Shown here in pieces: positions 1-64,000 of a DNA stretch of 64,000 nt. Location of the stretch: positions 1 to 64,000 of the IMG/VR virus record IMGVR_UViG_3300037294_000266; one strand, 5' to 3'. The notes beneath the pieces are model-generated. The model saw nothing but the letters and a program-made list of their open reading frames with translations, ran no database searches and was not told where the DNA came from. The translations under genes were made by a program, and so were the position numbers. How positions within the stretch are numbered: the stretch's first letter is position 1; each line of letters starts with the position of its first letter.

Positions 1-46
1 TTTTAAATAACTGGCTTATTTTATTACTTGCTATTACCTTCTGTTA

Positions 47-75
47 GATAATGTATTGTTTAAAACGATTAGAGT
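47..75 (-). promoter_or_regulatory. putative early (virion RNAP) promoter for a gene left of the window
   Basis: Minus strand CTCTAA-N13-TACATTATC; same bipartite motif recurs about 8 times in intergenic DNA. Confidence 0.6.
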
Positions 76-92
76 GGATTCCTGACTGACGA

Positions 93-122
93 CATAAAGC
101 GGAGCCGAAGCCCCGCTTTATG
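93..122 (-). terminator. terminator after major capsid gene
   Basis: CATAAAGCGG/CCGCTTTATG stem, UUCG loop on minus strand, 3' arm runs into TATGTCG. Confidence 0.75.
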
Positions 123-199
123 TTTTTTGTCGTTTTAACCCTTACGGATTAAGGTCGACTACTAGCGCTGGAATCACTGGGGGTACCAGGTCTGCCAGA

Positions 200-2368
200 T
201 CAAGGGGCACCTGAGGTGTCACCGGGAAATGTGGCAACTGGGATCTTCCAGCCCTCCGACAACACTTCGTCCAGGCCGATCACGTTGATCTTGCCGAAGA
301 TCGGCAAGTGGTTCACGTGACGGTTACGCGGCTGAACCATCGCTTCACGGATCTGAGTTTCGTCACGGCTCACGTTAACGTGGCTGATCAGCTCAGGGAT
401 CCAGAAGTGAGTACCGCAGTTCAGTGGATCCAGGCCTTCGGTCTTGCGAGTGAAGGTCCAGAAGATCTGCTTGCGGATACGCTGGTCAACGGTCGACACC
501 TTAACGAAGTCGATGTCGTCGCCCAGAGTACGGCTGTCGCCGTCTTTCAGGATGTACGAAGCGGTCTTCGGATCGGAACCGATCAGCACGCACACTTTCT
601 CACCGGTGTAGCCGGTGTAAGCGTCGAGCGCAGTGCGGTAGTTGGATTCCAGGATTGCATCCTGAATGTCGCTACGCAGAACGTTAGCCAGAGCAGCTTG
701 GATGTCCTGCACGCGCTCGAGGGAACGCAGGCTGACAACCAGAGTACGCAGATCCAGATCACGCTCACGGAACCATGGGCGAACCAGGAAACGAGCGATG
801 CCTTCCACTTCCGGCAACAGGTCGTCGGCGTGGATGGTTTCTGCCATGAACTTCCAACGGCTCAGGCCGTCAGTGAAGCGCAGCAGGGTGGTAACAGCCA
901 TGTTGTCGTTACGCAGACGCGCAGCGGTAACCAGCAGATCGATGTCAGCCATGCCACGGGCTTCAGCCAATGGAGACGGGATCGACAGAGGGCTGCCCAG
1001 CATTACTGGATAACGCTCGGTGTACTCGGAGCTGTTCAGTTGCAGACCGCGCAGACGACGGTTGGCGTTGGACAGGCGAGCGTTCGGCTCCCAACCAATG
1101 ATAGCCAGGTCGGCCAGAGCATCAGCGATATCTTTACCTGGACCAGCAGCGGTCAGGCTCAGGCTTTCACCGGCGGCGTTGATTACTTTCTCAACAGTTA
1201 CTGGCGAGACGGAAACAGTGGCGTTGCCTTTCTCGGTGTCAGCGTTACCGGTAACAACCAGACCCAAGGTCACGGTGTAGCCGCCGTCAACGATCTGAGC
1301 GAGGGTAGCGTTACCCAGCACTTCGCCTTTGTAGTTCACGGAGCTGGCATTGATCTGTACCGAGCTGGTACGGAAGTTCAATTCCAGTTCGCGAGCCAGA
1401 CCCTGAGGGCCTTTGATGAACTGCGCACGCGGCAAGTTCTCAACGTCGAAACGCAGCACGTCGCTGTCGCCTTTACGCAGGTACAGAGCCTTCAGACCAA
1501 CAGCGCGGTCCATGGCATCAGTTTGGTTCGCTTGACCGGCGATCTTGACCAGAGTGTTCTGGGCCAGAGCTACCAGGTTAACGCGCTTGCCAACCAACAG
1601 TGGACTGGTGGTAACAGTGCGGTTGCCCAGATCGATCGAACGGCTTTCAACAACGGCAGTCGGAACGAACAGGTCCAGGTTGGCGTCGTGAATTTCTGGA
1701 ACCAATGCAGTGCTCTGGTCGGCCAGGATTTCGTAGTTGATCGCAGCTTCAAGCAGACGGCGCTGTTTGAAATCGGCGTGGTCGCCACGGGTGTTGTGCA
1801 GGAAGTGGTTCAGAACCAGGTGGCTGCGAATGGTGACGTCAGCGCCGCCCTGCTCAGGAGTCAGGATAACGGTGCGGTAGAAACCTTCAGCGAACTCGCC
1901 TTGTTTGGCAACTTTCTGGTTGTAGGTCATGGACAGACCGATGAAGTCGGTCAGGTTCGAGTTGTCGAACGCTTCCATGGAGGCAACAGCCTTTTCCATG
2001 AAGTCGTAGTCACCCAGCGACTCAACCGAAACAACGCTACCTTTGGCAGGAGCAGACATGTTCGAAGCAGCCAGAGCGCTACGAGCATACACAGCTGGAT
2101 CGTGGGCAGCCATTGCGATTACGCCAACGGCGTTACGCTGGGCTTCGCTCAGAACCACACCGTTGCTTTCCATCGACGGCATCAGGCCAGCAATGGCAGA
2201 TTCCATGGAAATGTTCAGGTTGTCTTTGTCCAGGACGCTCAGCGATTCCATCGAGGCGATGCCGCCGATAGTCGTGAAGCCTTGGTTGGCATATTTGGAC
2301 TGCAGATCCTGGGCTTGCTGATTCAGCATTTCCTGGCTGCTTGGCGTACGCTTACCGATCACGCTCAT
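200..2368 (-). CDS. major capsid protein (phiKZ gp120-like)
   Basis: 722 aa; N-terminal propeptide with repeated S-x-E sites (ASMES, ISMES, PSMES, ASMEA); C-terminal QPRNRHVNHLPI motif; strong codon bias; next to DnaB as in phiKZ-like phages. Confidence 0.9.
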   Translation of the reverse strand: MSVIGKRTPSSQEMLNQQAQDLQSKYANQGFTTIGGIASMESLSVLDKDNLNISMESAIAGLMPSMESNGVVLSEAQRNAVGVIAMAAHDPAVYARSALAASNMSAPAKGSVVSVESLGDYDFMEKAVASMEAFDNSNLTDFIGLSMTYNQKVAKQGEFAEGFYRTVILTPEQGGADVTIRSHLVLNHFLHNTRGDHADFKQRRLLEAAINYEILADQSTALVPEIHDANLDLFVPTAVVESRSIDLGNRTVTTSPLLVGKRVNLVALAQNTLVKIAGQANQTDAMDRAVGLKALYLRKGDSDVLRFDVENLPRAQFIKGPQGLARELELNFRTSSVQINASSVNYKGEVLGNATLAQIVDGGYTVTLGLVVTGNADTEKGNATVSVSPVTVEKVINAAGESLSLTAAGPGKDIADALADLAIIGWEPNARLSNANRRLRGLQLNSSEYTERYPVMLGSPLSIPSPLAEARGMADIDLLVTAARLRNDNMAVTTLLRFTDGLSRWKFMAETIHADDLLPEVEGIARFLVRPWFRERDLDLRTLVVSLRSLERVQDIQAALANVLRSDIQDAILESNYRTALDAYTGYTGEKVCVLIGSDPKTASYILKDGDSRTLGDDIDFVKVSTVDQRIRKQIFWTFTRKTEGLDPLNCGTHFWIPELISHVNVSRDETQIREAMVQPRNRHVNHLPIFGKINVIGLDEVLSEGWKIPVATFPGDTSGAP

Positions 2369-2488
2369 TTCTTGTTTCTCCGGAGTTGTGCTGCGCGCGC
2401 AGCGATAAATGCGATACCTGAGTTCTCTTTAGCGTCCCTCAGGACATGCGCAATTTTGCATACCATTGCAATAAACTCGCAACGGCCT

Positions 2489-3037
2489 TCAATAAAATAC
2501 ATGGTCTGTTGGTATTTCGTCTACGAAGCGTTGGAACACGCCCGTCTTAGAAACACTGCGTTGACCGATTCGACCGTGGAGTAACTTAGACACTTTCTTA
2601 GCGAACGTGGAGTTATCAGCCAGTTGATCTTCACTGCACTGACCGACAGGGATCAGACGCACTACCAGGGTTTCCAACTCTGTGAATTCAACTTCGACAC
2701 AGAGGCCGTCATTGATCATTGCTTCGTTAGTCGCCCCATAGATAAGAGTATCTAACGAAACATTAGCGCAGCTAGCACGTTCTTCCAAAGTAGGAGTTGG
2801 TAGAGCCGCATCAAAGCTGGCCATGATTACAGCGCGTTCGGCTGGGGCGTCAATACCGAACTTGACCAGTACATCACTGGCTTGAAAGTTCAGCATCTTG
2901 TAAATCAAAAGATCTCTGGGTGATAGTATGCCAGAAAGTTTTTCACAGTCAGCAAGATCATCGGACGTGACCTCCAGCTCCTTCATCACGAGGTTGAGCC
3001 AGCACGGTACAATGACCAATTTGATTTTGCTCATCAT
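2489..3037 (-). CDS. hypothetical protein between capsid and DnaB genes
   Basis: 182-aa ORF filling the gap; position as in phiKZ gp118-120 block. Confidence 0.7.
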   Translation of the reverse strand: MMSKIKLVIVPCWLNLVMKELEVTSDDLADCEKLSGILSPRDLLIYKMLNFQASDVLVKFGIDAPAERAVIMASFDAALPTPTLEERASCANVSLDTLIYGATNEAMINDGLCVEVEFTELETLVVRLIPVGQCSEDQLADNSTFAKKVSKLLHGRIGQRSVSKTGVFQRFVDEIPTDHVFY

Positions 3038-3076
3038 CAGAATTCATCCTCTATTAGAGCAGTTTAGGACTATAGA

Positions 3077-4645
3077 ATGGACATCAAGTTATTCCTAGTC
3101 AAATCCGTTTCGCTGTTGTTTCTTGAAAGTCAGCTGGAAGGCTACCGGTCAGCAAACGCAACGATAATCAGACAGATCCTTACGGATCTCAAGCTCCCCG
3201 AAAACATCGGAGAGATCGGTGATGGGAGAAATGTCCTGTCGAACCTTCGCACCACAGTACTGTGGATGATTAATGAAGGTGATTCACAGAGATATGAGCC
3301 AGATACGCTCTTGCAGCGACTGCGCATGAATCTCCAATCGGACGAGACTACCTATAAAGCGTTCGAAAAGACCATCCGCGCTTACGCTGACGAGTCGGTT
3401 ATACGTAAGCACATTAACGACATTGGCCGAGAGTTACGTCGTTATAAAAGTCGCGAGAAGCTTAATGAGATCATGCGTAAAGCATCGTATCAGTTAGCGT
3501 TTCGTGAAGCAGAGATTGAAGATTGGGACGGGTTCATTCTTAACACTGCCCAAGACCTTCTTTCGGTTGACATGGAGAACGAAGAGAAGACAGACCCTGC
3601 CTTCATTACTAGTGTTAACTTCACCGATCGCGATTCCGTTGTCAACGCGTTTGATGACATGCATAAGTCGATGAGTACTGAAGGCATCATCAAGTGGCCA
3701 CTTAAGGCACTCAATCGGATGATGGGTAAACAAGCTGGAGGCCGGCGCGGTGAGTTCGGTCTTGTCAATGCCCTACCCGGCAACAACAAGTCAGGAACGC
3801 TTCTAGACCTCTTTGTAGGGACGTGTATCTTTAACGACCCTTATGTATTCAATGAAGGAAAGAAACCGCTGGTGCTGCTCTACAGTACCGAGGATGACGT
3901 GCCAGTCATCATTCAGAAGATCTACGTGATCCTCAAGCAGTTAGAACTCGGTCATGCGGTGTCACTTAAGGGTGTGTCGGCTACTGAAGCTGCTGACTAC
4001 GTCATGGGTAAACTGCAGGCTCGAGGATGGTACGCTGAGATTCACCGTATCAAGGGTTCTCAATTCAGCTATGCCAAATACATCAAACACCTTGAGCAAT
4101 ACAAAGCAAAAGGGTACGAGGTATGTGCATCGTTTGTTGATTACTTGGCCATGTACAGTAAAGACGGTTGTGTCCAAGGTTCTACTGGTGACGATCTTCA
4201 AGATCTTTACAAGCGTGTTCGTGAATACACAGCTCCTGAGAAGATCCTTCAGGTAACTGCACACCAGTTGTCTACTCAGGCAAAAGAAGAGAAGCGGATG
4301 AACCCGTCTAAGTTCATTCGAGACATGCCAGGTGGTGGTTACTACCAAGGCTGTAAGAAACTTGATACTGAAGTGGATTGGGAGTTCTACATCAACAAGC
4401 AGGTGGTTAACAACGGCACCTACTTCGAATACCTCTGGGGTAAACATCGTGGCGTGGTTGAGCCGACAGCGGAGACTCATAAGTACTTTGTAATGAAGTG
4501 CAATGATAACCACATGTACGGTATTCGTTACGACTATGATCTCGAGGAAGATCTGAGTTATAAGATCGTAGGCGGACGACCTAGTTCGGCTGGCGGTGGG
4601 ATGGCTTGGAACGACATTGAAGAAATGAACGACATGGCTGCATAG
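3077..4645 (+). CDS. dnaB: DnaB-like replicative helicase (phiKZ gp118-like)
   Basis: GGRRGE followed by Walker A-like ALPGNNKSG; YSTED; VDYL Walker B; TAHQLS; GKHRG arginine finger. Confidence 0.85.
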   Translation: MDIKLFLVKSVSLLFLESQLEGYRSANATIIRQILTDLKLPENIGEIGDGRNVLSNLRTTVLWMINEGDSQRYEPDTLLQRLRMNLQSDETTYKAFEKTIRAYADESVIRKHINDIGRELRRYKSREKLNEIMRKASYQLAFREAEIEDWDGFILNTAQDLLSVDMENEEKTDPAFITSVNFTDRDSVVNAFDDMHKSMSTEGIIKWPLKALNRMMGKQAGGRRGEFGLVNALPGNNKSGTLLDLFVGTCIFNDPYVFNEGKKPLVLLYSTEDDVPVIIQKIYVILKQLELGHAVSLKGVSATEAADYVMGKLQARGWYAEIHRIKGSQFSYAKYIKHLEQYKAKGYEVCASFVDYLAMYSKDGCVQGSTGDDLQDLYKRVREYTAPEKILQVTAHQLSTQAKEEKRMNPSKFIRDMPGGGYYQGCKKLDTEVDWEFYINKQVVNNGTYFEYLWGKHRGVVEPTAETHKYFVMKCNDNHMYGIRYDYDLEEDLSYKIVGGRPSSAGGGMAWNDIEEMNDMAA

Positions 4646-4647
4646 AA

Positions 4648-4682
4648 CATACAGGGAGGGCAAACGCCCTCCCTGTATGCCG
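4648..4682. terminator. bidirectional terminator between convergent genes
   Basis: 14-bp perfect stem CATACAGGGAGGGC/GCCCTCCCTGTATG, then CCG. Confidence 0.8.
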
Positions 4683-4689
4683 TGTGCCG

Positions 4690-5313
4690 TTAAACGACTT
4701 CTTCAAGAACAGGCCACCAGCCACTTTCGTTACTGATGTAAGTGTCACCTGCAAATGAACCTGTCCGGATATTGCCTTTTGTACTGTTGCGACGGAGCTT
4801 AGCCGTTGGAGACCCTATGCGACTTTCCTTACAGAAAATAGAGAATCCATTACCAGACATGAATCCGAGAGTGGTCGCTGATAACTGCTCTAAACGAGGT
4901 CCTGTATAACTAGGATCACGGCCAGTACTGATCGAGTAGAACAGTTCATTGAACTCACAGTCATCATCATTCACGTTTGATTCTGTGGGATCGATCTCAG
5001 CACCTTGAAGGAGCCGACAGACATACTGTTTCCCGCCATAGTTAAATGTCTTGCCGAGAACCACCCCAGCCGCATTCAGCTGGTTCCATGACATCCCGTA
5101 ACGCATAGGGCCCTTAGAAATGTAACGTACCTTAGAACCCCTTTTAAACTTTATCCAGTCGCTGTCCGCCCGCGTGCCAGAAGTAAGGCCTACATACGCA
5201 GCCAGAGCAGATGAAGTGATTAGATTAGACGCTAAGACCACTCCCAGATACTCAAGAACTTCAACGACAGGCCCTTTCCGGATTCCAGCAGCAGCGGTTA
5301 ATTGTATTCTCAC
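4690..5313 (-). CDS. putative virion adhesin, WxKF...GW(R/W)PxLE domain; paralog of 24559..25233
   Basis: Shared motifs WIKF/WLKF, SWNQLNAAGV/SRDQLNAVGV, CRLL/VRLL, EFNEL/EWNRL, GWWPVLE/GWRPLLE; N-terminus MRIQLTAAAG. Confidence 0.6.
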   Translation of the reverse strand: MRIQLTAAAGIRKGPVVEVLEYLGVVLASNLITSSALAAYVGLTSGTRADSDWIKFKRGSKVRYISKGPMRYGMSWNQLNAAGVVLGKTFNYGGKQYVCRLLQGAEIDPTESNVNDDDCEFNELFYSISTGRDPSYTGPRLEQLSATTLGFMSGNGFSIFCKESRIGSPTAKLRRNSTKGNIRTGSFAGDTYISNESGWWPVLEEVV

Positions 5314-5324
5314 TTCAATGTTCC

Positions 5325-5945
5325 TTAAGGGGCAGTTGCAGAAGCTATAGCTTCAATCAAAACGACCTGTTCAGCAATCGTTGCATTGAGCCGAGTGATT
5401 TCGTTACTCAGTCGTATGATCGTCGCCGTATCCGTTTCATTCACTGCTACGGCATTCTCACGAGCCAGAGTCAACTGAGCATGTTTTGTTTCACTGACGT
5501 AATCTGTAGCAATGCCACGGGTTGGGGTGATGACAGGGTCGACACCGATCTTTGCCGTCACTGCTTCACGAATGGCTTCTGTTACATCGTCAATGTTCCG
5601 GTAGTCAGGCCACATACCAAGCGACACACCGATGATCAACCGACTGTAAGGAACGCTGCCCATGTTCGGATATGCATCGACGTAGGTATCGGGTACATAA
5701 ATCAGATTACCTGCTTTATCTCGCAGACAAACGATCAACGCCCCTTCGGCTTTATCACGGTCAAGATCAGCCTGAGTCAGTTCGACTGGTGTGTAAACTA
5801 ACTTAAGAGGGTTCTGGTTACGGCTAATGACCTCATCGAATGAACGGTGAGCAATGACCGAATAACTAGCAGTGCTACTAACTGAGAACGGAGCTCTGAG
5901 TACGAATGATCCAGAGGCGCCCATTGGAGGAGTTTTACGTGCCAT
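5325..5945 (-). CDS. hypothetical protein, C-terminal coiled coil (likely late)
   Basis: 206-aa ORF; ATCCTATG core upstream at 5991-5998. Confidence 0.7.
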   Translation of the reverse strand: MARKTPPMGASGSFVLRAPFSVSSTASYSVIAHRSFDEVISRNQNPLKLVYTPVELTQADLDRDKAEGALIVCLRDKAGNLIYVPDTYVDAYPNMGSVPYSRLIIGVSLGMWPDYRNIDDVTEAIREAVTAKIGVDPVITPTRGIATDYVSETKHAQLTLARENAVAVNETDTATIIRLSNEITRLNATIAEQVVLIEAIASATAP

Positions 5946-5990
5946 ATTAAATCTCTACCCAAAGAAAAAAAGAAAGGGCTGTTAAGCTGT

Positions 5991-5998
5991 CATAGGAT
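5991..5998 (-). promoter_or_regulatory. putative late promoter (ATCCTATG)
   Basis: TATG is the known phiKZ late core; ATCCTATG also at 16745(+), 18009(+), 54830(-), 58051(-), with variants at 12894(+), 32507(-), 61917(-). Confidence 0.55.
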
Positions 5999-6039
5999 AA
6001 CCAAAATAAAAGAAGGGGTGGGGCCGAAGCCCCACCTTA

Positions 6040-6603
6040 TCAATCCAGGCCAGGCACAGCCCAAGGCATCGCCTCAGACAATTTAACCCGACGCTTACCG
6101 CGATACTTCTTTACAGTCTTAGCACGTTCTGCGCATGCTGCTGCAATAGCCGTAACGTAACGGTTATCTTTATCACGGCTATTACCACCACAGAAGTAGA
6201 CAGCCGGGACCTCAGCCATCTTACCCACACAGACGTAGTAGTACTGTACTTTACCAGTATCGCGAACAGACACGCAGACACCAGGTTCACCTACCTTGAT
6301 GGCTTTGGTATCACGTTCATGCAGGACCCGTCGAGTACCCGGCGCCAATAACTCGCTGTTGGCGTACAGGCACTTCATAGCTTCTTTGTACGATTGAGCA
6401 GCAGTGCCATGAACACTGTCGTAAAAGACAGCGTTACTGATTGCCTTGGAATCGTTGTTACGAGACACCGTCCAACGATGCCGGCCTTTGGTATGATCAC
6501 GGTACAGTCCCTTTACCTTTGGAACAAGGCCGAGGTTCTGGATGAAGTAAGCAGTGCTGAGTACCATTACATCAGAAGCATTGGAGTCCATGTAAAACCT
6601 CAC
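6040..6603 (-). CDS. basic early protein, possible AP2-like DNA-binding domains
   Basis: Two beta-rich segments each followed by an amphipathic helix (SYKEAMKCL; AIAAACAER); downstream of early motif. Confidence 0.45.
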   Translation of the reverse strand: MRFYMDSNASDVMVLSTAYFIQNLGLVPKVKGLYRDHTKGRHRWTVSRNNDSKAISNAVFYDSVHGTAAQSYKEAMKCLYANSELLAPGTRRVLHERDTKAIKVGEPGVCVSVRDTGKVQYYYVCVGKMAEVPAVYFCGGNSRDKDNRYVTAIAAACAERAKTVKKYRGKRRVKLSEAMPWAVPGLD

Positions 6604-6644
6604 AGTGGTTATAAAGGGCTACTTCGGCAGCCCTTGTCATTAGT

Positions 6645-6673
6645 AGAATGTATTGTTGAAAAACTTTCGAATC
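6645..6673 (-). promoter_or_regulatory. putative early promoter
   Basis: TTCGAA-N13-TACATT on minus strand. Confidence 0.65.
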
Positions 6674-7451
6674 AATACGGACGAATGCCGATTGGTTTAT
6701 CATTACGGTCGTAGCAGATCGGATATTCGCAGAAACCACCTGCTGCTTGAACTGTAGTTTCCTGAACAACCGGCAGATAGTTACGCAGTTCAGCCTTTGG
6801 CACCTGTTTGCCATTGATGAAACATGAGTCGTCTAGCTGCGGCGCGCAGCGAGCTTCTTTGACCACTACCCCAGCATCCTCTTGGGTTTCAATCTTACCG
6901 CTCTTCCAAGTAGCGTAGCCGCCGTCATAGTGACGATCCATCTCCCAGACGATGCCGTCTTCTGGAACATTGGCATCTTGGTAGAACTGATGAAGGATAT
7001 TGCCTGCTTCACGGTACGAAACAGCCTCACCACCAAACCCAGGACCGGTATCGAACAGGTAGGCTACTGGTTTACCGTCACTGCTTTCGCTGATGTAGTA
7101 CCAGATCGACAGCCGGGCCCAGATGTCATCAGGATAGAAGCCAGCCTTATAGGTCTTGGCATTACATTTGCCATTGCGGCACTGGACGCCCATGTGGTTG
7201 GAGTAACGGATATTGCGTTGAGTCTGTGGGTCCCATTCTTCTATGTCACGAGGAATGCTCAACCAAGAACACAGAAGGAAGTCGGCAGCACCTGGGCGCT
7301 GATTGACTTTACATGGAATGGCTTCAGGCAGGCCTTCCTTAGAAAGTTCATTCGGAAATAACCGCCCACCACCTTCGTACGCCACACTGGCAGTAGCGAC
7401 ATTTGCCAGCAGTGTAATGACAACACCCATTAACATGATTGACTTTTTCAT
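6672..7451 (-). CDS. exported Cys-rich protein with signal peptide
   Basis: MKK + hydrophobic stretch + ATA/ASVA cleavage region; 8 Cys. Confidence 0.65.
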   Translation of the reverse strand: MKKSIMLMGVVITLLANVATASVAYEGGGRLFPNELSKEGLPEAIPCKVNQRPGAADFLLCSWLSIPRDIEEWDPQTQRNIRYSNHMGVQCRNGKCNAKTYKAGFYPDDIWARLSIWYYISESSDGKPVAYLFDTGPGFGGEAVSYREAGNILHQFYQDANVPEDGIVWEMDRHYDGGYATWKSGKIETQEDAGVVVKEARCAPQLDDSCFINGKQVPKAELRNYLPVVQETTVQAAGGFCEYPICYDRNDKPIGIRPY

Positions 7452-7474
7452 TTTGCAGATTCCTTTTAAATAGA

Positions 7475-7510
7475 CGGCATAAGAGGCTGGGGATTTCCCC
7501 AGCCTCTATT
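7475..7510 (-). terminator. hairpin terminator with TATGCCG tail
   Basis: AGAGGCTGGGG/CCCCAGCCTCT stem; CGGCATA on left flank. Confidence 0.75.
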
Positions 7511-7517
7511 ACGGATG

Positions 7518-7919
7518 TTACTTACCGAGAGTGTCGTAAGCGTCGTAACACTTGACAGTCAGTTCTTCTGTGATGTTGACTCGAGTCTTGAGATCAGGGA
7601 TCTCGCCATCTTCAGACCAGACTTTCCAGAAACCAGGCCCAGGCAGTCCCATGTCACGGCCCGACTTACGTACAACAAGAACTGTAAGGTCAGGGAGGCC
7701 TATTCCTTTACAGAAATTGAATACGTCGTACAGTACCGGAGAGATGGCTTGTGCCAGAGCATTTCCTTTGGACGGGAGTCCTAGATAAATCGCCAAGGTT
7801 TCGTAGTTGATTGTCTCACGACGACATGCCAGCATTTGAAGGGTGTTGAGGCAGTGGAGAGCACGTAGTTGACGTACCGTCATTGCTTCGACTTCGTTTA
7901 CAAGGGGTTTAGCTTCCAT
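7518..7919 (-). CDS. hypothetical protein, winged-helix-like
   Basis: TINYETLA...LPDLTVLVVRK..GLPGPGF pattern recalls N-terminal domains of HNH/Mrr-type proteins. Confidence 0.5.
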   Translation of the reverse strand: MEAKPLVNEVEAMTVRQLRALHCLNTLQMLACRRETINYETLAIYLGLPSKGNALAQAISPVLYDVFNFCKGIGLPDLTVLVVRKSGRDMGLPGPGFWKVWSEDGEIPDLKTRVNITEELTVKCYDAYDTLGK

Positions 7920-7986
7920 GGGAAGACTCCTTTGCTACATTGGTAGCGTGGGTTGTGTCACTTTAGTGACGGGTGGGTGTAACTGA

Positions 7987-8280
7987 TTAATCGTACGGCA
8001 GGAAATTGTTTATTGCTTTCCACCACGATTTAACATTGGCGAAGGTGGTCATGAAGCTGCCAATGTAAACTGCACTAGCAAACATCCAATGCTCTATCTC
8101 ACGACTATATGTCACCACGATAGCGGTAACGATACCCCATCCGATAAAGAGCATGATGAGTGTTATGCCAGAGGCCTTAGGAGGCGTTTGATTCAATAGG
8201 TAGCCTACGTGTAGGAAACCGTAGATGGCACACCATGTAAATACAACTGCTCCAATCAGGAGAATTACCCAAAGTTCCAT
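7987..8280 (-). CDS. small membrane protein (3 TM)
   Basis: Three hydrophobic segments. Confidence 0.65.
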   Translation of the reverse strand: MELWVILLIGAVVFTWCAIYGFLHVGYLLNQTPPKASGITLIMLFIGWGIVTAIVVTYSREIEHWMFASAVYIGSFMTTFANVKSWWKAINNFLPYD

Positions 8281-8288
8281 CGTTATTC

Positions 8289-8498
8289 CTAGGGAGGTGA
8301 GTTAAAGTACAGGGCGTATGCAATATACAAAACCCCCCATACAATACCCATGGCTACAGGCCATTCTAGAGCAGATATAACCACCCAACGCAACAGAGCG
8401 ACGCGAAGACCGACGATAGAAAACACCTGCCATTGAGACAGCGTCATCAATGTAGCAATGACCATCGCTATCGCCATCAATAAACCATTGTCAGTCAT
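8289..8498 (-). CDS. small membrane protein
   Basis: Hydrophobic 69 aa, tightly packed in operon. Confidence 0.55.
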   Translation of the reverse strand: MTDNGLLMAIAMVIATLMTLSQWQVFSIVGLRVALLRWVVISALEWPVAMGIVWGVLYIAYALYFNSPP

Positions 8499-9113
8499 TT
8501 ACCGCCCCTTAAGAATAAGCGCTTTCATTTCAGCTTCATGGTAACTGTAGAAGATGTTCTTCTTCTCGACCTCAATGAGACGGTCATAGATGCGCTTCAT
8601 CAAATAACGGAAATCACCACCCACCTGTTTCCAGAGTTCGTAGTAAGCCGCCATCATGACTTCGACACTTTCAATCACGGTCTTCAACGGATTCTTCTGA
8701 CCCATGTGATCAACGTCTTCAATCGCCTTGGCTAGAATGCCTACATGCCGAATGAGTAGATTGAGTGGAGCATCACCATCCCAACCTTCACTCGACATGA
8801 ATTCTTCAAACTGATAGTTGCAAGTGTTCATCATGGAGAAAGCCACAATGAACCCATCAACGACCAGTATCTCCAGACGGCGGCGATTGTTATCGTGAAT
8901 GTTCAACTCACCCACGATGCCGTATTCCCGAATCGTCGTATGCAGATGGGCTACATATTTACACTGGTGTAAAACCAGATGCACCAAACGATGATGTTTG
9001 TTAAGGGTGTAAATGTCCGTGTGAAACAGTCTGTCGTGAAGCTCTTGCCGATACTGAAGATCTGCAAAAGCAAACGACATGTCACGTAACGACGGTTCTG
9101 GAAGTGTCGACAT
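8499..9113 (-). CDS. all-alpha protein, possible MazG-like NTP pyrophosphatase
   Basis: His-rich helical motif LHD..FHTD..RLVHLVLHQCKY and VDGFIV helix. Confidence 0.4.
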   Translation of the reverse strand: MSTLPEPSLRDMSFAFADLQYRQELHDRLFHTDIYTLNKHHRLVHLVLHQCKYVAHLHTTIREYGIVGELNIHDNNRRRLEILVVDGFIVAFSMMNTCNYQFEEFMSSEGWDGDAPLNLLIRHVGILAKAIEDVDHMGQKNPLKTVIESVEVMMAAYYELWKQVGGDFRYLMKRIYDRLIEVEKKNIFYSYHEAEMKALILKGR

Positions 9114-9143
9114 GGCAATCGCCTTGTTTAAATGAACTGTGGG

Positions 9144-10139
9144 TCATACCAGGTTCTTGGCGGTCAATGCCCACCAGACCAGCTTGAGTCGTTGCCTGAA
9201 GGTCGGCTTATCAAACGGGTTCTCCAACATCGTCCGAATGTTCAAACCATTCTCTGACGAATACGCCGCTGCTTGAGCATGCCCACCGCCATTCCACTGC
9301 TCAGCGATTTTAGAAACATCGACCCCATCTTTACGAGAACGTAAGCTGAAGATCGTACGCTCACTTCGACGGGTGTAGCAGCAGACGAAATCATACTCGT
9401 CGAGCAGTTTGTCACTGAGCTTGTTACGAAGATGGTGAGGCGAGTTGATCATCACGAATGAATGACCCTTATAATTACCCACCAGTGGATAGTTCTTACT
9501 GACCGACTTGATGATCCCAGAGTCATACTTCATCAGAACCATGCCGATGTCCATGATCGCCGGATGTACATCGCCATCATCATTGACCATTTCATCAAGA
9601 CGTTTAAAGTCATGACCACCGCCGTTCAGCAACCAGTCGTTTACTGGCATCGTGGCACTGAAGTTAAACTTCCATAGGTCATAATCTTCGATGTAACGGA
9701 GAGCCATTGGTACTCGATCAAGCCAACCTTCACGAGTCAGCTCATTGTTGAAGAAAGCCCAGGTCAGTACTGCACCCGAATGACCTACATCAGCAAGGAT
9801 CCAAATCGGAACATCTGCACTGTCGCGCTGCAGCAGGTAATTGGAATATGACCATACCGCCGGCAGATGAGACAATTTATCAATCGCCGTTTTATGGTGA
9901 TCGATAATCAAGATGGATTTAATGTGGCGTGGGTAAAGCATCTCGATCTGTTCGGGCGTTAACGACAGATCTACGACGATCAAATGCTTGTCGTAGATCA
10001 TCGCTGGCAGTTCTTCGCCGTACTGATACTGGATAAACTGAGTATCTTCAGGGAGGACTTTACTTGCTGCCCAGGCTGACGCCATGCCGTCATTACAGCC
10101 ACGGTGATACAGTACGACAGTCTTGATATTCATGTTCAT
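9144..10139 (-). CDS. DHH/DHHA1 family phosphoesterase
   Basis: YH..CNDG, VDLS, IDHH, DYDLW, SLRS, GGGH.AA motifs. Confidence 0.9.
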   Translation of the reverse strand: MNMNIKTVVLYHRGCNDGMASAWAASKVLPEDTQFIQYQYGEELPAMIYDKHLIVVDLSLTPEQIEMLYPRHIKSILIIDHHKTAIDKLSHLPAVWSYSNYLLQRDSADVPIWILADVGHSGAVLTWAFFNNELTREGWLDRVPMALRYIEDYDLWKFNFSATMPVNDWLLNGGGHDFKRLDEMVNDDGDVHPAIMDIGMVLMKYDSGIIKSVSKNYPLVGNYKGHSFVMINSPHHLRNKLSDKLLDEYDFVCCYTRRSERTIFSLRSRKDGVDVSKIAEQWNGGGHAQAAAYSSENGLNIRTMLENPFDKPTFRQRLKLVWWALTAKNLV

Positions 10140-10148
10140 CAGATGTCC

Positions 10149-10529
10149 TTAAAACTTGGTGAGGTCGAAGGTAACGATTTCTTTCTTCATCTGCTTGTGG
10201 ATCGAGCGGATAGAGAAACCAAGATTATCGCCATCACGTGCAAGTGACTTCTTAATAACCTTATCCATTGGCCCACATGGCTCGACATCACCAACGATAC
10301 TTTCACCATCGTCACTCCGACGAATGTTGGTTATCTTGGCACAGATGCGATGATGATTGATTCGACTGTATTGGTCGTTGACTTCCTGCTGACTAGCGCC
10401 GGCTATTAACTTAGGGATTCCAAGTTCAGCCAGAAACCCCACAGTGTTAGATTTCTCCGTCAGTTTACGAAGAGTCTCGTCACTTACGTAACCTTCACCT
10501 TTTGCCAATGTCACAGTGGCCTTCTTCAT
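10149..10529 (-). CDS. degenerate prohead protease paralog (T4 gp21/phiKZ gp175-like)
   Basis: ELGIP (vs ELGHP), GDVEPCGP, FSIRS; start moved to MKKATV, which has an AAGGA RBS. Confidence 0.55.
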   Translation of the reverse strand: MKKATVTLAKGEGYVSDETLRKLTEKSNTVGFLAELGIPKLIAGASQQEVNDQYSRINHHRICAKITNIRRSDDGESIVGDVEPCGPMDKVIKKSLARDGDNLGFSIRSIHKQMKKEIVTFDLTKF

Positions 10530-10545
10530 GGGTATGATTCCTTTA

Positions 10546-10881
10546 TTAACCGTAAATGATATTCTTACTGAAATCACTTACGGTCTTAGATGTGAAATCG
10601 ACTACGATAAACGCAACCGTTTGACGCTTACCATTAGATCCTGCTGCAAACATAAACATGAAGAATAAATCATTCTTCAGAACACTCGCATCCGTGAACC
10701 CAGGAACGATGCCTTCATGACTGTTGGTGAACAGCGCCGCTGCGTCATTGATCCCTTTACTTGTAAGCTCGGACATCTTAATGACCAGTTCTTTCAAGAA
10801 CACTTGACCAAATTCATGGTCGCGTGCACTGATATAGTCGGCAGATGCAATGACATCATTTTCAATCGTGACCAGACTCAT
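10546..10881 (-). CDS. hypothetical protein
   Basis: 111-aa ORF in operon. Confidence 0.6.
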   Translation of the reverse strand: MSLVTIENDVIASADYISARDHEFGQVFLKELVIKMSELTSKGINDAAALFTNSHEGIVPGFTDASVLKNDLFFMFMFAAGSNGKRQTVAFIVVDFTSKTVSDFSKNIIYG

Positions 10882-10883
10882 GT

Positions 10884-11708
10884 TTACACCTTAGCTAGAG
10901 TGAGACCGCGTTGACCCTGGTACTTACCCATCTTGTCCTTATAGGAGAGAAGACATTCTTCATCGCCTTGAAGGAATACAAATTGGGAAATGCCTTCTTC
11001 CAAGTAACACCGGACAGGACTGCTTGTCACGTTGGCTACTTCAATCACCACTTCGCCTTCGAAGTCTGGTTCGATAGGCGTCACGTTACAGATAAGTGCA
11101 GAACGGGCATAGGTGCTCTTTCCGAGGACAACCACCAGTACGTCACGCGGAATGCGGAAATACTCCATGGTGGGGCCTTGGATGTAGCTGTGCGCCGGAA
11201 TCCAGACGAACCGAGAACCGTCTTCAGCGAGATGAACGTCAGGGGTGCCGAAGTTAGTCGGCTTCATGTTCTTTGGATCAATCTCCGGCTCATGGACGTT
11301 GGTGAATACCTTGATGTGCTCAGGGTTACCTGCCAGACGTACATCGTAACCATACGACGACGTGCCGAACGAGATTACCTTCCGCGCATGTGCAGGAGGT
11401 TCTTCGCCGTAAGGCACAAATACCGGCTCGCCAGTTGTACGATCTACGTAACGGACTGGTTTATCGAAATACCCTTCTATCATTGGCTTCCAGTCCGCCA
11501 GATCGGCGGCTGATAGAGGGACTGCATATTCTTTAGCCATGAATTTCTCATGGTTACGTTGAGTACAGTAGTTGCCGATGGCTTGGGCCTGATAAGGAGT
11601 GTAGGGAGGCGAAATCAATCGCACCTTCTCATTATTTTTCATGTCGTGGAAGCGGTGTGTCGGCTGAGTACATTGACGAATGATCCAGCCATCGGACTTT
11701 AATGACAT
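10884..11708 (-). CDS. dcd: dCTP deaminase
   Basis: MSLKSDGWI, ISFGTSSYGYDVRL, GKSTYAR, NVTPIEP, SYKDKMGKYQGQRG. Confidence 0.95.
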   Translation of the reverse strand: MSLKSDGWIIRQCTQPTHRFHDMKNNEKVRLISPPYTPYQAQAIGNYCTQRNHEKFMAKEYAVPLSAADLADWKPMIEGYFDKPVRYVDRTTGEPVFVPYGEEPPAHARKVISFGTSSYGYDVRLAGNPEHIKVFTNVHEPEIDPKNMKPTNFGTPDVHLAEDGSRFVWIPAHSYIQGPTMEYFRIPRDVLVVVLGKSTYARSALICNVTPIEPDFEGEVVIEVANVTSSPVRCYLEEGISQFVFLQGDEECLLSYKDKMGKYQGQRGLTLAKV

Positions 11709-11716
11709 TGGTTATA

Positions 11717-12040
11717 TTACCTTATTAATGGCGAATTGGTTAGTGTGAAAGTCACGATGCGTTGTTGCTGACGTTCCACAACACGTAATTGTTCCATCAT
11801 CTCTTCTTTATAAAACAACTTATCTATAAAGCCAGCGCGCATGACGCTGGAATTAAACTTGATGATGTTTAAACGAAGGTCTCGCTCCAATATCCGTACT
11901 TCTAACGGATCCCTTATCGGACGAGTGTGAACGGCTCTGCGATCAATCATGTTCAATAGGTCGGCACTCTGTCGCATGATCAATTTATAGATCTCACGAC
12001 GTTCGAGGACTTGACTTTTAAACCGGCTAAGGCAGTGCAT
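11717..12040 (-). CDS. hypothetical protein
   Basis: 107 aa, GGAG RBS. Confidence 0.6.
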   Translation of the reverse strand: MHCLSRFKSQVLERREIYKLIMRQSADLLNMIDRRAVHTRPIRDPLEVRILERDLRLNIIKFNSSVMRAGFIDKLFYKEEMMEQLRVVERQQQRIVTFTLTNSPLIR

Positions 12041-12130
12041 TTGTAGCTCCAGGTAACAAGGTTATATTGATGTTTGCTTCAGCCACGTTAAATTGACTAA
12101 AGCATATCATTTTTACCTTGAAGACCTTTT

Positions 12131-12460
12131 CTAATTTAAGTCGTATTCGCTTTCAAGCCGCCACACCTGACGCTTTAACAACTTAAGGTGATTGTTCTGC
12201 ACAGGCACGTTATGCTTGTCGAAAAGCATATCGAGGATATTAGAATCATCGCACGCTTTATAATACTGTTCGAGACACAGTGTCAATTCAGCCTTCTGCT
12301 TAAACAGCATCTTCGGGTTACTGTCATAGCCGACGTAGATACAAGACCCACTATCTAGCATGGCAATGAAAGTATTGGCAACGTGTACTGCCTTCAAATA
12401 GAGACGATTACGTTCAAGTGAACGTTCTTTGAATTCATGCCATAGCTTCACAGCGTTCAC
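12131..12460 (-). CDS. hypothetical protein
   Basis: 109 aa, GAGG RBS. Confidence 0.55.
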   Translation of the reverse strand: MNAVKLWHEFKERSLERNRLYLKAVHVANTFIAMLDSGSCIYVGYDSNPKMLFKQKAELTLCLEQYYKACDDSNILDMLFDKHNVPVQNNHLKLLKRQVWRLESEYDLN

Positions 12461-12767
12461 CTCTAGAGACCTTGGCTTCCTTAGGACGAATCGCCCGAGT
12501 CAGGTTAAGTCGTGTTGTAGCCACGCCTATCTTTGTCTTGATGGCGTAGTTCTGAGCAAGTCTCATGACCGCTCGATGTATTTTGGAAAACTCATCAGTA
12601 GGACGAGACGCTTCAAAGAAGTTTCCAACGTAGTAAACGGTTACCGCTCCTGATCGATCCCCAGATCCATCTCGCACAGTGCAGGTACCCAATTGCTTAA
12701 ACCCAGGTAGCTCGTATAAGCTTACCACTAAGTTCTCATTGAGTTTGTGTACTGTTACCCCTTCCAT
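12435..12767 (-). CDS. hypothetical early protein
   Basis: First gene after promoter motif at 12841. Confidence 0.55.
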   Translation of the reverse strand: MEGVTVHKLNENLVVSLYELPGFKQLGTCTVRDGSGDRSGAVTVYYVGNFFEASRPTDEFSKIHRAVMRLAQNYAIKTKIGVATTRLNLTRAIRPKEAKVSRGERCEAMA

Positions 12768-12840
12768 AAAACCCCCTGTTTGGTCATAATCTAAAGCTAT
12801 TCTTTTTTATTTAACTGATATGTCGATGCTTCTTCATGGC

Positions 12841-12869
12841 GATAATGTATTGTCATAATCTCCTCGAAT
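12841..12869 (-). promoter_or_regulatory. putative early promoter
   Basis: TTCGAG-N13-TACATTATC. Confidence 0.65.
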
Positions 12870-12962
12870 ATACAAAAAATAACGATAGCGTATAACCTAT
12901 GCACAGAGGACCATCTAGACACTCGATTGGTCTCAGGTTTAACTCAGTAGAGCATTTAATCA

Positions 12963-15458
12963 ATGATCAGAGAATTCATCAAACGTGACGGTCGGATAGT
13001 TTCATTCGACGCACCTAAGGCTCTTGGCTGGGGTAAGTGGGGCGCTAAGGGCTTTGCAAAGTACATTGACTGGCAGGCCATCGTGGTGTCAACTGTGGCA
13101 CAGATGCCAGAACGCTGCACAGCCAAAGAGTTCAATGAAGGACTCATCCGCAACGCATTGAATGAAGACACATGGGCCGGCCAGCTCATGGCAGGTCGGA
13201 TCTTTGCCACAGAGATCCACAAAGAAGTCTTCGGTAGTAAGAAGCGCCTCACATTGCGCGCTGTTCACAATGTAATGCAGGCTGCCAACGTCCTCGTTGA
13301 TCTGAATTACTCTGATGAAGAATACGCCCACATCGAAACGCTGATCGACCATGAGCGTGATTTCCACTGCGCCTGGTATCAGTTAAAGCAAGGTCGTGAT
13401 AAATACGCATTGCGTAACCGCATGACCGGTAAAGTCTACGAAAGTCGCCAGCATGCACTTATGCGTGTTGCGATGGTAGTCTGCGAGAAAGAAGATCCCA
13501 TCCTTCGGATGAAACGACTTGAATCGATGTTCAGTGACTTGTCTCACGAGCGTCTGTCAGCACCTACACCAAACCACAACAACATGGGCACGGGTCATAA
13601 CGGCTTCTTTAGCTGCTGCTTGTTCACCTGTGGCGACACCAAAGAATCAATCCACGCCTCGAGCACTATTGCTGAAGTAATGACGTACATGTCAGCCGGT
13701 CTCGGCGAGAACATGCAAGTACGTTCATTAGGTGATCCGATTCGTGGCGGTTCTATTCTGCACTCTGGTAAGATCCCTTACTACGGTAAACAGACAGGCA
13801 TTGTTAAGTCGAACAAACAAGGAAGTCGTGGCGGCAGCCTGAACGAATACTTCAGTGCGTACGATCCTGAAGTCGCGTCGATCATGGTGCTGAAGAACCC
13901 ACGCACACCGATCAACAAGCGCAATCGTTCCATCGACTACACGATGATGTTGAACCGTTGGCTGTTGTTGAAGTCTGCTCGTAATGAGAAAGTCTTCCTG
14001 TTCAACATCCATACGGCGCACGATCTTTATCGTGCTCTTTACGGTAAAGACATCAACAAGTTTGTTGAGCTGTATGAGAAGTATGAAGCAGACACTACCT
14101 TCAAGAAGAAGTATGTCTCTGCTCGCCAGTTAGTAGTCAATGCTCGGTCTGAAGGTTTTGAGACCGGCCGTTTCTACCTGGCCATGATCGATGAGATCAA
14201 CTTCCACACACCTCACCGTGACCAGATCTTGTCGTCCAACCTGTGTGTTGAGATTACTCAGCCCACTTGGCACTATGATCACGTCATTCAACTGTACAGT
14301 ACTGAGTTCCTCGGCTATATCAAGTTCAGCACTGACAAGTCCGAAGATGCATTCCTTGACAGTAACATTCCTGTTGAGATCAAAGGCGTCACAGGTGCTG
14401 TAGCGGCGTTGGAACTAAAGCCTGGCATGATGTATCGGAAAGCTATCCGTAAGGGCAGTGACGATGCATGGCAGACTGTTACAGCAGTGAAAGAAGCTAA
14501 ACAAGAGCCTGAAGTATCGCTCTGTGCTTTGGCAGCATTGATTCCAACGAACATCCACTCAGAAGAGCAGTACGCTGAGACTGCCTACAACGCGTTGTAC
14601 ATGATCGATTACTGTATCGATAACAATGACTACGCACTCCCGCACATGAAGCTCACTGCACAGGCACGTCGTAATGCCGGTGTAGGTCTCATGGACATCG
14701 CGCATTACATGGCTCAACGCAAGCTGAGCTACCACAGTCAAGAAGGCATGATGGAACTGCACCGCGTTGCAGAACGTCACGCTTACCACTTGATTCGTGC
14801 TTCCATCCGTTTGGGTAAAGAACGCGGCAATGCCGAGTGGATCCATAAGACCGACTGGCCACGTGGCTGGACACCACAGACCACGTACAACCGTAACGTA
14901 GACCGCCTGGCACCGTTCGTTAACCAGTATGACTGGGTTGAGGTGTCGCACGATCTGGTTGTACAAGGCGGTGGGCGATTCAGTTCTCTGATCGCGTACA
15001 TGCCCGGCGAGTCGTCGTCTAAATACAGTGCAGCTACTAACAGCGTTATGGAATTGCGCGACCTGTCGATCATTAAGACCGACGGCGACAATTCCATCTA
15101 CTGGGTTGCACCAGAAGCCGACACCCTGAAAGAATGGTACGGTATCGCATGGAACTCCACTCGTAAGCAACAGACCAATACTTACGGCATCTTCCAGAAA
15201 TGGACAGACCAGTCGATGAGTGCCGATCTGTACGCCACGTTTAAAGGGGATGAGAAAATCAGTTCGTCTGACCTCATCGAAGAAACCAACTACATTGCTG
15301 AAATGGGACAGAAGACCGTTTACTACACCAACTCAGATACTGCCGATAAGGAAGCACTGAAGTCGGTGATGGTGCGGGTACGCCGCGAAGTCGAAGATGC
15401 TGATGATGGACTTGATCTTTCAGGCCCTGTCTGCACAAGTGACGGCTGCTCGGTTTAA
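12963..15458 (+). CDS. nrdA: ribonucleotide reductase class Ia alpha subunit
   Basis: ATP-cone start IKRDG, PTP, SCCL, SNLCVEI active-site loop, MPGESSS, KTVYY, C-terminal CTSDGC. Confidence 0.95.
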   Translation: MIREFIKRDGRIVSFDAPKALGWGKWGAKGFAKYIDWQAIVVSTVAQMPERCTAKEFNEGLIRNALNEDTWAGQLMAGRIFATEIHKEVFGSKKRLTLRAVHNVMQAANVLVDLNYSDEEYAHIETLIDHERDFHCAWYQLKQGRDKYALRNRMTGKVYESRQHALMRVAMVVCEKEDPILRMKRLESMFSDLSHERLSAPTPNHNNMGTGHNGFFSCCLFTCGDTKESIHASSTIAEVMTYMSAGLGENMQVRSLGDPIRGGSILHSGKIPYYGKQTGIVKSNKQGSRGGSLNEYFSAYDPEVASIMVLKNPRTPINKRNRSIDYTMMLNRWLLLKSARNEKVFLFNIHTAHDLYRALYGKDINKFVELYEKYEADTTFKKKYVSARQLVVNARSEGFETGRFYLAMIDEINFHTPHRDQILSSNLCVEITQPTWHYDHVIQLYSTEFLGYIKFSTDKSEDAFLDSNIPVEIKGVTGAVAALELKPGMMYRKAIRKGSDDAWQTVTAVKEAKQEPEVSLCALAALIPTNIHSEEQYAETAYNALYMIDYCIDNNDYALPHMKLTAQARRNAGVGLMDIAHYMAQRKLSYHSQEGMMELHRVAERHAYHLIRASIRLGKERGNAEWIHKTDWPRGWTPQTTYNRNVDRLAPFVNQYDWVEVSHDLVVQGGGRFSSLIAYMPGESSSKYSAATNSVMELRDLSIIKTDGDNSIYWVAPEADTLKEWYGIAWNSTRKQQTNTYGIFQKWTDQSMSADLYATFKGDEKISSSDLIEETNYIAEMGQKTVYYTNSDTADKEALKSVMVRVRREVEDADDGLDLSGPVCTSDGCSV

Positions 15459-15523
15459 CTGCCAAGGTAGGGCCCTGACTGATAAGGGCCCTTATCATCC
15501 CTCAGATAGAGAACGATTCTCCT

Positions 15524-16687
15524 ATGTTCGATCAAAGTATCTTCAACGCAGCGAAGACGGATTATGACAAATCAACGTTATTCCTCGGGCAACAAGCAGG
15601 GCTTCTCGATACGGTTAACAGCCATCATCCTGAGCTTTGGGATTATTACCGCTCCTTGCGCGGCCTGGACTGGGATACTCACGAGTTCGATTTCAGCCCG
15701 TGCCTCCTGGAATTTAAGAACGCCAATCCCGGTATAGCGCAAGCTATGATCCAAAACCTTGGCTGGCAATGGGAAGGTGACAGCGTAGCTGCCAACTCCA
15801 TCATGGCCGTCATGTGTCACTTCGTTACAGACTCGGGTCTGAAGACGGTGTGGGATCAGATTGTGGCCAACGAGAACCTGCATGCGACTACATATTCAGA
15901 AATCGTTCGTTACAGCTTCGACTCACCGAACAATGTATTGTCTGAAGTACTGGGGGTTAAAGAATCCTTAGCACGGATGGCCGTCATTGGTAAAGTGATG
16001 GGCGAATCACGGCAAGTGGGTCTGAAAGTCTCTCTCGGCCTGATCGAGCGAGATTCTAAAGAAGCTTACCGTGCAGCCTTCATGTTCACTGTAGCGCTGT
16101 TTATGCTAGAGCGTGTAGGGTTCATGGGGTCGTTCGCTGTAACAGGCGCTATCGCGCAGACTGGCATGTTCATGCCTATCTGTAAAGCAGTTCAGCGGAT
16201 CGCTCAAGACGAAGCTGAGATTCACGTGAACGTAGGTCGTTATGTACTGACCCACGAACTCACCACAGCTCGTGGCCGTGAATGTTTGAACGAGAACCGC
16301 CATGTCATTGACGACATGTTGATGGAAGTCCGTGCCTCCGAAATGCGGTGGCGTAACTTCCAACGTGATTCAGGCTCTATCGTTCCAGGCGTAGGTTGGG
16401 ATGAGATCGGTTCCTACATCTCGTTTAACGTGGCCGATGCATGTGACGTGCTCGAGCGCCCAGTGGACTTCAAAGCTCCTCTTGAAAACCCACTGCTTTA
16501 CATGAACAAGTGGCTAGACGTTTCAGCCACGCAGGCATCACCTCAAGAGCAAGATAACGGCCAGTACCGCGTTAACGTCATTAAGCATGACGACGATGGC
16601 CGACTGTTCGATTTCAACCTCGACCGCCATCCTGCAATCCACACCCAGCTGTATGTTCCAGATACCCGTCTGGCGCTTCCAGCATAA
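15524..16687 (+). CDS. nrdB: ribonucleotide reductase class Ia beta subunit
   Basis: Di-metal ligands and radical Tyr: GDS, ENLHATTY, LE, DEAEIH; ASPQE. Confidence 0.95.
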   Translation: MFDQSIFNAAKTDYDKSTLFLGQQAGLLDTVNSHHPELWDYYRSLRGLDWDTHEFDFSPCLLEFKNANPGIAQAMIQNLGWQWEGDSVAANSIMAVMCHFVTDSGLKTVWDQIVANENLHATTYSEIVRYSFDSPNNVLSEVLGVKESLARMAVIGKVMGESRQVGLKVSLGLIERDSKEAYRAAFMFTVALFMLERVGFMGSFAVTGAIAQTGMFMPICKAVQRIAQDEAEIHVNVGRYVLTHELTTARGRECLNENRHVIDDMLMEVRASEMRWRNFQRDSGSIVPGVGWDEIGSYISFNVADACDVLERPVDFKAPLENPLLYMNKWLDVSATQASPQEQDNGQYRVNVIKHDDDGRLFDFNLDRHPAIHTQLYVPDTRLALPA

Positions 16688-16800
16688 CTAAAAGTCTCGT
16701 CGTGGTGACTACTGCCATGACGAGACTATGTCTGTTAGTAATGAATCCTATGCACGGTTGCGTGTGTAGTCACACTCCCCATGATTTCGAGGAACTCCGA

Positions 16801-17922
16801 ATGAGTAGCTCTTTTGTTGCTAAATCTGGCAAGGGTATCTTGCTGAATGCTATCAACCGCGGTATCGCTCTTGGCGAAAGCGGCGTTCAACTCCTGCCAG
16901 CCGACATTGTATTCGGTGACGTAGAAGGCTCTACCGACGAAAGTCGCGAATCGCAAGTGACTTTCGTTGGCGCTGAGGCCAGTCGTTTTGAAGGCAGCGA
17001 AGCTGTTGTTTACTTCGACCGCATTGACATTGGTCAGGTGTTCTTGGATGCCGGCGTTGAAGTTGTCGAAGTCGGTGGTGAATTGACTTCCATTGCCGAT
17101 GTTGTTGCTGCTGTTAACAGCAAGCATTCGGCCGGCTTCAGTGAAGAAGACATCGATCAGTCTGGCGACTTCGATCCTGAAGCATCGTCGGTACTATTGT
17201 CGACTCTCTCGACCTCGCACGGTTACAAAGGCGAGCTGCTCGTTCAGATCACTGCTGAAGATACTGGCGAAGGCGAACCTGTCGATCCGGAATTGCCGCC
17301 TGCCGTACCTGAATACGTCGTAGCGCCGACTGTCACTTCTGGTTCCATTAATGCTAAAGGCCAGAAAGAAGACGGCACCATGCTCGCAGGCACTGGCAAT
17401 CCAGTGGGAGAAATGACGGTTGCTTCTAACGGCGAACTCGAACTCTCCCTGAGCGCACGTGTTTGGAAGTCTGGCGATTTGCCAATTGCACAAGACGGTC
17501 ATTACGACGTAGTGATTGACGATGCCGCTGGCGATTGGAACTTCCCGTTCTCAATGAGTCTTCTTCAAGAAGAGCGCCCGGTTACTGAACTGTACGACAT
17601 CATCCTGACCATGCAATCTGTTGAGTCGAGTGTATCGCTTCCGTTCAATCTGTCTCGTGATGAAGGCGGCGTGTTCCACTTCATTAACGAAGAGTACAGT
17701 ATCGACATCAGCGATAGCGCTACCACAGCGCCAGGCGACACCGTTCAGAACATCCAACGTCTGACTTTCTATAAGCCTGTAATGGGTGCGATGTCACTCA
17801 GCACTAACGGTTCGCCTATCGGCGACTTCATTCTTACCTTGTCGGCCACTCGCCGCGAAGGTGAAGTTGAAGCCGTTGTCTGCGAGATCTCGGTTAACGT
17901 CCAGATCGAAGCTCAAGCGTAA
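16801..17922 (+). CDS. virion structural protein
   Basis: LLNAIN...FDRID N-terminal domain resembling 23027..23584; ATCCTATG upstream; start moved to MSSSF (GAGGA RBS). Confidence 0.65.
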   Translation: MSSSFVAKSGKGILLNAINRGIALGESGVQLLPADIVFGDVEGSTDESRESQVTFVGAEASRFEGSEAVVYFDRIDIGQVFLDAGVEVVEVGGELTSIADVVAAVNSKHSAGFSEEDIDQSGDFDPEASSVLLSTLSTSHGYKGELLVQITAEDTGEGEPVDPELPPAVPEYVVAPTVTSGSINAKGQKEDGTMLAGTGNPVGEMTVASNGELELSLSARVWKSGDLPIAQDGHYDVVIDDAAGDWNFPFSMSLLQEERPVTELYDIILTMQSVESSVSLPFNLSRDEGGVFHFINEEYSIDISDSATTAPGDTVQNIQRLTFYKPVMGAMSLSTNGSPIGDFILTLSATRREGEVEAVVCEISVNVQIEAQA

Positions 17923-17929
17923 TGTAATG

Positions 17930-17971
17930 CCCACCATCTGACTATAACGGTCAGATGGTGGGTTTATGCCG
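17930..17971 (+). terminator. hairpin terminator with TTTATGCCG tail
   Basis: 13-bp stem CCCACCATCTGAC/GTCAGATGGTGGG. Confidence 0.8.
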
Positions 17972-18059
17972 TTACGGTATTTTATTACGTGTTTATCCCA
18001 GTGAACGCATCCTATGTACAACGCTTCTTCTGTACGCTCGTTTCAGATGAGGGACGATC

Positions 18060-18572
18060 ATGTCTGAGGTAGAAAATCCGTGGACAGCGACGATCGGTCA
18101 ACTCACACCCATTGACTCTAACCTGTTATCTGTTGAAGACAGTGTCGAAATCACCGTCTCTACTCGCGTAGACGGCGGCGAAGGACTGGCTAAGAAAACT
18201 TACCGTACTTCGATCGGCGCTATCTTAGGTATTTTTGCTGCAAGGCGGGATAACCCAAATCAGGTCACAGCTGAACAAGTAGGTTCATACACGGTCCAAG
18301 CGATCACGGATCTATTAAGGGAGAAGTTGGGTGTAGACGATGTTGCTGTAGACGCACTTAAGTTAGATGGCAAGACTCGTAGTGAGATCATTGCGGAGGC
18401 TCGTGAAGGGGTTTCGTATGACTCGCAGAATCTTGGCGGGCGACCAGCAAGTGCGTACGTTCTGGTAGATGATTACCTCGCGGGAATTGTTGAAGTCAAG
18501 GAATATACCGATGGACTTGGTTATTGTTTGGTTGACATTATGAACGATGAGGCACAGTCACTAGGCGGTTAA
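18060..18572 (+). CDS. tail fibre-associated protein
   Basis: RRDNPNQVTAEQVG and VDALKLDGKT motifs shared with the next gene. Confidence 0.65.
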   Translation: MSEVENPWTATIGQLTPIDSNLLSVEDSVEITVSTRVDGGEGLAKKTYRTSIGAILGIFAARRDNPNQVTAEQVGSYTVQAITDLLREKLGVDDVAVDALKLDGKTRSEIIAEAREGVSYDSQNLGGRPASAYVLVDDYLAGIVEVKEYTDGLGYCLVDIMNDEAQSLGG

Positions 18573-18690
18573 ACTGCCGACTTCATGTAGAGGTCGGTAT
18601 CGTATGAGGTCAGGTCTTTTATTAAACGAGATCTGGTCACAATGGGGAGATCAATGCATCCCCCAAACTTAGGTTAAGAGGAATGCGATA

Positions 18691-21255
18691 ATGTCAATGA
18701 ACAATGCTGCGTTGGAACTGGCTCTACGGGCAGCGATGTCTCGCCTGACCCTCGCTGTAGCCAACCGCGACGCTCCAAACTCCCTGAAACTCGAGGGTCT
18801 GACCCTCGCCCAGGTAACTGCAACTATCCTGGCCGGTACCGCGTCTAACGCCACCCTCTTCGACGGCAAGACGTACGCTGAAGTCATCACTGCTGCCACC
18901 AGCGGCAACGCTGCTGACATCGACGCTCTGGAAGCTGCCTTCGCTACTTTCATCGCTCGTACCGACAACCCAAACAGCGTAACCAAAGCCCAGGTTGGCC
19001 TTGGCGCAGTTGAGAACTACGGCATTGCCTCCCAGGCTGATGCTGATGCGAAAGCTGCTGACAAGTACGTCACGCCTTCGATTGCCGACTACATGGTTCA
19101 GAAGGCCGTTGACGCTCTCGTTGGCGCGGCTCCTGAAACCCTGAACACCATCTCCGAAATCGCAGCCGCGTTGGGCGACGATCCGGACATCATCAACACC
19201 CTGCTGACTGCAATCGGTACCAAAGAAACTCCAGCCGGTGCCCAGGCAAAAGCTGATGCTGCTGTAACTGCTGCTGCTGCCGATGCCACCACCAAAGCTG
19301 ACGCTGCTCAAGCTGCTGCTATCGCTGCTGCTGCTCTGGACGCGACTTCTAAAGCTGACGCTGCCCAGGCTGCCGCCATTGCTTCTGGTGAATCGTACAC
19401 TGACACCGCTATCGCTGGTGTTGGCGCTTCGTTGGAACGTGCTACTCAGGCTGAAGCCGAAGGCGGTACTGACAACGTTAAACTGATGACTCCTCTGAGC
19501 TCTGCTCAGGCGATCGCAGCACTGGGCGCTACACTGTTCTTGGGTGTTGGTGCCACCGCAGTTGACTCGGCATTGCTCGAAGGCCAGACTCTGGCTCAGG
19601 TTATCGCCACTGCTCAAGCCGGCGTGGACATGTCCAACGTCGTGCAGAAGACTGACGATTTCGCTGCTTACAGCGTTGGCGAAGAAATCATCGGCGACCT
19701 CGTAACCAGCCTGCGTGCCGCAGACACTGCTAACGTTGATGCCATCACCGTTGTTTCCGATGCATTGGGTGCGTTCATCGCCTCCAAAGCAACTGAAGCC
19801 GAAGCCATTGCCGGTACCGATGATGTCAAGTACATCACAGCTCTGGCCCTTAAAGCCAAAGTTGACGCGGCTATCAACTCGGTGGTTGATGGTGCTCCAG
19901 AAGCCCTTGATACCCTGAAAGAACTGGCCATTGCTCTGGCTGATCAGGATAACGAAGTTGCGGCTATCGTTACCGTTCTCGACACCAAGCAAAACGCTGC
20001 GCAGGTTTCCGCTGCTATCGCCGCTGTTACCGATCTGCTGGCTGCTCGCGTTGATGCGTTGGAAGCTGAAGACGTTGTTGTTGACGGTCGTTTGGATGCG
20101 CTGGAAGCTGCTGTAGGTAGCGGTTCCAACTTCATGCAGACTGGCGTCACTGATCTGGGTACTAACCCAGTCGCGTTGGCATCCGACGTTCCAGAAGCTG
20201 CTCCGCGTTCGCTGAAAGCCATTGTTGATGCGCTGGAAGCTGCTGACGTTGTTGTCAACGATCGCATCACTGGTGAAGTTGCCGGCGTTAACTCGGCCAT
20301 CACTGCTGTTTCCGATGCTGCCGCTGCTGCTAACACACTGGTAGCTGATCGCGCCACTGCTCTGGAAGCTGCCGATGTTGTCTCTGACGGTCGTCTTGAC
20401 GTTCTGGAAACTGGCATCGCTACCAAGCTTGAGCAGAATGGCTCGTTGGACGCTGCTACCGTAAACCAGGACGTGGAAGGTACGCCTACCCAAGTTCTGA
20501 TCGGTACTGTATTGTCCGCTCTGGAAGCGCACATCACAGCCGTTGAAAATGGTGGTGCTGGTGACCTGGCTACGCTGCAGTCTGCTTTCAATGACTTCGT
20601 AGCTGCTAAAGCTACTGGCGCTGAAGTAATCGCCGGTACTGACGATGTTAAGTACACCACGTCGTTGGCCGTTAAAGCTGCCATCGTTGATGCAATCGAT
20701 GCTCTGGTTGGCGCTGCTCCGGCTGCGCTGGATACCATCAACGAGATCGCTGCTGCGCTGAACAACGATCCTAACGTCATCAACAACTTGATGACTGCGA
20801 TTGGTACTAAGCTCGATGCCACTGCTACCGCAGTTGACTCGGCTAAGCTGGGCGGCGTTGTTGCTGCTGACTACGCTACCAAAGTGTACGTCGACGATAC
20901 CGTTGAAGCTCTGACTGAAGGCTTCATTGCTTCGGCAGTAGATCTGGCCCCTAACTACAAGGGCGATCTGACCATCGCTAACTTGGGTTCTGGTTCGTAC
21001 GGTTTCAACGCCAGCGGTTCTATCGCTCCTGCTACCTACGGCTCAATCACTGTACAAGCTTTCCATTGGAACGCTTCGGTATTGACTGTTAAGGTTCTTG
21101 GCGACAAGACTGCTGCCGGTATTGACGCAGCCATCGTTAACTCGTTGGTTCTCAATGCCCCAGTGTCGGCTACCTTCGCTAGCGGCTCGACCACATTCGT
21201 GTTCACCGTTGACAAGGTTCTGCCTACCACTGGTGTAGTACCAGTAGCGTTCTAA
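18691..21255 (+). CDS. long tail fibre protein with internal repeats
   Basis: 854 aa, Ala-rich; repeats LVGAAP.xL.TI.EIAAAL..DP, ATxAE...GTD.VK (x3), DSALLEG/LKLEG. Confidence 0.85.
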   Translation: MSMNNAALELALRAAMSRLTLAVANRDAPNSLKLEGLTLAQVTATILAGTASNATLFDGKTYAEVITAATSGNAADIDALEAAFATFIARTDNPNSVTKAQVGLGAVENYGIASQADADAKAADKYVTPSIADYMVQKAVDALVGAAPETLNTISEIAAALGDDPDIINTLLTAIGTKETPAGAQAKADAAVTAAAADATTKADAAQAAAIAAAALDATSKADAAQAAAIASGESYTDTAIAGVGASLERATQAEAEGGTDNVKLMTPLSSAQAIAALGATLFLGVGATAVDSALLEGQTLAQVIATAQAGVDMSNVVQKTDDFAAYSVGEEIIGDLVTSLRAADTANVDAITVVSDALGAFIASKATEAEAIAGTDDVKYITALALKAKVDAAINSVVDGAPEALDTLKELAIALADQDNEVAAIVTVLDTKQNAAQVSAAIAAVTDLLAARVDALEAEDVVVDGRLDALEAAVGSGSNFMQTGVTDLGTNPVALASDVPEAAPRSLKAIVDALEAADVVVNDRITGEVAGVNSAITAVSDAAAAANTLVADRATALEAADVVSDGRLDVLETGIATKLEQNGSLDAATVNQDVEGTPTQVLIGTVLSALEAHITAVENGGAGDLATLQSAFNDFVAAKATGAEVIAGTDDVKYTTSLAVKAAIVDAIDALVGAAPAALDTINEIAAALNNDPNVINNLMTAIGTKLDATATAVDSAKLGGVVAADYATKVYVDDTVEALTEGFIASAVDLAPNYKGDLTIANLGSGSYGFNASGSIAPATYGSITVQAFHWNASVLTVKVLGDKTAAGIDAAIVNSLVLNAPVSATFASGSTTFVFTVDKVLPTTGVVPVAF

Positions 21256-21327
21256 GCCCTCACGTTGCGGCTATTCGTAAAGGGGTCTTCGTGACCCCCT
21301 TACACTTTAAATCAATTTGCTTCAAAG

Positions 21328-21918
21328 GTGAGAAAGATGAGTCAAGCTCTGTTGCTACAGGCGATGCAGAAACACGCCCTGGCTGTTAGAACGTTGTTGG
21401 CCACTGGTGTGGCAGGCGATGCAGCCAAATTGGAAGGCCTCACACTGGCGCAGATTCTTGCCAGTGCTGAGAACACCGCCAAACTGTACACCGATGCCGA
21501 AGTCCTCGACATGGTCGAAGGCAACGCTCTGATCGAAGCAGTCGATGCAGCTATTGCTGAATTGAGCGCTCCGATCGGTGGTGATTTCTACACGGCCATT
21601 ACCGAGCGTAGTGTTGCCCTGGGCGCTGGTGCTGCGATCAATGTATCGCAAGCCAACCATTACACCAAAACGGTAACTGGCAATACAACCTTCAGCGTGA
21701 CCAATGCCCCTGCGGCTGGCCGTGTTGGCGCGTTCGTACTGCACCTTACCAATGCTGGCGCTTCGGTTGTTCAGTGGTGGGCTAACGTTCGCTGGGCTGA
21801 AGGCCAGGCTCCAACCCTGTCGGCCGCTGGCCGTGACGTAATCGCCTTCTCCACCATGGATGGCGGCGCTACGTGGGACGGTTACCTGCTCGGCAAAGAC
21901 ATGAAGGCTGCTGCATAA
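21328..21918 (+). CDS. short tail fibre/adaptor with C-terminal beta domain
   Basis: N-terminal KLEGLTLAQI shared with long fibre; C-terminal VRWAEGQAPTLS..GRDVIAFSTMDGGATWDG fibre-tip-type domain. Confidence 0.7.
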   Translation: MRKMSQALLLQAMQKHALAVRTLLATGVAGDAAKLEGLTLAQILASAENTAKLYTDAEVLDMVEGNALIEAVDAAIAELSAPIGGDFYTAITERSVALGAGAAINVSQANHYTKTVTGNTTFSVTNAPAAGRVGAFVLHLTNAGASVVQWWANVRWAEGQAPTLSAAGRDVIAFSTMDGGATWDGYLLGKDMKAAA

Positions 21919-21982
21919 GCTCCTTCTTAACGTCATAGAGCACGGTGGCTAATGCCACCGTGCTCTTTATTTGGTATCTGAT

Positions 21983-22495
21983 ATGCGTAATCTTCTGCTG
22001 GCGGCTGCGGGCCGTAAGACTGGTGTTATTGACAAGACACCTTTCATTAATCAACTGTCGTCTACCGCTGGGCTGTCTCTTTTAGGAGGGGTTGAAGTTT
22101 ATGCTCCTGCCAATCAGTTCGATTCGCCAGGAGATGGCAAGCGTTATGATTTTTCCAGTTCATTGGCTGGTAAGAAAGTTAAACGCATCAAAGCCTCTTT
22201 CCGATACACCGCCAACACCAGCGCTCTCAGTGCATTTAACTTTGTTGTAGCTGAGTCTGGCAAGGCTCTCGTTTTGGCACTTGGTGTTTACGACGAATGG
22301 AACGCACAGACTGGATTCCGTTTAGTTGACGATTCCAATAACAGGACCTTGAGAACAAGTAATTGGAATGACTTCCTAGAGGTCACGTTTGACACGCCAG
22401 TTAAAATTGAAGATATTTACGTAAAAATCGGTGGTAGATCGGGGCTTACATACGCTCCAATTTACGTAAAAGACTTTGAAATAGAGTTCGTATAA
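21983..22495 (+). CDS. putative adhesin with MRNLLLAAAG N-terminus
   Basis: ATG at 21983; beta-rich; directly follows adaptor gene. Confidence 0.6.
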   Translation: MRNLLLAAAGRKTGVIDKTPFINQLSSTAGLSLLGGVEVYAPANQFDSPGDGKRYDFSSSLAGKKVKRIKASFRYTANTSALSAFNFVVAESGKALVLALGVYDEWNAQTGFRLVDDSNNRTLRTSNWNDFLEVTFDTPVKIEDIYVKIGGRSGLTYAPIYVKDFEIEFV

Positions 22496-22525
22496 CAGCA
22501 TTGTTATTTATCCGAGGAACGACCC

Positions 22526-22981
22526 ATGTTTATCAACACAGATACTAAAGAAGTACTTCGAGACGAAACAGCCCTGCGACTTGCACTGCGGCATATTTCA
22601 CTGCCACTAAATATCACGGACGATACCTTAACATCCGTGGGGTTTGCCCGTGTTCATGAAGGAATCGCACCTGAGCCAACCAATTACCAAATCGTTGAGC
22701 CTGATGGATTAGAGGAACGTGATGGTAAATGGTACCAGGTGTGGAAGGTGACTACCCGTAAGTTCAAAGAAACCTACGACAGCCATCCTCGCATCATCGA
22801 GATCAAGAATGAGCTGAAGGCGCTTGACGACCGTTCGATTCGACCATTGAGAGCACTCGTGATGCGTAAAGGAGGAGAACCCGACTACAATGTTCTTCTA
22901 GGTATCGAGAAAGAACGTGATGTGTTGATGGAAGAAATGGGTAACCTGATTGAATCCATTAAGATGGTTACGATTGAATGA
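22526..22981 (+). CDS. tail fibre assembly-like protein
   Basis: DGKWYQVWKV and LKALDDRSIRPLRA motifs typical of fibre chaperones. Confidence 0.6.
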   Translation: MFINTDTKEVLRDETALRLALRHISLPLNITDDTLTSVGFARVHEGIAPEPTNYQIVEPDGLEERDGKWYQVWKVTTRKFKETYDSHPRIIEIKNELKALDDRSIRPLRALVMRKGGEPDYNVLLGIEKERDVLMEEMGNLIESIKMVTIE

Positions 22982-23016
22982 CAGCATAGAGGCCGGGCTG
23001 ATGCCCGGCCTCTATT
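22982..23016. terminator. bidirectional terminator
   Basis: ATAGAGGCCGGGC/GCCCGGCCTCTAT between convergent genes. Confidence 0.8.
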
Positions 23017-23026
23017 ACGCTGCTAG

Positions 23027-23584
23027 CTAATCAAGACTGCCTAATGGGATCACGCGAATCTGTCCTTCGTCTGTGACACGAAGACGTCCTCCATCAGTGA
23101 AGCGACGGATGCCCTCTGACCAGAAGATCTCAATTCGCTTACGACCGATGTAGATGTACGACTCTTCTTTGGCAAATATATCGACATGAGTAAAATGAGC
23201 CAGTGATGCAAACGGATCATTGATATCAATGTCAAACTCGCCATCGACCAGATTGAAATTCCCGTCCAGGTAGGCGACAAGCGCCTCTTTGTCAGAGATA
23301 TTGAACGCGTCTTTCAGGTCTATCTTGAATGTAGGGTAGTGGGTGTCAATGTCAGCACGGGCGTAGAACATGTCTTTCTCGCCTTTGTACGGACTGCCTT
23401 CCTTAGCCTTGATCAAGATAATGGAGTTATCGCCGTGTTCATCTAGGTCCATGGACCTAGGGGTTTCAATATCAACCATGGTGCCGTTGATAGGAACTCG
23501 ATTGGTCCGATAGATCAAAGCAAAGAAATTCTCTAGCGCTGTCTTTTCAGGATCAAACTTGAAGTCGTCTGTTTTACAGGCCAT
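23027..23584 (-). CDS. virion structural protein
   Basis: LIYRTN...SPYKG...FYARAD...SYIYIG domain related to the 16801 N-terminus; C-terminal R.TD.G repeats. Confidence 0.6.
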   Translation of the reverse strand: MACKTDDFKFDPEKTALENFFALIYRTNRVPINGTMVDIETPRSMDLDEHGDNSIILIKAKEGSPYKGEKDMFYARADIDTHYPTFKIDLKDAFNISDKEALVAYLDGNFNLVDGEFDIDINDPFASLAHFTHVDIFAKEESYIYIGRKRIEIFWSEGIRRFTDGGRLRVTDEGQIRVIPLGSLD

Positions 23585-23596
23585 AGCATCCTCGCT

Positions 23597-24541
23597 TTAA
23601 TTAAGATATGTCATGTCGATTGTGACGATCTGATTACTTCTTGCAGCGTCGTCATACAAAGCCTGACCCGGATAAGAAACGCAACCACCGACAATATGTA
23701 ACTCATTTGTGGATTCGTCAATGTGACTCGTGTGGACATAACGACTGGTCTCAAACGTCACTTTGAATTGACGTGGTTTTGCAGAGAGATTCAACAGGTC
23801 GTATCTATCAATGGCACCAGTGCCGCTGATCACGTAAATAAAACGCCCGCGTGAAATTACAGATCCCCATACAGGAGATCGTGGAATAGAAAAGGTGCTC
23901 CACGTGTTAGTGGCAGTGTTGTAAATCTGCATAACCGGGTTTGCAACAGAACCCATAATGAACAGTTTATTATCGTACACTGCCGCAAAATGACCAATTG
24001 CTGTAAACGGCATGTCTGCCATCACATCCCACGTGTTAGTGGCAATGTTGTAAACATGACATTTCCGCGTAGCTGCTTCGTTAGACGCCCAACCGCCCAG
24101 GCGATAAATCTTTCCAGCATTATGTAGAATGATACTGGAGTGGCGATATGGTGTCGGTGCGTCGGCAAGGGGGGTGAGTGTACTCGGCGATGCAGCAATG
24201 GCCCGGCGACGGAAGGTGCCGTTGTAAGCCCCATTGTGACCATCTAGAAAATAAAGGTTGTCGTCAACCCCAATACCACTTGCCCACGTGTAAGTAGACG
24301 GCAATGCTGTTGATGATTTTTGTTTAGTACGTGTATTGAAATGAAGCGCTGTTGTCGGGTATCTGGCAGCGCCCACACCGCCGGAAAGACCACCCAGCAC
24401 TATCAGATCTCCTGTCAGCTTATTGTAACCACCAGCAAAGTTACTCCGACTCCCAGACATGGTATTGATTGATTTTATTGGGACTAATCGGATAGAATCT
24501 ATTTTGAATCTTTCTGCCGCTGCCAGATATAGGCCGTTCAT
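23597..24541 (-). CDS. Kelch-repeat beta-propeller protein (putative adhesin)
   Basis: GKIYRLGG, YNIATNTW, YNTATNTW repeats; start MNGLYLAAAE with GGAG RBS. Confidence 0.8.
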   Translation of the reverse strand: MNGLYLAAAERFKIDSIRLVPIKSINTMSGSRSNFAGGYNKLTGDLIVLGGLSGGVGAARYPTTALHFNTRTKQKSSTALPSTYTWASGIGVDDNLYFLDGHNGAYNGTFRRRAIAASPSTLTPLADAPTPYRHSSIILHNAGKIYRLGGWASNEAATRKCHVYNIATNTWDVMADMPFTAIGHFAAVYDNKLFIMGSVANPVMQIYNTATNTWSTFSIPRSPVWGSVISRGRFIYVISGTGAIDRYDLLNLSAKPRQFKVTFETSRYVHTSHIDESTNELHIVGGCVSYPGQALYDDAARSNQIVTIDMTYLN

Positions 24542-24558
24542 TATAATCTCCGATATAT

Positions 24559-25233
24559 TTAGTTTACAAGCTCTAGCAGAGGGCGCCAGCCCATGCGGGA
24601 AGATGCGTCTGAGAACGTGGTATAGCCGAGATAAGTAACTGTACCGGGAGCCCCGCCGTACCCACGACATACTGCATAATTAGGATTGGCACCATGGACT
24701 TCTTTACAGATTGTAAAACTACCTTGCGACGGAGTGGCTCCTACACCAAGATCGGCATCTGAATACTCTGCCCAGTTTAAGTTACCTCCCTCTGATGTAA
24801 AGCTATCTGCTGCTACGCCATTACAGATATGATACATCAAGCGGTTCCACTCAGATCCATGTGATGCAGGAGCATCTATGCCGACGTTGTTCTGACTTGG
24901 ATCGGAGAAAGATCCTGAGAGGAGCCTTACTTTATACGACTTCCCACCAATAACAACCTGACGAGATCCAGTAATTACACCGACTGCATTCAACTGATCA
25001 CGACTTATTGAATGACGATAAGAACGTTTAGCGATATATTTAATCTTGCCGTCCGTCACATCGAAAAACTTAAGCCATCCGGCAGTAGAGTTCTGACTAA
25101 TGCCTGCTGTAATGCCCATGGCGACCGCTAACGCGTTTCCATTGATAAACTGATCGGCAGCCACTTCACCAAAGAATGTTGTCTTTGTAGGAAGTCTGCC
25201 AATACTTGAAGTCGCCAGTATTAAATTTCTCAT
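24559..25233 (-). CDS. putative virion adhesin, WLKF...GWRPLLE domain
   Basis: Paralog of 4690..5313; start moved to MRNLILATSS. Confidence 0.65.
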   Translation of the reverse strand: MRNLILATSSIGRLPTKTTFFGEVAADQFINGNALAVAMGITAGISQNSTAGWLKFFDVTDGKIKYIAKRSYRHSISRDQLNAVGVITGSRQVVIGGKSYKVRLLSGSFSDPSQNNVGIDAPASHGSEWNRLMYHICNGVAADSFTSEGGNLNWAEYSDADLGVGATPSQGSFTICKEVHGANPNYAVCRGYGGAPGTVTYLGYTTFSDASSRMGWRPLLELVN

Positions 25234-25261
25234 GCGGCACCGTATTAATGATGAGTATGTT

Positions 25262-25627
25262 TCATAGTATTTCACCCCCTGTTACGATGAGATATCCATT
25301 GTCGTCTGCAATCTCCACCATGTGAGAAACAAATAAGTGTCGATGGCAAAACTTACCCGCTGTACAGTAACAAGCTGCAGCAATAGGACCTTCCCGTTGA
25401 AGGAATGATTCAAAGACCTCAGGAGAGGCTCTAAACTGCTCTCTAAGACGCTTTAAGTAAAGTTCCGTATATAGGTCGTCAGAAACCTCACCGCGCTTGT
25501 ATGCCCATAGTACAGAAGCTTCTGGTGCAAAGGGTTTAAACCCCGACTTAACAGTGATGTCGAACAATTCAATGTTTCTAGCCTTAGCCTTACGCCACTG
25601 AGGTATTGCGATTGTATAAAGTTCCAT
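25262..25627 (-). CDS. DUF488-like protein with CYC...CHR motif
   Basis: FAP...YTELYL...ACYCTAGKFCHRH. Confidence 0.55.
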   Translation of the reverse strand: MELYTIAIPQWRKAKARNIELFDITVKSGFKPFAPEASVLWAYKRGEVSDDLYTELYLKRLREQFRASPEVFESFLQREGPIAAACYCTAGKFCHRHLFVSHMVEIADDNGYLIVTGGEIL

Positions 25628-25664
25628 AAGTCACCTCTATACATTACCTGTGATAATTCTGGAA

Positions 25665-26120
25665 GACGGCATAGAAAGAAAGCTGAGTACATCCCCCAAC
25701 GTTTTAATCACTGCACGATCAAAACGTTGGAGGCTGCACTCTGTCAGACACGTTAGCGAGGAGTCGTCGCGTTTATGTCTGAAAGACTCTTTACCCACAA
25801 GGCCGGATGGGTCTAGAGTCTCTTTCTATGCGGCAGTACGGAGAACAAAGCTCAACGCACTATCGTTTACCATCGTGTGCCGCTGGGTAGCGAGGCAGCG
25901 GGCGATGGAACACACAACACTTGGCTATCACGACGAGTTTACCAAGCTGCAACGAATAAGTAGGGAGGAGCCATTGGCTCCTCCCTAGGTACGGCGATCC
26001 ATGGGGGATTGGAAGGCCGTTGCGTTTGAGGACAAGTCCTCAGTGCTTATACGCAATGAAGCGCATTGGGTGGACACTACTCGAGAGTAGATTCTTTTGT
26101 TAAAGAACACGTCCTACATA
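25665..26120 (-). ncRNA. candidate ~455-nt structured non-coding RNA (possibly two)
   Basis: No credible ORF; more than 10 nested stems; G-U pairs mostly favour minus strand; TATG at 5' end, TATGCCG at 3' end. Confidence 0.6.
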
Positions 26121-26140
26121 ACATAGGTGGCTTTTGGCTA

Positions 26141-27664
26141 TCAACCTTCAACCAATGCCATCAGTGCACGCGTATTGGCGCTGCCATCACGTACCGCTGC
26201 GTTTACCCATGTGTCGTAATGTCGAACCAACACATCAGCTGTGGCTGGCAAGAACATGTCGTTTTCCAGGACGAAGTCCTCACCCACACCGCCTGTCAAT
26301 GCAGCACTGCCTTTCTCACTGAGGAGGTTGAGGCTTGAACAGGTGTCGAGTAGACTTGTCACTGCATCACGACGTGCAACCGTGGTTTCAGGAGTCAGTT
26401 TCAGATCGTCAATAACGATGGCTTCTGACAGTGATTCAGTTGAAGCAGTGGAGTCTTCTTCCTCTTCTTCATCGTCGTCCTTGCCATCATCCTTACCGTC
26501 CTTTTCTTCTTCTTCATCGTCACTGCCTTCAGCAGCATCCGCTTCAGTATCGAGATCCACATCGTCAGTGGTGTCTGGAACAACATCGTCCACTGCGGCC
26601 ACATCAGCAGCATCAGGGATTTCATCCAGGCCATCTACGGCGGTGTCGTCTTCACCTTCAGCAGCCGCAACATCGTCTACCGCAGCTTCTTCAGCTTCGG
26701 CTTCGACATCTACCGAAGCATCGGTATCATCGTCAGCTTCTTCTGACCCAACCGCTTCCAATTCCAAGCCGGGTTCACCATCGTCAGCCGCTGCGCCAGT
26801 ATCGACGTCATCGCCAATGGCTTCTGAGTCATCGTCTTCGGTGCCAGTTATATCGGACGAATCGGTAGGCGCTGGAGAATCGTTCTCGACTGTAGCCGCT
26901 GAAACACCATCGGCCAACTGAGGACCTACAGGCAGTTCTTCGCGATGGGCGTCGAGGACGTCGCCCATCTTGTCTTCGCCACCGGCGCCGACACCTTCTG
27001 ATTCGGCACGAGCAGCGTCGGAGATGCCAACTGCTTCTTCATGCGCCTTGTTAACCAGAGTCTCAATGCGATCGACAGCATCAGCCATTTCGCCCAAGAC
27101 CTGAGTTTGACCGATACCTTCCATCGAGATACCGAGCGCTGCAACGCCTTCGCCAGCGCGTGCCATCAAACGCAGCACCATCGGACGAATGGTATCGACA
27201 GACATGTTTTCCATCGAAGCGATCATTACCTTTACATCACCGACATGTTCTTTAAACAGGTCGAGGACTTCGGCGCGGTGATGTACGCTTTCCATCGATG
27301 ACGTTGTTTCGGCGTCACGAGTGGTGAATGGAACTACTTCGTTGGCATCGACCTTGGCCTGGAGAGATTGTTCAATCTCTTCGATCCCGGTCAGGCGGGG
27401 TGTCAAGATGTCCTGCATGATCAGTTCGACGACTGCAGCAGGTTCAGTCACGCCTTCAACGGCAGTGAGGTCGGCCTGATGGTCGGCTGACTCAAGAACG
27501 CCTTCGGTGAGAATCTTGTAAGCCGACGCTGAAGAATCTTCCATTGAGGGCTGAAGAAGAATGGTGCGACCGAGTTCCAGCAACGATTCGAGACTGGTGC
27601 GGTAGCCTTGAGCCTCAGCAAGCATTTGCGAAGCAGTGATTGTTGCAGGTGCAATACGAGTCAT
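26141..27664 (-). CDS. acidic internal head protein with S-x-E processing sites
   Basis: TSLES, PSMED, SSMES, ASMEN, ISMEG, ASTES; long D/E-rich tract. Confidence 0.7.
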   Translation of the reverse strand: MTRIAPATITASQMLAEAQGYRTSLESLLELGRTILLQPSMEDSSASAYKILTEGVLESADHQADLTAVEGVTEPAAVVELIMQDILTPRLTGIEEIEQSLQAKVDANEVVPFTTRDAETTSSMESVHHRAEVLDLFKEHVGDVKVMIASMENMSVDTIRPMVLRLMARAGEGVAALGISMEGIGQTQVLGEMADAVDRIETLVNKAHEEAVGISDAARAESEGVGAGGEDKMGDVLDAHREELPVGPQLADGVSAATVENDSPAPTDSSDITGTEDDDSEAIGDDVDTGAAADDGEPGLELEAVGSEEADDDTDASVDVEAEAEEAAVDDVAAAEGEDDTAVDGLDEIPDAADVAAVDDVVPDTTDDVDLDTEADAAEGSDDEEEEKDGKDDGKDDDEEEEEDSTASTESLSEAIVIDDLKLTPETTVARRDAVTSLLDTCSSLNLLSEKGSAALTGGVGEDFVLENDMFLPATADVLVRHYDTWVNAAVRDGSANTRALMALVEG

Positions 27665-27835
27665 TTCTTAAACCCCTTATGGGACACATATCCGTTACAC
27701 GGAATATAAGATGTGCTTTAAATTCTGTCGAGGAGACAGCGTCTCACAATATAACCCCTTAGTATTTATAAAAAGAAGGATCGTTTAATTCGAGTCATCT
27801 TATGACTTTTACGTAAACCCTTAAGGAATTCTATC

Positions 27836-29890
27836 ATGTACGCCAGCTTTTCACGACTACTAGGGATCATCTCCGTGAAGGAGACACCGACCCACATCGT
27901 CGTCAGTGGTGTTCCTGGCTTACGGTTGTCCAAAGACATTTATAATGCTTGGAAGACAGGTAAGATCAGTGCGAACCTATTCACTTCGGTTTCTCGGTCA
28001 TCGGTGAAGTTCCCTAAGTTCTATGCGATCGAGATGTTGTACATCCTCGAACACCTGATGCAGTCACGCCGTACCTTTGTAGGGCGCCGTACCCTCAGTA
28101 AGATTGTTGATGAAATGGTGGCCAATACTTGGCTGCATAACATCGGTGGTCAGGACTTCAAAGCACGACTCGATTATTCAAAGCTAGACGAGCTCAACGT
28201 AATCCTGTTCACCTATCAGCGGAAGTTTATTGAAACGTACGACTGGGTGACTTACAAGTACAATCTACTTGGCATGCTGATGGATGTGGCAGCAGGTGGT
28301 GGTAAGACCATTACCAACTACGCCCTTGGCCACTGCCTCAAATCAGACACCTGCATATACGTCGTCCCTAAGAACTCGGTGATTGACGTTTGGGTGAAGA
28401 CAATCAGGTCGTTGTTCAAGACGCCGCAGGACTACTGGTACAGTCTGAGTGGTGTGGAGCCTGAAGCCGGCAAGAAGCATTACATCGTCCATTTCGACTA
28501 CCTGGAGAAGTTCTTAGACTTCGCCAAGAAGAACAAGTCGAAGTTTGGTAAGGTATTCATTGCCATTGATGAGTCGCATAACTTCAACGAAGATTCTGCA
28601 CGTACACGCTTCTTAGTTGATCTCTGCCACACGACCGATGCACGTGATGTCATCCACGCTTCAGGCACTCCATTTAAAGCGATGGGTTCTGAAGCCATTA
28701 CCTTGCTTAAGACAGTCTGTGCAGACTTCACTCCCGAGGTCGAACAGTCGTTCCGTAAGTTGTTTGGTAAGGAGGCCAAGAAAGCCCTTGAGATCTTGGC
28801 TAACCGAATTGGCATCGTGTCGTTTAAGGTGCTCAAAGACGAAGTCGAGACTCCTGGTGTAGATTACTTCGAACGACGCATCAAGATCAAGAACGGCAGT
28901 GACTATACACTGACAGCCGTGCGGGATAAGATGTCTGCGTTCATTACTCAGCGCTTGGAGATGTACAAGAAGCAAATGCCTGAGCATGAACTTATGTACG
29001 GCACATGCCTCGATCTACATGCCAAAGCCATCGGCGGGAGTAGTGCCGCTGTTACTGCGTTCGGTGAGTATAAGCGTAACATTGCGATTCTCCGGAAAGG
29101 TTACGATCCTGTGACCATGAAAGACCTCGTGATGGCCTGTAACCGCTACGAACTCAAAGTAATTGTTCCATCGCTTCCAGATAAGTACCGTAAGCCGTTC
29201 CTTAATGTACGGGCTATCATTAAATACGTCGATCTGAAAGTAATGGGCGAGGCGTTGAGTCAGGTTCTAGGGCGTTTGCGTATTCAGTGTCATTTGGACA
29301 TGCTTCCTGAAATGCCTTTGGATGAGATCATCGATAACTCCAAGAGCAAGACAGTTATCTTTACCAGCTACGTAGAAGTGGTGAAGGAACTTGAGATTCG
29401 TCTGAAGGAAGCTGGTTATAAGCCTCTGGTGGTGTATGGAGAGACTAACAAGGATCTTCCAGCCATCGTCAAGAAGTTTGATAATGACCCTGATGCCAAT
29501 CCATTGATTGCGACATTCAAGAGCCTGTCTACGGCGGTACCGTTGGTTTCAGCTAGCACTGAGATATTCACGAACTCTCCATTCAGGGAGTACGAGCGTA
29601 CCCAGGCGGTTGCACGAGTGGATCGAGTGGGTCAGGTACATCGCTGCTCTATCTACGATACGTTCTTGGACACTGAGATGGATCCAAACATCTCTACCCG
29701 GTCTAAGGACATTCTGGCATGGAGCAAGCAACAGGTCGAGGCGATCCTTGGGGTGCAGACTCCCGATGATCTAGATGTCTCGTTAGAGAACCTGGCTGAA
29801 GTGGACGGTGTCGTGTCTCTGGAATCGGTAGATCGGTTCATTGAGACGTTGTATCTGACTTTCCCCATTGATGTCATTGTCGATCAGTAA
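27836..29890 (+). CDS. SF2 helicase
   Basis: AAGGGKT, DESH, SGTP, KTVIFT, QAVARVDRVGQ. Confidence 0.9.
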   Translation: MYASFSRLLGIISVKETPTHIVVSGVPGLRLSKDIYNAWKTGKISANLFTSVSRSSVKFPKFYAIEMLYILEHLMQSRRTFVGRRTLSKIVDEMVANTWLHNIGGQDFKARLDYSKLDELNVILFTYQRKFIETYDWVTYKYNLLGMLMDVAAGGGKTITNYALGHCLKSDTCIYVVPKNSVIDVWVKTIRSLFKTPQDYWYSLSGVEPEAGKKHYIVHFDYLEKFLDFAKKNKSKFGKVFIAIDESHNFNEDSARTRFLVDLCHTTDARDVIHASGTPFKAMGSEAITLLKTVCADFTPEVEQSFRKLFGKEAKKALEILANRIGIVSFKVLKDEVETPGVDYFERRIKIKNGSDYTLTAVRDKMSAFITQRLEMYKKQMPEHELMYGTCLDLHAKAIGGSSAAVTAFGEYKRNIAILRKGYDPVTMKDLVMACNRYELKVIVPSLPDKYRKPFLNVRAIIKYVDLKVMGEALSQVLGRLRIQCHLDMLPEMPLDEIIDNSKSKTVIFTSYVEVVKELEIRLKEAGYKPLVVYGETNKDLPAIVKKFDNDPDANPLIATFKSLSTAVPLVSASTEIFTNSPFREYERTQAVARVDRVGQVHRCSIYDTFLDTEMDPNISTRSKDILAWSKQQVEAILGVQTPDDLDVSLENLAEVDGVVSLESVDRFIETLYLTFPIDVIVDQ

Positions 29891-29986
29891 CAAAGAAAAA
29901 AGAAAAGGAGAGAGGGGCTGATGCCCCTCTCTTATTCCGTCATGCCCCATAAAGGATCGGGGCTGAGCTTTAAAGGACACCGGTGT

Positions 29987-30205
29987 TCATGCCAGCGACT
30001 CGATGAAGGTTAGATCAGTTTCTTCATCGACATCAACGTGCGTTTCGAGATAGGTAATCTCAGCAAGCAGCAGGTGACATTCGAGTACAGCAGCCTGCCC
30101 AAACATCTTGGAACGAACATCTCCTTCCCAGATAGTGTTCCGCAGTTCCTGGAAACGCTTCTTCTTTGTATCAATCAGCCGGAGCCGATAGTCATTGTTA
30201 GCCAT
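29987..30205 (-). CDS. hypothetical protein
   Basis: 72 aa, AGGAG RBS. Confidence 0.6.
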   Translation of the reverse strand: MANNDYRLRLIDTKKKRFQELRNTIWEGDVRSKMFGQAAVLECHLLLAEITYLETHVDVDEETDLTFIESLA

Positions 30206-30217
30206 GTCAAACTCCTT

Positions 30218-30532
30218 TTAATGAACGATGTGAAGACCGTTGGCTTCAAGAGAGTTAATGGTACGACGCACCCAGTTCTCACTGGGCGGTTTCTTACCTG
30301 CTTTGTTAGCGACAGTGGAGCGGGTTGTAGCAGGGGCCACAAGAAGAGACAGTGGGTAGTACCCACATCGTCCGTCATATGGCGTGCCGTGCCGCACCAG
30401 TAGGTCGCGAGCAGAGTCAAGGTCTTCTGGAACGTCGTCAATATTGACTGCCAGATAACTGATCCCAGATTCTGCTTGTATCTTTCTGAAAACAACGCCG
30501 TACGGTTCGTGATAAACATTAGTAGTTTGCAT
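30218..30532 (-). CDS. hypothetical protein
   Basis: 104 aa, GGAG RBS. Confidence 0.6.
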   Translation of the reverse strand: MQTTNVYHEPYGVVFRKIQAESGISYLAVNIDDVPEDLDSARDLLVRHGTPYDGRCGYYPLSLLVAPATTRSTVANKAGKKPPSENWVRRTINSLEANGLHIVH

Positions 30533-30549
30533 TGATTTCTCCAGCGCAC

Positions 30550-30933
30550 TTAGTTTTTGAGGTAAGTGGCGTTTTCATTGCGGTTATAGTCAATAAGTTC
30601 GATGGTGGTTGAATCTACCTTCACAGTAACTTGCACGCGGTAGATAGGATGATCTACCTTGTCACCCATGATGGGTAACTTATCTACAATATGGCCGTAC
30701 TGCTCGAACTTAGCGTAGTCTTCATTCACCAGCCAAGCTTTCAGTTCAGTCCCCATGGCTGTTTGCAAGGAGATGGTAGTACCTCCTCCCATAGACGGAT
30801 AGAACTCAACACGTTCTGCTGTTGGGAATTCGTCAGGACTTACTTTAAACAGGATGTTCTTATCGCCAGTGAAAATACGAACGGCTGGGATGATGGAACT
30901 GAAGATTATTTTATTGCGCATGGTGTTCTCCAA
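30550..30933 (-). CDS. hypothetical protein
   Basis: Operon packing; true start may be MRNKII at 30921. Confidence 0.6.
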   Translation of the reverse strand: MENTMRNKIIFSSIIPAVRIFTGDKNILFKVSPDEFPTAERVEFYPSMGGGTTISLQTAMGTELKAWLVNEDYAKFEQYGHIVDKLPIMGDKVDHPIYRVQVTVKVDSTTIELIDYNRNENATYLKN

Positions 30934-31420
30934 TAGAACTGGTTAATTTGTTTAAGACGTTATTTATTTTATCAGTGAGAGCCTTTACAGTTAAAGTATT
31001 GAATCTGGACGGATCCTCATTTAACTTTCCATCGGCGATCTCTAACTGGTTCTTAAGGTCAGCATATTCCGTACGATCAAGTTCTTTCATCCGCCCAGAA
31101 TGTATAATCCATTCAACGGTGCGATTAAGTTCACAAACACTGCACCGGCTATGGTCGTGTGGTCGATGCACGTCACCAGCACTGCGCTTAACGATTGTGT
31201 GTGTTTTGACAACATTTTTTAATACGCGGTCGTTCCTAACTCGTTTATCTAGATATTCGATTTCATCATAACCCATCCTGTTTACGATAGTCTCACTAAA
31301 GAGCTCTCCGGTCGATAATTCCGAACTACATGTTGCAATCGACACCAGTGATGCTAATTCGAATGCTTCCTCTACTGTTAGGGATTCTGGATGGTCGATG
31401 GTGTCTAGAAGATCGTACAT
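30911..31420 (-). CDS. hypothetical protein with HxxCxxC motif
   Basis: AGGAGG RBS; HDHSRCSVC. Confidence 0.6.
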   Translation of the reverse strand: MYDLLDTIDHPESLTVEEAFELASLVSIATCSSELSTGELFSETIVNRMGYDEIEYLDKRVRNDRVLKNVVKTHTIVKRSAGDVHRPHDHSRCSVCELNRTVEWIIHSGRMKELDRTEYADLKNQLEIADGKLNEDPSRFNTLTVKALTDKINNVLNKLTSSIGEHHAQ

Positions 31421-31434
31421 GAACTATCCTCCTA

Positions 31435-31602
31435 TTAACGACTAGGCTTATTATAGCCAGGCACATCTTTAAGAAGAGGTTCTACGACCGCACGTACGCG
31501 CTCCATTTCAATCTTTTGCTTATTGTACTTGTCGTACAGGTAATAGCTTCCTGCACCGATAGCGGTTATAATGAGGGCAGTAGCAGCATTTTGAACGGAC
31601 AT
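31435..31602 (-). CDS. 55-aa early membrane-anchored protein (not in ORF track)
   Basis: MSVQNAATALIITAIGAGSYYLYDKYNKQKIEMERVRAVVEPLLKDVPGYNKPSR*; GGAG RBS; first gene after promoter 31643. Confidence 0.7.
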   Translation of the reverse strand: MSVQNAATALIITAIGAGSYYLYDKYNKQKIEMERVRAVVEPLLKDVPGYNKPSR

Positions 31603-31642
31603 GATAGTCTCCAAGACTTAGGTTATGTTTGGTACACATTGC

Positions 31643-31672
31643 TATCATGTATCTTTGAAAATAATTGGAATC
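31643..31672 (-). promoter_or_regulatory. putative early promoter
   Basis: GATTCCAATTATTTTCAAAGATACATGATA, 29/30 identical to 35127-35156. Confidence 0.7.
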
Positions 31673-31715
31673 TTGTCAATTCGGCATATAGAGGAGGGCA
31701 ACCGCCCTCCTCTAT

Positions 31716-32000
31716 TTATTCTGCTTTATTGGATGCGTTGACTAACTTGATTCGGTCGTTACATTCAGCAGTCACTTTGACTTGAGCTATGTAAGCGTCT
31801 GTCATCAACACGGTCTGTTCATCAGGATTCGCGTCAACATACCGACCTGCTTGAGGCGGAGGAACAATGTCGCAGTAGGGTACGCTACGGTATTGTTTGG
31901 TCTCGCACCCACCCAGTAAGAATAACACGGCGATTAACAGACAGACTGCCAAAGCCATGGAAGGGCGCTTAGGACCTCCTGTTAACGAAATGGCTTGCAT
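31716..32000 (-). CDS. o-spanin (Rz1-like lipoprotein)
   Basis: Lipobox LLGGC, Pro-rich segment, C-terminal helix; overlaps or abuts i-spanin. Confidence 0.7.
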   Translation of the reverse strand: MQAISLTGGPKRPSMALAVCLLIAVLFLLGGCETKQYRSVPYCDIVPPPQAGRYVDANPDEQTVLMTDAYIAQVKVTAECNDRIKLVNASNKAE

Positions 32001-32476
32001 GATTCCTCCTTATTGCCTGTAGCAGCACAATAGGCTTTCCAGGAGTTGTTAAGCGACCTTACACGGACTTCATCATTGACAGGACGCATAATGGCGCCAC
32101 CTGTCAAGATCTCAGCTCGGTCTGGATCTGTTGTTGGACATTGGGTAACACGGTCTCTCCATTTGACGACTTCGACTACAGTCGGTTTAGCCGGATCAAT
32201 GGCAGGGAGTGGAGCACTGTATCGTGCTGCGCACAATAGATCTACTTGGTCTTGCTCGATCCCACTGAAGGAATCATTACGAGTACTTTTGGTGTCTACG
32301 TAATCGTCAATCTCTTTCTGGAGAGTTTTAACGCTGTCCTCAAGAGCAGTGATGGTTGTCGCCTGGTTAGCAACCGTGGTGTTCATTCCTAGTGACCAAT
32401 TAACCCACAGCCCCAGACCGCTGAGCACAGCGCCAATGATGATTACGTAGATGACAATCTTCTGAATAGACGGCAT
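31982..32476 (-). CDS. i-spanin (Rz-like)
   Basis: N-terminal TM, coiled coil, Cys residues; CCTATG upstream. Confidence 0.7.
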   Translation of the reverse strand: MPSIQKIVIYVIIIGAVLSGLGLWVNWSLGMNTTVANQATTITALEDSVKTLQKEIDDYVDTKSTRNDSFSGIEQDQVDLLCAARYSAPLPAIDPAKPTVVEVVKWRDRVTQCPTTDPDRAEILTGGAIMRPVNDEVRVRSLNNSWKAYCAATGNKEESCKPFR

Positions 32477-32542
32477 GGTATTTAATTCCTGTCAAGGACT
32501 GCAAGCCATAGGAGCAGGAATTACCCTGCTCCTATTTATAAA

Positions 32543-32890
32543 TCAGCGGTTAAGCAGCCATGCGGTGATGATGGCAGCTACCAATGCGCTTGGTGTCATG
32601 CCTAGTTTTTTGGCTTCTTTGGCCAGCAGTGCTTTTTGAGCAGCGGTGATTGCACCGCGACCTTCTGCATCGCGCTTAGCGCCGCCCTTGCCAAAATCAG
32701 CTACCAGCTTCTGAATAAGTTCGTCTGACACCACAACTTGTGGTTTCTTGGCAGCGACTTTCTTAGGGGCTGCTTTAACAGCCGCCTTCTTGACTGGCGC
32801 TTTGGCCACGGCCTTTACAGGCGCTTTCTTTACAACAGGTTTCTTGACAGGCGGAACTGTGATCGAAGGAGTGCGTTCTTTAGCAGGCAT
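32543..32890 (-). CDS. histone H1-like K/A/P-rich protein with C-terminal ribbon-helix-helix
   Basis: KKAPVKA repeats; AAQKALLAKEAKKLGMTPSALVAAII. Confidence 0.65.
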   Translation of the reverse strand: MPAKERTPSITVPPVKKPVVKKAPVKAVAKAPVKKAAVKAAPKKVAAKKPQVVVSDELIQKLVADFGKGGAKRDAEGRGAITAAQKALLAKEAKKLGMTPSALVAAIITAWLLNR

Positions 32891-32944
32891 GGGTCATTCC
32901 TCTTGATTTACAAAATATGACAGCGAGATATCCGTCATATAATG

Positions 32945-33583
32945 CTATCGGCCCTCTTCTAACAGTCTGATTATACTCAATGTATAGTCTTTATTGCCGT
33001 ATACCTTAGTTGCTACAGTAGGGTCTCCTTTACGACTTGAGAGATCGAACATTAAATCAGCGTACTTTACATGAACTGTTGGGTAGTCTGACATCTTAGC
33101 TAGCGCAAGATCACCTGCAAGAAAGATAATATCCCGTGCCTTAACGCCTCTTTCTGGAACGAAGACAATCTGAACATTCGCAGCTGAAGTAAAACCACCT
33201 AGGCATGTCAATGAATCGAAATGACGCTTTACTCGATTAAACATCCCTGACGAGTAGAATTCATTAGACAGGTGAGCTTCGTCATAGATCTTGGCTATGA
33301 CATCAACCGCCGTAGTCCATACAGCCATGCGGGCATATTCTTCACCGAGCTTACGAACATCGAAGTATGACACATAAGTCGTCTTAGATAGAAAGACAGT
33401 TTCTACCCAGAGTCCTAGCGTCTTAATCATCTTCTTCTTTCGATACGGATGTAACAACAGGTCCAATAACATCTTCAGGAATCCTGTAGGTGTATTCTTT
33501 ACCATCGAAACTTTCCATGATTGGTTTGAGGTATGATTCGAAGAGTTCAGAGAGCTTTTTAGGGAGTCGGTAAATGAGGACAT
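32945..33583 (-). CDS. hypothetical protein
   Basis: 212-aa ORF; start uncertain because it overlaps the upstream ORF. Confidence 0.55.
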   Translation of the reverse strand: MSSFTDSLKSSLNSSNHTSNQSWKVSMVKNTPTGFLKMLLDLLLHPYRKKKMIKTLGLWVETVFLSKTTYVSYFDVRKLGEEYARMAVWTTAVDVIAKIYDEAHLSNEFYSSGMFNRVKRHFDSLTCLGGFTSAANVQIVFVPERGVKARDIIFLAGDLALAKMSDYPTVHVKYADLMFDLSSRKGDPTVATKVYGNKDYTLSIIRLLEEGR

Positions 33584-33938
33584 AATTGCCTTTACTGTGA
33601 AGAACAGCTCTTAAATTAAATACAGGTGACTTATAGGGAGCGAATAATTGAACAGCTCCTTTATGACAAGTTTCATCATTGTCATACGGGTCTGGACCAA
33701 TTACAAGAAAGTGCCAGAAGTCATACTTGTCATCTCCCTTGAAAACAATGTTCCACGATGACGTCAAGATAGAGATACCTCCTACTTGATAGTTATCCTG
33801 CACATCAGGTTCCATGTCAATGAAATCACTTCGTGTTACTTCGCTATCGTATAGGTAATCATCCAAATCGAACCTGTCTTGAACGAGCTCTTCTCTAAAC
33901 ACTAACATTTTCTTCATGTGAGATAAGCTCCAGTTCAC
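33423..33938 (-). CDS. hypothetical protein
   Basis: 171-aa ORF. Confidence 0.55.
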   Translation of the reverse strand: MNWSLSHMKKMLVFREELVQDRFDLDDYLYDSEVTRSDFIDMEPDVQDNYQVGGISILTSSWNIVFKGDDKYDFWHFLVIGPDPYDNDETCHKGAVQLFAPYKSPVFNLRAVLHSKGNYVLIYRLPKKLSELFESYLKPIMESFDGKEYTYRIPEDVIGPVVTSVSKEEDD

Positions 33939-33981
33939 TACATGATCTGACCCATTGTTACTTATTAACGAGGATTAATCC

Positions 33982-34449
33982 ATGTCTCATCTCTATCACG
34001 GGTCGGGATACAAACAGACCGAACTGAAACCCGGTATCATGCACACAGGTGTATTGGTAGAGTGGGATAAAACGGAATCAAACGAATGGCTGTACGCCAC
34101 CGAACTAATGGAAGAAGCCATTGCTCAAGGCGTTGCGTCGACATTGGAGAAAACGTACAACCTGTCACGATATCGCTCTTCCGGCAATGAGATCATCATG
34201 ATCTTTGATGGAGCCGTTCCGACTCGCGCCATTCTTGATTCTCTGGAAGTCTATCTCTATAAGTTAGACTGGGCAAAGGACATGTGGGTCTCTGTCAATA
34301 ACCTCCATAATGGAATGGTTAACGAATATAAGACCAAGCAGGTTGTCAAGTCAGGGTTTATTGATTCGTGCGAAGCAGTTGATGTTAAGAAGTGGCTGTC
34401 CCGTAAGAAGGTAACTATCAAGGCCAAGACGGCTGCCATGAACTGGTAG
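33982..34449 (+). CDS. hypothetical protein, possible ADP-ribosyltransferase fold
   Basis: N-terminal LYHGS..LKPG, WLYAT and late NEY pattern; GAGGA RBS. Confidence 0.45.
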   Translation: MSHLYHGSGYKQTELKPGIMHTGVLVEWDKTESNEWLYATELMEEAIAQGVASTLEKTYNLSRYRSSGNEIIMIFDGAVPTRAILDSLEVYLYKLDWAKDMWVSVNNLHNGMVNEYKTKQVVKSGFIDSCEAVDVKKWLSRKKVTIKAKTAAMNW

Positions 34450-34498
34450 AACCAAAAAAAGAAAGCTAGAGGAGGCCCTAGGGCCTCCTCTTATGCTG

Positions 34499-35080
34499 TC
34501 AGTGGCCTTGCAAGTAAGCTTTGATACGATCGCTTGTAAGAACCGTAAGGTCGCGACTACCGAAGCGAGAGGCGCTTGTGGAGATACCTTGGAACTCACG
34601 CCCATCGAACACCACTGCACTCACATGCTGTTTGGTCACATGCATGATACCGTCATGACCATTCAGTACACATTTGTGCCATCCGCGACTGTGCTCCAAC
34701 TTACTACGATCGCCAAAGTCGGCCAAGGTAAGATCAACCACTTCAAGTCGACGAATCTCTTTCTGGAAATGAGACCAGAAGATTGGAGCAACCACTGGAC
34801 GTGCCCGCGCTACCGATAAGATAGAGTTTGGCCCGATAGGTTCAACGATATCTTCAACAGCCGCCGGTGTGACGACTACTTCAGGTTTCTCAACGATCTC
34901 CTCAACAGGCTCAATAACAACCTCCTCAACAGACGGCTTAGAGACAGTGTTAAGCGCTACAATCGCACCTTCAACCGAGCGCTTGGCCTTACCACGTTTC
35001 ATGAACTTGAGACTGACACCGCCAGCCACAACCGCAACCGCTACAACACCAACAGCAACAACAATAGGCTTGACCATCAC
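34499..35080 (-). CDS. early membrane-anchored protein
   Basis: N-terminal TM followed by KFMKRGK; first gene after promoter 35127. Confidence 0.7.
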   Translation of the reverse strand: MMVKPIVVAVGVVAVAVVAGGVSLKFMKRGKAKRSVEGAIVALNTVSKPSVEEVVIEPVEEIVEKPEVVVTPAAVEDIVEPIGPNSILSVARARPVVAPIFWSHFQKEIRRLEVVDLTLADFGDRSKLEHSRGWHKCVLNGHDGIMHVTKQHVSAVVFDGREFQGISTSASRFGSRDLTVLTSDRIKAYLQGH

Positions 35081-35126
35081 GTAATCCTCATTACAGGTTA
35101 TGTAAGGTTAACTCCTTACTCGTGAC

Positions 35127-35156
35127 TATCATGTATCGTTGAAAATAATTGGAATC
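35127..35156 (-). promoter_or_regulatory. putative early promoter
   Basis: TTCCAA-N13-TACATG. Confidence 0.7.
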
Positions 35157-35192
35157 GACATAGAGGAGGGCCTGAGCCCTCCCTTATGCTGT

Positions 35193-35495
35193 TTAGCATT
35201 TGGCAGCGGCCATGGCATAGAACTCATGGTTGATCTTTATCAACTGATCCAACGTCATGGCGGTATGGAGTTCGTCCATGAACACACCAGTGATGGCTTG
35301 ACAAGTGACCATGAGATGTTTAGCTGATTCGAACTCTTCGCCCTGCAACGTCCCCTTAGGTGCTCGCAGTATCAACTGTAAGAACGTATTGAGATGACTG
35401 GCGGTAATCCGTGCTGCCAGCCAACGTTGCGGGTTGTCATTGTATCCAGGAGGGACAGGGGTTCCTATGGATGTCGTTACACTGACCATGCTCAT
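35193..35495 (-). CDS. hypothetical protein
   Basis: 100 aa in operon. Confidence 0.6.
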   Translation of the reverse strand: MSMVSVTTSIGTPVPPGYNDNPQRWLAARITASHLNTFLQLILRAPKGTLQGEEFESAKHLMVTCQAITGVFMDELHTAMTLDQLIKINHEFYAMAAAKC

Positions 35496-35498
35496 GAT

Positions 35499-36119
35499 TT
35501 ACCCCTGTAATGAAAATGACCACGTAACCGCTTTCAAGGCGATACGGTCATCGGCAGCAACGGCTGCCAACATTTGTTTCTCAGCGCCGTGGCGGCGGGC
35601 TGTGATGGTTGCCAACGCTGGGCTGAAGATCGCATCATTGGTCAGTACTCGTTCAGCAAGACCATATATCCCGCCTGAAATACCTTCCATAGTGCGTTGA
35701 GCAGCAAGATCATAGATGAACGGCGCTAAGGCCCGTGGGAAGTCCTCGACCAGTCGAGTATCGTCCTCAGCCAACCAGGCCATCAATTTGACGGATTCAT
35801 CACGCTGGATAGACCACGTAATCACTTCAGACAATGGATAGGTCTGCTTCAAATACGCCACCATTATCTCGTAATCATTGTTCATGACTGCTAAGATGTT
35901 CTGATAGACACTCTGGATACTGGCTACTGGGAATGGGGTATCTGGCGCGCGTGTACTTGGAACATTACCCACACCTGCCTCGAGTATCCGGCCTTCCATC
36001 ATTTCTTGACGAAGTTCTTCAAACCGTTCTTCAGTCACCTCGACTGCATCTACCCAGATTTTGTTATCTTTGTTAAAAACCAATCGACTCGGAGAGAAAT
36101 AATACACTGGCGTCACCAT
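35499..36119 (-). CDS. tail fibre assembly protein; paralog of 52997..53584
   Basis: YFSPS, YPxxE..TW..Q..E, RVL.N..I.SP, TA.RH..E, TWSF shared. Confidence 0.75.
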   Translation of the reverse strand: MVTPVYYFSPSRLVFNKDNKIWVDAVEVTEERFEELRQEMMEGRILEAGVGNVPSTRAPDTPFPVASIQSVYQNILAVMNNDYEIMVAYLKQTYPLSEVITWSIQRDESVKLMAWLAEDDTRLVEDFPRALAPFIYDLAAQRTMEGISGGIYGLAERVLTNDAIFSPALATITARRHGAEKQMLAAVAADDRIALKAVTWSFSLQG

Positions 36120-36159
36120 TAGATAAAGTTTAAATCTATAGGATAGGTACTACAAAAAT

Positions 36160-36960
36160 AAAAGAAAAAAGGCTTTGGGGTAACTCTTTGGCTAGCGAGC
36201 CCAGGGATGATCAATCCCCAGTCGTTAGCAATCTAAGAGTTCCCCGTGACCCTACAACATGACACTGACCTAAGACGGCCTTGGATTAAAATCCAATAAG
36301 TTCGAACTTAATCGATTTGAGTTTGGTTCGGTCTGTTTATACCGAGACTAGTCTTAGCTAACGAGTACCTTAAACACGCGCTTTGAGTCCTCTCGGTTGC
36401 TGAGGCTGCAATACTGAAACCCAGTGTGGCACACAATCCAATCAGACGATCGCCGTTCGAAGTTCCCACCTGCTCGTTCTTTTACAAACGAGTGCGAACG
36501 AATGATCCATTTCCACAGATCATCTTCCGAGTATGGGTTATCTTGAGGGGCTTCGGCTGATGAAGTTTTCCAGTACTGGACTGGTTCTTCGATGGCGCAT
36601 GCGACACTACAGTTCAGTAAGGCAGCGAGAGCAATTGCTCCGATGCTGATCGTTAACGCTCCATGGTCCGGGTTGGGATTGATCTTCTCGTCAGTATACT
36701 GGTAATACAGCTCACGGGAGCCACCCTTACGACCGCCTTATGATCGTGGGTGGCGGCGATGCCTGTTAGTGCGCTGATGGAGATGCCTGTAGATCGTAGA
36801 GGGGTCAGCTTAGCCAGAGGCCCCAGCCTCAAACTGCCAATCGAACGCACCAGCGATACAACTCGCCAGATTGTACGTGACCAAAATAGACTTCCAAGTA
36901 ACCCACCTGAGAGGAATCCGAACATTGCTGTCCTTATGATTCAGTTATCGGGAGTTTCAC
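36160..36960 (-). ncRNA. candidate ~800-nt multi-domain structured non-coding RNA
   Basis: Largest gene-free gap; more than 12 stems including a long-range 13-bp helix; GNRA loops on minus strand; TATG at 36960-36963; terminal stem plus U-tract. Confidence 0.65.
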
Positions 36961-36996
36961 ATAGATCATGTAACTATCGTAAATAAATACGGATGG

Positions 36997-37521
36997 TTAG
37001 GATAGCTGGGTTACTTCTGGGAACAAGACATTGAGCTTAGCGACGATGAAGTCAATCTTCATGGTCGTAAAGCCAGAACCGTTGGATACCCCCTGCTCAT
37101 TGAACTGTTTAAAGGTATCGTCATCAGAGAGACCTGCCGCGAGTATTGCCGCGATTAAGTCTCGATTGTACTCGCTATCGCTCATTGCCCAACTCACACC
37201 CAAGCCCTGAGGCAATGAATGGACATCGACTGTGTATGATTTATCATCGTCAATGTATATATCCGCTTGCCACAGCGCACCGTGTCTGTCGATGATCAGA
37301 GATGCTGATGTCGTTGATGTTTTGTACCACGTGTCGAATAGTACTCTACCTTCCAGAACTGAAGGCAGATCTGGACCGAGTCCGGTTAACGGATAGATAA
37401 ACCCATGGCGCGTGAAGAACTGATTTTCAGAAGATCCAGCTACCTTTATAGATAGACCTTCCCGAATTGGAGGAATGTTACTAAAACCGATTTTACCATC
37501 CCGGTAGAACAGCGTCATCAT
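36997..37521 (-). CDS. degenerate Ntn-hydrolase/proteasome-beta-like paralog
   Basis: MTLFYRDGKI N-terminus and AILAAGLSDDDTF helix mirror the upstream gene. Confidence 0.45.
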   Translation of the reverse strand: MMTLFYRDGKIGFSNIPPIREGLSIKVAGSSENQFFTRHGFIYPLTGLGPDLPSVLEGRVLFDTWYKTSTTSASLIIDRHGALWQADIYIDDDKSYTVDVHSLPQGLGVSWAMSDSEYNRDLIAAILAAGLSDDDTFKQFNEQGVSNGSGFTTMKIDFIVAKLNVLFPEVTQLS

Positions 37522-38045
37522 TCACCTCCCTTAATAACAAACTGTTTAAGTCGTGTAGTATCGATCGTGTCGAACGTCGAACCAGAGAGGTAATCTAGAG
37601 TGGGCAAGCGTTTGAAGGCTTCGTTAGGAGTCAGACCACAGCGCAATAGAGAAGCAAGCATGGGCCCGCCGGTACCACAGGCATGAGTCTTACCGTCCAG
37701 ACGTACGACGAAAACAATCCCAGTGTCTTTTAAGGCATACTGAACATTCTTTGTACAGATTATTGCGTTGGTGAAATCAATGTCATTCCCGTGGCTGAGG
37801 TTGAGATCAGTTAATTTGATACAGTCTCGACCATTCAGATACATGGCTGTTATAAGTGCTCGAAACAAGGACTCGTACTTGTCGCGATTAAGTTCGGTAA
37901 CTGATTTACCCGAAACCGCATATGCGAAAGATTTGTCTTTACTGATAAGGACCTTCTCCCCATCAATGAAAGTAACGGGAGTAGTGAAAGAAACTTGCTT
38001 CCGATCGCCGTATATTTTACCCTGGTGAAATACGATAGCTGTCAT
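37518..38045 (-). CDS. HslV/proteasome-beta-like Ntn hydrolase
   Basis: MTAIVFHQGKIYGDRK (Thr2, D-R), K near position 30, ACGTGG, GLTPNEA...D.LSG. Confidence 0.6.
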   Translation of the reverse strand: MTAIVFHQGKIYGDRKQVSFTTPVTFIDGEKVLISKDKSFAYAVSGKSVTELNRDKYESLFRALITAMYLNGRDCIKLTDLNLSHGNDIDFTNAIICTKNVQYALKDTGIVFVVRLDGKTHACGTGGPMLASLLRCGLTPNEAFKRLPTLDYLSGSTFDTIDTTRLKQFVIKGGE

Positions 38046-38087
38046 AAAAGATCCGTCATAAAGGGGAGGCTGTGCCTCCCCTAGTGA

Positions 38088-38408
38088 TTAACAGTTAAAA
38101 CCCTTCAAGAAGGCCGCATCGTCTTTATTGCAACCACGAGAACTCGGACTCTGCGCAACTGCTGCTGTTGGCAATGGAGCGCCGCCTTCAACTGGTTCGA
38201 TGGACAGATCATCCATGATCAGTTCGAACGAACTGCCGGCCTTGAGACCTTTCTTCGTATCGACCTCGACCGCTAACTGGATCTTGTCATCGATCTTGAA
38301 CTGAAGAGTATTGGAGTTATGCGTAACGACCACACAAATTATCTTGTCTTTGCCGCCAGCGATATGTTTCAACATCGAAGTCAGTGAATCATTACTATTA
38401 ATCTTCAT
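38088..38408 (-). CDS. hypothetical protein
   Basis: 106 aa, GAGGA RBS. Confidence 0.6.
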   Translation of the reverse strand: MKINSNDSLTSMLKHIAGGKDKIICVVVTHNSNTLQFKIDDKIQLAVEVDTKKGLKAGSSFELIMDDLSIEPVEGGAPLPTAAVAQSPSSRGCNKDDAAFLKGFNC

Positions 38409-38483
38409 GCGGTATTTCCTCAGGATGGATCAATTAGACATAGAGGAGGGTTCGAACCCTCCTCTATGTTTGACGTGGATCAA

Positions 38484-39554
38484 TTAGCCTTGAACTTCTT
38501 CGCCATGTACGCCAGGGCTGAATGCAGCTTCTGCTTCCAGCTCTTGCAGATGAGGAATGAGGATCTTCGACCAGGCTTCGAAAAGCTCGGTATCAGCTTC
38601 CAACTGCTCACGGTTGTACCAACCCACTGTACGGTACTTGGTTTCACGAACAACGAAGTCGTATTCGGCCGGGATCTGAATAACACCCACGACAGCGATG
38701 TGAGTATTGCCAACGAAGCCTTTGACTTCTGGCTTGTAGTCAGACAAGAACGCGACCGGCAGGAGAGAGGCGTCGATCCTGCCTGCATTGCGAGTAGTGG
38801 GTTCTTTACCGAAGACGTCAGTGTAGACCGTGTTGATAGGGGTTGGTGTAGTGAATACCAACAGACCCTTTTCAGTATCTTCGGCCATTGGAATGATGAT
38901 GTACTCATCTTTAACCAACAGAGGTTCGCCAACAACTTCTGTCAGGTATTCAGACAACGGACCAGTAGCAGCAATGGCTTGGATGCCGGTCAGTTTGAAA
39001 TGAGTCAGAAGCTCGTTACTCATTTCCTGGGCATCGAGAGGACGCGGACTGTACTCCGGCAGCAACAACTGGATTTCTTCACCCAGTTCACGCACACCCG
39101 AACGCATGGTGGAGAAGTACGAAGACGGACATTCAGCATGATAGTCCACTTCGTTACCGTCTGCATCATAGACACCGTGACCTGTTACATCGCTCACGTC
39201 AACATGGCCACCAAAGCCAAAGCTGTAGTTGTCTTTCAACTTGTCTTCGCTACCGGCAGAGCGCTGGTATACGGCAAACAGAGTTTCGGTGCCGATCTTC
39301 TTGGTGACGACCATATATAGGATCAACTGGCGTACGGATTCGGTCTGGTCGATGGTGGAACGACGCATGCCAACGAACCCAGCATCCATTTCCATCATCT
39401 TGTTGCGGATCTCGTTCTCAGGATAGAACTTGGCCGAGCCGGACATATCCGGCACCAGGTCCTTCAGAACGAATTCTGGCAGATAACCGAAGGTGGTCTC
39501 ATCGCGCTTGGTACGGACGAATGGATTGAGTTTGACGATGTTTTGCTGGTCCAT
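38484..39554 (-). CDS. Nudix-like phosphoesterase (COG4112 type)
   Basis: RQLILY, YQR..GSE.KL..NYSFGFGGHVD, RELGEE, VGNTHIAVV, FEAWSKI. Confidence 0.75.
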   Translation of the reverse strand: MDQQNIVKLNPFVRTKRDETTFGYLPEFVLKDLVPDMSGSAKFYPENEIRNKMMEMDAGFVGMRRSTIDQTESVRQLILYMVVTKKIGTETLFAVYQRSAGSEDKLKDNYSFGFGGHVDVSDVTGHGVYDADGNEVDYHAECPSSYFSTMRSGVRELGEEIQLLLPEYSPRPLDAQEMSNELLTHFKLTGIQAIAATGPLSEYLTEVVGEPLLVKDEYIIIPMAEDTEKGLLVFTTPTPINTVYTDVFGKEPTTRNAGRIDASLLPVAFLSDYKPEVKGFVGNTHIAVVGVIQIPAEYDFVVRETKYRTVGWYNREQLEADTELFEAWSKILIPHLQELEAEAAFSPGVHGEEVQG

Positions 39555-39611
39555 GAGGACTCCTTTACGTTTAAGAATATTGATTGGGGAGGGATTGCCT
39601 CCCCCGTTGAA

Positions 39612-41474
39612 TTAGATGCTGACGGGAACGCCAGCGGTGGATGGTGCAGCAACATTAACTTCAGGAGCTTTAATGCTGCGGTCAGTGATCACCGGATACT
39701 TGTCGAAATCAGGCGCCACTGTCCAACCATTGGCATCAAAGCGATAACGCATGTCACGTGAACCGAAACGCGCCTGTCCTTCGTCATTCATGCGGACGTA
39801 AATGATGACGGCTATTGTGCGATCCTGACGTGGATGGCGAGGCCCGAAGACCATGGAAATACTCTGCTGTGTTTCAGCACGCGGAATCTCGGTCACACGG
39901 GAATAATCTTCCAGTGCACGACGGTGATCGCGGAACTCTGGCTTCATCGATTCTGCAAACAACGCAGGACGAGGAGCCATTGGCATTGAAATACCACCGA
40001 ACTGGAAGAAGATCATGTCTTCGTCATTCCGGGCACAGTAACCAATGGCCTTGTTCGTACTGATCGACAACACCGGCAACACTGCTTCACGATCTTTCAA
40101 AACGTGAGGCTGTGGGCGCAGTTGGTGCAGCTGATAGCCTTCGCTATATTTCCATGGAATGAACGGCGCACGATTCTCCTCAGTGTCCCAGCTGAAGATT
40201 GGTTTGGCTTCGCGGTTTGCCATGCCATTGATCAGAATCGGCATGAACGTAATGCCAGTGGCCACAAAGCCAATCTCGTCAGCAAACGGCAGTATTTCGT
40301 TTATGAAATAGCCGAGGTCTACTGGCACGATCGCCGAAGGAGTGGTCAGTGTAATGCCTTTCTTTTCAGCGAACGCTGCGAAACCATTGTCAGTTGGCTT
40401 ATGAGCCTCTTCGAATGTCCACGCGCGCTTGGCTTCCCAGATAACCGGGATATCGATCTCAGCAGCTTCTGTCTGCTCCAGAGAGGCCATCCAGTCACCT
40501 TCTTCAAGGAACCGCGCAGTCTTGGCCACTTGACTTTCAGTAGCTTCGGCAGTGGTACGGAGGTAGTTCAAACCACTGGTCTTTTCTGCCCAGAACTTAG
40601 CCAGACGATCCACTTGGTTTTCAGACGAACCGGCATTGAGGATTTCTTGAGCACGAATGAGCAATTCGCCGAGCATTGAGCTACGCAGACCAAGTAGCCC
40701 CATCGAACGCATGCCGGCCTTCCAGATCGAATTGACCACCATGGTTTCTTGGCTGTACGGGTTGACCGAGGTGCTGTATTCTGGCAGTGTTTTCAGGACG
40801 TTGATATTCAAGAGCAGTTGCATGAACTGTTCCATCATAAACTTACCAGAAGCAACATACTCGATGACCCGTGATTTAAACAGGTTATCAACGAAGACCA
40901 CTGTGTTTAAATCAACCTCGCCAATGATCCGGATGAGTGTGTTCACCCGATCCATCTGCGCGCTGATACGCCCGGTGTCAATCGCCGTGCCCAGTACCGG
41001 AACACGGTGACTCAGCACTACTTGCTCGATGTAGAAGTGTCGGAATGGCTTGCCGCCGAGATTGGTGTTCTCGATGTAGTGTTGATACGGACCATCGGTA
41101 TTGAAGAGATTGGTGATTCGGCTTTCTTCAACAAACCGCTTCATTCCTTCGACCACTGTTTTCATTACCGGGTCGGTAACGACTTCAGGGTTCCAATAGA
41201 TGCTCTTGACACCGGAGTCAGTACCCATGACAAGATGGCCTACACGTGCCATGAACTTGGAGCAGGTTGTGCACGTGTATTCTTGGACGTATGCAGCTAC
41301 GTCGAGAACATCGTGCTGAAAGGCGGCAATGCGCAGCATCTTCAGGTAGTGTTGGTTCAGTTTCTTACGAGACTGGGTTACGAACAGCACGCCAACGCCT
41401 GGGCGCAGGAGTTCAGTAGCCGCAGTGCGAAGTTGATCCAGGGTGACGTGATATGTATCGTCAACAGTCGACAT
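39612..41474 (-). CDS. large hypothetical protein with CxxC motif
   Basis: 620 aa; QEYTCTTCSKFMARVGHLV...SIYW; HFY; NYLRTTA. Confidence 0.75.
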   Translation of the reverse strand: MSTVDDTYHVTLDQLRTAATELLRPGVGVLFVTQSRKKLNQHYLKMLRIAAFQHDVLDVAAYVQEYTCTTCSKFMARVGHLVMGTDSGVKSIYWNPEVVTDPVMKTVVEGMKRFVEESRITNLFNTDGPYQHYIENTNLGGKPFRHFYIEQVVLSHRVPVLGTAIDTGRISAQMDRVNTLIRIIGEVDLNTVVFVDNLFKSRVIEYVASGKFMMEQFMQLLLNINVLKTLPEYSTSVNPYSQETMVVNSIWKAGMRSMGLLGLRSSMLGELLIRAQEILNAGSSENQVDRLAKFWAEKTSGLNYLRTTAEATESQVAKTARFLEEGDWMASLEQTEAAEIDIPVIWEAKRAWTFEEAHKPTDNGFAAFAEKKGITLTTPSAIVPVDLGYFINEILPFADEIGFVATGITFMPILINGMANREAKPIFSWDTEENRAPFIPWKYSEGYQLHQLRPQPHVLKDREAVLPVLSISTNKAIGYCARNDEDMIFFQFGGISMPMAPRPALFAESMKPEFRDHRRALEDYSRVTEIPRAETQQSISMVFGPRHPRQDRTIAVIIYVRMNDEGQARFGSRDMRYRFDANGWTVAPDFDKYPVITDRSIKAPEVNVAAPSTAGVPVSI

Positions 41475-41500
41475 GGTGTATTTCCTTGGTTGATGGCTAG

Positions 41501-41770
41501 TTATTTGCCATTGTTGGTGCGGTCGAAATATTTATCGAGCTTATTGTACAGCTTTTGTTTAGCTGGAGTGAGACGTTTACTGATGCCCTCTGGCTGATTA
41601 TTCTGAGGGTTCCAGTAAACATCGCGTAGACACGTGTGCGCGTTGAGTAAGCGGACACGATACATCTGGTCGAGGGGTCGGCCAGTACGAGTGTCTTTAT
41701 CGTACTTCAGTCGAGTGAGACCCTCACTTCCAACATATTGGAAATGTTTCTTACCTAAACGAATACACAT
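41501..41770 (-). CDS. hypothetical basic protein
   Basis: 89 aa, operon packing. Confidence 0.55.
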   Translation of the reverse strand: MCIRLGKKHFQYVGSEGLTRLKYDKDTRTGRPLDQMYRVRLLNAHTCLRDVYWNPQNNQPEGISKRLTPAKQKLYNKLDKYFDRTNNGK

Positions 41771-42402
41771 GGATCACCATCCTCGGTGTCAAACAGCGGA
41801 TAACGTTCTTGCATGTTGGCAAGAGGTAGGAAATGTGGCTTAGGGATATGTGGCCACATATGCCATTCCCAACCTTCGCATTTCTCAGGTTCGAGATTGA
41901 GAGCGATCTGAATGTCCGTGTCAGGGAGACGAGCCAACGTCCACAACGTAACGTAGTGTTTACCTTCCTCAGCGAAGATATCGTTGGTGGCGATCTTGCA
42001 CGGAATCACGGTGTCAAGAACGAGTCCTGTTTCTTCCAGCACTTCACGGCGAGCGCATTCTTCAATAGTCTCGCCGAACTCAAGATGACCGCCGGGTAAC
42101 GACCAACAACCAGCGCCGTGAGAACCTTTACGCTGACTGACAAGGAACTTACCATTACGGTAGACCATTACACCGACCCCAACCCCAATCTGAGCTTTGT
42201 CGTGAGGATTTGGCTGGGCAATGTCATAATCCACAAACGTAGAGATGTGGTCAAGTGGGTTACGGCCGCCCCAACGACATACCTCCCACGCATCTTTCCC
42301 ATTCCAAATCAGTTCGCCGTTGGAACAGTACCAGTGATTGGAATCCCAGCTATTAGCACCTTCGGGCATTGGTGTGGACGGTTTGCTAAATTGCTTTCTC
42401 AT
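41755..42402 (-). CDS. Nudix hydrolase (MutT/NUDT15-like)
   Basis: RKGSHGAGCWSLPGGHLEFGETIEECARREVLEETGL; KHYVTL; EPEKCEGWEW. Confidence 0.9.
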   Translation of the reverse strand: MRKQFSKPSTPMPEGANSWDSNHWYCSNGELIWNGKDAWEVCRWGGRNPLDHISTFVDYDIAQPNPHDKAQIGVGVGVMVYRNGKFLVSQRKGSHGAGCWSLPGGHLEFGETIEECARREVLEETGLVLDTVIPCKIATNDIFAEEGKHYVTLWTLARLPDTDIQIALNLEPEKCEGWEWHMWPHIPKPHFLPLANMQERYPLFDTEDGDPCVFV

Positions 42403-43511
42403 CAGAACCCCTTAGGAATCTTCACAGACTTTTCAAACACGTGCGTAACGCTGCCCGCATGTTCGTTCTTCAGGCCAAGGTGTACGCGAGCGTTCTCAAG
42501 AGAGATCTCGCCATCGGCGTTATCTTTCCGAATAACGCCACTGACTTCGATGGCCTTCTTCTTGAACATCTTGCGCCAGTATTCTGGAAGTTGATGACGA
42601 TTGATTTGAAGATCAAACAAATCACCATGCTTAACGTGATCGCGCCAGCTCTCAAACTCACGAGTGATGTCGAGAGTGTGGCCGTCATGGATAATTGCCA
42701 ATTTGCAGCCGTACTTCGACGGAACAAACCGCAGTTCACGAGCATTGACTTCGGGGAAGTATTTCTCAGTCGGCGCAGGCGGGTTGGTGTAGGCGCTGAG
42801 GGTCAAGGAGTATGCCAGGTGAGCCCGAGCATCCTTAGTCAGATGTCCACGATATTCGTTAAACCAAGTCGGGAAGTTATCCTGCGTCCACTTACGACGG
42901 CCCATGGCCTTCTTGACATACTCGGAATCGATCGTCCCGAATGTATCAGTGTAAAGTAACAGGTTACGGGTTGCTTCCAGCATGTCGTCAGTGACGTTAT
43001 CGGCGTTGGGAACAATGACGTGAGTATCCCCAACCTTAGGGAAGTCTTCAGGAACCGAATCAATGATCATGAACAGATCGGGATCTTGAGTCTTAGCGGC
43101 ATAGTCAGATAACGCTTGGAACCACTCTTGACCGCTGACCTTAGCGACACCGTGCTTTTCGAGTATGGCCTGAGCATCTGCCATAGCTCGACCTACGTCA
43201 TCGGAGGTGTCGTAGATGACTGGCTGTGGAAGGTCGTGCTCTTCGCATAATTTAAAACGTGATTGGCCGGTATAGACTTTAGCAAACACAACACCGCGGA
43301 ACATTACCAGACACTTGCCAAAGGTATCAGCTTCGACCATGGTAATGTCTTCACCGACTACATTCTCCTCGACAAAGACACCAGCTGCATATTTCAACAA
43401 TGCTTCGGCTTCAGCTGCGATGGCTACAGACTCGAGATAGATGTAATCAGAATCTGGACCGTATGTAATTGAACTATCAACGAGGCAGACGGCCCATTGT
43501 TTATCTGACAT
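42402..43511 (-). CDS. hypothetical protein
   Basis: 369 aa, AGGAG RBS. Confidence 0.7.
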   Translation of the reverse strand: MSDKQWAVCLVDSSITYGPDSDYIYLESVAIAAEAEALLKYAAGVFVEENVVGEDITMVEADTFGKCLVMFRGVVFAKVYTGQSRFKLCEEHDLPQPVIYDTSDDVGRAMADAQAILEKHGVAKVSGQEWFQALSDYAAKTQDPDLFMIIDSVPEDFPKVGDTHVIVPNADNVTDDMLEATRNLLLYTDTFGTIDSEYVKKAMGRRKWTQDNFPTWFNEYRGHLTKDARAHLAYSLTLSAYTNPPAPTEKYFPEVNARELRFVPSKYGCKLAIIHDGHTLDITREFESWRDHVKHGDLFDLQINRHQLPEYWRKMFKKKAIEVSGVIRKDNADGEISLENARVHLGLKNEHAGSVTHVFEKSVKIPKGF

Positions 43512-43601
43512 GACATAATCTCCTAGTGTGCATAAAAAAGGTTACATTGGTTTTCTTTGACATGCGGCATAAAGGGAGAGCCTGAGCTCTCCCCTTAAAC
43601 A

Positions 43602-44084
43602 TCAACGGTATTTCTCAAACCGGGTGTTATGGCTAGGCATTGCATTCTTAGCAATGACTTCAATCAAAGCCTTTCGTTCATCATGATTGAGAAGGTTGAT
43701 TGCAAAGCGCGCAAACTTAAGCGGGACAAGGTCACCTGTCCGTTCGTAGAGAAACCAGCCTTTCAACTCAGGTGCTCGGAAAGCACCAGGAAGCGTGTTG
43801 TTGACATAACCTGCAACAAGTCCAGCTTCTATCTTTGTAACTGCATGCGCATTCGATTCATCAACCAGCGAGAGTTCCTTTACTCGACTGGGCTTGACCG
43901 TACTGCGGCTGTTCTTTTCATAGATCTTTTCCAAAGCCTTTTCATCACGTTCCTGGATTGCCCGTTCAGACTCGAACTTGACAAGAGCAAAGCGTGACGA
44001 TCCAACAAGGGAACCTTTCACTAGGAAGAGTTCAGCACCCGGCTGCCCCATTACAACCGGGATGACGTATTTTCCTTTAGCCAT
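43602..44084 (-). CDS. hypothetical early protein
   Basis: Start moved to MAKGKY; follows promoter 44170. Confidence 0.6.
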   Translation of the reverse strand: MAKGKYVIPVVMGQPGAELFLVKGSLVGSSRFALVKFESERAIQERDEKALEKIYEKNSRSTVKPSRVKELSLVDESNAHAVTKIEAGLVAGYVNNTLPGAFRAPELKGWFLYERTGDLVPLKFARFAINLLNHDERKALIEVIAKNAMPSHNTRFEKYR

Positions 44085-44169
44085 GGAAAGCCATTCCGTT
44101 ATTATTAAGTGTTGGATGGATACACTACCAGACAAGTTATTGATTTAGTTGCCATTGGTTATTCTGCCT

Positions 44170-44198
44170 GATAATGTATTGTCGTGTTTTCTTCGAGT
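44170..44198 (-). promoter_or_regulatory. putative early promoter
   Basis: CTCGAA-N13-TACATTATC. Confidence 0.65.
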
Positions 44199-44263
44199 GA
44201 TAGTCCCGATTCATAATGATAGCACATCGCCATACAGGGCAGGGGATTCCCCTGCCCTGTCTA

Positions 44264-45391
44264 TCATGGAACGCCCGGTGCACCCAGGGTGTGAAACTCA
44301 CCGTCGATGTCTAAGAAGTACGCTGTATTGCTTACACTGTCCTTATAAATAAGACCACGTTGCAGCGCACTTTCATTATCCATCGTGCCGGCATTGACCC
44401 AGGCATTGTTCTGCCAGCGCCAGACGACACCGTTACTGTTATCAATGATCTCGGACTTAACCATAGGCACTGAAACATTTTCCCACGTAGCACCCGCTTG
44501 GGACATAGCCACATAACCAATGGCGCATGGGGACAAGAAGATATCTGGAATAGCCCCTGTCCAGTAAACGGGAGTGGGCCATGGAGAACCGTCTGCTTTA
44601 GTCACCTCGATCTCAAATGTCTTATCGATCTTACGCTTAGCTACAACCCGAACGCCAAGACTTAGATCGACACCCACATCCCATGTTTGATTAACTATAC
44701 CAAGATTGGTAGAGAAAATAACATTCATACTAGGACGAGGATTGTTATAGACCAGACGAGCCTTGGCCTGTCCCGATGGCAAACCACCACCATCGACTAC
44801 AAGCATCAGCGTGTGTTCGACAGCCCCTACTTTCTTGTAAGCCAACATGATACCAATGGCGTCATCGTCAGCCACATTAGAAGACATAATGACTTCAAAG
44901 TTGTAGGTGTCAAAACGATCGTTGCTGATAAGACCTATAAGGCTCGTAGAATTCAGTGTCGAAGAGACTTTGTCCGTTGATGCATTGTACGACCAGCCAT
45001 CGAGTTCAGCTGGGATGGAGGGACTGGTCTCGGTGATGCCGTGACTGATTCGTTTCCATTTATCAAACACGTCAGCGAATGAGATGGTGGCAGCTTTTAA
45101 ACTATCAGCCTCAGCAGTCGTTGCAGCTATTCGAACAGTCTTGAACAATTGCATCGCCTTGAATGACATCGCCACGCCTTCTTGTTCGAAGACTGCTACT
45201 TCACCAGGTCTGCCGTTAATAGTTGCCAACTCATTGGAGATCACATCAGCACGCACTTCAGCAGCAGTCTTCCCCTCTAGCAGCGCCGAGTCGGCGGCTT
45301 GAGCGTCGACATCTAGCTTGCCGGTGAACGTGGAGTGAAGTCGCTTGAGCAGTGTGTCCAGTTTAGAGGACAGTGCGGATATACTAGCCAT
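44264..45391 (-). CDS. tail fibre/adhesin with lectin-like domain
   Basis: N-terminal KLDVDAQAADSALLEGKT shared with long fibre; FEV...DDDAIG recalls the thrombospondin C-terminal lectin motif. Confidence 0.65.
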   Translation of the reverse strand: MASISALSSKLDTLLKRLHSTFTGKLDVDAQAADSALLEGKTAAEVRADVISNELATINGRPGEVAVFEQEGVAMSFKAMQLFKTVRIAATTAEADSLKAATISFADVFDKWKRISHGITETSPSIPAELDGWSYNASTDKVSSTLNSTSLIGLISNDRFDTYNFEVIMSSNVADDDAIGIMLAYKKVGAVEHTLMLVVDGGGLPSGQAKARLVYNNPRPSMNVIFSTNLGIVNQTWDVGVDLSLGVRVVAKRKIDKTFEIEVTKADGSPWPTPVYWTGAIPDIFLSPCAIGYVAMSQAGATWENVSVPMVKSEIIDNSNGVVWRWQNNAWVNAGTMDNESALQRGLIYKDSVSNTAYFLDIDGEFHTLGAPGVP

Positions 45392-45464
45392 GATTTCCTC
45401 AAGAAAGAGTCACTAGAGTCATAACATGACACAAAAAATAAAGGAGGGGCCGAAGCCCCTCATT

Positions 45465-45974
45465 TTACTTACGCACCCAAGTCTCAAAGATGAGACCGGT
45501 ATCCAGCTTGACTTCATCCACTCGTTCGAACTCGTCCCAGACAGAGTCTTCACCAGGTTGAGCAATCTTCACCACATCGCCCTGAAGATCGGGAACATCG
45601 ACAATGGTACGGTAGACAGTATCTGCCATATCCAGACCGCGCCGAATGATCTCGGCACCGCCGATGATGAATACTTCTTCTTCACCGACTTCACGACAGT
45701 CTTCAACAGCAAGGCCTACAGACGACATGAATTGGACAGAATCCAATCGACCGAGTCGCGCCAAGCTTTTCTTACGAGTGACGACATAGTGGAAGCGCCC
45801 AGGGAGCAGTCGAGGGAGACTCTCGAACGTGTGCGAACCCATGATGATAGGTTTGCCAACAGTGAGCTCTTTAAACCGTTTGAGGTCTTCAGGGAAATGC
45901 CACGGCAACGGCTCAGGTCCGGCAAAGCCAATGGCGCCGCTTTTATCCTGAGCGTAAATTACCGAGACCTTCAC
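45465..45974 (-). CDS. folA: dihydrofolate reductase
   Basis: LPWHFPEDLKRFKELTVGKPIIMG.HTFESLP..LPGR; IIGGAEI. Confidence 0.95.
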   Translation of the reverse strand: MKVSVIYAQDKSGAIGFAGPEPLPWHFPEDLKRFKELTVGKPIIMGSHTFESLPRLLPGRFHYVVTRKKSLARLGRLDSVQFMSSVGLAVEDCREVGEEEVFIIGGAEIIRRGLDMADTVYRTIVDVPDLQGDVVKIAQPGEDSVWDEFERVDEVKLDTGLIFETWVRK

Positions 45975-46567
45975 GCTACGCCTTCTTCAGTTGCCGCCGG
46001 TGTTGCCGCAGTGTTGCCGGCGCGGTTACGATGCAGTTCCAGTAGATCTTTCTGCAGACGATCCATGCGCGGCATGATGTAGTAGTTCATGGAGCATTCA
46101 TAAACACCGAACTCTTCTTCGGTATCGATGATCACCAGAACTTCCAAACCAATGCCCTTACCCTTAGCCGTCCACTTACGGATGAACGCAACCTTGAAGC
46201 CATATTCATCAAACGCAGTAAGTACCGAGCGATTGATTTCACGACTTTCATCGAGGAAGAGATTGTCTTCACACTGCAAGGTAGCCGGGACATTGGCCAG
46301 CTTGAGAATGTCACCGCCATCCAAACGAGTCCAGGGTTGCTGAGTTTCCAAGGCCAGGTTAGACTGGTATTGAACAACTGCTTCAGCCAATCGCCCGTCC
46401 TTCGACAGATCGTGACGATGAAGAACCTTGGTCACCAGGTTAGCGCTGTCGTAATGGACACGGAGATTGCAGTTACCGAATCCTTCACGGCCAGCCGAAG
46501 TAAGGGTTACCTTATCGCTGATGGCAGCTTTAAGGACAGCATTGATAGAAGCATAGATGTTTTTCAT
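45971..46567 (-). CDS. hypothetical protein
   Basis: 198 aa, coupled to neighbours. Confidence 0.65.
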   Translation of the reverse strand: MKNIYASINAVLKAAISDKVTLTSAGREGFGNCNLRVHYDSANLVTKVLHRHDLSKDGRLAEAVVQYQSNLALETQQPWTRLDGGDILKLANVPATLQCEDNLFLDESREINRSVLTAFDEYGFKVAFIRKWTAKGKGIGLEVLVIIDTEEEFGVYECSMNYYIMPRMDRLQKDLLELHRNRAGNTAATPAATEEGVA

Positions 46568-47019
46568 CAGGTTCTCTTCGGTAAGATGTTGTTGATAACC
46601 ACGTGATCGGCGTATTCGCGCAGACGAGTGAGGATGTAGCCGACAGCCATGTGGTCATCGTCCAAGACCAGCATCATCATGCCCTGACATGTCGGATCAG
46701 AGCGTTCTTGGATGACATGGACTTCCATCGCATCGAAGTGCCCGATCAGTGTATCGACTTGATCGCATCGCTTGAACCACTCACTTGCGGTGATTGCACC
46801 GTCCGGCATGTCGTACAGGTATTGAGCGATGTCATGCGTTAACGCTAACGCGTAGCGGTAGTGTTCACTCAGGCCGGTGGCCAACAACACCATCGACTTG
46901 ACGGTGGGCATGACCATCGACTGAACGCCCCATGCCAAAGCCCGATCGAAATCAGGCAGTTTCTGTACGGCATCGACGACGCTCAATGGTTTGTCGAACA
47001 TGACAAGTTCATTGCTCAT
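46567..47019 (-). CDS. hypothetical protein
   Basis: 150 aa, AGGAG RBS. Confidence 0.65.
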   Translation of the reverse strand: MSNELVMFDKPLSVVDAVQKLPDFDRALAWGVQSMVMPTVKSMVLLATGLSEHYRYALALTHDIAQYLYDMPDGAITASEWFKRCDQVDTLIGHFDAMEVHVIQERSDPTCQGMMMLVLDDDHMAVGYILTRLREYADHVVINNILPKRT

Positions 47020-47028
47020 CTGACTCTC

Positions 47029-49011
47029 CTAGATAGGTTCAATACGGGTGATTGCATTCGGGTTGACTAATCTGATCCCGTCTTCAAAGAAGCCGAGTTC
47101 CTTTGCCGTCTTAACCTTGTCAGGACCTGCGCCATAACCTACGAACACAAAGTCGGTTTTCTTACTGATGCTCTTTGTTAACTTACCGCCGCGAGCGACG
47201 ACATCGTTTTCCATTTCACTACGAGTCTTGCCATCGAAGTTACTTCCAGTGACCACGACAGTCTTTCCAATGAGATCTTGGATTTCTGCCTTAGGTACCT
47301 TAGGTGCAGTGTACGTCAGGATCTTATCAAGTGCTATCAGATCATGCATCATCCCTAAGCTCGCCCCATTTAGGTTAGCAGCAACCTTAGGACCTACGTC
47401 TGGGATTAACTGGAGCTCTAATGGATCAGCCGACAGCAGTTCACTGAAGTTGTGATACTTGACAGACAGCGCCTTTGCTGTACTGTCCCCAATCTCAGAG
47501 ATTCCCACCGCCCTCAACACTTTATAGAAAGGTTGTGACTTGGAACGCAAGATGCTGGCTTGGATCTTGTCAGTCATTGTTTCACCAAGACCCGCACCCA
47601 AGAAGTCTTCTTCAGACAAATGGAATAGCGAGCTAAAGGATCCCAATGAACCGATGTTGATCAATGCCTCTACCGCGGCAGGACCAAGGTTCTTCACATC
47701 GATACCATCACGACTTACAAAGTAAGCCATACGGTTGACGATTTGTGCAGGACACGTTGTCGAGTTGCTGCAATATAGTTCAATGCCTTCATCATCACGT
47801 TTCGAGACGGGCGAACCACAACACGGACATTCGGTAGGCGTCGATATGACGCCGTGGTCGTCCATTCTAAGCGACAGTACCACAGATTCAATCTTAGGTA
47901 TTACGTCGCCTCGACGTGACACCACTACCGTATCCAGAATACGCAGGCCGAGTCGCTCTATTTCTTCGAAGTTGTGTAACGTGACACTGCTAATGGTCAC
48001 GCCGCACAGCTTAACAGGCTTGATCTTAGCCACTGGCGTCAGGACGCCCGTACGGCCCACCTGTACCTCGATCGACTCGAGGACTGACGTTGTTGTCTGT
48101 GCTTCGAACTTGTACGCTACAGCCCACCGTGGAGACGTAGAACGGTTACCTAGCTTAGCGCGTACCTTGGGATCGATGATCTTGAGTACCATGCCGTCAA
48201 TATCGTAGTCCAGTTCATGCCGCCGTCTTTCAATATCGGCAATAGTGTCCATGATTTTGTCGTTAGAGCTGAGTAGCCCCTTCCACAGACTTTCGACCGT
48301 GTAGATCTGATCTAAGATTCCTTCACCCAGATGTTCAAGAGGCATCGACTCGGTCTTGCCGTTACGGTGCACAATTACATCGTAAGCAATGAAACGAATC
48401 CCCATACCCTGAAGACTTTCGCCTTCCTTACGGCGCATGAGACCGGCTACCATGTTACGAGGGTTGGCGTAGACCTTCTTACCCGCTGCCAGCCGGCGCT
48501 CACACGCCTTCTCAAAGAAGTGGTGAGGGACGATGCATTCGCCACGGATCTCTACCTTACCTTTGTAACTGATCTCGCTTGGAACCCCTTCAAAGTAAAC
48601 AGCATTGTCGGTGATATCATCACCGATTTCACCATCACCTCGAGTCAGACCTGTTTTGAGCTTGCCTTTGTCGTAAAGGAGATCAAGACTGCCGCCGTCT
48701 AACTTATATTCGAGAGACGCATAAGGCGCCATGCCAATGCTAGTGATCCAATCGAGGAGTTCTTCCTCGTTGTAAACGTTCATCAGACTGAGCATGGGTG
48801 ACAGATGACTTACTTTCGAGAATCCGCCATCAGAAGCAGCACCAACCATGTTAAGTGGGGATAGCGGATCGTCAGTTTCCCCCTCCAACTCTTTAAGCTG
48901 GCGTTTAAGGGAATCGAACACTTCATCAGTAACGTCTGATTCGCCCTGATTGAAATACAGATCGCTCAGACGTTTGATCTCTGCCCTTAAGGCGATGATG
49001 CGGTTGTTCAT
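47029..49011 (-). CDS. ligA: NAD-dependent DNA ligase
   Basis: PMLSL, EYKLDG, TRGDG, NPRN, PRWAVAYKF, QVGRTG, Zn finger CPCC, BRCT; start moved to MNNRII. Confidence 0.97.
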   Translation of the reverse strand: MNNRIIALRAEIKRLSDLYFNQGESDVTDEVFDSLKRQLKELEGETDDPLSPLNMVGAASDGGFSKVSHLSPMLSLMNVYNEEELLDWITSIGMAPYASLEYKLDGGSLDLLYDKGKLKTGLTRGDGEIGDDITDNAVYFEGVPSEISYKGKVEIRGECIVPHHFFEKACERRLAAGKKVYANPRNMVAGLMRRKEGESLQGMGIRFIAYDVIVHRNGKTESMPLEHLGEGILDQIYTVESLWKGLLSSNDKIMDTIADIERRRHELDYDIDGMVLKIIDPKVRAKLGNRSTSPRWAVAYKFEAQTTTSVLESIEVQVGRTGVLTPVAKIKPVKLCGVTISSVTLHNFEEIERLGLRILDTVVVSRRGDVIPKIESVVLSLRMDDHGVISTPTECPCCGSPVSKRDDEGIELYCSNSTTCPAQIVNRMAYFVSRDGIDVKNLGPAAVEALINIGSLGSFSSLFHLSEEDFLGAGLGETMTDKIQASILRSKSQPFYKVLRAVGISEIGDSTAKALSVKYHNFSELLSADPLELQLIPDVGPKVAANLNGASLGMMHDLIALDKILTYTAPKVPKAEIQDLIGKTVVVTGSNFDGKTRSEMENDVVARGGKLTKSISKKTDFVFVGYGAGPDKVKTAKELGFFEDGIRLVNPNAITRIEPI

Positions 49012-49058
49012 GGATTGCCCCTGTCGAGCAAAAGAAAGATTCGGGTAACCGCCCACCC

Positions 49059-49532
49059 TCACTCGAGAGGATCGGTTCTCACTTTAACAATGTTTACCAA
49101 AGTACGGCCTAGCGAAGCATCTAATGGATCAATGTCTTTAAGGTGTACCGTCAGGCGAAACGGCTTTAGAGCCGAGTGATTAAGGAGATGACCGCCAACG
49201 TACTGGACTCTCCCATGCAATACCCACAGTTCGTTTACTTTTACGAACCCGTGTACAGAAACATGCCCGATCTTCTTTGGTTTCAAGTGAGCATAAATGT
49301 CAGAAATGGTCGCAGACCGATCCTGAGTACTTGGGAGCCAAGGGTGTTCGGCTAAACGCCGTTTTGGCCAACCGGTCATGATCGGAAGAGGGTCTTCTTT
49401 TAAGCACTCCCAGAGTTGCTCTTCAGTGAAACCTTCAGAGCCATCAATCTGAAGTTCTACTTCGGAGTCATGTGCTTGAAAGCGACTCCCTACATTCAAA
49501 TCGTCATCAAGTAACGCTATAGACTGCTGCAT
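49059..49532 (-). CDS. hypothetical protein
   Basis: 157 aa in operon. Confidence 0.6.
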   Translation of the reverse strand: MQQSIALLDDDLNVGSRFQAHDSEVELQIDGSEGFTEEQLWECLKEDPLPIMTGWPKRRLAEHPWLPSTQDRSATISDIYAHLKPKKIGHVSVHGFVKVNELWVLHGRVQYVGGHLLNHSALKPFRLTVHLKDIDPLDASLGRTLVNIVKVRTDPLE

Positions 49533-49543
49533 GACACTTCCTT

Positions 49544-50026
49544 TTATTTGACGACAGTCAATGTCGGTCGTTTTGCTGGAGGTTCGGGTGGCTGTGGCGG
49601 TATCTCACCAGCCACAGCGCCAGCCGCACTGTAAGGACGTAGAACAAGCGATCCACATAAAGGCGACATGATGATGGTGGTTGGATCCAAAAGCATCATG
49701 TCATCGCCTGCTGGGCCGATACCGACTATGTCACCCAGTAAGATTCGAATAGTGAATGGCTGGCCTTTAAAGCGCGCTTCAAACAGCAGGTGATTGTTAT
49801 CACGTCGCTGATTGACTGCTGCCATTGAATTGACGTTGAAAATGACAAAACCTGACACACTACCCAAGTCATCTGCACTAATGACATGGTCGATCATTTG
49901 TGGATTGTCCTGTAACAACTGCTCAGTGGCAAGAACATAGAGGAATACCTTGACCTCCAGACTTTCAAAATAGGCCCGATACCCTAAATACTGGATCATG
50001 CAGAGTTCGTTAATATCGATCTTCAT
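49544..50026 (-). CDS. sspB: SspB-like ClpXP adaptor
   Basis: YLGYRAYF, VIFNV..MA, FEARFKG.P..I, C-terminal KRPTLTVVK (E. coli SspB ends RPALRVVK). Confidence 0.75.
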   Translation of the reverse strand: MKIDINELCMIQYLGYRAYFESLEVKVFLYVLATEQLLQDNPQMIDHVISADDLGSVSGFVIFNVNSMAAVNQRRDNNHLLFEARFKGQPFTIRILLGDIVGIGPAGDDMMLLDPTTIIMSPLCGSLVLRPYSAAGAVAGEIPPQPPEPPAKRPTLTVVK

Positions 50027-50373
50027 CGAGCATCCCTCGGATTAAGACATAGGTATTCAGGATACGCATCCTTCACCAACCTGACGAGAATAGCCTTACG
50101 CTCTTTCTTGACAGTGCACGGGAATTCAAACACCCTGATATCGTGATCTTTCGAATACAGTCCGTTGAGAAGTTTATTCGAATGCCGCCCAATTGACAAC
50201 TGGTTAAGCTGAGCATCGACTTCTTTACTGACGTGCTCATTCTGCCCTAAGAAGAACCGACCAGTTGCTACGTGTTCTAATACGTAACAGCCTTGGTCAG
50301 TTATCTTACTGCGTTTGCTTCTACCTGAGGACGAGTGTAGCCAGTTGATGGCAGTGCCCTGGGTTTCAGCCAT
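50023..50373 (-). CDS. degenerate GIY-YIG domain protein
   Basis: GCY...FFLG, GRHSNKLL, LN; catalytic Arg not evident. Confidence 0.6.
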   Translation of the reverse strand: MAETQGTAINWLHSSSGRSKRSKITDQGCYVLEHVATGRFFLGQNEHVSKEVDAQLNQLSIGRHSNKLLNGLYSKDHDIRVFEFPCTVKKERKAILVRLVKDAYPEYLCLNPRDAR

Positions 50374-50378
50374 TGTAT

Positions 50379-50693
50379 TTAATCCGTAGGAAGGAGTACT
50401 GTGGATATCACGGGAGTGAACGTGACTTTCATTTTCACCACGGCGATAGTACGCTGACCTGGAAAGTCTTCGATTGCTTCAATGCCCCGCGCTGGACGAT
50501 AGACATCCCGGCAGATAGCCACCAAAGCTTTCAGTGCCGCTTCAGCAGTACGGGTGTCTTGGAACGTCAGTGCTTCTTCGAGGAACACCGTGTAGCCAAT
50601 AGAGGCTTCACCAACATGCTTGATGTAACTTGTCTTACAGTTTGTTTCTTCGATCTTTACAACGATCTTTTCACCAACATCTGCAATTCCCAT
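50379..50693 (-). CDS. hypothetical protein
   Basis: 104 aa, GGGAG RBS. Confidence 0.6.
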   Translation of the reverse strand: MGIADVGEKIVVKIEETNCKTSYIKHVGEASIGYTVFLEEALTFQDTRTAEAALKALVAICRDVYRPARGIEAIEDFPGQRTIAVVKMKVTFTPVISTVLLPTD

Positions 50694-50723
50694 AACACTC
50701 CCCTCGGTGATGTCGCCGTATAT

Positions 50724-51284
50724 TTATCGGCAGAATGAATCGTAGCCTACATAGGCCGCTTTCTTTTGTGTGGTAAACACATAGGACATAGCTGGCTTCA
50801 GGATCTGAATACCTTGTTCGCCAGTATCGACATAGAGCGAATACCAACTATCCTTACTAAGACCCACTACAGTGATGGCAGAACCATTCACATCAATTTG
50901 CGTCTGTTCATCGACCTTGGATGTATCTCGGAACTGGAAACCAAGAATTGAGTGTTGCATGTACGAGTATGACCGCCGGCCTGTGATAGTGATGCCAGTC
51001 TTTTCATCTTCGTATTTACACGGACGATAATCTACATAGCGCACACCCGATGTGGTGTATTCGTTATAACCATAATAGCCCAAGCCACCAACAGCCCCAA
51101 ATAGAACTAGTGTGATGAGCAGATACGTGCGCACCATTACTTTCTTAAGCTGCGCAGCACGAGCGTTCATGCGATCTCGTGCGATACTTCCTGGATCTCG
51201 TCGAATCCCAGAAGCCAGTCGGCTGAGGTCTGCAGCATTAACTTCATCATTGTTTTTATCTTGGATAACTAGTGCTTCACTCAT
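50724..51284 (-). CDS. early single-pass membrane protein
   Basis: TM YLLITLVLFGAVGGLGYYGY; follows promoter 51328. Confidence 0.7.
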   Translation of the reverse strand: MSEALVIQDKNNDEVNAADLSRLASGIRRDPGSIARDRMNARAAQLKKVMVRTYLLITLVLFGAVGGLGYYGYNEYTTSGVRYVDYRPCKYEDEKTGITITGRRSYSYMQHSILGFQFRDTSKVDEQTQIDVNGSAITVVGLSKDSWYSLYVDTGEQGIQILKPAMSYVFTTQKKAAYVGYDSFCR

Positions 51285-51327
51285 TTGTAAATCCCCATTA
51301 GTGGTGAACGTTGTATGTATCCAGGTG

Positions 51328-51356
51328 TATAATGTATCGCTCTAATTTTTTTAATT
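51328..51356 (-). promoter_or_regulatory. putative early promoter (weaker upstream box)
   Basis: GCGATACATTATA core with A-rich upstream region. Confidence 0.5.
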
Positions 51357-51415
51357 AAGGGAAATAAAAAATGGTCATACCGCATAGAGAGCCAGGCAGT
51401 TGCCTGGCTCTCTAT

Positions 51416-51847
51416 TTAACGAGTGTAGCCAATTTCAACATGAGGGTCTTCTTTATCAGGGTCTTGTAGAAACCCTATCAATGTAGGTTTCACCTCGGTG
51501 ACAGTAGGTTTCACTGTTTTATGACCGAGGATACGTTTCAACCAATCAAGATTAAACCCACTTGCTTCACGCACACCGCCATGAGATATCACACAGCGCT
51601 TCAACTTGAAGATGGATGCAAATTCTTCCATGTGTCGCTTATAGGACATGACCGTATAGAACACTGTATCTGGGTCGAGGATATAAATTGATTCGAGTGA
51701 CTTAAGCACGCTGGGTTCTCCGATGTCGAGTATCTTACAGATAGCTTCGACTTCTTCGTACGAGTCTGCAATGATTAAGTTGATGCCACTAGATGCTCCA
51801 TTCATGATAAACCTCATTGGTTGGTTATGGTTGTTCGCCATTATCAT
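51416..51847 (-). CDS. hypothetical protein
   Basis: 143-aa ORF. Confidence 0.55.
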   Translation of the reverse strand: MIMANNHNQPMRFIMNGASSGINLIIADSYEEVEAICKILDIGEPSVLKSLESIYILDPDTVFYTVMSYKRHMEEFASIFKLKRCVISHGGVREASGFNLDWLKRILGHKTVKPTVTEVKPTLIGFLQDPDKEDPHVEIGYTR

Positions 51848-51869
51848 GTATGATTGAAAACAATTCGAG

Positions 51870-52265
51870 TTAGGTGCCGATCACTTTGATCATCACAGTG
51901 ACAACACCTGCACTGATCATAGTTTCACCCTTACCAACCCTAGTGTCTCCTTGAACAACCTTCCCTCTGCACGACGTGAGTGACACTGCATTAAGTGATG
52001 TGAACACTTGATCGCTAAATGAAGACGTGTCGAATATAGCTTGTGGATCGACGTGTAGGATTTCAGTAAATCCAGAGCCCGCGTAATTAAACGAGAACGA
52101 GCCATTTACTGACATGGTGACCCCATACCACTCCTTGACTTGCTTGGTCACGTCCTTGCCATCTTTGCCAATCACTTTTCTAGCATCCAGCACTGTCTGT
52201 TTGGCGACCGCTTTAGACAGTTTGGCAATACTCCCTAATAGGGATGAAAAGTTCTTGTTGCTCAT
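51870..52265 (-). CDS. hypothetical protein
   Basis: 131 aa, AGGA RBS. Confidence 0.6.
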   Translation of the reverse strand: MSNKNFSSLLGSIAKLSKAVAKQTVLDARKVIGKDGKDVTKQVKEWYGVTMSVNGSFSFNYAGSGFTEILHVDPQAIFDTSSFSDQVFTSLNAVSLTSCRGKVVQGDTRVGKGETMISAGVVTVMIKVIGT

Positions 52266-52289
52266 GATTCATCCTACATTAGTAATTTC

Positions 52290-52438
52290 GGCAAATAAGA
52301 CCTGTGTGGCTTTCACCACACAGGTCTCGAGTACAGGCGCCGTTGGCTGCGCAGCATCGTCTCACGACGTTACCATCGCGCTGCCGGGTTAGAACTATGC
52401 TGGATCACCCCCTTACTCGACAGTTATACTGCCCGTAC
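52290..52438 (-). ncRNA. candidate ~150-nt structured small RNA
   Basis: TATG at 52438-52441; TCGAGTA/TACTCGA closing stem with internal hairpins (CGUC-GUGA-GACG); 12-bp terminal hairpin. Confidence 0.45.
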
Positions 52439-52449
52439 ATATAATTAGA

Positions 52450-52968
52450 TTAAAACCTAAATGTCCGCTGTACCTCATCTTGAGGTAAGTCAACATAGCA
52501 GCGATACCATACGCGAGTAGCGTTGTATTCTGGCTGCCAGATGACCGAATGAAAATGTAGGACATATTCTCCAAAACTACCTAGCATTGGAAAGGGCAGC
52601 CCTGCATAATTACCAACGAATACAAACGTGAACCATCGCCAAGGACCTCCGGGACCGTTCCCAGCGCTGTAATCATTAGAACCATATTCCACATTAGCTA
52701 TATTTACATATGGGTTATATAGATTCAATGAAGCAGGCGTGAGACTTCCAGGCGGGTTGTATGAGGGGACATATCCTAGTCTAGGTCCGTATACATAGTT
52801 CCAGGCAAGTTTAGCAACTGCATCTATAAGAACAGGAGATGTAGGTTCTGCCACTGAATACCAAGTCCCTGCTACGTTTAAAAATGCTCGTTGGGCGTTT
52901 CTCCAAGTCCCTGCTACGTTGACACTAGGTAGTACAATTTTCCATGTGTTCGATACATTGACTTTCAT
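52450..52968 (-). CDS. fibre-tip adhesin with Trp-repeat N-terminus
   Basis: NVSNTWK/NVAGTWR/NVAGTWY triple repeat. Confidence 0.65.
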   Translation of the reverse strand: MKVNVSNTWKIVLPSVNVAGTWRNAQRAFLNVAGTWYSVAEPTSPVLIDAVAKLAWNYVYGPRLGYVPSYNPPGSLTPASLNLYNPYVNIANVEYGSNDYSAGNGPGGPWRWFTFVFVGNYAGLPFPMLGSFGEYVLHFHSVIWQPEYNATRVWYRCYVDLPQDEVQRTFRF

Positions 52969-52996
52969 TATCGAAATTCCTTCACGAACACTGAAC

Positions 52997-53584
52997 TCAC
53001 TCAGACTGAGTGAAACTCCATGTGATTTCTTCGACTGCTTCGATGGATGCGGTTACATTAGCTGCAACATAAAGAGCCTGCTCAGTCGCGTGACGAATGG
53101 CAGTCAGACGGGAGATCTCAGGACTGTATATTTCATTATTAGACAGTACTCGATCAACCAGATCTTCCAGACCACTCCCAACATTATTAATGTCTCGCTG
53201 GGATGTCAGATCGTTAAGGAAAGGGGTCATTGGTGCATCGCTGATCCGCCCCGCCTTACGCCATGCGTCGTATTCTTGCGATTCTTTTATCTGCACTGGC
53301 CAGGTGGTGGTTTCAGCGAACGGATACGTCCCACGAAGATTGGCGACATGCACTTCGTATTCTGCATTGCATTCGTTCAGACGGTTGGCCATCAGTTGCA
53401 ATGGTGTCAACGCTGCTGGAGGTGATTGTACAATGCCAATTGGTAGATTGTTTTCGCCAATGGCAATGCTGCCTCCGTTGCTGACAATCTCCATTACTTC
53501 ATTGTGCAATTCGTCCGTAACTTCCAAACAGTCCCCTGTCGCATCCGAACTGTAAAAGTGTTTGGTACTTGGTGAAAATAACAT
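52997..53584 (-). CDS. tail fibre assembly protein
   Basis: MLFSPSTKHFY, YPFAETTTWPVQ, TWSF. Confidence 0.75.
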   Translation of the reverse strand: MLFSPSTKHFYSSDATGDCLEVTDELHNEVMEIVSNGGSIAIGENNLPIGIVQSPPAALTPLQLMANRLNECNAEYEVHVANLRGTYPFAETTTWPVQIKESQEYDAWRKAGRISDAPMTPFLNDLTSQRDINNVGSGLEDLVDRVLSNNEIYSPEISRLTAIRHATEQALYVAANVTASIEAVEEITWSFTQSE

Positions 53585-53594
53585 AACGCCACCT

Positions 53595-54086
53595 TTAGAA
53601 TTTTAATGTATGAGTGCCGGAGTTAGGCAACTGTACTGAGAAACCGAGTATGATTTCTGTCAGGTTATACAGAGCAATGTAGTTGACAGAAATTACTTGT
53701 ACACTTCTATATCCTGCAAATTCAGCTGCAGGAATGTCAACGCCACTGACATTACCGGGAATGGCAAGCTGCAACCATCTAAGTGGTCCGTAACTACCTC
53801 TGGAATCAGCGGCTACCTGACAGAGCTGGAGAAGGGTCCCGTCTTTCAATGTAGTCGGACTAGCGCTACCATAGTTACTCCGACTGTACCCCCAATTGTC
53901 GACTCCGCCGAAGTTAACATACCCCATGGTGATACTACCCTCATAGAGCGCATCATACGCTCTATGAACACGTCTCCATACACCACCGCTGTTAACGTAA
54001 ACATACCTGCATCTACGCCACAATGAACTAACACTGACGTAAACCTCTGTCATGGTACGCCATACTGAACTTATTCTTGCTAACAT
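53595..54086 (-). CDS. fibre-tip adhesin with Trp-repeat N-terminus
   Basis: ISSVWR/VSSLWR/NSGGVWR triple repeat; paralog of 52450. Confidence 0.65.
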   Translation of the reverse strand: MLARISSVWRTMTEVYVSVSSLWRRCRYVYVNSGGVWRRVHRAYDALYEGSITMGYVNFGGVDNWGYSRSNYGSASPTTLKDGTLLQLCQVAADSRGSYGPLRWLQLAIPGNVSGVDIPAAEFAGYRSVQVISVNYIALYNLTEIILGFSVQLPNSGTHTLKF

Positions 54087-54098
54087 GATACCTGTACC

Positions 54099-54791
54099 TC
54101 AATACTGGAACCAGACGTCGCCGTCAACACCGCCAGATGGACCGGCTGTACTAATGGTGACATTTCGTGACCCCATGTTGTAGTTACCGCCGGTACCGCC
54201 CCGCGCAGTCGGAATTACGCCACTGGTCAGTTTACTTGTATCGAGCGCTGGGATGTCACTGGCTGCCAGTGCTGCGCCGCCTGTAACACGCCCTTTAGCA
54301 TCTACAGTGACCTTAGGGTAAACTCCCGCTGTGACACCAGAGTTAGCTAATGTGAAGCCAGCAGATACGTTTGCACTACCATCTAGACTGACCGTCCACG
54401 AGCCATCGCCAGTGATACTGACAGAACGTGCGGTAGCTAATTTAGTAGCTGTTGCGGCATTGCCTGTGGTACTTTGGTTCAAGGTAGGTACGTCAGCAGC
54501 TAGCAATGTTCGACCGGCCGTGGCACGGCCTTTAGAATCGACTGTCAACACTGCATAACTGCCCGCAGCAATACCAGAGGCTGCTAGAGTAACTCCCAAG
54601 TTCAACGTAGTAGAACCGTCAGTTGAGCCGCTGGCAGAAGCATCGCCAGTGAGCTGCACTCCAAACGCAGTTGTTAATCGATTGGCAGTTTCAACAGGAG
54701 TACCGACATCCATTTTGGACTCAAGTGTCTCCATGACAGTGAGGATCCATCGATTGAATGCTTGGATCATCGGAGATGATGGGAGTGGCAT
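54099..54791 (-). CDS. short tail fibre
   Basis: GxYxxxTVDxKGR repeats, TTGNAATATKLAT, C-terminal ISTAGPSGGVDGDVWFQY. Confidence 0.8.
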   Translation of the reverse strand: MPLPSSPMIQAFNRWILTVMETLESKMDVGTPVETANRLTTAFGVQLTGDASASGSTDGSTTLNLGVTLAASGIAAGSYAVLTVDSKGRATAGRTLLAADVPTLNQSTTGNAATATKLATARSVSITGDGSWTVSLDGSANVSAGFTLANSGVTAGVYPKVTVDAKGRVTGGAALAASDIPALDTSKLTSGVIPTARGGTGGNYNMGSRNVTISTAGPSGGVDGDVWFQY

Positions 54792-54875
54792 GAGGTATAC
54801 CTCTAATTAAACAAAAAAGAAAGGATCGTCATAGGATAGAACAAAAAAGAAAAGGATAGACTAGTCTCCTTTTCT

Positions 54876-55085
54876 TTATGCATTGAAGCGATAGACAGAC
54901 TTCTGAACAGCAAAAGTCATGTTATTCCACAGTTCAATATGAATACCAGCATCGCTGATAGCAATGTCCAAGATGACCTGAGCAGACAGTTTCTTAGCGA
55001 TGATGATGGCAGTCAGTTTATCAACGCCTGCTTTGATAAGAGCAGTTACGTTTTCCAACATACGAGTTTGTTTGATAGTGTACAT
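54876..55085 (-). CDS. small early protein
   Basis: AGGAG RBS, 69 aa. Confidence 0.65.
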   Translation of the reverse strand: MYTIKQTRMLENVTALIKAGVDKLTAIIIAKKLSAQVILDIAISDAGIHIELWNNMTFAVQKSVYRFNA

Positions 55086-55147
55086 GATGAATCTCCTTTA
55101 AGCGCATAAAAGAGAGAGTGGAAATCCACTCTCTCTAGATTTAGATG

Positions 55148-55258
55148 TTACTTGGTAGCTAGAGCATCCTCTAGCAACTTACTTTGCTTTACAATGACCT
55201 GATGGCCCATGTATGCAATGATACCGCCGATAGTAAAACCGATGATAAATTTAGTCAT
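55148..55258 (-). CDS. 36-aa membrane peptide (not in ORF track)
   Basis: MTKFIIGFTIGGIIAYMGHQVIVKQSKLLEDALATK*; AGGAG RBS. Confidence 0.7.
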   Translation of the reverse strand: MTKFIIGFTIGGIIAYMGHQVIVKQSKLLEDALATK

Positions 55259-55269
55259 GTCAATACTCC

Positions 55270-55389
55270 TTATTCTGAAATAGTTTTGCTTACAGCAGCC
55301 AGTGCATCATGAATAGCCTTGTTACGAGACTGTTCAGTGATACCCACGACAACCCAGTAGCCAACAATAATACCTAGAAATACTTTCAT
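55270..55389 (-). CDS. 39-aa membrane peptide (not in ORF track)
   Basis: MKVFLGIIVGYWVVVGITEQSRNKAIHDALAAVSKTISE*; AGGAG RBS; first gene after promoter 55441. Confidence 0.7.
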   Translation of the reverse strand: MKVFLGIIVGYWVVVGITEQSRNKAIHDALAAVSKTISE

Positions 55390-55440
55390 ACTGATCTCCT
55401 AGACCACGGTTAGAGGAAGATCGTTCTTCCTATTCACCTG

Positions 55441-55470
55441 TACTATGTATTGTTGAAATAAATTCGAATC
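55441..55470 (-). promoter_or_regulatory. putative early promoter
   Basis: TTCGAA-N13-TACATA. Confidence 0.7.
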
Positions 55471-55518
55471 GCATTTCTAGAATTCTATGGGGTTGGTGTT
55501 TAATCGAGAGGATTCAAA

Positions 55519-57534
55519 ATGAGACAGTTAATGATGGCTGCAGCCGTCCAGTATGCAAACCGGTTTCTTCTTGGGACTGTGTCAGATTCCATTTGGGACA
55601 AGACAGTCGCCCGCGTCATTCAGGAAAATGATGTCACCTTCGACATTAAAGCCGATCGAGAAAGCGTCAATAACGTGGACATCGGTGCAGGACGATTCGG
55701 TACTCAATGTCCTCGTTTCAGCACGTCTGCCAAACGCCTTACGGTTACGGGCAGTCCGTTCGCTCTTTATTCAGACTTCACTATAGAAGGTCATTTCTAT
55801 TTTGAAGATATCGAGGCAAGTACTAACCAGTACATGATGGACTACGGTACTAACGGATTTATTCTCCGTTATTATGGTGGCGGGATCGCAGTGTACAACG
55901 GTGGTGGTGTCATTATTCAGAGCGGCATAAAGCCTCAGAATAATCGCTGGTATCATGTTGCGGTGGTTCGTTATAACCAAACCCTGACCCTTTACATCGA
56001 TGGGGTATCTGTCGGGTCGGCGGTCTTTACCACTGGACTTGCGTACACTTCATACACCCTCGGTAATTATGGTGGTGGTGGGTATGCAGTACGTGCACGC
56101 ATTGACCAATTCCGTGTGGTTCAGGAAGCACTATATACCGGGACGTTTACCGTGCCGGCGGCACCTTTTACAGTCGGCGGTCAAGAAGCAACGTACGATC
56201 CATATTGGAGTAATACAGTCGCCTTACTCGACAGTGCTAATGGCAGCACTCTACTTGACAGTACTGGTAAGTACACCGTTGAGAACGTAGGCGGGGCTTC
56301 AATCATTTCTTCGGGTGTTAAGATTGGGGCAGCTGCGGTTCAGTTTACAGCAGCTGATCAATATCTACGTATCCAAGACTCACTGAACGAATTCGATTTC
56401 GGGACTGTGAACTGGACTGTTGAGGCATGGGTAAAGCCAAGTGCCAAGCCAACAGGTGTGTTGTATCTAATTGGTCGTGGTACTGCGGCTGCAATGGGCG
56501 GTTGGTCACTGGTCCTGAACAACATGCGTCCTCAGTTACGTTGGTCCACGACAGGGACCAGTTGGAACAAGGTCACGCCACTTGATAACGATACGGCACT
56601 TGAGACAGGTCGCTGGTATCACATCGCCATTGCTCGTCTTGTCGATACGTTCCAATTGTTCATCAACGGAAGACTGCATTACAGTGTTGCTGCTGCCGAT
56701 ACGTTGGCGGCATCTACACTTCCCGTCACCATTGGTAATGGTGAAGGCGGTACAGCACAGTTCTTGGGTGTGATGGACAGTATCCGCATCACGCGTGGCA
56801 TCTCGCGATACCATAGTGAGTTCACTCCTAAACTGAAGACCCGTTATGCATCGAACGGCAATGTGATACCGTCCTCTAACGATCCATATTGGCCGCGCGT
56901 AGTCGGATTGCTTGAATATATAAGTGACATTGGCGCTGGACCCGACCAGTTCTCAGTCGTACTCAAACGAACTGGAGCTGTAATTGATCCAGCGACTCCA
57001 TTGTTTGGCAAGCCGAGCATGCGGGTGACGTCTGGTTCGGGAGGCGGTCTTAATTATTCAAATGGGTCTAAAACTACACTAGGTAGTCTTGACAACACCG
57101 TCGAAGGATGGGTCAATACTGACTACACAGGCGGTACAGTTGCGTTACCGATCATTGGACAGTACCACGCCACGATAACAGGAGCTTGGGTATTGGGTGT
57201 TTACGCAGGCAAAGCCCTGTTCTTTATTCGTGGTGGCAATACGTTACAAGGTACGAAAAACATCAATGATGGACAGTGGCACCATGTCGCCGTATCCATT
57301 CGATCAGGTGTCATGTACCTGTATGTTGATGGCGTGCTTGAAGCTCAAACTTCCTGGGGTGTGGCACCTACCTATAATGGAAACATTCAGGTAGGTTACA
57401 ACATCAGCGTCGAAACTCCGGCTGGATTTCGAATAAATGTCGGGCGTGTAAGAATCACTAAAGGACGAGGACGGTACACTAGCAACTTCGTAGTTGATGA
57501 AGACACAGTACAGCTGTCGAGTCTGGCAGCATAA
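55519..57534 (+). CDS. triple LamG/concanavalin-A-like lectin adhesin
   Basis: Three repeats of T(I/V)E...W(Y/H)H(V/I)A...L(Y/F)(I/V)(D/N)G...R(V/I); DPYW linkers; N-terminus MRQLMMAAAV. Confidence 0.85.
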   Translation: MRQLMMAAAVQYANRFLLGTVSDSIWDKTVARVIQENDVTFDIKADRESVNNVDIGAGRFGTQCPRFSTSAKRLTVTGSPFALYSDFTIEGHFYFEDIEASTNQYMMDYGTNGFILRYYGGGIAVYNGGGVIIQSGIKPQNNRWYHVAVVRYNQTLTLYIDGVSVGSAVFTTGLAYTSYTLGNYGGGGYAVRARIDQFRVVQEALYTGTFTVPAAPFTVGGQEATYDPYWSNTVALLDSANGSTLLDSTGKYTVENVGGASIISSGVKIGAAAVQFTAADQYLRIQDSLNEFDFGTVNWTVEAWVKPSAKPTGVLYLIGRGTAAAMGGWSLVLNNMRPQLRWSTTGTSWNKVTPLDNDTALETGRWYHIAIARLVDTFQLFINGRLHYSVAAADTLAASTLPVTIGNGEGGTAQFLGVMDSIRITRGISRYHSEFTPKLKTRYASNGNVIPSSNDPYWPRVVGLLEYISDIGAGPDQFSVVLKRTGAVIDPATPLFGKPSMRVTSGSGGGLNYSNGSKTTLGSLDNTVEGWVNTDYTGGTVALPIIGQYHATITGAWVLGVYAGKALFFIRGGNTLQGTKNINDGQWHHVAVSIRSGVMYLYVDGVLEAQTSWGVAPTYNGNIQVGYNISVETPAGFRINVGRVRITKGRGRYTSNFVVDEDTVQLSSLAA

Positions 57535-57535
57535 A

Positions 57536-57572
57536 GACATAGGGAGGAGGCTTGCGCCTCCTCCCTATGTCG
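57536..57572. terminator. bidirectional terminator
   Basis: GACATAGGGAGGAGGC/GCCTCCTCCCTATGTC 16-bp stem. Confidence 0.85.
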
Positions 57573-57576
57573 TCAG

Positions 57577-57984
57577 TCAGTTATTCAACGGAAGATAGTA
57601 CTTAGAACCAAACAACCGAACCCCAATGAAAAACACCGATGCCCTCCACCGAGCTACACCTTCAGCACGTAACGCCCTGTATAGAACTCTGTCTGCTTCA
57701 ATGCGTGACACTTTAACGAAGACCCCATTAAGATTAATGAAGCCTCCTCGATTGTAAAGAAAGTCATGTACAGTAGCAGACTTGTCTCCATAACCTGCTA
57801 GTAGTGCGTACACTGGAAACAGTACGATGTTCTTCAGGCCATCTATTGAAGCGTAATTGGTAACAAACCCTTTTACCGCAGTTATCGGCCCTAGTACATC
57901 ATCGTAGAAAACAAGGTCGTCCAACAATTGATAGAGTCGTTTACCAATCTCACGGGTATCGAAATTACTATAGCGAGCTGTCAT
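57577..57984 (-). CDS. DUF1353 family protein
   Basis: GFVTNYASI, VHDFLY, RIEAD, VRLFG. Confidence 0.75.
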   Translation of the reverse strand: MTARYSNFDTREIGKRLYQLLDDLVFYDDVLGPITAVKGFVTNYASIDGLKNIVLFPVYALLAGYGDKSATVHDFLYNRGGFINLNGVFVKVSRIEADRVLYRALRAEGVARWRASVFFIGVRLFGSKYYLPLNN

Positions 57985-58095
57985 GATCCCGTTCCATACG
58001 CTTCTTATTCATTACCGTTAACCTCACAGTTGACATGTATTTCTACACCACATAGGATTCGGCATAGATGGCGGCTACGGCCGCCATCTACATTG

Positions 58096-58869
58096 TCAGT
58101 CTGGCGTGCTAGCGAACTGGACTCGAGCAGTGAATGCTTTATCAAGATCGTCAGCGTCCTGGACTTCAGTTGCATGACTAGGTTTTATCTTAAAACCAAA
58201 CACTGCGTTATACACAGTGCCGTCAAGGGTACGAGGTGACTTACCAAAGAACTTACCAATGAAGTTCCCAACACCGATCAGCGTCTTGACAATGGCTAGG
58301 CGGACGCCTTCATTACGTTCATTGGCCACTACGTAACGATAACCGTAATAGACACGGCCGGTGGTTTTATCAACCGAACGGATGAAATACCAACCGTCTT
58401 TGATAGGGGCTTTGTCAGAGACATCGCCAGTACCCCACGATTCGATAATACAATCATTTACGAAGCATGCAAAGAACCGACTGGTACGTTTGCCTTGATT
58501 ATAGGCATTTCGACAAAGCCACATGTACTGGTTCCAGAACGTATGTTCCATCCCGCCACATGAAGCACTGTGTTTACCAGAAGGCTCACCACGCAAGCCA
58601 TCTTCATAGTTATTCCACCGACTGATGAACCGCCAGGCAGAAGCCCAGAATTGCCAATGCCCAGAGGAACCTTCGTCGATGTATTTCTGTTTGTGCGTAG
58701 CCTCAGACTCACCCATGTGATTCTTCGTGTGCTTCGCAGTAAGAATGACCAAGAACCCCATCGGGAAATAGGTCAGTAACACGGTGATGCCCAGGATGAA
58801 GCCTACGCCCATCCATTGGATAACTGCTGCCAGTACGTATTTAAACGGTGGCATTTTAGGACTTTCCAT
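58096..58869 (-). CDS. membrane protein
   Basis: N-terminal TM; WNNYEDG, WLCRN. Confidence 0.65.
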   Translation of the reverse strand: MESPKMPPFKYVLAAVIQWMGVGFILGITVLLTYFPMGFLVILTAKHTKNHMGESEATHKQKYIDEGSSGHWQFWASAWRFISRWNNYEDGLRGEPSGKHSASCGGMEHTFWNQYMWLCRNAYNQGKRTSRFFACFVNDCIIESWGTGDVSDKAPIKDGWYFIRSVDKTTGRVYYGYRYVVANERNEGVRLAIVKTLIGVGNFIGKFFGKSPRTLDGTVYNAVFGFKIKPSHATEVQDADDLDKAFTARVQFASTPD

Positions 58870-58880
58870 AATCTAACTCC

Positions 58881-60947
58881 TTAAGTGGAAGTAGCGCCTG
58901 TGTTCATAAAGTGATCTTTGATCAACTTCAGGTTCTTTGGCTGTTCAACACTGTACTGTATCCCAAGACCAGGATAGACATTAGAAATGTCACTGATCAT
59001 CTTAGAGACACGCTCAATTGGTGTAAGTGAAGGTTTCCAGGATTTCAACGTATTGTTGATCTCTGGAAGATTACCACCTAGTTGGAACGTGGGTTGAAAG
59101 CGCTTGACAGTGACTGCAATGGTCATCGGAACCGGACTGGTCAGTACCAGCCTAAGTTCGTCGTTGTTATTGAATTTCACTATGTCAATGTCGTTGGGGA
59201 ATGTCAGGTAATACCTACCCAGTGCCATGTCGAATCGAGCTGTGGCCAGAGACACGGTTCCACGATACAGCGTTCCCACCGATGCTTCGGTTAACGTCCC
59301 AATCAATCCAACTGCCACAGGGACTTTATTCTTCACCCCTATGTCAGTAGAGTGTCCATTATCTTTCGCAATTCCATCAATGATCAATTTAACTGCGAAA
59401 TCAACCACGTAATAAATCACGCGACTGGTGACAATCTGTCCTCCTGTCAATACTGCTGCCACCTGGATTGTTGTCCGCCCTGCGCCGATAGCGAATGGAC
59501 CTACAGCACTTGGAGCAACCGATGCGAATATTGCCACACTAACCCGACTTTCAGACCCACCTGCGTTGATAGACTCGCTGTCGCTCATCGATTCATAAAG
59601 CGGATGGTCGCCGTACGTAGATCTTAAAAACCCTACGTTAATGGGTGTTCGATTGTAGTCGCCAGAGAACCATGCTCCGAATCCAGTTATAATTGCGTTA
59701 GCCGTGGCGAAGAACCCTCCTTTATTGGAAGACGTCGCTTCGGCGATCGTGTTTATAACAGGACCGTGGTCGGTTATCAGATAGATGCCATTACCGTTTT
59801 CACGGTAGGTCATCATAGCGTCACGGCAATTCTGAGTTATCAGGTAAGCGTCGTTGGCATTCTGATACGCTGTAGAAAATACAATCACTGCGCAGTACTG
59901 TTCAAGTTCACTCAACGGAGCATCAATAAGGCCACCGGCCCATTCGTTACGATACTTGTAAGTAAACTGGTACCCGCACAACAACCCAAGTCGGGCGAGG
60001 GTTGTGCCGAACCCACCTCCTGCAACAGTATCTTTAATGAGATAGCTGCCGCCGGGTATCGCATCACCGATTATCAAGACCTTTTTATTACCGGCTGCTA
60101 CTTTGGTCTGATTGGCAATGAACTTCAACGCGTTGTAGAAGTATTTGTAACTCGCTGCCAAATGCGCCCTGACATCAACAACTGTTTTACTGATAGCAGA
60201 ATACTGATTAGCGCCGGTCGTGCTATTGACCAGTCCTGGGATGTCAAGTGTCTTCTCAAACAACGTTTCCTTAATCGTACCTGAACTATTAAGAATGTAG
60301 ATGTCTTTAAAGAACACCGTATATGTCCCGGCAGTATCGTTCTCAAAAGCAATTGTCCATTCATTAATAGTCCTGCCAGCTTGCGAAGACAGGTCTATGG
60401 TGCGTTTGTACCATTTGCCGTTGGCATGAGCTGAGAGATCGGAGGTCGGATGACACGACACTCCGTTCTGATCTACGATAGACGTCCCACGTAACCACTG
60501 AGGACTACCACTTGAAAACGTACCATCGACCCCTGCCTTTATTTGGGCATCGTTGGAGAAGATGTGATACACCAACTTATCGCCAGCAGCAATGGTCACT
60601 TGTCGGGAGGACAGCATCTGATAGTGATACGCATTGACGCCACCGGCACAGGTGCCAATCAGTCGCACAGCTGCATCAAACGGCTCTAGCGTAGCAGACG
60701 GCGCATATGTGTTATAAAACTTAGGAAACCCTCCGTCGTATACCACATTGCCACGACCGTCTTGGGTCACCGCAATGAATGGCACCGGTGGTACGCTCTG
60801 GTCATATGCCACATACTTAGATATCGAAGGAGCCCCGCCATTAACACTAAATTGGAGACTCTGGACATCTGAAGATAAGATCATGTTTACAGTGAATGGA
60901 TTTAGGTAGTAGCCTGGATCCACATCGTACGTGATTTCATTAGCCAT
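58881..60947 (-). CDS. virion structural/tail protein
   Basis: VVYDGGFPKFYN, LITDHG, YGDHPLY, AGGSES; downstream of fibre gene in a late operon. Confidence 0.65.
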   Translation of the reverse strand: MANEITYDVDPGYYLNPFTVNMILSSDVQSLQFSVNGGAPSISKYVAYDQSVPPVPFIAVTQDGRGNVVYDGGFPKFYNTYAPSATLEPFDAAVRLIGTCAGGVNAYHYQMLSSRQVTIAAGDKLVYHIFSNDAQIKAGVDGTFSSGSPQWLRGTSIVDQNGVSCHPTSDLSAHANGKWYKRTIDLSSQAGRTINEWTIAFENDTAGTYTVFFKDIYILNSSGTIKETLFEKTLDIPGLVNSTTGANQYSAISKTVVDVRAHLAASYKYFYNALKFIANQTKVAAGNKKVLIIGDAIPGGSYLIKDTVAGGGFGTTLARLGLLCGYQFTYKYRNEWAGGLIDAPLSELEQYCAVIVFSTAYQNANDAYLITQNCRDAMMTYRENGNGIYLITDHGPVINTIAEATSSNKGGFFATANAIITGFGAWFSGDYNRTPINVGFLRSTYGDHPLYESMSDSESINAGGSESRVSVAIFASVAPSAVGPFAIGAGRTTIQVAAVLTGGQIVTSRVIYYVVDFAVKLIIDGIAKDNGHSTDIGVKNKVPVAVGLIGTLTEASVGTLYRGTVSLATARFDMALGRYYLTFPNDIDIVKFNNNDELRLVLTSPVPMTIAVTVKRFQPTFQLGGNLPEINNTLKSWKPSLTPIERVSKMISDISNVYPGLGIQYSVEQPKNLKLIKDHFMNTGATST

Positions 60948-60957
60948 GACGCCATCC

Positions 60958-61866
60958 TTACGGCACTGCTGGATAGACCAGTACTTTTACATAGAGGCTG
61001 ATAGCCAAGCCGGACTGGTTATCAATGAGAAGACGCTCTTCATCTTTAATCCCATATACGACAACACTTTCTGCGTTCAGGTACGCTCCTTCAGTTGGAG
61101 AGCCGATAGTGCTATTGAGAACACGAATCGTGATGTCTGCAGACTTGATGTCAAATGCAGCCGCATTGACTCCCAGCAAAGTAGTAATGTTGTATTCTTT
61201 CAGTTCATCTACAGTCAGTGAAACGTATTCGTTCACGACCATAGCTGTACTGGCAGGAATGTCAACTGCAATCTCTTCTACTGAAGTGACACGGCCTTTA
61301 GCATCCACCGTGATCTTCGGTATACTACCTGCACTACCGTAGACGCCCGCTGAAACAGCGGTGTTTGAAAGCGTCATTACGGATGAGACCGCTAACGCAC
61401 CGTCAAAGGTGACTTCCCATTCGCCGTCTCCAGTCATGGAGATCTTCCGACCGGTAGCCAGCTTAGTGGCAGTGGCTGCATTGCCTGTAGTGTTTTGATT
61501 CAGCGTTGGAATCCGCGCCGCAGCAAACACACCGGCTGTTGTCTTACCAGCGTCCAACGAAGGAATGTCAGCAGCCAACAGAAGTTGACCACCTGTGACA
61601 CGGCCTTTAGCATCCACTGTGACTTTAGGGTACGTCCCAGCCGCGACACCCGTCGTGTTGAGAGCAATGCTCCACGTAACGTCAGCATCGCCTTGGATGT
61701 TAACGTTACCAAGCAAGTCACCGCCCGCTGTGAGTGTGAACGGAGCTGTCAGTTTATCTGCACTGACGGCAGCCGCAGTACCATCTAGTTTACTGTCAAT
61801 GGACTCGCTGATTGCAGCCAGCATTGCGGCAAACTTAATCTTAAGGATATTGATTTTTGGTGACAT
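60958..61866 (-). CDS. tail fibre protein
   Basis: AGTYPKVTVDAKGRVTGG and PTLNQNTTGNAATATKLAT nearly identical to 54099..54791. Confidence 0.8.
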   Translation of the reverse strand: MSPKINILKIKFAAMLAAISESIDSKLDGTAAAVSADKLTAPFTLTAGGDLLGNVNIQGDADVTWSIALNTTGVAAGTYPKVTVDAKGRVTGGQLLLAADIPSLDAGKTTAGVFAAARIPTLNQNTTGNAATATKLATGRKISMTGDGEWEVTFDGALAVSSVMTLSNTAVSAGVYGSAGSIPKITVDAKGRVTSVEEIAVDIPASTAMVVNEYVSLTVDELKEYNITTLLGVNAAAFDIKSADITIRVLNSTIGSPTEGAYLNAESVVVYGIKDEERLLIDNQSGLAISLYVKVLVYPAVP

Positions 61867-61979
61867 GAGTACTTACCTTACTGGCTAATCCCACTTGTTA
61901 TAAAGGGGTTACGATACATAGGAATAGTCGTTTAACATGGCAAACAAAAAAAGAAAGAGCGGGGATATCCCCGCTCTCT

Positions 61980-62777
61980 TTACCGTTTACTCGCAGCCCA
62001 GACCGACAGTGTAGATTTCTTCCAGAAAGGAGAACGCCCGTGGTATTTGTCAGGCTGAGGGAATGGAGCATAACCAGCTGGTATTTCCCCGGTACGATAA
62101 CGGCCAAGTGATGTCTTTGAAACTTTAAGATAATCGGCTGCGGCTGCCGCTGTTAGCAGATCATCGTAGTCTGTTGCACCCCTAGTGAAATGAGTACTAC
62201 ATAAAGAGACATCTTCGCGAATTGCTTCTTGCCATTGACGCATGACCGCTGCTCTTACTTTGTCTGATAGCAATGCAGTGGCGCGTCCAACGCGTTGATA
62301 GAGATGCTCCATCAAACGTTCATAAGTGACAATAGTTCCTTCGTCGATAATGCTGCCATTGATTAACACTCCTGCCTGTGGCTTTCCAAGGGCACGGAGC
62401 ATTGTTACGCTGTCTATCTTCATGGCAAGTTGGACGGATGTCTTAAACTCCATGATAAGCGTTTGATGTCCAGGAGGTCCAAAGACCTCGTGGTTGTCGC
62501 CGTGAACACGCATGACCCCAGTGATTGCTTTGACCACCTTCAAATCGTGTTCCAGTGAACTAAGAATGCGTGACTGATCTTTCAAATCCACCAATCCTTC
62601 AGGTGGGTGCTTAAGATCAAAGATAACTATCGTGGATGATGCATTAGTCAGGTAGTCGGAGCGGCTAAACGCGACGCGGTCGCCCAGTGATGATGGCTTG
62701 TAGATGCACTCGACTATATCTTTTTCGTTATTGTAATAGTAACCATAGGGACGAGATATTTCTTCATTGATACACAT
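61980..62777 (-). CDS. protein with C-terminal AlpA/excisionase-like HTH
   Basis: LLTAAAAADYLKVSKTSLGRY...FPQP...GRSPFWKKSTLSVW. Confidence 0.7.
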   Translation of the reverse strand: MCINEEISRPYGYYYNNEKDIVECIYKPSSLGDRVAFSRSDYLTNASSTIVIFDLKHPPEGLVDLKDQSRILSSLEHDLKVVKAITGVMRVHGDNHEVFGPPGHQTLIMEFKTSVQLAMKIDSVTMLRALGKPQAGVLINGSIIDEGTIVTYERLMEHLYQRVGRATALLSDKVRAAVMRQWQEAIREDVSLCSTHFTRGATDYDDLLTAAAAADYLKVSKTSLGRYRTGEIPAGYAPFPQPDKYHGRSPFWKKSTLSVWAASKR

Positions 62778-62807
62778 GGGTTAATCTCTGATGGTAATAG
62801 CACATGA

Positions 62808-63056
62808 CTATTGCGGGAACAATTCCACCATATCGCCAGCAAATGTTCGACACATCACGGACGTCACCGTGGTTGGATCGAGACCGTAGTCTTTCATGGC
62901 AGCTGCAATAACAGTGCCACATGACCAGTCTGGGAATGCGGATACCTTAAATCGAAACCAGTAGTCTGTTTTATAGTGGTAGACGAAGTCTTCACCTCGC
63001 ACCACTATATCAAAACTAGCAGACGCTACCGGCACTACCGGTATCAGTTCTATCAT
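62808..63056 (-). CDS. hypothetical protein
   Basis: 82 aa, GGAG RBS. Confidence 0.55.
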   Translation of the reverse strand: MIELIPVVPVASASFDIVVRGEDFVYHYKTDYWFRFKVSAFPDWSCGTVIAAAMKDYGLDPTTVTSVMCRTFAGDMVELFPQ

Positions 63057-63438
63057 ACTTACTCCACCAAAGGTCAGGATCTTTAGTCATCAATAACCCC
63101 ACCTTCTTCATCCCGAACAGGTCGACTATTCTAACGAATGTACGATAAGTAATCAACGCGTCCAAGAGCAGAGTTTGCGGGATATCTCCCTTTGAGACTA
63201 TGTATTGTAAGTACATCCATACACGGTCTCGTTTGACATGACGACTCGAGTAAACGGCCTTGAAAGCAGCTTCTTCTACCGACATCGAACCTGCATGTTT
63301 GTACATACCATGAAGTGCTTTCCATGTCTCTGTCGTTTGTATATCGACTTCAAAAGCTTCGAATATGGCGTAGAGATCATGTTTAGCTCGATGGAAGAAC
63401 CAGATGTCTTTAAGATATTCACGGATACTTGAAAGCAT
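63016..63438 (-). CDS. hypothetical protein
   Basis: 140 aa, AGGAG RBS. Confidence 0.6.
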   Translation of the reverse strand: MLSSIREYLKDIWFFHRAKHDLYAIFEAFEVDIQTTETWKALHGMYKHAGSMSVEEAAFKAVYSSRHVKRDRVWMYLQYIVSKGDIPQTLLLDALITYRTFVRIVDLFGMKKVGLLMTKDPDLWWSKYDRTDTGSAGSVC

Positions 63439-63447
63439 AAGTTTCTC

Positions 63448-63768
63448 CTAGAAGTAACATTCCTTACCTAGGTTGGAAAGGTCAGTGGTGTAAGGTTGGA
63501 ACTGGGAACTGCCAGGTCCTTCTGAACGCGGGGTGACACTGGCCAGGAAACCCATTGCCATCGGGAGCGCTGATTGAGGATTGAGGACAATTGCGTTAAT
63601 CAGCATTGCCTGGTCATCATACCCGTTGAGGTAGTATGCCTTGCCGATTTTGAATTTACTGATGTCAAGTTCAGTCAGTGCCTTGGCCTTCTTCAACTGG
63701 GCCTTTAACTGAGAGGTGATGGAGAACATACCACGGACATCAAGTACTTCTTCGTTGTCATCACTCAT
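63448..63768 (-). CDS. hypothetical protein
   Basis: 106 aa. Confidence 0.6.
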   Translation of the reverse strand: MSDDNEEVLDVRGMFSITSQLKAQLKKAKALTELDISKFKIGKAYYLNGYDDQAMLINAIVLNPQSALPMAMGFLASVTPRSEGPGSSQFQPYTTDLSNLGKECYF

Positions 63769-63956
63769 TTCTTTCTTCCTATTGGGAATTGACGTTTATC
63801 ACCGCGAACACGATGAGGGATTCGCTCACGCCGAGGTATCTTGACATTGGCGTCAAGGCCGAACACTTGATGAGTGAGTTCGTTATACATGTCGCCGTGC
63901 ATTCTTAGCAATTCGTCCAGATTATTCTTAGGGGGCTCATATGAATTGACGAGCAC
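63765..63956 (-). CDS. hypothetical protein
   Basis: 63 aa, ATGA overlap with next gene. Confidence 0.5.
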   Translation of the reverse strand: MLVNSYEPPKNNLDELLRMHGDMYNELTHQVFGLDANVKIPRRERIPHRVRGDKRQFPIGRKK

Positions 63957-64000
63957 GATGTCCGGCAGTCCTTTGAGTAGTTCTATTAACCGCTGATGCA

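What the first reader, a model, noticed from the sequence alone, without database searches (positions are those of the whole stretch)
36160..36960. Candidate ~800-nt multi-domain structured RNA of unrecognised family
Seen: the largest gene-free gap is paired along most of its length. Stems: a long-range 13-bp helix (36894-36906 with 36533-36546, one bulge, G-U pairs on minus) closing a ~350-nt domain that contains GTGCG/CGCAC, GGGG/CCCC, GCCACCC/GGGTGGC (36720-36726/36748-36754) and CAGC..GAGCAATTGCTC..GCTG; AUGAUCUGU-GGAA-AUGGAUCAU (36502-36523, GNRA loop); CGTTCG/CGAACG around CTCGTT/AACGAG; a multibranch closed by CTAAGAC/GTCTTAG (36270/36351) holding three hairpins; and a terminal ~70-nt stem (36177-36245) followed by a U-tract. 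TATG at 36960-36963 marks a plausible 5' end. Some wobbles favour the plus strand, so strand is likely but not certain. Known: the size matches large phage/bacterial ncRNAs (GOLLD, ROOL, OLE), but I see no diagnostic motif of those, tmRNA, RNase P or introns. A 90-codon ORF (36653..36925) with an AAGGA RBS overlaps the 5' part, so dual function is possible.
Basis: partly seen in the sequence, partly recalled or inferred. Interest (0 to 1): 0.88.

Follow-up and report, generated by a model that had tools for sequence, protein, structure and literature searches.

The report
Hidden two-gene phage cassette, AUC start
The "gene-free" 880-base gap of this jumbo phage is most likely one short transcript with two small protein genes that gene finders miss, the second (an exported protein) apparently starting at AUC or AUA instead of AUG in all 14 related phages, plus a few conserved RNA hairpins, so it is not a giant non-coding RNA.

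Summary
The gap (36120-36996, minus strand) is real and is the largest uncovered stretch of the window. The same ~0.9-1.0 kb module occurs at the syntenic place in 14 related jumbo-phage sequences, including cultured Pseudomonas phage pPa_SNUABM_DT01.

Every copy has the same layout:
- a promoter-like block ending in (C)TATG;
- ORF A (64-123 codons; window 36925-36653), with a Shine-Dalgarno (SD) site and an ATG or TTG start;
- hairpin H1 (36754-36720), with a UAAGG loop and covarying stem;
- ORF B (98-109 codons; window 36650-36354);
- a 180-320-nt hairpin-rich 3' UTR that ends in a long terminator stem plus U-tract.

ORF B is open in all copies, scores far better in frame than off frame, has dN/dS mostly 0.2-0.8, and always begins with a signal-peptide-like hydrophobic segment. 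It never has ATG, GTG or TTG at its start. Instead, GGAG or AAGGAG sits 5-8 nt upstream of ATC (12 copies) or ATA (2 copies).

Its long-range helix is not conserved, there is no Rfam match, and the core is coding. Verdict: an unannotated bicistronic mRNA with a conserved near-cognate start and embedded RNA elements, not an 800-nt ncRNA. Interest is moderate.

The parts
36960..36990 (-). Promoter-like block: AT-rich GTATTTATTTACG (36990-36978), then (C)TATG (36964-36960), about 25 nt upstream of the ORF A SD site. Inferred transcription start region.
   Evidence: An AT-rich ...ACG element followed by (C)TATG lies at the same place in all lineages, and the block is near-identical in W, L014 and L016. 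Function is inferred, not shown.
36653..36935 (-). ORF A with its SD site: AAGGA 36935-36931, ATG 36925, stop TAA 36655-36653; 90 aa. A small, fast-evolving protein with a hydrophobic N-terminus.
   Evidence: A 64-123-codon ORF with an SD site and ATG or TTG sits at the homologous position in all 14 copies. dN/dS is 0.27-0.73 in eight of ten pairs. The AAG of the H1 loop is in the ORF A frame in 12 of 13 copies checked. It is annotated as PA10_00292 in phage DT01.
36720..36754 (-). Hairpin H1, inside the 3' part of ORF A: outer stem 36754-36748 with 36726-36720, inner stem 36747-36742 with 36734-36729, 7-nt loop AUAAGGC 36741-36735 (SD-like).
   Evidence: RNAfold predicted it in all 8 copies folded, and a complementary stem around the same loop was read in the 5 copies found later. 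The inner stem is 96% paired, 5 of 6 pairs change on both sides, and the covariation score is 0.76 against 0.24 in shuffles (0 of 500 reach it). The loop lies 88-111 nt upstream of the ORF B start in every copy measured. It is the only such hairpin in the 64-kb window. The structure conservation index around it is 0.91-0.95, against 0.52 +/- 0.17 in coding flanks.
36354..36662 (-). ORF B with its SD site: GGAG 36662-36659, an 8-nt spacer, inferred start ATC 36650-36648, stop TAA 36356-36354; 98 aa. A small protein with an N-terminal signal peptide or membrane anchor.
   Evidence: The frame is open for 98-109 codons after the AUH codon in all 14 copies; P(open) is 0.003-0.04 per lineage. In-frame BLOSUM score is 145 against 49 and 59 off frame (W-L014), and 94 against 32 and 49 (L019-L010). 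dN/dS is 0.22-0.89. The most hydrophobic 12-mer is always at residues 1-9. GGAG or AAGGAG lies 5-8 nt before ATC or ATA in every copy, and the window has no ATG, GTG or TTG before codon 72. It is the only long start-less open frame in an uncovered gap of the window.
36502..36523 (-). Hairpin inside ORF B: a 9-bp stem with a GGAA loop.
   Evidence: L014 and L016 keep 8 of 9 pairs, and their loop is UUCG instead of GGAA. The DT01-type clade has a hairpin at the equivalent codons by my own reading of the sequences. This is a weaker case than H1.
36341..36397 (-). End of ORF B: helix ACCGAGA..ACU (36397-36386) with AGUCUCGGU (36349-36341), enclosing an H2-like hairpin (36378-36362) whose loop again holds UAAGG, and the stop codon.
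   Evidence: An inverted repeat in the window. The block CCGAGAGGACU..AAGCGCGUG is identical in W, L014 and DT01 although DT01 reads it in a different frame. H2 has 6-bp stems and a UAAGG loop in L014 and L025. A hairpin with an unrelated stem and an AUAAGGU loop sits at the same place in L019.
36267..36345 (-). 3' UTR string of small hairpins: 36345-36328, the motif hairpin 36315-36302 holding CGAUUAAGUUCG (36314-36303), 36296-36281 and 36280-36267.
   Evidence: The 12-mer is present, exactly or with 1-2 changes, in all lineages. In the W clade the hairpins at these positions persist with different sequences. The function of the 12-mer is unknown.
36154..36253 (-). Extended intrinsic terminator: outer helix AGGGU (36253-36249) with GCCUU (36173-36169), main stem GGGG 36245-36242 to CCCC 36180-36177 enclosing about 60 nt, then a U-rich tail to about 36154.
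   Evidence: Five consecutive pairs are changed on both sides in DT01 against the W clade. The same GGUYACGGGG...CCCC base and CUUUAUUUUUUG-type tail occur in the other lineages. The same tail follows an ordinary GGGGCUUCGGCCCC terminator at about 45444 (minus strand).
36136..36146 (-). CTATCCTATAG, just downstream of the terminator: the likely promoter element of the next gene. It is not part of the transcript but marks the end of the module.
   Evidence: A (A/T)TYCTATAG block is conserved after the U-tract in W, L014, L016, L019 and L025-L028. Function is inferred.

Best explanation
The gap is an independent, conserved transcription unit of a DT01-like clade of jumbo phages. It is an mRNA of about 800 nt that runs from a conserved AT-rich/(C)TATG promoter-like block to an unusually long intrinsic terminator, and it encodes two small, fast-evolving proteins.

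ORF A (90 aa here) starts at a normal SD-AUG. ORF B (98 aa here) is an exported or membrane-anchored protein with an N-terminal signal peptide or anchor. I infer that its translation starts at a conserved near-cognate AUC or AUA codon, placed 5-8 nt after a strong SD site. That start explains why gene finders either leave the region empty or call only a C-terminal fragment from an internal Met.

RNA elements are embedded in this mRNA. H1 is a covarying two-tier hairpin that shows an SD-like UAAGG in its loop at a fixed 88-111 nt upstream of the ORF B start. There are one or two further hairpins inside ORF B. The 3' UTR is rich in hairpins, carries the near-invariant CGAUUAAGUUCG and ends in the terminator stem.

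Most likely mode of action (inferred): the weak start codon together with the strong SD site keeps ORF B output low, or makes it depend on initiation-factor stringency (IF3-type discrimination of AUH codons). H1 and translation of ORF A through it modulate ribosome access to ORF B. The 3' structures set the 3' end and the stability of the RNA.

Shown here: conservation, coding signatures, covariation of H1 and of the terminator. Inferred: transcript ends, the AUH start, export, and any regulation.
For: Synteny and recurrence: 14 module copies sit between homologues of the same flanking genes.

ORF B coding signal:
- It is open in all copies, with P(open) 0.003-0.04 per lineage.
- The in-frame similarity score far exceeds the off-frame scores.
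- dN/dS is 0.22-0.55 in nine of ten pairs and 0.22-0.79 in a second, overlapping set of ten.
- The hydrophobic maximum is always at the N-terminus, and the DT01/L025 clade has textbook n-h-c signal peptides ending in AxA.

Start codon: GGAG, AAGGAG or AAGGAGG lies 5-8 nt before ATC (12 copies) or ATA (2 copies). In-frame stops or 1-nt indels just upstream in L016, L018 and L010 exclude upstream starts. The window has no canonical start before codon 72. Public gene calls for this protein all begin at an internal Met and lack the signal peptide.

ORF A: an SD site plus ATG or TTG and an open frame in all copies, with its frame locked to H1.

RNA elements: H1 covariation, terminator covariation, and a raised structure conservation index only around H1 and in the 3' UTR.

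Uniqueness: this is the only start-less long open frame in an uncovered gap of the window.
Against: There is no experimental evidence for the transcript, for translation or for the AUH start. AUC and AUA are very rare bacterial start codons.

The coding signal has weak spots:
- One pair (L017-L018) has dN/dS 0.89 and flat codon-position differences, 17/16/13.
- ORF B similarity between the three clades is not significant by sequence, so homology across clades rests on position, length and topology.
- ORF A shows no frame preference in L019-L010.

ORF B has no homologue with a known function, by HMMER over 1.8 billion representatives, Pfam, PHROGs and PDB sequences. AlphaFold gives no confident fold, pLDDT 51.

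Some conserved nucleotide blocks are read in different frames in different phages (W against DT01 at the end of ORF B). RNA- or DNA-level constraints therefore overlap the coding sequence.
Confidence: 0.72

Rival explanations
1. One reading: a ~800-nt non-coding, multi-domain structured RNA of a new family, with the ORFs incidental.
For: Several hairpins are conserved and covary. The structure conservation index around H1 and in the 3' UTR exceeds that of coding flanks. Fold z is -2.3. ORF B has no canonical start codon. Some conserved blocks ignore the reading frame.
Against: Two reading frames are kept open in 14 diverged copies. ORF B scores far better in frame than off frame and has dN/dS below 1, and every copy keeps a hydrophobic signal-like N-terminus right after an SD site. 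There is no Rfam hit. The domain-closing helix is not conserved. The structure conservation index across ORF B equals that of the flanks.
Confidence: 0.07
2. Dual-function RNA. The bicistronic mRNA, or a stable 3' fragment that ends at the terminator, also acts as a regulatory RNA. The near-invariant CGAUUAAGUUCG loop would be the base-pairing seed or a protein-binding site, and the UAAGG loops would be ribosome or protein binding sites. This adds to the best explanation rather than excluding it.
For: The 12-mer is the most conserved sequence of the module across all lineages. H1 and H2 present SD-like UAAGG in 7-nt loops and occur nowhere else in 64 kb. The 3' UTR keeps a conserved hairpin architecture despite sequence turnover.
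Against: No conserved target was found. The exact 12-nt antisense match inside the HslV-like gene of the window (37885-37896) is absent from relatives. The 12-mer hairpin has only a 4-bp stem and one covarying pair. Strong 3' UTR structure may serve stability and termination only.
Confidence: 0.2
3. Decaying pseudogene, a frameshifted single gene, or programmed frameshift or read-through joining ORF A to ORF B.
For: The window shows pieces in two frames: ORF A in frame 0 overlaps ORF B's upstream open stretch, which is in the -1 frame. In L019 the two ORFs are in the same frame, separated by one TAA.
Against: The frame relation of A to B is -1 in the window, 0 in L019 and +1 in L010. The spacing from the ORF A stop to the ORF B start ranges from -95 to +76 nt. 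Both ORFs are intact in 14 copies, with their own SD sites. An independently assembled contig (L005) is 100% identical to the window, so this is not an assembly error.
Confidence: 0.03
4. ORF B is translated from an internal canonical codon, as the gene callers assume, and gives a cytoplasmic protein without a signal peptide.
For: Public annotations start at an internal Met in several lineages. DT01 has an in-frame ATG 8 codons after the AUC.
Against: The internal codons are not at homologous positions, lack SD sites and fall within or after the hydrophobic segment. In the window the first canonical codon leaves only 26 aa. The SD site and the signal-like segment upstream are conserved at the protein level.
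Confidence: 0.05

Closest known systems
Near-cognate AUU-start genes of E. coli (infC/IF3 and pcnB), and in-vitro work on AUU/AUA initiation (PMC5499595)
   Same: An AUH codon is conserved as the start within an otherwise good initiation region. From established knowledge, IF3 discriminates against such codons, so their output depends on initiation stringency. PMC5499595 reports that an AUA mRNA with an optimised initiation region can be translated well in vitro and that non-AUG starts are sensitive to nutrient state and ppGpp.
   Different: Here the codon is AUC or AUA, not AUU. The gene is a phage gene for an exported protein, not an initiation factor or poly(A) polymerase. No feedback loop is evident, and initiation at this codon is inferred, not shown.
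Large structured ncRNAs of phages and bacteria (GOLLD, ROOL, OLE)
   Same: Similar size (about 800 nt), location in a large phage genome, apparent lack of a gene, and many hairpins.
   Different: No covariance-model match. Two conserved ORFs with coding signatures fill about 570 of the ~800 nt. No conserved long-range helices.
Small exported or membrane-anchored phage accessory proteins (for example T4 RI antiholin, Imm/Sp-type exclusion proteins; comparison from memory)
   Same: About 100 aa, an N-terminal signal or anchor segment followed by a small periplasmic part, and rapid sequence turnover.
   Different: No detectable sequence or profile similarity to any PHROG, Pfam or PDB entry. No fold could be predicted. 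The genomic context is not a recognisable lysis cassette. The function is untested.
Translational operator hairpins and dual-function mRNAs (RNA-phage operator hairpins; SgrS/SgrT, RNAIII; 3'UTR-derived sRNAs; from memory)
   Same: A covarying hairpin with a conserved loop lies inside a coding region at a fixed distance from the next cistron's start. The structured 3' UTR shares the mRNA terminator.
   Different: No binding partner, processing site or target is known. The H1 loop is not the ribosome binding site of ORF B itself.
Csr/Rsm-titrating RNAs (RsmY/RsmZ type)
   Same: Repeated hairpin loops carry a purine-rich AAGG core.
   Different: The defining GGA triplet is absent: the loops read AAGGC, AAGGU or AAGGG in 12 of 13 copies. 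There are only one or two such loops per RNA.

Membership tests
Rfam large ncRNAs (GOLLD, ROOL, OLE and all other Rfam 15 families) | Match to the family covariance model | tested here: not met
   cmscan of the whole window at gathering thresholds, and of 35900-37200 at E <= 10, gave 0 matches.
Non-coding RNA in general | No reading frame conserved under selection | tested here: not met
   ORF A and ORF B are open in 14 copies. ORF B scores 145 in frame against 49 and 59 off frame, and dN/dS is 0.22-0.89.
Non-coding RNA in general | Conserved secondary structure with covariation along most of its length | tested here: not met
   Covariation was found only for H1, the terminator stem and a few local hairpins. 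The long-range helix keeps 6-7 of 13 pairs. The structure conservation index over ORF B is 0.17-0.62, like the coding flanks.
Bacterial/phage protein-coding gene (ORF B) | Shine-Dalgarno site at the correct spacing | tested here: met
   GGAG, AAGGAG or AAGGAGG lies 5-8 nt upstream of the inferred start in all 14 copies.
Bacterial/phage protein-coding gene (ORF B) | Canonical start codon (ATG, GTG or TTG) | tested here: not met
   ATC in 12 copies and ATA in 2. No canonical codon lies at or upstream of the hydrophobic segment in the window, L016, L018, L019 or L010.
Bacterial/phage protein-coding gene (ORF B) | Purifying selection at the amino-acid level | tested here: met
   dN/dS is 0.22-0.55 in nine of ten pairs and 0.22-0.79 in a second, overlapping set of ten. 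One pair reaches 0.89, so the selection is relaxed.
Sec-type signal peptide or signal-anchor protein | N-terminal n-h-c organisation: basic residues, a 10-15-residue hydrophobic core, a small-x-small cleavage motif | tested here: inconclusive
   The hydrophobic maximum is at residues 1-9 in all 14 copies. The DT01/L025-L028 copies have R/K n-regions and VQA, AQA or ANA before the mature part. The window copy lacks a basic n-region. No dedicated predictor was available and export was not tested.
Intrinsic (factor-independent) terminator | G+C-rich stem followed directly by a U-tract, at the 3' end of a transcription unit | tested here: met
   The GGGG...CCCC stem has 5 consecutive compensatory pairs and a conserved U-rich tail, which it shares with an ordinary terminator at about 45444. 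It is atypical in two ways: the stem-loop is 60-130 nt long and a 6-8-nt spacer precedes the Us. The simple scanner did not list it.
IF3-discriminated near-cognate start (infC-like regulation) | An AUH start codon conserved across homologues | tested here: met
   ATC or ATA at the homologous codon in 14 of 14 copies.
IF3-discriminated near-cognate start (infC-like regulation) | Expression responds to IF3 level or initiation stringency | not testable with these tools
   This needs reporter assays.
Csr/Rsm sponge RNA | Several hairpin loops with the GGA core (ANGGA) | tested here: not met
   The H1 loop is (A/U)UAAGG(C/U/G); GGA occurs only in L029 and L031.
tRNA, tmRNA, CRISPR or other repeat array | ARAGORN hit or a repeat family | tested here: not met
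   No tRNA or tmRNA in the window, and no meaningful direct repeats in 35900-37200.

The most novel reading that the evidence does not exclude
A clade of Pseudomonas-type jumbo phages maintains a dedicated regulatory mRNA design. An exported accessory protein is initiated at a conserved AUC or AUA codon, making it a sensor of initiation stringency or IF3 activity during infection. It is coupled to a covarying hairpin that displays an SD-like UAAGG loop at a fixed distance upstream, which could be a ribosome standby or decoy site or a protein operator. The 3' UTR carries a near-invariant 12-nt loop that acts in trans. In this reading the RNA is both a messenger and a regulator, and the start-codon choice is a conserved control device not yet described in phages.
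Probability: 0.2. Interest if true: 0.7.

Novelty: new variant of a known kind. Interest (0 to 1): 0.45.

Why it matters
There are three reasons.

1. Annotation. A gene conserved in at least 14 jumbo-phage genomes is missing from their annotation or, in public protein sets, truncated at an internal Met. That includes the cultured phage DT01, where 640 nt are left blank. The cause is that gene finders allow only ATG, GTG and TTG. "Gene-free" gaps in phage genomes should be checked for an SD site followed by an AUH codon before they are called ncRNAs.

2. Biology. Verified AUC or AUA initiation is very rare in bacteria. A start of this kind that is conserved across deep divergence and paired with a strong SD site suggests selected low or conditional expression of an exported phage protein. 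This is directly testable in a laboratory host-phage pair, P. aeruginosa and DT01.

3. RNA elements. H1 and the CGAUUAAGUUCG motif are new, well-defined RNA elements, with covariation (H1) or near-invariance (the motif), whose partners are unknown.

Tried and rejected
- Rfam at gathering thresholds and at E <= 10: nothing. ARAGORN: nothing. Repeats and simple promoter/terminator scans: nothing informative.
- blastn and megablast of the gap and of 14 kb around it against 50,697 phage records: no match. tblastn of the 127-codon piece: none.
Pfam and PHROGs gave nothing. An exhaustive HMMER search of the 127-aa piece against 1.8 billion representatives gave only three spurious repeat hits.
- Programmed frameshift or read-through joining ORF A to ORF B: rejected, because the frame relation is -1, 0 and +1 in different lineages.
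- Assembly error: rejected, because an independently assembled contig is 100% identical.
- Hammerhead-like CUGAUGAG/CUGACGAG between H1 and ORF B: no stem II or GAAA arrangement and no Rfam hit, so dropped.
- Csr/Rsm sponge: the GGA core is missing.
- tRNA-like T-arm reading of GUUCGAA in the 12-mer: the consensus is not kept in relatives and ARAGORN is negative.
- The 12-nt antisense match in the HslV-like gene as a target: not conserved.
- AlphaFold2 of ORF B with a 12-sequence alignment: pLDDT 51 and pTM 0.20, so no fold search was run. PDB profile search and Pfam on all members: nothing.
Full report
**1. What the window is.**
Flanking proteins place the window in IMG/VR contig IMGVR_UViG_3300037294_000266, a 266.6-kb jumbo phage. 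Genes around the finding lie on the minus strand. Its closest cultured relative is Pseudomonas phage pPa_SNUABM_DT01, with 55% identity for the 620-aa neighbour. The stretch 36120-36996 is the largest part of the window not covered by a canonical ORF of at least 100 aa.

**2. Check of the observation.**
The statistics are modest.
- The 816-nt fold has z = -2.3 on either strand, from 20 shuffles.
- 200-nt windows across 26-47 kb average -0.75 +/- 1.3. Within the gap only the windows starting at 36100 and 36300 (both strands), 36200 and 36900 (plus strand only) stand out, while those starting at 36400-36800 are ordinary.
- Rfam gives nothing at gathering scores or at E <= 10. There are no tRNAs, tmRNA or repeats.

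**3. Relatives.**
The phage database has no nucleotide match. This gave 14 copies of the module in about six lineages:
- W (the window), L014 (identical to L015) and L016;
- DT01 and L025-L028;
- L019 (identical to L004 and L020);
- L010 (identical to L013);
- L017 and L018;
- L029 and L031.

In each, gene callers left 0.6-1.0 kb empty or called only scraps. Extra genes are inserted at the module borders in some phages: a P-loop gene upstream in L010, and a 206-aa gene downstream in the window whose DT01 homologue sits elsewhere. The module therefore behaves as a self-contained unit.

**4. Anatomy shared by all copies.**
1. An AT-rich ...TTTACG/AAATACG element, then (C)TATG (window 36990-36960).
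2. AAGGA plus ATG or TTG, opening ORF A (64-123 codons; window 36925-36653).
3. Hairpin H1, near the 3' part of ORF A (window 36754-36720).
4. GGAG or AAGGAG, a 5-8-nt spacer, then ATC or ATA, opening ORF B (98-109 codons; window 36650-36354).
5. A 180-320-nt 3' region with several small hairpins, including the near-invariant CGATTAAGTTCG (window 36314-36303).
6. A long stem GGUYACGGGG...CCCC followed by a U-rich tail (window 36253-36154). The same tail follows an ordinary GGGGCUUCGGCCCC terminator elsewhere in the window.
7. A CTATAG-type block that probably starts the next unit (36146-36136).

**5. ORF B is protein-coding.**
- The frame is open in all 14 copies. After shuffling, the chance of an open frame is 0.003-0.04 per lineage, so the joint chance over five saturated lineages is about 1e-10.
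- Within clades, the in-frame translation aligns far better than the other two frames: 145 against 49 and 59 for W-L014, and 94 against 32 and 49 for L019-L010.
- dN/dS is 0.22-0.55 in nine of ten pairs and 0.89 in L017-L018. A second, overlapping set of ten pairs gave 0.22-0.79.
- The most hydrophobic 12-mer is at residues 1-9 in every copy. The DT01 and L025-L028 proteins start with textbook signal peptides: a basic n-region, a hydrophobic core, then VQA, AQA or ANA.
- RNA structure conservation over ORF B is no higher than in flanking genes.

Caveats:
- Between clades the proteins are only 13-24% identical, and pairwise scores are not significant.
- One pair shows flat codon-position differences.
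- No homologue of known function exists, and AlphaFold gives pLDDT 51.

**6. The start codon.**
No copy has ATG, GTG or TTG where the protein must begin.
- In the window the first canonical codon is codon 72 of 98.
- In L016, L018 and L010 an in-frame stop lies 3-9 codons upstream of the AUH codon. L014 and L016 differ by a 1-nt indel just before the SD site, so the upstream stretch is not coding.
- The one constant is a strong SD site 5-8 nt before ATC (12 copies) or ATA (L019, L010).
- Public protein sets hold this protein only as fragments that start at an internal Met without the signal peptide.
- The ORF B segment is the only long start-less open frame in an uncovered part of the window, so this is not a general habit of the phage.

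I therefore infer initiation at AUC or AUA. It is known that AUH codons can initiate and are sensitive to IF3 and to growth state (infC and pcnB from memory; PMC5499595). Conserved AUC or AUA starts are very unusual.

**7. ORF A.**
An SD site with ATG or TTG and an open frame are kept in all copies, even where the sequence has turned over almost completely. L017 and L018 are 48% identical here, against 85% in ORF B. dN/dS is 0.27-0.73 in eight of ten pairs. The AAG in the H1 loop is read in the ORF A frame in 12 of 13 copies checked. DT01 annotates ORF A as PA10_00292. L019-L010 shows no frame preference. ORF A is thus a translated, poorly constrained small protein or leader-type ORF.

A frameshift or read-through fusion of A to B is excluded. 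The frame relation is -1, 0 and +1 in different lineages, and the spacing varies from -95 to +76 nt.

**8. RNA elements that are really conserved.**
- **H1.** It is a two-tier hairpin with a 7-nt loop, consensus (A/U)UAAGG(C/U). On a 19-nt ungapped alignment of 10 copies the inner stem is 96% paired, and 5 of 6 pairs show changes on both sides. The covariation score is 0.76 against 0.24 in shuffles (0 of 500 reach it), and the slid controls score 0.04-0.34. It lies 88-111 nt upstream of the ORF B start in all copies measured. It is unique in the 64-kb window. It sits in the only coding part with a structure conservation index above the flank distribution: 0.91-0.95 against 0.52 +/- 0.17.
- **H2.** A second hairpin with a UAAGG loop lies near the end of ORF B in L014, L025 and L019, and less perfectly in the window.
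- **The 36502-36523 hairpin.** It is kept in L014 and L016 with a GGAA to UUCG loop change.
- **The terminal stem.** It has five consecutive compensatory pairs between the W clade and DT01.
- **The 12-mer CGAUUAAGUUCG.** It is kept almost unchanged in all lineages, but its hairpin has only 4 bp and one covarying pair, so its constraint is on sequence.

**9. Mechanism.**
Best-supported reading: a short bicistronic mRNA with its own promoter and terminator.

Steps shown: conservation of the unit, coding signatures of both ORFs, the SD-AUH arrangement, and covariation of H1 and of the terminator.

Steps inferred:
- transcription from the (C)TATG block;
- initiation at AUC or AUA;
- export of ORF B;
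- low or conditional ORF B output, set by a weak codon with a strong SD site;
- modulation by H1 and by ORF A translation;
- 3' structures that give termination and stability.

A trans-acting role of the 3' UTR or of the 12-mer is possible but unsupported. The one perfect antisense match (37885-37896) is not conserved.

**10. Comparison, novelty and verdict.**
This is not a member of any Rfam family and not a large ncRNA. It works like an ordinary small phage operon, with two unusual features: a conserved near-cognate AUH start, and embedded covarying hairpins with SD-like loops. I rate it a new variant of a known kind, with interest about 0.45. It corrects the annotation of a whole phage clade and gives a testable case of conserved AUC/AUA initiation, but it is not the new giant RNA that was proposed.

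Noticed in passing
window 37885-37896 (+ strand, inside the minus-strand HslV-like gene 37518-38045): An exact second copy of CGATTAAGTTCG in the opposite orientation, so the 3' UTR loop of the module is perfectly complementary to 12 nt of the mRNA two genes upstream. About 0.008 exact matches are expected by chance. It is not present in the HslV-like genes of L010, L016 or DT01, so it is probably chance.
   Followed up: yes
window 35499-36119 (-); L010 10533-10964; L001 (DT01) 6007-6624: The borders of the module are insertion points for extra genes. A 206-aa gene follows the terminator in the window, and its DT01 homologue lies about 20 kb away in a different context. A P-loop (GFPGIGMT) gene sits between the 174-aa gene and the module in L010 and L007-L009.
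   Followed up: partly
window about 45415-45444 (-): A classic terminator, GGGGCTTCGGCCCC, followed by TCCTTTATTTTTTG. The same U-rich tail ends the module, which suggests a common terminator tail in this phage group (also L010 at about 1065).
   Followed up: partly
window 41500-41700, 34400-34600, 44200-44400, 29800-30100, 31600-31800: 200-nt windows with fold z-scores of -4 to -5.4, some on both strands. These are stronger than anything in the finding. They lie at gene junctions and may be terminators or other structured elements.
   Followed up: no
window 7920-8498, 31421-31981, 54792-55518: Three further stretches of 560-730 nt without a canonical ORF of at least 100 aa. None holds a long start-less open frame like ORF B, but they were not examined for small genes or RNAs.
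   Followed up: no
window 36136-36146 (-) and the equivalent position in L014, L016, L019, L025-L028: A conserved (A/T)TYCTATAG block 10-25 nt after the module's U-tract, resembling the (C)TATG block at the module's start. Together they suggest a TCTAT(A/G)-type promoter core for this phage clade.
   Followed up: partly
P0018-P0024; L016 3591-3791; L017 2025-2279; L031 1501-1746: Public gene calls for ORF B homologues all start at an internal Met and lack the signal peptide. This is a systematic mis-annotation caused by the non-canonical start.
   Followed up: yes
L029 2149-2520 (ORF A): In L029, ORF A runs on for 123 codons and overlaps ORF B by 95 nt in another frame. In the near relative L031 it stops after 73 codons. 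The H1 loop in these two copies reads CGUUGGA instead of UAAGG.
   Followed up: partly
window 37518-38045 (-): The 175-aa protein two genes upstream matches the PHROG 'peptidase HslV family' (E = 2e-8) and is annotated as a putative HslV-type protease in DT01. An AAA ATPase gene lies nearby in relatives but not in the window.
   Followed up: no

What the first reader, a model, noticed from the sequence alone, without database searches (positions are those of the whole stretch)
36997..38045. Tandem HslV/proteasome-beta-like paralogs directly upstream of the 800-nt RNA
Seen: the 38045 gene has a Thr at the N-terminus after Met removal, GDRK, ACGTGG and the C-terminal helix-D-x-x-SG pattern of Ntn peptidases. 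The overlapping 37521 gene mirrors the N-terminal strand and C-terminal helix but lacks DR and GTG. Known: proteasomes pair active and inactive Ntn paralogs. Inference: a heteromeric phage mini-proteasome or isopeptidase (possibly against ubiquitin-like defences). No hairpin separates the pair from the RNA region, so co-transcription or an RNP is conceivable.
Basis: inference. Interest (0 to 1): 0.6.

Follow-up and report, generated by a model that had tools for sequence, protein, structure and literature searches.

The report
Paired proteasome-like genes in jumbo phage
Two overlapping genes of a 267-kb phage encode an HslV/proteasome-type protease subunit with an intact active site and a catalytically dead protein of the same fold. 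The pair is conserved in related giant phages with a small partner gene and usually a dedicated AAA ATPase, which points to a virus-encoded mini-proteasome, while the proposed tie to a neighbouring "RNA" is not supported.

Summary
Both genes are real. A (38045-37518, minus strand, 175 aa) overlaps B (37521-36997, 174 aa) by ATGA, and a strong ribosome-binding site for B lies inside the end of A.

A belongs to the phage HslV family: phrog_1040 matches all 18 relatives, best E 9.7e-15. Thr2, Asp14, Lys31 and G-T-G 124-126 are invariant.

B has no family annotation. With 29 relatives it folds confidently (pLDDT 91.5), and nearly all of its structural matches are Ntn/proteasome-fold proteins (Z up to 6.5). 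It has no conserved N-terminal nucleophile, Asp, Lys or GTG, so it is a dead subunit.

In every locus examined, a ~105-aa gene, a GC-rich hairpin, A and B lie in that order. A classic-clade AAA ATPase (p97/Cdc48-like, not HslU-like) sits within two genes in most relatives. It is absent from this phage's whole genome.

A-B binding gets only weak modelling support (ipSAE 0.40 against controls of 0.00).

The 877-nt stretch downstream is ORF-poor, much less conserved than the genes, matches no Rfam family, folds only marginally better than shuffles, and is missing from the more distant genomes that keep the pair. The RNP and isopeptidase ideas have no support.

Verdict: a new two-subunit variant of phage proteasome homologues.

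The parts
38088..38408 (-). p105: a 106-aa protein of unknown fold that lies immediately upstream of A in every related locus. It has an N-terminal domain of about 75 aa, a Pro/Ala-rich linker, and a conserved S-x-x-G-(C/A/S) motif 12-16 residues before the C-terminus.
   Evidence: ORF. Orthologues sit in the same position in DT01, L003, L004, L015, L017, L018, L102 and L103. dN/dS is 0.19 against L004. No Pfam, PHROG or PDB sequence match.
38063..38081 (-). GC-rich stem-loop (8-bp stem, ACA loop) between the p105 stop and the A start, followed by TTT. It looks like a terminator or attenuator.
   Evidence: Sequence. RNAfold gives -18.7 kcal/mol, and an equivalent hairpin (-14 to -29 kcal/mol) with a different stem sequence is present in the same spacer in 9 of 9 loci. 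The simple terminator scan did not call it because its T-run is short.
37518..38045 (-). Gene A: a 175-aa HslV/proteasome-beta-like Ntn threonine peptidase subunit, predicted to be active.
   Evidence: phrog_1040 'peptidase HslV family' at E 1.8e-8, matched by all 18 family members (best E 9.7e-15). Invariant T2, D14, K31, G124-T125-G126 and D151. These map colinearly onto HslV T1, D17, K33 and GSGG. The ESM Atlas model (pTM 0.83) has viral proteasome-family clusters as its neighbours. The DT01 orthologue is annotated 'putative protease HslV'. dN/dS is 0.12.
37525..37530 (-). Shine-Dalgarno sequence GGGAGG for B, lying inside the last codons of A. The ATGA stop/start overlap is at 37521-37518.
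   Evidence: an AAGGAG-type SD and an overlapping stop/start are seen in 7 of the 8 junctions shown.
36997..37521 (-). Gene B: a 174-aa catalytically dead Ntn/proteasome-fold protein, proposed to be the non-catalytic partner subunit.
   Evidence: AF2 with 29 relatives gives pLDDT 91.5 and pTM 0.87. All of Foldseek's top 50 PDB matches are proteasome subunits or BPH, at weak E values of 0.02-0.08. VIA Z reaches 6.1-6.5, nearly all leading matches are Ntn-fold proteins, and model residues 1-2 align with mature residue 1. The Atlas shape search gives TM 0.60/0.69 to the viral '20S proteasome' cluster. No residue is invariant in the family and there is no conserved N-terminal Thr/Ser/Cys. dN/dS is 0.11.
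36120..36996 (-). It has no conserved ORF and only patchy conservation. Its function is unresolved.
36281..36315 (-). Two adjacent small hairpins inside the ORF-poor stretch. The first holds a 12-mer (CGATTAAGTTCG) that is invariant in four phages and has one compensatory pair. The second keeps its stem with different sequences in each phage.

Best explanation
A and B are the catalytic and non-catalytic subunits of a phage-encoded, self-compartmentalising proteasome-like peptidase.

A loses its initiator Met, because Thr at position 2 permits excision. That exposes Thr1 as the nucleophile, with Asp14 and Lys31 standing in for Asp17 and Lys33, and the G-T-G loop standing in for Gly-Ser-Gly. B has the same alpha-beta-beta-alpha sandwich but none of these residues. 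It is made in a fixed ratio to A by translational coupling. It would assemble with A either as separate alpha-like rings or interleaved in mixed rings, forming or gating the chamber.

The ~105-aa protein encoded just upstream is separated from A by a conserved attenuator-like hairpin and is a third component: an adaptor, an assembly factor or a gate. In most relatives a dedicated classic-clade AAA ATPase supplies unfolded substrates. This phage has lost that gene, so its particle must work without ATP or borrow a host unfoldase. The likely purpose is degradation of selected host or early phage proteins during infection.

Shown here: the folds, the catalytic residues, the conserved gene linkage and purifying selection. 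Inferred: the assembly, the stoichiometry, the substrates, and the roles of p105 and the AAA ATPase.
For: - A is HslV family: with the catalytic residues invariant and mapping colinearly to HslV.
- B has the Ntn/proteasome fold at high model confidence and has no conserved catalytic residue.
- The same viral proteasome-like Atlas clusters are neighbours of both A and B.
- B's model also matches a 176-aa BFVD entry that is probably the DT01 orthologue of A, at E 4e-3.
- A and B are adjacent with overlapping stop and start in all loci, down to 22-32% identity.
- Divergence of A and B tracks across genome pairs: 50/51, 49/52, 43/32 and 32/22%.
- dN/dS is 0.12 for A and 0.11 for B, so the dead subunit is as constrained as the active one.
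- Complex prediction gives ipSAE 0.40 (runs 0.44, 0.34, 0.40) against a best control of 0.00. The runs agree in at least 97% of contacts and the partner pLDDT is at least 77. The mark was reached by 58 of 80 solved complexes and 2 of 110 mismatches, but the tool rates scores at or below 0.60 as weak.
- An orthologous AAA ATPase (phrog_2376) sits within 0-2 genes of the pair in DT01, L003, the P0003 contig, L015, L017, L018 and L103, on either side of it. Its best PDB matches are p97/VCP, NVL, Cdc48, NSF and VAT.
Against: - No experiment bears on this.
- The complex prediction is only 'weak support'.
- A-B sequence similarity is not significant.
- B's structural Z-scores of 6.1-6.5 are below the level of about 8 that the tool regards as safe. 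The fold call therefore rests on how uniform the hit list is and on full-length coverage.
- My own single-sequence AF2 model of A failed (pLDDT 38.6), so A's fold rests on the PHROG profile and on the Atlas's own model.
- HslV, BPH and the described phage homologues are homo-oligomers.
- The window's phage lacks the AAA ATPase, as does L102 within 5 kb. The AAA is therefore not obligatory, and its adjacency could reflect another function.
- A second HslV-like gene elsewhere in the genome could be A's real partner, or be redundant with it.
Confidence: 0.55

Rival explanations
1. A acts alone as an HslV-like homo-oligomeric peptidase. B is an Ntn-fold pseudoenzyme with a separate job that is merely co-expressed. 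It could be a decoy or inhibitor of the host HslV/HslU or of another host protease, or a substrate adaptor.
For: HslV, BPH and Anbu are homo-oligomers (PMC8665760). The complex score is weak. B is far more divergent than A and has no invariant residue. A and B show no significant sequence similarity.
Against: The stop/start overlap, strict adjacency and matched divergence hold across all loci. dN/dS is equal for the two genes. The controls scored 0.00.
Confidence: 0.22
2. The pair is part of an RNP with, or is functionally tied to, a long structured RNA transcribed from 36120-36996.
For: No terminator lies between B and the stretch. The stretch has no ORF conserved as a protein. It holds a few conserved blocks and two small conserved hairpins. 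It lies downstream of B in four related phages.
Against: nhmmer gives only 15-25 bits for the stretch against 109-277 bits for the neighbouring conserved genes A, B and the 356-aa gene. There is no Rfam family even at E 1. The folding z-score is -1.98 on the gene strand and -1.82 on the other strand, so it is not strand-specific. The consensus fold of the best-conserved part is only -6.8 kcal/mol. L003 and L015 have genes inserted between B and the stretch. L017, L018, L102 and L103 keep p105-A-B without it. No Ntn peptidase is known to need an RNA (general knowledge).
Confidence: 0.04
3. A/B is an isopeptidase or deconjugase that strips ubiquitin-like or other protein tags made by host defence systems.
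For: Only context: phages counter such systems. p105 carries a conserved small-residue motif (S-x-x-G-C) ahead of a variable tail, which loosely recalls precursor tails of ubiquitin-like proteins.
Against: Proteasome-family Thr peptidases cleave unfolded polypeptides inside a chamber, while known deconjugases belong to other folds (general knowledge). p105 matches no ubiquitin-like family. A dedicated unfoldase-type AAA in relatives fits bulk unfolding and degradation better.
Confidence: 0.04
4. A/B is a virion maturation (prohead) protease system.
For: [quoted passage not shown]
Against: The neighbours are non-structural: a homologue of a gene annotated as Nudix hydrolase in DT01, DUF8224 and an AAA ATPase. 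Known prohead proteases have other folds (general knowledge). PHROGs files phrog_1040 under 'other', not under head.
Confidence: 0.05

Closest known systems
HslV (ClpQ), the peptidase of the bacterial HslUV protease
   Same: Size of about 175 aa. No propeptide beyond Met1. Thr1 nucleophile. Asp, Lys and G-(S/T)-G-G motifs at colinear positions. The phage family profile is named after it, and the DT01 orthologue is annotated cd01913 HslV.
   Different: Pfam PF00227, NCBIfam and PDB sequence searches do not reach it. The direct profile comparison gives only E 0.018. HslV is a homo-dodecamer with HslU (HCLR clade) as its partner. Here there is a dead second subunit, and the associated ATPase of relatives is classic-clade. 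The first strand hairpin is 4 residues shorter, and Thr replaces Ser in the GSG loop.
20S proteasome alpha/beta system, including the actinobacterial arc-pup-prcB-prcA arrangement
   Same: An active beta-type gene is immediately followed by an inactive gene of the same fold. A small protein gene sits just upstream. An AAA ATPase of the classic clade (the clade of PAN, Mpa, Cdc48 and VAT) lies nearby in relatives. B's best solved-structure matches are proteasome subunits.
   Different: B has no alpha-type N-terminal helix extension: its model starts directly with the first strand. p105 shows no similarity to Pup, and no Dop/PafA-type gene was noticed in the flanks I looked at. Ring symmetry is unknown. 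The resemblance in gene order comes from my knowledge of the actinobacterial operon, not from a test made here.
Phage proteasome homologues PPH, AAH and CPH (Fuchs, Alva and Lupas 2021, PMC8665760)
   Same: Proteasome-like Ntn proteins encoded by tailed phages. The Atlas neighbours of both A and B include a ~145-aa viral '20S proteasome family' cluster whose size fits PPH.
   Different: That survey reports single genes, no informative genomic context and no co-occurring AAA+ partner. Here a catalytic and a dead member are translationally coupled, with p105 and usually an AAA ATPase. I could not place A or B in that paper's clusters because its sequences are not at hand.
Connectase, TANGO2, BPH and Anbu (other Ntn/proteasome-like proteins)
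   Same: They appear among B's structural matches at Z 4.7-6.4.
   Different: Connectase and BPH keep an N-terminal nucleophile, and B's family does not. There is no sequence relation.

Membership tests
HslV / proteasome-beta Ntn threonine peptidases (for A) | N-terminal Thr nucleophile exposed after removal of Met or a propeptide | tested here: met
   M1-T2 is invariant in 18 of 18 family members, and also in L102 and L103. That Met is removed before Thr is general knowledge and was not tested.
HslV / proteasome-beta Ntn threonine peptidases (for A) | Asp17, Lys33 and the Gly-Ser-Gly loop at colinear positions | tested here: met
   D14, K31 and G124-T125-G126 are invariant. In the hhalign alignment to an enterobacterial HslV alignment they fall on D17, K33 and GSGG. 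L102 has GSGG. That alignment is not significant on its own (E 0.018).
HslV / proteasome-beta Ntn threonine peptidases (for A) | Significant match to a family model | tested here: inconclusive
   phrog_1040 'peptidase HslV family' is matched by 18 of 18 members, E down to 9.7e-15. Pfam PF00227, NCBIfam and PDB sequence profiles give no match.
HslV / proteasome-beta Ntn threonine peptidases (for A) | Ntn alpha-beta-beta-alpha fold | tested here: inconclusive
   The Atlas's own model (pTM 0.83) has TM 0.63-0.76 to viral proteasome-family clusters.
HslUV system | HslU (HCLR-clade AAA+) partner | tested here: not met
   This genome has no phage AAA of the relatives' type at all. The relatives' ATPase matches p97, Cdc48 and NSF, not HslU or ClpX. 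Use of the host HslU was not testable.
Ntn / proteasome fold (for B) | Four-layer alpha-beta-beta-alpha sandwich starting with the N-terminal strand | tested here: met
   Model pLDDT is 91.5. Nearly all leading PDB matches are Ntn proteins covering model residues 1-164, at Z 4.5-6.5 and rmsd about 4.2 A over 125-141 residues. The Atlas gives TM 0.60/0.69. The Z-scores are middling, so this is a confident fold call and not proof of homology.
Active Ntn hydrolases (for B) | Conserved N-terminal Thr, Ser or Cys nucleophile and catalytic Asp/Lys | tested here: not met
   The 29-member alignment has no invariant column. Residues after Met vary (T, S, P, A, N, G and others), and the columns facing A's D14, K31 and GTG are variable.
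20S proteasome (alpha + beta architecture) | Two subunit types, one dead, assembling into stacked rings | not testable with these tools
   Two subunit types are present. Assembly has only the weak pairwise prediction.
20S proteasome (alpha + beta architecture) | Alpha-type N-terminal helix H0 that gates the pore | tested here: not met
   B's model begins with strand residues 3-7 and has no N-terminal helix.
Structured non-coding RNA (for 36120-36996) | Match to a known family, or conserved structure with covariation, or evidence of expression | tested here: inconclusive
   No Rfam match. Folding z-scores are -1.98 and -1.82. Two small hairpins show a few compensatory changes among four sequences. 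No RNA run holds the locus.

The most novel reading that the evidence does not exclude
DT01-like and other uncultured jumbo phages carry a complete virus-encoded proteasome system. It would consist of a catalytic beta-like subunit (A), a dead alpha-like subunit (B), a dedicated Cdc48/VAT-type unfoldase, and a ~105-aa factor whose conserved near-C-terminal motif marks it as a gate, adaptor or cleavable tag. This would be an independent viral counterpart of the PAN/Mpa-20S machines and the first AAA-linked member among the 'new' proteasome homologues. The window's phage, which has lost the unfoldase but keeps p105-A-B under purifying selection, would be a natural experiment on ATP-independent function.
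Probability: 0.3. Interest if true: 0.8.

Novelty: new variant of a known kind. Interest (0 to 1): 0.6.

Why it matters
Proteasome homologues in phages are known only as orphan single genes of unknown role. The 2021 survey of the superfamily stated that no genomic context and no AAA+ partner could be found for them.

A conserved cassette gives these proteins a testable architecture and suggests that giant phages bring their own regulated protein-degradation machine. The cassette comprises an active subunit, a dead subunit of the same fold, a small accessory protein set apart by an attenuator-like hairpin, and usually a classic-clade AAA ATPase.

The cassette also bears on how active/inactive subunit pairs, the alpha/beta principle of the 20S proteasome, can arise. 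The B family (about 30 representative clusters, all unannotated) would become a new branch of the Ntn/proteasome-like superfamily.

Tried and rejected
- **Near-identical DNA in the phage collection:** none found.
- **tblastn of A, B and two distant B relatives against isolate phages:** A and the two distant B relatives hit only Pseudomonas phage pPa_SNUABM_DT01; B itself hit nothing.
- **Pfam and NCBIfam for A, B and p105:** nothing.
- **PDB sequence and profile searches for A, B and p105:** only chance hits.
- **Single-sequence AF2 of A:** unusable, pLDDT 38.6. This cost one of the two fold jobs, so A was never modelled with its alignment.
- **Atlas look-up for B:** the Atlas's own model is poor (pLDDT 0.38), so its neighbours are meaningless.
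- **hhalign of A or B against a single E. coli HslV sequence:** nothing. The 74 distinct HslV sequences drawn from 80 fetched loci that were at least 85% identical gave a full-length but non-significant alignment.
- **Complex prediction A+B:** 'weak support' only, 0.40 against 0.00. I cite it as weak.
- **The relatives' AAA gene in this genome:** sought by translated search, tblastn, PF00004 and a family HMM, and absent. The only weak PF00004 hit lies in a 397-aa ORF that I read as NadR-like from its motifs.
- **The motif after B's stop (GTAAATAATTAC-like):** tested as a possible recurrent phage promoter. It occurs 25 times against 25.5 expected, so this idea is rejected.
- **The two small ORFs in the ORF-poor stretch:** tested as conserved proteins. 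Not conserved except where they overlap a conserved DNA block, and one indel shifts the frame between phages.
- **Sequencing runs:** only DNA runs from salt-lake and sediment metagenomes hold the locus, and no RNA run does.
- **Other notes:** one script call returned no answer. No alternative genetic code was used.
Full report
**Setting.** The window is the first 64 kb of a 266,646-bp IMG/VR virus record that CheckV rates as complete. The only DNA runs that hold the locus are salt-lake and sediment metagenomes. The nearest isolate is Pseudomonas phage pPa_SNUABM_DT01 (265.5 kb), at 32% identity for protein A. A DT01-like phage, JPTI55, infects P. fluorescens SBW25 (bioRxiv 10.1101/2024.08.29.610337).

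- On the minus strand, A runs 38045-37518 (175 aa, P0001) and B runs 37521-36997 (174 aa, P0002). They overlap by ATGA, and GGGAGG lies just before B's start.
- No hairpin follows B.

**What A is.**
- Pfam, NCBIfam and PDB sequence searches are blank.
- A hits phrog_1040 'peptidase HslV family' at E 1.8e-8. All 18 relatives found with a profile word search hit the same family, best E 9.7e-15.
- In their alignment M1, T2, D14, K31, G124-T125-G126 and D151 are invariant.
- A greedy profile alignment to enterobacterial HslV is colinear over the full length. It puts these residues on Thr1, Asp17, Lys33 and GSGG, though at E 0.018 it proves nothing alone.
- The ESM Atlas holds a model of A (pTM 0.83). 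Its neighbours are viral clusters named '20S proteasome family' or carrying PF00227.
- The DT01 orthologue is already annotated as a putative HslV protease.
- A is therefore a predicted active Ntn threonine peptidase, and this part is not new.

**What B is.**
- B had no annotation anywhere.
- The word search gave four relatives. I then spent the large profile search on B and found 29 representatives with E up to 0.001, of which 25 went into the alignment. With the window's B and three word-search relatives, that alignment holds 29 proteins of 157-227 aa.
- With that alignment AF2 gives pLDDT 91.5 and pTM 0.87.
- Foldseek against the PDB gives only weak E-values (0.02-0.08), but all 50 top rows are proteasome alpha/beta subunits or BPH.
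- The independent VIA search of 48,161 chains gives Z 6.1-4.5. The top 37 rows, and all but four of the 50 rows, are Ntn-fold proteins: proteasome, isopenicillin-N acyltransferase, TANGO2, acid ceramidase, connectase, BPH, Anbu, HslV and penicillin acylases. Model residues 1-2 are laid on mature residue 1.
- The second look gives Z up to 6.5 (rmsd 4.2 A, 136 residues aligned) and 285 chains at Z 5 or more.
- By shape, B's nearest Atlas clusters are the same viral proteasome-like clusters that neighbour A (TM 0.60/0.69).
- In BFVD, B resembles uncharacterised proteins of DT01, Erwinia phages (PhiEaH1, Bosolaphorus, Derbicus, Huxley, RisingSun), Ralstonia phages RSF1 and RP12, Klebsiella phage Miami and Pseudomonas phage Noxifer.
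- The B family has no invariant residue and no conserved N-terminal nucleophile.
- B is therefore an Ntn-fold pseudoenzyme.
- Whether it is a true paralogue of A cannot be shown by sequence: BLASTP E 0.002 over 33 residues, hhalign probability 0.7-2.5%. The two weak alignments are colinear, and fold, length and adjacency agree.

**Conserved context.**
- In DT01, L003 (259 kb), the 236-kb contig of P0003, L015 (247.5 kb compost contig), L017 (246.6 kb), L018/L019, L102 (65-kb contig with a TubZ gene) and L103, the order is always a ~105-aa gene, then A, then B. Homology was confirmed by BLAST and HMMs.
- A's stop overlaps B's start in all nine loci with both genes mapped, except L102, where a 2-nt gap separates them.
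- The spacer between the 105-aa gene and A holds a GC-rich hairpin in 9 of 9 loci (-14 to -29 kcal/mol). The stem sequences differ and a T-rich run usually follows. I infer that this conserved attenuator or terminator sets the expression ratio between p105 and A/B.
- Against the closest relative (L004), dN/dS is 0.19 for p105, 0.12 for A and 0.11 for B, with dS near saturation.

**The AAA ATPase.**
- An orthologous AAA ATPase of 396-461 aa (phrog_2376, E 3.5e-47) lies upstream of p105 in DT01, L003, the P0003 contig, L015 and L103. It lies directly after B in L018/L019 and two small genes after B in L017.
- Its profile matches classic-clade AAA domains: p97/VCP at 2.5e-7, then NVL, midasin, Cdc48, NSF, Rix7 and VAT. 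HslU and ClpX do not appear among the 60 rows shown.
- In the window the gene is cleanly absent. Only 75 nt separate the 356-aa gene from p105, and no copy exists anywhere in the genome.
- L102 also lacks it within 5 kb.
- p105-A-B is therefore the core, and the ATPase is a frequent but dispensable partner.

**Interaction.** Complex prediction with both alignments scored 0.40 (runs 0.44, 0.34, 0.40) against a best control of 0.00. The runs agree in at least 97% of contacts and the partner pLDDT is at least 77. The tool classes this as weak support: 58 of 80 solved complexes and 2 of 110 mismatches reached the mark, but passes at or below 0.60 are more often wrong than right unless the guess was already likely. 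Given the genetic coupling, I consider the prior high.

**The downstream 'RNA'.**
- The stretch 36120-36996 has no ORF conserved as a protein. The small ORFs at equivalent places in four phages share no significant similarity except over one conserved DNA block, and an indel changes the frame.
- nhmmer finds the stretch in L015, L003 and DT01 at 25, 21 and 15 bits. Genes A, B and the 356-aa gene give 109-277 bits. The stretch is not found in L017, L018, L102 or L103.
- In L003 and L015 other genes lie between B and the stretch.
- Rfam finds nothing. The folding z-score is -1.98 on the gene strand and -1.82 on the opposite strand.
- The best-conserved part yields only two small hairpins. One contains an invariant 12-mer.
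- No RNA run holds the locus.
- The stretch may hold a small RNA element or a regulatory site. An 800-nt structured RNA, co-transcription and an RNP are all unsupported.

**Literature.** Phage HslV genes have been noted in passing in pSal-SNUABM-04, which has two copies and no HslU (PMC7823757), and RAY gp116, a HslU-superfamily homologue assigned to the HslVU protease family. Fuchs, Alva and Lupas (PMC8665760) described the phage homologues PPH, AAH and CPH. They wrote that no genomic context and no co-occurring AAA+ interactor could be identified. Searches for paired or jumbo-phage proteasome-like systems found nothing further. The held library is not complete.

**Verdict.** This is a new variant of a known kind.

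Noticed in passing
window 38409-38483 (spacer between the 356-aa gene and p105): Relatives carry a ~400-aa classic-clade AAA ATPase gene (phrog_2376) here or just after B. In this phage it is cleanly missing and no copy exists elsewhere in the 266.6-kb genome.
   Followed up: yes
G000:C1:123559-124167 (-), outside the window (L101:3060-3668): A second HslV-like gene (202 aa). It starts M-T-T, has a T-G-T-G-S loop and a Cys-rich insertion, and hits phrog_1040 at E 2.1e-7. It sits next to a 147-aa gene that matches phrog_335 ('phosphatase') at E 3.6e-25 and looks macro-domain-like by eye.
   Followed up: partly
window 38063-38081 (-) and the same spacer in L001, L003, L004, L015, L017, L018, L102, L103: A GC-rich hairpin between p105 and A is conserved as a structure but not as a sequence in 9 of 9 loci. 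It is probably an attenuator that sets the p105 to A/B expression ratio.
   Followed up: partly
window 38088-38408 (-): p105 has a conserved S-x-x-G-(C/A/S) motif 12-16 residues before a variable C-terminal tail.
   Followed up: partly
window 36281-36315 (-): An invariant 12-mer (CGATTAAGTTCG) forms a small hairpin with one compensatory pair. A second hairpin follows whose stem is kept with different sequences in four phages. Its function is unknown.
   Followed up: partly
window 36357-36737 (-): A 127-codon stop-to-stop frame with a signal-peptide-like hydrophobic stretch but no ATG, GTG or TTG start before it. ORFs of about 100 aa at the same place in L003, L015 and DT01 are not similar as proteins.
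   Followed up: partly
window 38484-39554 (-) and 39612-41474 (-): The two genes upstream of the cassette are conserved with it. One is a 356-aa protein (phrog_8902) whose DT01 homologue is annotated as an uncharacterised Nudix hydrolase. The other is a 620-aa protein (phrog_1735) whose relatives carry PF26675 (DUF8224).
   Followed up: no
G000:C1:69209-70402 (-), outside the window (L006:1045-2238): A 397-aa ORF with an H-x-G-H-type nucleotidyltransferase motif and a P-loop, which looks NadR-like by eye. It is the only weak PF00004 hit in the genome.
   Followed up: no
L003:7015-7491: L003 has an extra 158-aa ORF with a P-loop-like N-terminus inserted between B and the ORF-poor stretch. L015 has a 129-aa gene at the same place.
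   Followed up: no
window 35193-35495 (-): A 100-aa gene that is well conserved at the DNA level in L003, L015, DT01 and even L018 (68-78 bits). Its order relative to its neighbours differs between the window and DT01.
   Followed up: no
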